Part shown: positions 1 to 20,262 of the stretch, piece by piece
Numbering within the stretch: the stretch's first letter is position 1
Layout: each line of letters starts with the position of its first letter
Source: an uncultured archaeon
GTDB taxonomy: Archaea; Asgardarchaeota; Thorarchaeia; Thorarchaeales; Thorarchaeaceae
Assembly (NCBI GenBank): GCA_964473825.1
Contig: CAYYQL010000045.1
Location: forward strand, 1-20,262
Length of the DNA: 20,262 nucleotides
Direction: 5' to 3'
Notes under the pieces: generated by a model
What the model was told of the DNA's origin: nothing
Seen by the model: only the letters and a program-made list of their open reading frames with translations
Databases searched by the model: none
Program-made: the position numbers and the translations under genes

Positions 1-87
1 CATGGAAGAGAGATCTGTACAGCCAGATCTCCAGACTGCCCTGCCTGTCCGGTGAATGATCTGTGTCCATCAGCTCAGTTGGAGTAG
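1..87 (+). CDS. nth: Endonuclease III (HhH-GPD DNA glycosylase), C-terminal fragment; gene runs off the left edge
   Basis: Frame 1 reads HGREICTARSPDCPACPVNDLCPSAQLE* (TAG 85-87). This is the HGR..C-X6-C-X2-C-X5-C [4Fe-4S] motif of EndoIII. Not in the ORF track. Confidence 0.85.
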   Translation, partial: HGREICTARSPDCPACPVNDLCPSAQLE

Positions 88-156
88 GACAGATAGGAGA
101 TTTTATCAGAATGGGCCTCGGATGCAGTCAACCTTGATGAGAAAGGTGAGGACTAA

Positions 157-1254
157 TTGAAGATAGGCATGGTGAGCAAGTTCGGAGCGGGAGACGGCCT
201 CTGCGTCAGGGCTGATGCAGTCATGAGAGGACTGCTTTCAGGGGGCCATGAGGTCCATGTCTTTACTCAGTCCCGACACGTATATCCGCTACGGGAAGAC
301 CGCATTCATAGATTTCGCGCTCTTCATCTAAACCCCCATTTTTCCCTAGACTCTATAGATGCACCCAATATGATCGCACGAGAGTCGCAGAAACATCGCA
401 TTGATGTCTTACATACCCAGATGAACTCAGGAACCACAGACTTTGTCTTACCATTCTTCAAAAGAGCGCTCCCACCTCTCGTTGTCACATACCACTTGGC
501 CTATTCTGGTTCTGACTCGTCTCTTGGAAGGGTGTTTGATATTGCGAATAAGGCGTCACTCTATGCAGGTAGGAAATACGACGCGATTATACTGGTTCAC
601 CCACTGCAAAAGCGACTCTTCCTAGAAAACGATTTCCAAGAGGAGATGTTGCACATCATACCAAACGGAGTGGATACGCATCGCTTCTGTCCAACACCTA
701 TGGAGAGAGATGATAACGTTGTTGATTACATCTATGTTGGACGGCTTAGCTTCGACAAGGGCGTCGACATAGCAATCAATGCCTTCAGAGAGTATCACAG
801 AGAGAACCCAGATACACAACTCACCCTCATAGGAGATGGAATGTTGAAATCCATGCTTATGCGTCGAGGAGACCTTAATGACGGCATCCGTTGGATGGGA
901 AGAGTCCCTCATAGCAGGGTTGACTATTTCCTCAAAAGGGCGGATGTGTTCGTGTCGCCGATGAATATTGGGCCACTCACTTGTTCATTAAGCGTCTTAG
1001 AAGGCATGAGTTGTGGACTACCCTTGATAGCAACCAGAGTGCGAGACGCAGAGATGCTTCTGAGTTCTTCGGAGGGTGTGTTGGTAGAACCCCAATCTGT
1101 CAGAGAAGTTGTTGATGCAATGAGATTAATGGCAGAGGACAAAGCAAAGAGAGTTTCAATGGGCATGAAGTGTCGGGAACGAGTTCTTCGAGAGAGTTCC
1201 TGGGAAAAACAGGTGGACCTCATCGAGGGGGTCTACAGAGAGATTATGGAATAG
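157..1254 (+). CDS. GT4 family (GT-B fold) glycosyltransferase
   Basis: GHEVHV, IPNGVD, YVGRLSFDKG, LIGDG and LEGMSCGLPLIAT motifs. TTG start preceded by SD-like AGGTGAGG. Confidence 0.9.
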   Translation: MKIGMVSKFGAGDGLCVRADAVMRGLLSGGHEVHVFTQSRHVYPLREDRIHRFRALHLNPHFSLDSIDAPNMIARESQKHRIDVLHTQMNSGTTDFVLPFFKRALPPLVVTYHLAYSGSDSSLGRVFDIANKASLYAGRKYDAIILVHPLQKRLFLENDFQEEMLHIIPNGVDTHRFCPTPMERDDNVVDYIYVGRLSFDKGVDIAINAFREYHRENPDTQLTLIGDGMLKSMLMRRGDLNDGIRWMGRVPHSRVDYFLKRADVFVSPMNIGPLTCSLSVLEGMSCGLPLIATRVRDAEMLLSSSEGVLVEPQSVREVVDAMRLMAEDKAKRVSMGMKCRERVLRESSWEKQVDLIEGVYREIME

Positions 1255-1519
1255 ATTTCTTGCGCATCTCATATCCATGAAGTCCAGCTGGCGCATAGAG
1301 GTAGGCATGCAATCCGTTTTCTGAACCAAGCCTATCTCAATTGCGTACGTGAGAATGATTCAAATCTTGACGAGCAGTGGAAAGGAACGCAGGCAGGTGC
1401 AGGGATCGGTATATCTCAACGACTGAGTATGTCATCTCCAAGACATTGAAAAGGAGAGAACCTGTCTCCGGAGATGGACAGAGTGAAGTTCACCTGTCGA
1501 TCTCGAAGGTGGAAATCAG

Positions 1520-2815
1520 ATGCTGCACATCAGGTTCATGCGTGATAATCCAGAGGTTGTGCGAGCAAATCTCCAGAAACGCAGAGAGAATGAGAAGCTC
1601 GCAGAATTCGAGAAAATGCTTGACATGGACGAAGAGGCCAGACGACTGAGAAGAGAAGCACAGGAGTTGAGAGCAGAGCGAAACAGCCTATCCCGGGAGA
1701 TTGGCAAGCTCAAGCAAGCGGGTCAGGATGCCCCAGATCTCATAAAGAGAGTCAACGATGTCAATGCGTCTATCGCAGAAGTCGAGGGAGAGGCTGAGAA
1801 GCTGGAGGCTGAGATTAGGTCCATTCAGATGGCTATTCCAAATATCCTGCATGAGAGTGTCCCTTACGGTGAGGATGAAGAGGACAACGAACTGGTAAGA
1901 GAATGGGGGGGTCGTCCTGAGTTCGACTTTGAAGTGAAGAGTCATGTTGATCTACTTGAGGAGTTGGACCTTGCAGACATAGCCAGGGCGGCTAAGATTG
2001 CGGGGTCCAGATTCTACTACCTGAAAAATGAACTTGTTCTGCTTGACCTTGCAATGATGAGAATGGGTCTAGAGATGTTGCGAGAAAGAGACTTCGTGCC
2101 CATCTATCCACCCTTCATGATGAGAAGAGAGCCCTATGAGGGCGTCACAGACCTTAGTGATTTTGAGAACGTCATGTACAAGATTCAAGACGAAGACCTG
2201 TATCTCATCGCCACTGCGGAGCATCCGATTGCAGCAATGTATATGGATGAAATCTTCGAGCCTAACGACTTACCCATCAGGTTTGCGGGAGTGAGTACCT
2301 GTTTCAGAAAAGAAGCGGGCTCACATGGAAAGGATACAAAGGGCATCTTTCGGGTACACCAATTCAATAAGGTGGAGCAGTTCGTCTTTGGCCACCCCGA
2401 TGACTCCTGGAAGATTCACGAAGAGCTCATTGCAAATGCTGAGGAGTATTTCCAGCGACTCAATCTCCCCTATAGGATTGTGAATATCTGTACAGGAGAT
2501 ATAGGAACGGTAGCAGCTAAGAAGCTTGATTTGGAACTATGGATGCCGGGTCAGGAGAGATACAGGGAGGCTGTCTCCTGCAGCAACTGTACGGCCTATC
2601 AGAGTACCCGATTGAACGTCAAATATCGGCTTGAGAAGGGAGGGCTTGAGAAGGATTATGTCCATACTCTGAATAGCACGATGGTTGCCAACCCAAGGAC
2701 GATCGTGGCCATCATGGAAAACTATCAGAGAGCAGACGGTAGCATCCAGATTCCAAAGGTGCTTCATCAATACCTTCCATCCGATATGCGAGAAATAGCA
2801 CCCAAAGACGTTTAG
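1520..2815 (+). CDS. serS: Seryl-tRNA synthetase (canonical/bacterial-type class II)
   Basis: N-terminal coiled-coil arm, IPNILHESVP, LIATAEHP, motif 2 FRKEAG..GIFRVHQFNKVEQF, EAVSCSNC, HTLNST. SD AGGTGG at 1507-1512. Confidence 0.97.
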   Translation: MLHIRFMRDNPEVVRANLQKRRENEKLAEFEKMLDMDEEARRLRREAQELRAERNSLSREIGKLKQAGQDAPDLIKRVNDVNASIAEVEGEAEKLEAEIRSIQMAIPNILHESVPYGEDEEDNELVREWGGRPEFDFEVKSHVDLLEELDLADIARAAKIAGSRFYYLKNELVLLDLAMMRMGLEMLRERDFVPIYPPFMMRREPYEGVTDLSDFENVMYKIQDEDLYLIATAEHPIAAMYMDEIFEPNDLPIRFAGVSTCFRKEAGSHGKDTKGIFRVHQFNKVEQFVFGHPDDSWKIHEELIANAEEYFQRLNLPYRIVNICTGDIGTVAAKKLDLELWMPGQERYREAVSCSNCTAYQSTRLNVKYRLEKGGLEKDYVHTLNSTMVANPRTIVAIMENYQRADGSIQIPKVLHQYLPSDMREIAPKDV

Positions 2816-4041
2816 AGCCCTTTCTCCAGAGTCATTCTGATTGCATCGTCAATAGACTTCTGCAGACTAGGCGGAAGATTCGGTGCCTTCAGCTGTACGA
2901 ACCCATTCACAATAAGCGTAGTGGCTTCTTCCTCAGTCAGTCCACGCGACATCAAATAGTTCAGTTGTTCCGCACCAACCTTCCCAACTGTCGCCTCATG
3001 GCTGAGCTCAACTCCTTCAGCACTGGCACGAAGTGCAGGCACGGCGCCTATCTCAGCCTCATCACTCAGCAAGAGACCATTGCACTCAAGGCGGGCCTTA
3101 GCTCCACTATGTTTCCCTATGAGGTCACCACGAGCAATGATCTCAGACTGTTCCGTGGCAATACTGCGAGATATTATCTTCCCACTTGACGCAGGTGCTT
3201 CAAGAATGAGCGCACCCCCTACATCATATTTCGACTTCTTGGTTCCGTAAACAACTGAATACAGGTCAGCACGAGACTGTCGCCCTGTAAGGCGGACCTT
3301 TGGAAAGGTCTGGATAGAACGAAGGGCACTGAGTATCGCATAGCTGGATACAAACGCTGCGTTATCCTCTACTACGGCTGCGGACCGAGGGCGGATGTCC
3401 ATCTTGTCGCTCCATTTGTGAACCATGGTGAAAGTCAGCCGAGCATCCTTCTTGACGTAGAACTCGGAAACTCCAAGGTGCAGGGAACGTTCAACATCAC
3501 TAGGGGTGGCACACCCTGTGATAATATGCATCTCCGAACCCTCCTCGGCAATGATGATATTATGAACATTCTGGACGGATCTACCTTTCTTGAGGACAAG
3601 ACAGCTCTGAACCGGCATGTGAATTCTATGCCCGGCCTTTGCACGGATGAAGTATCCATCGTAGTGTTCCAGTTCACTTGCTGCTGTGTACTTGTCGGTA
3701 TCTACAGGAACTGCATTCCATAGATAGTCTGACAACCAGTCATACCGCTCTAGGGCCGCACTGGTGGGTAACACCTCGAGGCCCTCCTGATCAATCATAA
3801 CATCAGCCAGAATGCTCTCGTTATCGAACTGGAGAAATGATCCAGATGCTCGTTTCTCCGAAACGTCAAATCCAACCCCTGAAACGAGCTCTCTATCTCC
3901 CTCAGAGATCTCATCTAGGTTCAGCGATGCTGGCTGGTCACGACTGAACTCAAACTCGTCAAGGTCGATGTCTTCACCATAAGTTGCCTGTTTCTTCTTG
4001 GCTGCTTCAGCACGCTTCCGTTTCTCTTCTGTCCTCGTCAT
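2812..4041 (-). CDS. sufB: SufBD-family Fe-S scaffold protein (archaeal SMS-type SmsB)
   Basis: QNVHNIIIAEEGS..IITGC, HLGVSEFY, LECNGLL, LSHEATVGK, YLMSRGL.EEEA..LIV.GF. Co-oriented just downstream of sufC. Stop overlaps the serS stop. Confidence 0.92.
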   Translation of the reverse strand: MTRTEEKRKRAEAAKKKQATYGEDIDLDEFEFSRDQPASLNLDEISEGDRELVSGVGFDVSEKRASGSFLQFDNESILADVMIDQEGLEVLPTSAALERYDWLSDYLWNAVPVDTDKYTAASELEHYDGYFIRAKAGHRIHMPVQSCLVLKKGRSVQNVHNIIIAEEGSEMHIITGCATPSDVERSLHLGVSEFYVKKDARLTFTMVHKWSDKMDIRPRSAAVVEDNAAFVSSYAILSALRSIQTFPKVRLTGRQSRADLYSVVYGTKKSKYDVGGALILEAPASSGKIISRSIATEQSEIIARGDLIGKHSGAKARLECNGLLLSDEAEIGAVPALRASAEGVELSHEATVGKVGAEQLNYLMSRGLTEEEATTLIVNGFVQLKAPNLPPSLQKSIDDAIRMTLEKGL

Positions 4042-4059
4042 CTTCTGCCCTCCTGAATC

Positions 4060-4833
4060 TCAGCTTGCAGCCTGAGCTAGGAACTTGTCGTAACCCTTCT
4101 CCTCGAGTTCAGGAATGATATCCATATCTCCAGCATAGGCTAGGCGACCAGACTCCAGAATGTAGACCTTCTCGACCTCGACGAATTCCAACACATAACG
4201 GTGATGACTGATTATGACCATGGTAGAGTTCCCTTTCTCTTTCATAGCCTTCAGTTCGCGTCCAACAACTTTGAGTGAGTCATAATCAAGACCACTGTCA
4301 GGTTCATCTAAGAAGACCACATCCGGTCGCATGGAGAGGACTTGAAAGAGCTCACTTCGCTTCAGTTCGCCCCCTGAGAATCCCTCATTGAGGTCTCGGT
4401 CAGCTAGATTCTTGATTCCAAGTCGTTCAAAGTCATCATAGAGCTCCTGCCGACACATACATGTCTCACCCATGAGTTCCTCGTCCGGCTCTTTGCAGGA
4501 ATAGTCAGGGCATATCCGACAGATAAAATCCTCAAGCTTGACACCCGAGATTGCAGGAGGTGTCTGAAAGGCGTAAGCAATACCCATCTTTGCGCGCTCT
4601 GTGATACTCTTGTCCAGTATCGATTCACCTTTGTAGATGATATCTCCACCCTTGACCTCATACTCGGGAAGACCCATGACAGCCTTCGCTACAGTGGACT
4701 TTCCTGATGCATTGGGGCCAAGGACTGCATAGACTTTTCCGCGCTCTAACTGAAGATCGAGCCCTCTAAGAATAGGTATCCCGTTGGCTTCTACTCTCAG
4801 GCCTCTGATATCTAGGAGTACATCAGCTGTCAT
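4060..4833 (-). CDS. sufC: SufC-type ABC ATPase of Fe-S assembly (SmsC)
   Basis: Walker A GPNASGKST, signature FSGGELKRSE, Walker B VFLDEPDSGLD (SufC-typical), H-loop IISH. Directly upstream of sufBD. Confidence 0.92.
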   Translation of the reverse strand: MTADVLLDIRGLRVEANGIPILRGLDLQLERGKVYAVLGPNASGKSTVAKAVMGLPEYEVKGGDIIYKGESILDKSITERAKMGIAYAFQTPPAISGVKLEDFICRICPDYSCKEPDEELMGETCMCRQELYDDFERLGIKNLADRDLNEGFSGGELKRSELFQVLSMRPDVVFLDEPDSGLDYDSLKVVGRELKAMKEKGNSTMVIISHHRYVLEFVEVEKVYILESGRLAYAGDMDIIPELEEKGYDKFLAQAAS

Positions 4834-4900
4834 TCCAATCCACCAAGTCTGCTTTCAACTGCTAGGTGTGCGATTTTAAGCGTGTTGCTATGAAGAGATG

Positions 4901-5329
4901 CTACTTGGCGTATGTGCCCATCAACTGGTCAGATTCAATCTTGTGCTCCTCACACTTGTCTTTGAACGTGTCTTTGGATACGCCTTCAAGACGGCGAACA
5001 TCAAGCGCATAGAGGGTGAAATAGTACCTATGTGTGCCAGATGGGGGAGCAGGTCCACCATACCTTGTGGTCCCAAAATCGTTCTCAATCTCAACTCCGC
5101 GGGGGTTCTCCCCCCTTGGTATCGAGCGAACCTCTGGGGGAATGCTATGTACTAACCAGTGTATCCAGTTACCAACAGGGGCATCAGGATCATTACACAT
5201 GAGCGCGAAACTCTTGGTCCCCTCCGGTACGTTCGACCATTCGAGGTGAGGGCTTAAATTATCATCACGATACGCACACACAGCGGGGATTGGGCCGCCG
5301 TGCTCGAAATCATCACTTCTTAACTCCAT
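4901..5329 (-). CDS. YbhB/YbcL (PEBP / Raf kinase inhibitor-like) family protein
   Basis: SPHLEWSNVPEGTKSFAL...DPDAP...HW...GP.PP.G.HRYYFTLYALD. SD GGTGGAG upstream. Confidence 0.92.
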   Translation of the reverse strand: MELRSDDFEHGGPIPAVCAYRDDNLSPHLEWSNVPEGTKSFALMCNDPDAPVGNWIHWLVHSIPPEVRSIPRGENPRGVEIENDFGTTRYGGPAPPSGTHRYYFTLYALDVRRLEGVSKDTFKDKCEEHKIESDQLMGTYAK

Positions 5330-5404
5330 GGAACTCCACCTTCATCATACCTGACTAGTGTAACACAGGCCTACTTGGTTCTTTCTGAAGTGGAGAATTG
5401 TACA

Positions 5405-5872
5405 TCATTCCCTGACATCAGAAGAGGGAGAGATACTCTTAGCCATAGCAGTTAGCCATTCTGCTGCCCACCTCACGTAGACATCACACCTGTCTTGGAT
5501 ATGGGGCTTCTCACGAGCTACGCCGGCTGGATTCATTTCACCATTGTCCATGGCTTTGAGGAATCTGCATCGGACAGTACCCCAATCCTCTGTAAACTCT
5601 GCAATCATCCTGTTCACTAATGAACGCGCCAAGGTGCGTTTCCTATCGAATTCATCGGGCGTTTCAGTCCCATCAGATCCATAGATCAGACCAATGCACG
5701 CCGAGGCGCCACTCACAGCACCGCATATCTCACCCGATCCACCAATACCTCCGCCCAGTATAGAGGCAATCCTCATACATGATGCATTGAAGTCGGGTAA
5801 CGAAACCTCTCTGTCAACTCCAATCATCACACTCTCAGCGCAGTTGAAAGATAGACAGTCCCTGGTCTCCAT
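5405..5872 (-). CDS. C_GCAxxG_C_C family putative redox-active protein
   Basis: NCAESV, GGGIGGSGEICGAVSG, VRCRFL and DRCD give the family's four-Cys pattern. Confidence 0.85.
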   Translation of the reverse strand: METRDCLSFNCAESVMIGVDREVSLPDFNASCMRIASILGGGIGGSGEICGAVSGASACIGLIYGSDGTETPDEFDRKRTLARSLVNRMIAEFTEDWGTVRCRFLKAMDNGEMNPAGVAREKPHIQDRCDVYVRWAAEWLTAMAKSISPSSDVRE

Positions 5873-5993
5873 ACATAATCACGAAGATGCAGGCCACGGT
5901 ATCATAACAAAAAAGTTCGCATTGTTACCTTCGGCAGCGGCCGAAGCAGCATGCTTAATACCCAATTTACACCAGCCAGAACGGGGAAGGAAC

Positions 5994-6461
5994 TTGACCA
6001 CTGTTCAACAATCATTCGAGAACTTGATTGCGCTTGCAATCGAGAGAGAAGAGGAAGCCTATGATTTCTACATGTCAGCTGCTGAAGAGGCTGAGACCCA
6101 AGCATCCACGAAACTCCTGAGAGAGCTTGCCCAACAGGAGATAGGCCACAAAGAAAAGCTGAAGGCTGCACTCAAAGAAGATGTCTGCAGTACCTTCGGC
6201 TGCACACTGGAAGAGATGAGAGAGCTTAGTCTCGGGGACTACCTCAAAGATATCCCCTTGAAACCTTCTTCGTCTCCACAGGAAATCCTTATCGTCGCAA
6301 TCAAGAGGGAAGAGGGAGCATTCCAGTTCTACAAGTCCCTGTCTGAGTTGACAGAAGACCCAAATCACCGAATGGTATTCGAAACTCTGGCAAAGGAAGA
6401 ACAGAATCACAAGCAGCGTCTCGAACGCATGTATGATGATATCTTCCAACCAGATATGTGA
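5994..6461 (+). CDS. Rubrerythrin/ferritin-like di-iron protein without a rubredoxin domain
   Basis: Two E..E..A..FY...E..H repeats (EREEEAYDFY/EIGH and KREEGAFQFY/EQNH). Start reassigned to TTG 5994 after GGGGAAGG, because the track's upstream extension overlaps the divergent gene. Confidence 0.85.
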   Translation: MTTVQQSFENLIALAIEREEEAYDFYMSAAEEAETQASTKLLRELAQQEIGHKEKLKAALKEDVCSTFGCTLEEMRELSLGDYLKDIPLKPSSSPQEILIVAIKREEGAFQFYKSLSELTEDPNHRMVFETLAKEEQNHKQRLERMYDDIFQPDM

Positions 6462-6496
6462 GGGCAGAGGATCTCTCAAGGCTTCCTGCTGCAGCT

Positions 6497-7777
6497 CTAC
6501 CTCTCGTGCAGATTCGGTGCCGCAAGAAATGTCAGTCCGCGCTTCGTAAGCTCAGCAGCAGTCCGATTGAGTGAATCGTGCTTATCTAAGTAGTTGCGGC
6601 GAAGATAGCCCACCTCGCCTTTGTCAAGAATATCTTGCTTTGGACGGAAGTAATCCAGAATGTCACTAGGATGCTCTCGCGTCTTATCAATCTCTGGCAC
6701 TGCTCCCTCATGCTTTGCGCTTATGTTCTTCACGTGATCAGCTAGATCCAGAAGCTCATCCAGTCGGTCGTAGGGTTGCCTAACGATACTCTTGTAGGTC
6801 TCCGTAATGTGATGCTCAATCCGAACTACATCTGTAAAGCCGAAACTCTTCCTTATGTAGGCAGCCATCTCGATGGTTTCATTATCTACGCTGTTCGCCA
6901 GATTGAAGCCAATGAGGGGGGTCGTCCCATCATCTCGACTGAAGAGCTTGGCAGTCAGGAGGGTCCAAAGACACGCATAGGGATTGTCATTACCCATAAA
7001 GACGCTGATCTTGAACTCCATGTCAATGCCAAGTCTATGCATCATGTATCCAATGAGGACACTTCCAGGATTGATGTTCAGTACCTGCTTGACTCCGTAC
7101 TTGGTATAGTAGTGAAGATACTCGTCAGCCCAGTCGATTGGAAAGTGGTTGGGCATCCCCACACCTCCAAAATAGCCTGTGATGGTCGCAGGACCACCCA
7201 GATGGATGTTTGTTGGTAGTCCCTCCTCATTTGGTTTGGTGCCCTTGGTGTCAAGGGTTTCTACATAGGAGGAACCTGCCACCTGCATTGCAGCTGCAAA
7301 GGCAAGGATTTGGTTGTCCTCCACCTGCTCAGCCATGTTTCGTACGCGTATGAACCTGCCCGGCATCAGATCTTGATTTTCGATTGCTACTTTGGCTTCG
7401 TCGATGAGCCAAGGGAAGTATTGGCATGCGCTGATTTCCAGAGTCACAGCAAAGCTATCATCAAAAACCATAGAATCCACTTCGTCACCCAGAATCTTAC
7501 GTCTGTAGTCGGATACTGAGATGAATGCATCATCATCTCGCTGTTCCTGTAGCCAGAGTATGTCCTCGACGAAGGGTGAGTCGGCCTCCTCAAGCCGTTC
7601 CATTAGATTCTCGAGTCTGCGAGCATCTTTCGCCTTCCGGTTAATCTCCTTGATACCGCCGTGTTTCTCAATCACCTCAAGAACATCATTGACGAGAGGA
7701 TTGTCCTCGTCAAGAAAGAAGTCATTGATCTCTTCGAGCCGCTCAGTAGGAATGGTGATTCTGTGCCTATCAGTCAT
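6497..7777 (-). CDS. Uncharacterised soluble protein (~426 aa), possibly a peptidase-U32-like TIM barrel
   Basis: Long ORF with protein-like composition; ATG 7777 preferred as start. The fold guess rests only on remembered similarity of the segment G(V/I)..L...G......G....FKISV.MG.DNP...FN to U32-family proteins. Confidence 0.7.
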   Translation of the reverse strand: MTDRHRITIPTERLEEINDFFLDEDNPLVNDVLEVIEKHGGIKEINRKAKDARRLENLMERLEEADSPFVEDILWLQEQRDDDAFISVSDYRRKILGDEVDSMVFDDSFAVTLEISACQYFPWLIDEAKVAIENQDLMPGRFIRVRNMAEQVEDNQILAFAAAMQVAGSSYVETLDTKGTKPNEEGLPTNIHLGGPATITGYFGGVGMPNHFPIDWADEYLHYYTKYGVKQVLNINPGSVLIGYMMHRLGIDMEFKISVFMGNDNPYACLWTLLTAKLFSRDDGTTPLIGFNLANSVDNETIEMAAYIRKSFGFTDVVRIEHHITETYKSIVRQPYDRLDELLDLADHVKNISAKHEGAVPEIDKTREHPSDILDYFRPKQDILDKGEVGYLRRNYLDKHDSLNRTAAELTKRGLTFLAAPNLHER

Positions 7778-7863
7778 GTCCCAGCCGTCCTGTGAACAAC
7801 CACCACAGAGCGGCACTACCAAATAAACGATTCTGACGAAACGGGGAGGGAGTTGGCAAGAGT

Positions 7864-8466
7864 CTAAGCCTTTCTTAGATGAACTACAGACTCTTCGGCT
7901 ACATGTTCAATTTCCACTGGACCCTCCGTCCCTCCGACGTCGAAGTCACTCAGATACTTTCTCACAGTAGGTCCCACTATTGCCGCGATAATGCCGCCTG
8001 CGGTGACCTGAATCCAGTTCACAAGCAGGAGTTCCTCCAGAGCCACGACTAGACCGAACAGCACATACTCGAAGTAAAAATATCCGGCCAACATCGCAAT
8101 GGCTCCAAGGAGTATTCCCGTAATGTCCCACTTTGTGAGTGTTGATGATTTCTTTGACTGGGCAGAGAGCAATCCTACAAGAAGTCCCTCTATTCCCTTG
8201 ACCACGAAAGTTATCGGCGCAAAATGACCAAATCCCAAAGCAACATCAGCAACTGCTGACCCTACGCCGCCTGCAAAAAAACCACCAACAGGGCCAAGTA
8301 AGAGTCCGCTGATCATGACGAGTGAATCGCCAAAGTTCAGATACCCGGTACTCGTTGGAAAAGGAATAGATATCATCATTGTCGCTACAGTTGTCAGTCC
8401 AGTGAATATGGCGGTGAGAACCAAGTAGACAGTGGGGTTGAGTGTGCTCGCACTCCATCGCTTCAA
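7864..8466 (-). CDS. ECF transporter S component (resembles the COG4720 HmpT/PdxU2-like group)
   Basis: About 5-6 hydrophobic helices. A...L..VATM.I.IP...GYLNFGD......LLLGP..G..AGG.GSA.AD...G....AP.TF..KG.EG is a typical S-component pattern. TTG start with GGAGG 9 nt upstream. Confidence 0.85.
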   Translation of the reverse strand: MKRWSASTLNPTVYLVLTAIFTGLTTVATMMISIPFPTSTGYLNFGDSLVMISGLLLGPVGGFFAGGVGSAVADVALGFGHFAPITFVVKGIEGLLVGLLSAQSKKSSTLTKWDITGILLGAIAMLAGYFYFEYVLFGLVVALEELLLVNWIQVTAGGIIAAIVGPTVRKYLSDFDVGGTEGPVEIEHVAEESVVHLRKA

Positions 8467-8521
8467 TCTTTTCTTCCTCCGTCCTGCAGGTCAGACAGGG
8501 ACAGGAGCAATCGGCCCACAG

Positions 8522-8550
8522 ACATATATAAGTTTGAGCCTATATATAGG
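8522..8550. promoter_or_regulatory. Divergent promoter core / candidate operator: two TATA-like palindromes
   Basis: ACATATATAAGT (8522-8533, imperfect palindrome) and CCTATATATAGG (8539-8550, perfect 12-bp palindrome), between divergent starts at 8466 and 8562. Confidence 0.6.
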
Positions 8551-8561
8551 TGCGATGTTCT

Positions 8562-10058
8562 ATGTCTTTCCTCACTGACTTCCGTTGCACCTCTTGTGGT
8601 CATCGGCATGACCCAGATTCTTATTATGTGGTCTGTTCGCGCTGTGGCGGAATCTTGCACGCCAAATACAACCTCGATAGCGCAAGAGAGAAGATCAGCA
8701 GAGAAACATTTCGAGGTCGGAAGAAGAGACTCTGGAATTACCACGAAATCTTACCCATACTGGACTCTGATGGACAGGTCAGTCTTGGTGAGGGAGACAC
8801 GTTTCTTCAGAGAGGGAATCGATTGGCAGAACAACTAGCCATGAAGAGCCTATACCTGAAGGACGAAACAAGAAATCCCACGGGGTCTTTCTTGGACCGA
8901 GGTATCTCTGTAGAGATGACCAAAGCAAAGCAGATCGGGCGGGCGGGAGTGTCCTGCGGGAGTACAGGCAATCTTGCGGCCTCGTTGGTTGCCTATGCAG
9001 CACGAGCGGGGATGGAGAGCAGGGTCTTCATTGCACAGAGAGGAAACGTGGACATCGGAAAATTCCATCAGATCCTCGCATACGGGGCAGAGGTAGAGAT
9101 TGTGGCAAATCATCAGGACGCAATGAAGAGAGCAGCAGGGATTAGTCACGAATATCATAACATCCTGCCCTACAGTCCGTTCTTCCTTGAGGGCATAAAG
9201 ACCACAGGAATTGAGGTAGTAGAGCAACTGGATTGGGAGAACCCTGATTGGATTGTACTTCCGATGGGTAATGGAGGACACCTGTCGATGACTTGGCGAG
9301 GTCTGCAGGAGCTAGAACACCTCGGTCTCATTGATGAAGTGACACCCCGTCTAGTAGGAGTTCAGGCTGCAGGATGTGCACCCATCGTCGAGGCCTTTGA
9401 GTCCAAGAGCAAGAGGATAGAACCGGTAGAGGCCCAGTCTACAGTGGCCCTAGATATCGGTGTTGAGAATCCGTCCTGCGGGCGCCTTGCCTTAGAGGCC
9501 CTTCGAGCGTCTGACGGCGAGGCAGTAGCTGTGACCGATGATGAAATATTGGACGGCGTGCGACAACTTGCCAGCCGCGAGGGAGTCTTTGCGGAACCTG
9601 CAGCGGCTACGACAATCGCAGCACTGCACCATCTGCTGGCAGATGGTATCGTCCACCGAAATGACCGCGTGGTCTGTCTAATCACAGGAATGGGGTTGAA
9701 GTATCCAGATGTAACACGTGCCCTCGTGAAGGGGAGGGGAAAGCTGGAGTACCTCCTCAGCAGAATAGAGGGGCGAGGATATACAACCGAGATTGGACAG
9801 ACAAAGCAGTATATCCTGAAGATCCTGTCCGAAGGTGAATCGTATGGATATGACATCTGGAAGACTCTTGCAGAACGATTCGGTATCAAGATTAAGGTGC
9901 CAAGTGTCTATCAACACCTCTCCGAGCTCAGAAGTAGTGGACTCATCGTGGAAACACATTCTAAACTCAGTGCCGAAAGACGACAACGCAACTACTATGA
10001 CCTATCGGATCGTGGAAGATGGACGCTTGACCAGTTGGAGAAGATGTCGCACGAGTAG
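8562..10058 (+). CDS. Threonine-synthase-like (PLP fold type II) protein lacking the catalytic Lys, with N-terminal Zn ribbon and C-terminal PadR wHTH
   Basis: CxxC..CxxC; SLGEGDT; LKDETRNPTGSFLDRG (K to L); STGN; PMGNGG; EPAAA; TGMGLK. Then ILKILSEGESYGYDI...VYQHLSEL..SGLI....R.RNYY.L...GR (PadR). ATG 8562 preferred over GTG 8550, which lies inside the promoter palindrome. Confidence 0.88.
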   Translation: MSFLTDFRCTSCGHRHDPDSYYVVCSRCGGILHAKYNLDSAREKISRETFRGRKKRLWNYHEILPILDSDGQVSLGEGDTFLQRGNRLAEQLAMKSLYLKDETRNPTGSFLDRGISVEMTKAKQIGRAGVSCGSTGNLAASLVAYAARAGMESRVFIAQRGNVDIGKFHQILAYGAEVEIVANHQDAMKRAAGISHEYHNILPYSPFFLEGIKTTGIEVVEQLDWENPDWIVLPMGNGGHLSMTWRGLQELEHLGLIDEVTPRLVGVQAAGCAPIVEAFESKSKRIEPVEAQSTVALDIGVENPSCGRLALEALRASDGEAVAVTDDEILDGVRQLASREGVFAEPAAATTIAALHHLLADGIVHRNDRVVCLITGMGLKYPDVTRALVKGRGKLEYLLSRIEGRGYTTEIGQTKQYILKILSEGESYGYDIWKTLAERFGIKIKVPSVYQHLSELRSSGLIVETHSKLSAERRQRNYYDLSDRGRWTLDQLEKMSHE

Positions 10059-10176
10059 ATGTCTGCTACTCTTCTGAGTGCAGAGATGTTGTAAGCGAAG
10101 TATTTTAACTTCCTGCACGAACTGCCTAGTGAGCAGGTTCAAACTGCTCCACGAGAGAACAATGAGGAAGAGTAGA

Positions 10177-10569
10177 ATGGCAGACAAGAGTTGGTTGCAG
10201 ACAGACGATTGGAAAAACGAGAAACATGTACCCGTAATCGAGTGTCCTGACGAGGTGAAGAAAGGCGAATTGGTGGAGGTTACAGTATCTGTTGGAAAAG
10301 AGATACCCCATCCCAATACCACTGCTCATCACATCAAATGGTGTGATCTGTTCTTCTGGCCTGAAGGAGAGAAGTTCCCATACGAAATCGGATACACCAG
10401 CTTCGATGCACACGGTGCCTCAGTGAAGGGCGCAGACACGAGTACAGTTTACGCAGAGCCTCAGACAAAATATGTATTCAAGACCGACAAACCCGGCACA
10501 GTGATGGCCACATCATATTGTAACATCCACGGACTGTGGAAAGACGAGAAGAAGCTCAAGGTCAAATAG
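10177..10569 (+). CDS. sor: 1Fe superoxide reductase (neelaredoxin / class II SORL)
   Basis: EKHVP, HPNTTAHHI and CNIHG iron-ligand motifs. Start reassigned to ATG 10177 after GAGGA. TATA-like TTTTAA near 10103. Confidence 0.92.
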   Translation: MADKSWLQTDDWKNEKHVPVIECPDEVKKGELVEVTVSVGKEIPHPNTTAHHIKWCDLFFWPEGEKFPYEIGYTSFDAHGASVKGADTSTVYAEPQTKYVFKTDKPGTVMATSYCNIHGLWKDEKKLKVK

Positions 10570-10602
10570 AAAGACTTGGGGTTTCTGACAGTTGCCAAAA
10601 TC

Positions 10603-10755
10603 CTGGACAAACCTGGACATCATTCTGAAGGTGTTTATATATGACTGATAGGTATGCTAGAGTGAGGGTGTCCAGACACTTCCCCGGTCCCTGACAAGGC
10701 CATTCCCAGTGCCGTTGTCTGGGAGGACAAAGCTTTGGTGTCCAGATTTGTCCAG
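10603..10755. repeat. 17-bp inverted repeat pair built from CTGGACA units, plus an internal copy
   Basis: CTGGACAAACCTGGACA (10603-10619) versus TGTCCAGATTTGTCCAG (10739-10755), 1 mismatch. GGTGTCCAGA repeated directly at 10667 and 10737. Confidence 0.8.
10626..10641 (+). promoter_or_regulatory. Candidate BRE/TATA promoter with no protein gene downstream
   Basis: TGAAGGTG-TTTATATA, a close match to the archaeal TATA consensus. Confidence 0.5.
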
Positions 10756-10776
10756 CTTACAATGAACGGCAGAGTA

Positions 10777-10821
10777 GCTGCCCTGCAGAGAAGATAGCAG
10801 GGCGGTCTTCATTCTTTTTTT
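10777..10821 (+). terminator. Hairpin + T7 terminator-like structure
   Basis: GCTGCCCTGC (10777-86) pairs with GCAGGGCGGT (10797-806). T-run at 10815-10821. Confidence 0.55.
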
Positions 10822-10991
10822 GCAGACATGCCATCAACCGTAGAAGACGACACCAATTGATACTCTCAAGACCCTGAGTGCCGCGAGTGCTCCATCTGAA
10901 ACGATGTGAAGTATCCGATACTTACATCCCTCGCACGTTTTGCATTAACATGTATGGACCGCTGTTACCAATGCCTCCTTTGCAATGTAGC

Positions 10992-11672
10992 TCATAACTC
11001 AGACTGCGCACGAACTTGCACGAATCCTTCCTCAATCAAACGACAGACAAGATCTCTCATGCCAGGACACTGGCTCCAGCGCATGGAGTGTTTGCAGTCC
11101 TCGCATTCTCTGGCAATCTCAGCCATACGCTTTGCATTGAGGAATGTCAGCACAACGAGATACATTATGATAATGAGCAGGACCTTCAGTCCAAATCCCA
11201 AGGAGAACAGACCATCAGCCAAAAGAATCGACCAAGCTATTGCAGCAAACGAGGAACCTAGAAGAAACTTGGATGCAATTTTAACTGACGTGCTAATGTC
11301 GGTGACCCCTGAGGCACTAAGCGTTGCGTAGATAGCAACACCACCCACGCCTCCCCAGAAGAGATAGAAACGAACAAGAAGCAGAGGTGCTGAGAGCCAG
11401 ACCAAGAGAAAGAATAGCATTGCAACTAGGAACGATATGGTGTTGAAGGTACAGCCGATACACCACTGCCGTCTTCTGATGGTGATTCTGTGGTCATCAA
11501 ACCGAGGACAAGAGGGATGATGTGAGGTGAGAAAGGGCCCGGAGGCCTTGAGAAAGCCTATTGGATGGAAGAGCACCATCCTCAGGGATAACTCTAGGCG
11601 ACCCCGGTCCGGGTCATCCAGCAGCTTCGTGCAGTCGACGGAGCTGTCTGGTACATCTCCCTGTTCGTCCAC
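10992..11672 (-). CDS. Hypothetical membrane protein with two Cys/His clusters
   Basis: About 4 TM segments flanked by HHPSC..FDDH...CIGC and CEDC......CPG....C. Start uncertain. Confidence 0.75.
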   Translation of the reverse strand: MDEQGDVPDSSVDCTKLLDDPDRGRLELSLRMVLFHPIGFLKASGPFLTSHHPSCPRFDDHRITIRRRQWCIGCTFNTISFLVAMLFFLLVWLSAPLLLVRFYLFWGGVGGVAIYATLSASGVTDISTSVKIASKFLLGSSFAAIAWSILLADGLFSLGFGLKVLLIIIMYLVVLTFLNAKRMAEIARECEDCKHSMRWSQCPGMRDLVCRLIEEGFVQVRAQSEL

Positions 11673-11700
11673 TGTTTACGCCAGCCACTCCTCTTATCGA

Positions 11701-12069
11701 CTACGGAGAGAGGGGGATGAATGACCAGAGAAGTGCATACATACCTGGGAAGAACAACAGCAATACTGCGAATATCACTATGAAGGCTATAATGCCTGTC
11801 AGGATATAGGCGATGATGGCACCACCCCATCCGGTGCTATGTCTGCTCTTGATGAAATACAGTGACAAGATACAGCCAAGGCAGGGTATCCAGCTCACAC
11901 ATGCGATCAGAATAGCCGTGACAAAAGTATCGCCAAGGGCCCGATTGCGCCCATTGACAAAACCAAGAGCAATTCCAAGAAATACACCATTGATCACAAA
12001 CAGAATGACAATAACCAACACGATGATTATTATCCCACTGCTTGATAATAGCAAATCCATCCACTGCAT
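11701..12069 (-). CDS. Hypothetical small membrane protein
   Basis: Strongly hydrophobic 122 aa with WIPCLGC. SD GGAG upstream. Co-oriented 28 bp before the next gene. Confidence 0.75.
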   Translation of the reverse strand: MQWMDLLLSSSGIIIIVLVIVILFVINGVFLGIALGFVNGRNRALGDTFVTAILIACVSWIPCLGCILSLYFIKSRHSTGWGGAIIAYILTGIIAFIVIFAVLLLFFPGMYALLWSFIPLSP

Positions 12070-12229
12070 TCTCTCTATCTCCTAACTCAGAGTATTCTAT
12101 GCAGTACAGGCCTGCATCGCAGGATAAAAGTTTGACGAGTGCCAGAGAGAGGCACTTCGTCAGTCCCCGATTTGGTGTAGTGGAAAGAGGAAAGTCACGC
12201 TTATATCGCAAAGGAAGCCTTTCAGCGAC

Positions 12230-12802
12230 ATGTACAATGGCGACAAGGTGCGTCTCAGAGCCCCTGAGATGCAAGATCTTGATGATATCATGAAGCACTG
12301 GAACACCTATGAAACAAGACGATTCCTCAACTTTGCCATTCCTCACTCTCGAGCAAGCGAGAAGGAGTGGCTGGAAAAGGCGACAAAGTCGAGCCCGTGG
12401 ACTGATGGTGAGTTGGTCTTGGCCATTGAAGACAAGACCACGGACGAGTTTCTTGGAACCGTTAGCCTCTTTGATATCTCCAGACAGCATCGAAGAGCGG
12501 AGTTTGGAATCGCCATCCACAATCCTGAGAACTTGGGCAGCGGCTACGGTACCGATGCGACCACAGTGATGCTGTGGATAGCATTTCACGTGCTAGGCCT
12601 CAATAGCGTATATCTTTACACTCTCATCAATAACAAACGAGCACAGAGAGCGTATGAGAAGGCGGGCTTCCAGAGAGTGGGCGTCTTCAGAAGAGCGATG
12701 TTCTCAGAGGGAGCATATACCGATGTGGTCATGATGGACATCATCAGAGAGGACTTCTTAGAGCAGTATCCACCTGGAAGCAGGACAGGTTCAGAAGAAT
12801 GA
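12230..12802 (+). CDS. GNAT N-acetyltransferase, RimJ/RimL type
   Basis: G.KVRLRA, RRAEFGIAI, G.GYGT.A, N.RA...YEKAGF...G motifs. Confidence 0.9.
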   Translation: MYNGDKVRLRAPEMQDLDDIMKHWNTYETRRFLNFAIPHSRASEKEWLEKATKSSPWTDGELVLAIEDKTTDEFLGTVSLFDISRQHRRAEFGIAIHNPENLGSGYGTDATTVMLWIAFHVLGLNSVYLYTLINNKRAQRAYEKAGFQRVGVFRRAMFSEGAYTDVVMMDIIREDFLEQYPPGSRTGSEE

Positions 12803-12970
12803 TGTGAGTCATGCTAGAAATGGTTTTTACGCTCTTTTTCAAGCCTTGTAAGCGTTCATAAACCTAATTGACGATCTTACGGTATTATCAACCTCTTTCA
12901 TATGATTTAGGGCCGAGTTCGTCTAACAGTCCCTATAAACACCGTCCGTGATGGTATCTATGGTGTAATA

Positions 12971-13921
12971 ATGAACGTAATCACAAAAGGTTTCTTGGTG
13001 GCGTTTGCACTAGTGCTAATCGGTAGTGCTGTTCCATTAACTTTAGCACAAGGCAATCAGATTCAATATCAGCACTCTCAGGGAATCGTGACCCTGAGCA
13101 CTGACGCAATCGAGATCAAAATAACAGGTGCCGGAGAGGTACCGCACTTCCACTGGTGGGACCCGAACACACCCACGGTAGACTATCATGTAATGTTTGT
13201 TAAGCTGTTCGAGGCTAACGACACCGATTCCAATGATGTCTTCGAGCTGGACAGCGATACTATGGTTGGGCCTCCATTTGCTCTCCCAACAACTGACTGG
13301 GAAGTCAGCGATTTTGTGACGGAAGAGCAGGACGGCAATGTCACTGCAGTCCATTTCAATATGACCAGTACAGGAACCCATGACCCACGTCCAGATGGCC
13401 CCGGCAACGACTATGGGAACCTACCAGACATGGGGCAGTTCGACGTTACGGTCCAGATTAGAGTTCACATGGACCTCGAGAATCCTAGCGAGTTCAAATT
13501 TGACCTCGTGATTGACGGTTGGGAGTGGACCTATGAAGACTCTATTCTTGTCCTCCAGTTCACTGTAACAGAGAGTAACCATGGCGAGAATCAAGGTTCA
13601 CGCGAACCAACAGGGTTCGAACGAACCGGTACGAAATTCGAGTTCAATAACGGCTACATGGAGTACGAAGAAACCGCTCTGGCCGCACAGAACACGATCC
13701 AGGTGAGAGCGAGCTATGGTGAGGGGACCGGTCAGGAGGCGGGTGAGTCCGTCTACTTGGCCTTCGAGAACTTCGGAAACGAAACCCTCGAGTACGACCC
13801 AACGCTGGGCATTGAAGCGGACGGCGTCGTGCCCCTTTTTGATACCAACACGCTACTCTTGATTGGTGGCGGAATTGTGGTCGTAGTGGTCATCGTTGCC
13901 CTTGTGAAACTCAGGAAGTAG
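12971..13921 (+). CDS. Secreted, C-terminally membrane-anchored acidic beta-rich surface protein
   Basis: Signal peptide (K + hydrophobic stretch + TLA/Q). Acidic ectodomain with N-x-S/T sequons (NDT, NVT, NMT, NET). C-terminal TM helix followed by KLRK. Confidence 0.85.
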   Translation: MNVITKGFLVAFALVLIGSAVPLTLAQGNQIQYQHSQGIVTLSTDAIEIKITGAGEVPHFHWWDPNTPTVDYHVMFVKLFEANDTDSNDVFELDSDTMVGPPFALPTTDWEVSDFVTEEQDGNVTAVHFNMTSTGTHDPRPDGPGNDYGNLPDMGQFDVTVQIRVHMDLENPSEFKFDLVIDGWEWTYEDSILVLQFTVTESNHGENQGSREPTGFERTGTKFEFNNGYMEYEETALAAQNTIQVRASYGEGTGQEAGESVYLAFENFGNETLEYDPTLGIEADGVVPLFDTNTLLLIGGGIVVVVVIVALVKLRK

Positions 13922-13930
13922 AACCCATAA

Positions 13931-13966
13931 GGAAGCAGAACGTTCTGCTTCCCCACGCTTTTTCTT
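13931..13966 (+). terminator. Perfect 22-bp palindrome followed by a T-tract
   Basis: GGAAGCAGAACGTTCTGCTTCC (13931-13952) then GCTTTTTCTT, 9 nt after the stop codon. Confidence 0.7.
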
Positions 13967-14298
13967 GGCCAATCATCACGGTGATGTTCCCGGCAACTGT
14001 TCATTTTGAGGTGGACGATTTTGGCATCAGAGTGTCGTACGGCAATGGAATCACTCTGTGAGGTCTGTACTGTGTCAGGTCAATCGCATCTTCAGATGAC
14101 CATGCTGAGCGATATACGATCTTGGCAATTCTCTCAGACTGCTGTCTGATTGGTGTCCGGGTCTAACGAAATCGTCTGCGGCCCGGCACCTATCCCGGGC
14201 GTAAGAGCCAAATGGCCGATTATTGATAGCTGAGCTTAAAGGCAAGAGATTGTGCCTTGCAATCACCCTCAATATCTCACGAACAGGAGACCCATCAG

Positions 14299-16305
14299 AT
14301 GCCACCCGAGACCGACCTTCAAGAGAGAGCAATAAACACGATCAGGTTTCTCTCGGCAGACGCCGTTCAGCGAGCCGAATCAGGACACCCCGGAATGCCG
14401 ATGGGAGCTGCAGCCATGGCCTATACCCTCTGGACACGACATCTCAGGTTCAACCCCAAGAATCCTGAGTGGTATGACCGTGACAGATTCATTCTATCCG
14501 CCGGTCATGGTTCCATGCTGCTCTATTCCCTACTGCATCTCACTGGATATAACCTGACGCTGAAGGATATCAAGAACTTCCGACAGTGGGACAGTAAGAC
14601 ACCCGGTCATCCGGAGTGCTGGAAGACACCGGGTGTTGAAGTGACAACTGGGCCTCTTGGCCAGGGTCTTGGAAATTCGGTAGGGATGGCTATTGCCGAG
14701 GCGCACCTGGCCGCTGAGTTCAACCGGGATGATTACAAAGTCGTCAACCACTACACGTATGTCATTGCCTCCGACGGGGACCTGATGGAAGGTTTGTCCT
14801 CTGAGGCGGCATCTCTCGCAGGACATCTTCAGCTGGGAAAACTCATTGTCCTGTATGACGACAACAACATCTCGATAGATGGGAGCACAGACTTGACCTT
14901 CACAGAGGATGTTGCCAAGCGGTTTGAGGCATTCCACTGGCATGTACAGCAGGTGGAGGATGGCAATGATGTGGACGCCATAGATAAGGCCATCCAAGAG
15001 GCAAAGGAAGACTCTCGACCATCCATCATCTTAGTACGCACAAACATAGGATATGGCCTTCCAACAAAACAGGACTCTGCCGCCTCTCATGGAGCTCCAG
15101 CAGGAGAAGAGGAACTCAGAGGTGCAAAGAAAAAGCTTGGCTGGCCTGAAGACAAGAGATTCTACATACCTGATGATGTACTTGAACATTTCAGAGAGGC
15201 CATTGACCGCGGCAGACTCCTTGAAGAGAAATGGAATGCCCTGAAACAGAGCTATGCCAGGGATCATCCTGATCTCCATGTAGAACTTGAGAGACGCTGG
15301 GAGGGAAGATTACCAGACGGATGGGACTCAGGTCTTCCAGTCTTCGACCCTGACGAGAGGGGAATTGCTACACGTGCAGCATCGGGAAAGACCCTCAATG
15401 CGATAGCGCCACTACTACCAGAACTTATCGGTGGCTCTGCAGACCTGACCGGCTCTAACAAGACCTGGATAGATGATAGCCAGGTGTTCCAGAGAAACAA
15501 TTACCGGGGACAGAACATCTACTTCGGCGTACGAGAGCATGCCATGGCCGCAGCAGTGAACGGCATGGCAAGTCACGGCGGAGTCATACCATATGCAGGG
15601 ACCTTCTTCATCTTCTCTGACTATATGCGTCCCGCGGTTCGCCTCTCTGCACTATCCCGACACCCGAGCATATGGGTGTATACTCACGATAGTATCGGGC
15701 TCGGCGAGGATGGACCAACACATCAACCCATTGAGCAGTTACCTTCATTGCGAGCTATGCCCAATCTTGTAATCATCAGACCTGCTGATGCCAATGAAGT
15801 GACTGAGGCCTGGCGGATGGCAATCAGCCGACGGAACGGGCCAACAGCAATTGTGATGACAAGGCAGAGAGTGCCCACTCTGGATAGGACTGAGTATGCC
15901 GATTCCCAAGGCCTGAAACGTGGTGCCTACGTTCTCAAGGACTTTGGAGAGGGAGGGCCAGATATCATCCTCATGGCATCAGGCTCCGAAGTTGATCTTA
16001 TTATAAAAGCAGGAACAATCTTGCATGGTGAGGGGATCAAGGTTCGAGTTGTGTCATTTCCGAGCTGGGAACTCTTTGAAAAGGAGAGTAAGGAGTACCA
16101 AGAAAGTGTGCTTCCCTCAGAAGTCAAGAAACGTCTTGCGATCGAAGCCGCGACCTCGTTCGGTTGGGAACGTTGGACTGGTGACCAAGGACTTGTAATC
16201 GGTATCGATGCCTTTGGAGCATCTGCGCCTAGCAAGGTTATGTTTGAGAAGTATGGGTTCACGGTAGAGAACGTTGTGAAGCACGCGACGCAGTTGCTTC
16301 AGTAG
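14299..16305 (+). CDS. tkt: Transketolase, single-chain (bacterial-type)
   Basis: [29 protein letters not shown], ThDP motif GDLMEG...[32 protein letters not shown]. Start reassigned to ATG 14299 after AGGAG. Confidence 0.96.
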
Positions 16306-16418
16306 ACCTACCGTGAAGATGCAACCGTTTCGATTGATGCTCATGACAATCGATGGCAATAATCCGTAGTCATGACGAGGGGACAGATGGCCATCATCTC
16401 GGGTCAACAGATTGGTTG

Positions 16419-17204
16419 CTACAGTGCGGTCCAACCGCCATCAACGAATATGGTCTCGCCTGTGATATAGTCGGCTGCAGGAGATACGAGAAACAGCAGA
16501 GCACCTTTCAGATCTACCGGTCTACCCGTACGTCCTAAGGCGGTCCTAGAAGCAAGTAGCTGTTTGGTTTCCTCGTCTTCAAAGATGTCTTCGGTCATCT
16601 CGCTGGGGAAGAATCCTGGAGCGATGCCATTGACGTTGATGCCATGAGGTGCCCATTCAATGGCAAATGCCCGCGTCAGGTTGATGACAGCTGCCTTGGA
16701 GGCGTAGTACGGAGCCGCTTGGAACTTGTCACCTACAGCTCCATAAATGGAGGCAATGTTCACAATCTTTCCCGACTTCTGTTCAATCATCTGTCGAGCG
16801 GCCGTTCTTGCTGTAAGGAAGACTCCGGTCAGATTCACTTCAATGACCTTCTTCCATTCCGCTAATGGCATATCGACAGAGGGATTCAATGCACTGATGC
16901 CAGCGTTGTTCACGATGATGTCAAGTGACCCAAATTTCTCGACTGTCTTGTCAACCATCTCGACAACCTGTGCTTCCTCTGTGACATCTGTCTTGATGGG
17001 CACCACACTCGACCCAGTTTCCTTTGATAAGCTGTCAGCAACTTCTTTCAACTTCTCATAGCGTCTCGCTATGATGACTACGTTGGCTCCTGCCTCGGCA
17101 AGAGTCTCGGCAAATGTGATACCTAGTCCAGATGATGCACCGGTCACTACTGCTGTCTTACCCTGGATTCCAAAGCAGAGATCCATTATGTCGTGTTTAG
17201 TCAT
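16419..17204 (-). CDS. Classical SDR oxidoreductase (gluconate 5-dehydrogenase/FabG-like)
   Basis: TGASSGLG, NNAG, catalytic YYASK, VNGIAPG, ITGE...VDGG. Confidence 0.92.
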   Translation of the reverse strand: MTKHDIMDLCFGIQGKTAVVTGASSGLGITFAETLAEAGANVVIIARRYEKLKEVADSLSKETGSSVVPIKTDVTEEAQVVEMVDKTVEKFGSLDIIVNNAGISALNPSVDMPLAEWKKVIEVNLTGVFLTARTAARQMIEQKSGKIVNIASIYGAVGDKFQAAPYYASKAAVINLTRAFAIEWAPHGINVNGIAPGFFPSEMTEDIFEDEETKQLLASRTALGRTGRPVDLKGALLFLVSPAADYITGETIFVDGGWTAL

Positions 17205-17280
17205 TGTTATTCACTTAACTATGATAAATACATGTTAATGAATGTTAGGTCGTGGCAATTTGCGCAAGAGAGGCCGATTG

Positions 17281-17288
17281 TTTATAAG
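17281..17288 (+). promoter_or_regulatory. TATA box of tfb (candidate)
   Basis: TTTATAAG about 120 nt upstream of the tfb ATG, in the divergent intergenic region. Confidence 0.5.
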
Positions 17289-17402
17289 AGAAGGTTCCAA
17301 ACCCAGATGAGACAGCAGAGAACCCTCCTCGCCGGACTATGAATACTCGTCAGGAACCTGCTCCTCAATGGAGTCGGCAGGAGACCAGACAGGGAAGATA
17401 CC

Positions 17403-18344
17403 ATGGCAAGAACAGCACGAGGTTCAGCACAGGAAAGAGAAAAGAAACAGATATGTTCTGTCTGCGGTAGCGACTCATTCTACGAAGACCCGCGTCGAGG
17501 TGAAAGCATCTGCACCTCATGTGGGTGTGTTGCTGAAGACCACATTATGGACCACGGGCCTGAGTGGAGAGCATTTACTGCTGAAGAACGCAATGCTAGA
17601 GCTCGAACTGGGGCACCTATGACGCTGACGATTGCAGACAAGGGTCTCGCAACGGCCATCAGCTGGAGCAATAGGGACGCAGCAGGCCGATCCATCAAGG
17701 GAAGCCGCAGGGCGGAGATTTACCGGATGCGGAAGTGGCAAATTCGAAGCTGGGCACATGGCTCAAAGCAGACAAATCTACGTCAGGCAATGAGTGAGAT
17801 GGACAGGCTCACCTCTCAACTTGGAGTTCCACGAAAGACCAAAGAAACGGCAGCACATATCTACAGAAAGGCCTTGGACAAACGACTCGTGAGGGGACGA
17901 ACCATCGAGGGCATAGTTGCCGCCTCAATCTATCTCTCGTGCCGCATCCACAGAATTCCGCGACAGCTAGATGAGGTTGTCGGCCAGTCAAAAATCCAGC
18001 GCAGAGAACTGGGCAACTGTGTGAGACTCATTCTGAGGTACGTTGATGTTCACGTACCGCTGCCGTCTGCTAGAGACCTCATCCCCCGAATCTCCTCGGA
18101 TTTGGGTGTTCACGGCAAGACCATCAAGACTGCAACAGACATTATCAGCCAGGCCAGACGTGAGGGTATCACCACCGGTAAGGACCCTGGAGGGATTGCG
18201 GCAGCAGCACTCTACATTGCCGGTATCTTGGAGGATGACCGAAGAACTCAGCGAGAGATTGCTGAGGCCTCCAACGTCACAGAAGTGACCGTGAGGAACC
18301 GGTACAAGGACCTTGTACGTTCACTCGGCATAACAATGAGATAG
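17403..18344 (+). CDS. tfb: Transcription initiation factor IIB (TFB)
   Basis: Zn ribbon CSVC...CTSC, B-reader GPEWRAF, two cyclin repeats, HTH TQREIA...VTEVTVRNRYK. Confidence 0.96.
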   Translation: MARTARGSAQEREKKQICSVCGSDSFYEDPRRGESICTSCGCVAEDHIMDHGPEWRAFTAEERNARARTGAPMTLTIADKGLATAISWSNRDAAGRSIKGSRRAEIYRMRKWQIRSWAHGSKQTNLRQAMSEMDRLTSQLGVPRKTKETAAHIYRKALDKRLVRGRTIEGIVAASIYLSCRIHRIPRQLDEVVGQSKIQRRELGNCVRLILRYVDVHVPLPSARDLIPRISSDLGVHGKTIKTATDIISQARREGITTGKDPGGIAAAALYIAGILEDDRRTQREIAEASNVTEVTVRNRYKDLVRSLGITMR

Positions 18345-18440
18345 GAGAAAGACGGGATCGGTAGTTTCAACTGAGTTGTAGAGAAAGAAAGATACATGGG
18401 ACGAGTATCAACATCGCGTCACACGTATCAGAAACAGCTG

Positions 18441-18749
18441 TTATTTGATGCCTAGTTCTTCCATCTCCTCTTCGACTTCTTTCATCCCTTCGTCGTAGAG
18501 GCCCTTCTCATCGGGAGCAAGATGATAGAGCAATCTGAGGAACTCTCCGGCATGCACTCGTTCTTCATTTGCGATATCAATGAGTACTTCTTGTGCAAGC
18601 TTGTTATCTGTTGATTCCGCCAATTGCATATACAGTTGAATGGCCTCATACTCTGCTGCAATCATGTATCTGATTGCGCGGATGAGTTCTTGGTCTGTGA
18701 GTTTCCTGTCATTAGCAAGTCCTGAAAAAGCGTCTGCATACTCGGGCAT
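18441..18749 (-). CDS. Short ferritin-like protein of the encapsulated-ferritin (EncFtn/Flp) type
   Basis: 102-aa two-helix half-ferritin with AEYEAIQLY and DIANEERVHAGEF, matching my recollection of the Pyrococcus-type EncFtn pattern (AELDAINLY / EEKAHVGEF). Confidence 0.8.
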   Translation of the reverse strand: MPEYADAFSGLANDRKLTDQELIRAIRYMIAAEYEAIQLYMQLAESTDNKLAQEVLIDIANEERVHAGEFLRLLYHLAPDEKGLYDEGMKEVEEEMEELGIK

Positions 18750-18979
18750 TTTCCATCAGCACGATGTCAGTATGAAGGTCTTAAATGCCTTATCAAATGG
18801 AAAACAGAACGCATAGTGATTGTAAGATTACAAATCGGAACTAAAATGGCTTGGTCTTGCCATTTCGCACCGCTTAAAAATGTCCCCGTGGAAGGGTTCA
18901 TGCATCATGAAGGTTTGATAGAAGAAGTCAGACGACTATTCTGTCCAACACGATGCGAACAAATGGACGAATGAACAAC

Positions 18980-19477
18980 ATGGGAAAACGAGGAAGAGAG
19001 ATAGTTAAGTTAGATGTAGATGAACTCATAGGCCTTTTGAACAAGGCGCTCGCCGATGAATGGCTTGCGTACTATCAGTATTGGATAGGAGCGAAGGTCG
19101 CAGTCGGACCCATGAGAGGAGCAGTTGTTGCAGAGCTCATGGAACACGCAAACGATGAACTACGTCACGCAGATATGATAGTCGAGAGAATCATCCAGCT
19201 CGGTGGCGACCCACTGATAACACCAGAGAAGTGGTACGACGAAACCAATTGTGGCTACGAAACCCCGAGCGATCCCTCGGTGAAAGCACTGCTTGACCAG
19301 AACATCAAGGGCGAACAGTGCGCCATCGATGTCTATGACAAACTCCTGAAGGTAACAGAAGGCAAGGACCCCGTTACATACAACATGGTTCTCGAAATAC
19401 TCGAGGATGAGGTCGAGCACGAAGAGGATCTTCAGGCCTTGGTCGAAGACATGATGATTGCCAAGGACCTCTACTAA
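18980..19477 (+). CDS. DPS-like (DPSL, thioferritin) ferritin-family protein
   Basis: ADEWLAYYQYW, DELRHAD...RI.QLGG, Cys pair (NCGY, EQCAI), D.VTY...IL.DEVEHEEDL. ATG 18980 preferred; 18953 and 18971 possible. Confidence 0.88.
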   Translation: MGKRGREIVKLDVDELIGLLNKALADEWLAYYQYWIGAKVAVGPMRGAVVAELMEHANDELRHADMIVERIIQLGGDPLITPEKWYDETNCGYETPSDPSVKALLDQNIKGEQCAIDVYDKLLKVTEGKDPVTYNMVLEILEDEVEHEEDLQALVEDMMIAKDLY

Positions 19478-19494
19478 GAACCCAAATACGTGAA

Positions 19495-19538
19495 ACAGGG
19501 CTCTCACGAGAAGCTCGTGCTAGAGCCCTGTGCTTTTT
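19495..19538 (+). terminator. Long hairpin + T-tract after the DPSL gene
   Basis: ACAGGGCTCT-CACGAG-aag-CTCGTG-ct-AGAGCCCTGT followed by GCTTTTT. Confidence 0.75.
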
Positions 19539-19793
19539 CCTTACCAACTGGCAATGGCAGTAGATAGACACTCTAGCTGTACCATACGAAGGGTAGACCA
19601 ATAGCTAAAGCCGAATCGAACATATAGTAGAAGACAGTCTGGACAATGAGCGGGCTTCAGTACAGCGTCTAAATACTGTGTTTCTGAAGTCTCATCCAAG
19701 GTCATCTCCGGACCTCAAAGAGTTCAACCCAGTGTCATCTCTAGGAGAACAACACTCCTGCATCCAAGACTATCCAACCTACAATGAACTGCA

Positions 19794-20168
19794 CTAGAAG
19801 CTGGTCACGAAATGTGTCTTCACATTAGGCAGATTCAGGTATAACAACGTTATACCACAGATGAAGAGTCCCTCAAGCCAGAATATGGAAAATAGGTACA
19901 GGACTGCACCAATTATGTTTAGCATGACTGCCCAGTTCCAAGACCATTCTTCAAGGTTCCAAAGACCGCGGGCGACCCACAGTGCCGCAGCAGCAACGAG
20001 GAAACCAATAGCAGAGAGCGCATCGCCAGACCATTCCAGTCCCAGAGCGCCCGCTACCAGCCCGAGAATTGCATTCACTACTAGGAGTATTGTCGCAATG
20101 GTGACCTCGAATGGTCTGCCATCCTGACCTCCAGAATCAGCTACAGGTATTTCTGTCATCTTGTACAC
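19794..20168 (-). CDS. Hypothetical membrane protein (3-4 TM)
   Basis: RP...TIA.ILL, GLW....W.W and YL..P.VK..F pattern of small membrane proteins. Start may be ATG 20159. Confidence 0.75.
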   Translation of the reverse strand: MYKMTEIPVADSGGQDGRPFEVTIATILLVVNAILGLVAGALGLEWSGDALSAIGFLVAAAALWVARGLWNLEEWSWNWAVMLNIIGAVLYLFSIFWLEGLFICGITLLYLNLPNVKTHFVTSF

Positions 20169-20262
20169 CTTGCAGACTAAAGAGGAGAAACACCTAATCT
20201 CTCTTTTGGATTCTTATGAACTATTGGAACTCGTAGTCCAGAGGAGCCTTGGTGCACACAAG

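Follow-up and report, generated by a model that had tools for sequence, protein, structure and literature searches.

Archaeal vitamin regulators such as ThiR and RbkR consist of an enzyme domain joined to a helix-turn-helix (HTH) domain, and they control genes for vitamin synthesis and uptake. MocR proteins combine an N-terminal GntR domain with a fold-type I aminotransferase domain, in which the Schiff-base Lys is usually present. The bacterial regulator PdxR is encoded divergently from pdxST, and MocR regulons include pdxU transporters and RimI/RimL acetyltransferases (PMC5320631). In its apo form, PdxR activates pdxST and represses itself, with PLP serving as an anti-activator (PMC5320631). 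MocR proteins are absent from Archaea (PMC5320631), and the transporters for vitamin B6 are unknown in most prokaryotes (PMC9997740).

We analyzed a 20,262-nucleotide stretch of DNA (the window), which is contig C45 of a 3.27-Mb Thorarchaeota genome (labelled G000, 95.7% complete). It encodes a putative regulator that resembles PdxR and other MocR proteins in the fusion of a winged HTH (wHTH) to a sensor derived from a PLP enzyme, in the linkage to pdxST or B6 transporter genes and in a conserved predicted operator. Unlike MocR proteins, it has a fold-type II enzyme domain, a PadR domain at the C terminus and no Schiff-base Lys, and it does not satisfy the MocR domain definition; regulator and PdxR are convergent, not homologous. 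ThiR and RbkR follow the same design principle but have different sensor folds, vitamins and HTH families. The joining of an enzyme-derived sensor to an HTH is thus a known design, whereas we found no description of a ThrC-fold/PadR combination as an archaeal B6 regulator, nor of any PALP-PadR regulator or archaeal B6 regulator, in the literature searched. Most subscription papers were outside that literature, and this is not proof of novelty. From comparative evidence we consider it likely that this protein acts as a one-component transcription factor, controlling the supply of vitamin B6 and sensing PLP or a related vitamer; its ligand, its binding to DNA and whether it activates or represses are inferences.

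A PadR domain fused to a threonine synthase fold

The genes and protein features of the locus are as follows.

6497-7777, minus strand: conserved 426-aa TIM-barrel protein of no known family, located downstream of the S gene in Thorarchaeia only
7864-8466, minus strand: ECF S component of the HmpT/PdxU2 type, candidate importer of B6 vitamers and main target gene (PF07155, E 2e-31)
8562-10058, plus strand: regulator gene, 498 aa, with an N-terminal CxxC-CxxC zinc-ribbon-like segment, a ThrC-fold sensor domain and a C-terminal PadR winged helix
8778-9689, plus strand: PALP domain (PF00291), retaining Phe110, Asn137, the Gly236/Gly238 phosphate loop, Glu345-Pro346 and Thr375
8892-8894, plus strand: Leu111 (TTG) at the Schiff-base Lys position, motif SFLDRG, from codon reading and alignment
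9183-9185, plus strand: Phe208 at the position of the threonine synthase Arg (NPYRxEG motif), from the alignment; Phe in 119 of 120 homologues
9813-10031, plus strand: PadR winged-helix DNA-binding domain (PF03551), from a Pfam match

A preliminary description of this DNA had proposed that a complete PadR domain is fused to a ThrC-fold domain, and that the gene lies head-to-head with that of an ECF S component. Both proposals held up in our Pfam searches. PALP matches residues 77-380 of the 502-aa frame (E 8e-67) and PadR residues 422-494 (E 1e-14), the latter covering the full model (positions 1-74 of 75) with 54.2 bits against a gathering cut-off of 27; no stop codon lies between the two domains, and the divergent gene at 7864-8466 is a PF07155 member. 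The regulator likely starts with the ATG at position 8562, since a GTG at 8550 would overlap the palindrome described below, and Leu111 and all other regulator residues are numbered from this predicted start. A structure model of the protein (pLDDT 86.8) has its best fold matches among the threonine synthases. Each of the 120 closest homologues has the PALP-PadR architecture as well. Conservation of the protein extends over many archaeal lineages, and the residues of its pocket and wHTH are invariant.

Loss of the catalytic lysine and retention of the cofactor pocket

The Leu codon TTG in place of the Schiff-base Lys was confirmed, and the earlier argument that a single-base error is unlikely could be extended. 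Position 8892 is covered by contigs of three sequencing runs from two studies without any listed difference, two of which may share the source of the window DNA. The 120 closest homologues contain Ile (103) or Leu (17) at this position but never Lys, in line with the proposed pseudoenzyme state, and nine different Ile/Leu codons and one Val codon are used across loci. A sequencing error is ruled out by the contigs, the homologues and this codon diversity. In the scored GTDB loci, too, the residue is Ile, Leu or Val, with Lys absent in 79 of 79. The accompanying claim that the rest of the frame is intact stands with respect to the uninterrupted frame and the complete PadR domain; the active site, however, is not fully intact, with Phe208 replacing an Arg that we take to be the binder of the substrate phosphate in true threonine synthases.

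Phe110, Asn137, Gly236, Gly238, Thr375 and Lys380 are invariant in the 120 homologues, and Glu345-Pro346 is kept in 119 of them. These residues presumably provide the ring-stacking, O3', phosphate-loop and pyridine-nitrogen contacts to PLP, but no paper confirming the residue roles in Thermus threonine synthase was found in the literature searched, which excluded most subscription papers. As judged from the alignments, the sensor domain is a pseudoenzyme in which the cofactor pocket residues are kept and the loss of the Lys is family-wide. ThrC from Aquifex (2ZSJ), Thermus (1UIM/1V7C) and Bacillus (6CGQ) has the same fold, with ~35-38% identity in structural alignment. The regulator meets the definition of a threonine synthase in its fold-type II PALP domain but not in its Schiff-base Lys or substrate-phosphate Arg, and it further differs from ThrC in its extra PadR domain and B6 gene context.

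Among 116 more distant relatives, the Lys position is occupied by Leu (38), Ile (18), Arg (16), Val (13), Met (11) or Lys (11). The Lys and Arg forms fall into one clade, which also lacks the substrate Arg, and in three of four loci checked for this subclade the S component adjoins the regulator. Lys loss therefore does not define the regulator; our tree is a quick, midpoint-rooted version, and we draw no order of Lys loss from it. Close orthologues that keep the Lys and show no linkage to transporter or B6 genes would have spoken against a pseudoenzyme sensor, and none was found. A search for a separate Lys-intact thrC returned two ThrC-like paralogues with the Lys in the genome, on contigs C4 and C6; neither is established as a true threonine synthase.

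Automated pipelines had been expected to label the regulator a threonine synthase, and they do so because it passes the PRK08197 and TIGR00260 cut-offs. NCBIfam PRK05638.1, a "threonine synthase" model of 442 positions, covers the whole regulator including the wHTH, with a full-length score of 277 bits that remains below the curated cut-off of 421. This cut-off is passed by P0473, a relative with Arg at the Lys position, and the family is therefore already present in databases under an enzyme name. From these scores, PRK05638.1 appears to describe a subclade of the PALP-PadR fusion family; we found no regulatory description for this enzyme-labelled model.

The regulator gene neighbors genes of vitamin B6 supply

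We examined the neighbors of the regulator in 80 GTDB loci from Thor-, Hermod-, Sif-, Borr-, Baldr- and Njordarchaeota, Bathyarchaeia, Nitrososphaerota, Thermoproteota and Thermoplasmata-like genomes. In 60 loci the regulator has a homologous ECF S gene nearby, nearly always in divergent orientation, in 8 loci from several phyla it has pdxS-pdxT, and in 12 it has neither, which bears out the link to a B6-type S component suggested from the window alone. PdxS occurs in 9 of 43 non-Thor regulator genomes, in 8 of these beside the regulator, and in none of the 23 non-Thor genomes in which the S gene adjoins the regulator. The S gene and pdxST exclude each other as neighbors of the regulator. No recurrent threonine-pathway gene was identified among the neighbors. 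This context provides a strong, if comparative, link between the regulator and vitamin B6. All genomes compared are incomplete assemblies.

The only PDB match of the S component is 4HZU_S (HmpT/PdxU2; E 5e-9), the protein from Lactobacillus brevis and its only solved homologue, which has been shown to bind pyridoxamine (PMC4860826). Tyr120, Asn140 and Gln143 of the HmpT pocket are kept in the S component and in 38 of 38 Thorarchaeia copies, whereas Glu41 is changed to Asp, Trp76 to Phe and His84 to Lys; three residues are thus identical, two conservatively replaced and one changed. The vitamer of the archaeal protein may therefore differ from that of HmpT. Three CbiQ/EcfT genes on other contigs of the genome could supply the energizing module, as in group II ECF transporters. 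We consider the S component a candidate B6-vitamer importer. Its gene is present in 79 of 87 Thorarchaeia genomes. PdxS was found in none of these 87 genomes, and the window's genome yielded no PdxJ match and only a weak match to the PdxK family.

A conserved palindrome upstream of the transporter gene

The 95-bp intergenic spacer contains an AT box, a 7-nt linker and a palindrome.

8524-8531, no strand assigned: left AT box, which is the TATA box of the leftward transporter gene and persists in genomes lacking the regulator
8532-8538, minus strand: 7-nt spacer at the BRE position between operator and transporter TATA box; spacing of 7 in 57 of 59 scored loci
8539-8550, no strand assigned: perfect 12-bp palindrome CCTATATATAGG, candidate operator and best site in the 3.27-Mb genome

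The left box probably serves also as the TATA box of the regulator gene and, 18 bp away from the palindrome, as a second, degenerate operator. Using a weight matrix built without sequences of the window's genus, we found that the two-box site scores 45 bits, with no other locus in the genome above 14. Of the 87 Thorarchaeia genomes, 44 have the pattern, and these are the genomes with the regulator (43, and one in which it is cut by a contig end); the pattern is absent from the 43 without it, and a reversed control pattern gave no match in Thorarchaeia genomes. About half of the Thorarchaeia genomes lack the regulator and keep the transporter. Presence and absence of the regulator both occur within single genera (g6, g10, g12), which suggests that it was lost repeatedly. 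In such regulator-lost genomes, the S gene abuts the superoxide reductase gene, and the left box and linker survive in most loci read while the palindrome is lost. The left box is therefore the transporter TATA box, and the palindrome depends on the regulator. The related Thorarchaeia genomes are not independent in this co-occurrence, the box is AT-rich and TATA-like, and it is cis-linked to the regulator in Thorarchaeia, so that one deletion could remove both.

In convergent or separated loci (L084, L193, L195), it is the S gene and not the regulator that has the box upstream. Unlinked S genes also carry it, in genomes G105 (16.7 bits), G123 (16.8, twice), G096 (12.4), G112 (9.9) and G114 (7.6); a score of 7.6 is reached by six of the 182 windows of loci scored in this search, the targets among them. 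In the eight genomes with pdxST beside the regulator, no box was detected at S-like genes (score at most 0.1), and in 6 or 7 of the 12 genomes without a B6 neighbor of the regulator there is no convincing box at the S gene. Where regulator and target gene are apart, the predicted site goes with the target gene.

A model for B6-dependent control and its alternatives

We propose that the PadR domains bind the 12-bp palindrome, the step we infer with most confidence. The ThrC-fold domain would, with good probability, bind PLP or a different phosphorylated vitamer non-covalently. A shortage of B6 would lead to expression of the S component (or, in prototrophs, of pdxST), and the ligand would switch this expression off. 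For the sign of control we lean slightly toward activation of the target and autorepression of the regulator, as for PdxR, because the box lies directly upstream of the target BRE-TATA, a position typical of archaeal activators, and between the start of the regulator gene and its probable TATA box, which is close by. TFB-RF1 is one such activator that binds just upstream of the BRE (PMC5937170). All evidence for this model is comparative; there are no binding or expression data.

Repression is common among PadR proteins, and the same regulator could act on the same targets in this way, with ligand-bound oligomers covering both boxes 18 bp apart and blocking TBP/TFB at the promoters of the transporter gene and of the regulator gene itself. 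Two or three boxes indeed recur at ~18-bp spacing and co-vary in some lineages (L073, L075, L086, L099, L195), the left box overlaps the TATA box, and the near-identical core promoter kept in regulator-free genomes fits repression as well as activation. Simple occlusion is harder to reconcile with unlinked targets that have a single box, 6-7 nt ahead of a TATA box without resemblance to the box (G105, G096, L084, L193), and the fixed spacing of 7 suggests a contact with TFB. We regard repression as less likely than activation but as an option to be taken seriously.

Other alternatives concern the ligand or the existence of a sensor. The ThrC ancestry of the domain, the S/T-G-N loop kept in most Thorarchaeia members and the inference that a Lys-less pocket could hold an external aldimine would suit a phospho-amino acid (phosphohomoserine, threonine) or a PLP-amino acid adduct as the ligand in place of a free vitamer. 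This option, raised in the preliminary description, has been weakened: none of the members scored has kept the Arg for the substrate phosphate, the Ser-Thr positions are free to vary among distant members, and no recurrent threonine-pathway gene was identified nearby. It appears improbable to us. Even less probable is a role in the supply of HMP or thiamine precursors. The S-component family was first named HmpT, PF07155 includes S components of several specificities, and four loci have a gene of the ThiL/AIR-synthase fold close to the S gene, but the alternative neighbor is pdxST (8 loci, several phyla), the sensor has a PLP-binding fold and HmpT itself was found to bind pyridoxamine (PMC4860826). 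It is equally hard to maintain that the palindrome is a mere part of a bidirectional promoter and that the protein is a decaying or moonlighting enzyme without a sensing role. The TATA-like motif, the subclade that keeps the Lys (11 of 116 in the distant set) and the NCBIfam name threonine synthase for related proteins would allow for this, yet the motif is the only strong two-box site in the genome, is missing from the 43 regulator-free genomes and follows the target in trans, and the protein is conserved across many archaeal lineages with its pocket and wHTH residues unchanged.

Returning to the activator model in its fullest form, the protein would be what controls vitamin B6 in many archaeal lineages and has so far gone undescribed: a pseudoenzyme of fold type II, reading free PLP non-covalently and recruiting TFB from the box 7 nt before the TATA box. 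We consider the case for this complete combination to be evenly balanced.

Other genes near the locus and candidate regulon members

The 426-aa TIM-barrel gene may be co-transcribed with the S gene, but its membership of the system has not been shown. The protein has no Pfam or NCBIfam match and at least 8000 homologue clusters; it is present in 79 of 87 Thorarchaeia genomes, with ~70-78% identity outside the window's genus. Its structure model (pLDDT 94) consists of a TIM barrel and a helical N-terminal part. We considered it as a B6 enzyme and rejected this assignment: there is no specific fold match (best Z 12, with many ties) and its relatives are found among sugar genes, two of them elsewhere adjoining sugar kinase, Dak and IlvD/Edd genes. 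For these reasons, and because it is absent from non-Thor regulator loci, we do not count it as a core part.

A gene of the AIR-synthase/ThiL/HypE fold lies near the S gene or the regulator in four loci (L084, L090, L091, L187). The window's genome, in which a clear pyridoxal kinase is missing, encodes a homologue (G000:C4:95809-96798; L218:6810-7820), and we see in this protein a candidate B6 salvage kinase. The box is found upstream of nitroreductase-family genes (L076:7265-7816, L086:7046-7567, L184:184-744), two of them divergent from the regulator and one unlinked; a function as vitamer oxidase is possible but speculative. In two Thorarchaeia genomes a second motif copy precedes a gene for a DUF89/ARMT1 damage-control phosphatase (L157:105-130, L158:3370-3395), a possible regulon member. 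A GNAT acetyltransferase gene is often the first gene behind the operator (L159:3450-4062; L033, L035, L036, L038, L040, L041, L070) and has its own box in G061; bacterial PdxR regulons likewise include RimI/RimL acetyltransferases. The box also occurs upstream of a DJ-1/PfpI gene in a Bathyarchaeia genome (L057:12208-12875).

Rubrerythrin and superoxide reductase genes flank the locus (window 5694-6461 and 10177-10569, both plus strand), in an order kept across Thorarchaeia, and two more ferritin-like genes, read by eye, are located near the window end (18441-18749 and 18953-19477, both minus strand). Downstream of a regulator flanked by two boxes, L074:9112-10205 contains pseudogene-like fragments that by eye resemble dihydroxy-acid dehydratase and PanB. 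In hot-spring Nitrososphaerota (L083, L085, L087, L096), the regulator runs into a cassette read by eye as UbiX/UbiD/aconitase-X-like, probably a case of chance synteny.

Implications for vitamin B6 in Archaea

PALP-PadR proteins are counted as threonine synthases in metabolic reconstructions, a systematic annotation error that can now be corrected. Our analysis provides testable candidates for an archaeal B6 regulator and a B6 transporter, together with a defined 12-bp site. We know of no route by which the window's archaeon could make the vitamin, and the locus suggests that Thorarchaeia import B6 from their surroundings. In the regulator, a PLP-sensing transcription factor would have arisen independently and from another enzyme fold, and it would sense PLP without covalent attachment. 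If it indeed controls B6 supply by recruiting TFB, the genes in its regulon would reveal the archaeal B6 importer and lead to unknown salvage enzymes (the AIR-synthase-fold kinase, the nitroreductase-fold oxidase and the DUF89 phosphatase) in those Asgard archaea in which PdxS, PdxJ and a clear PdxK are missing.
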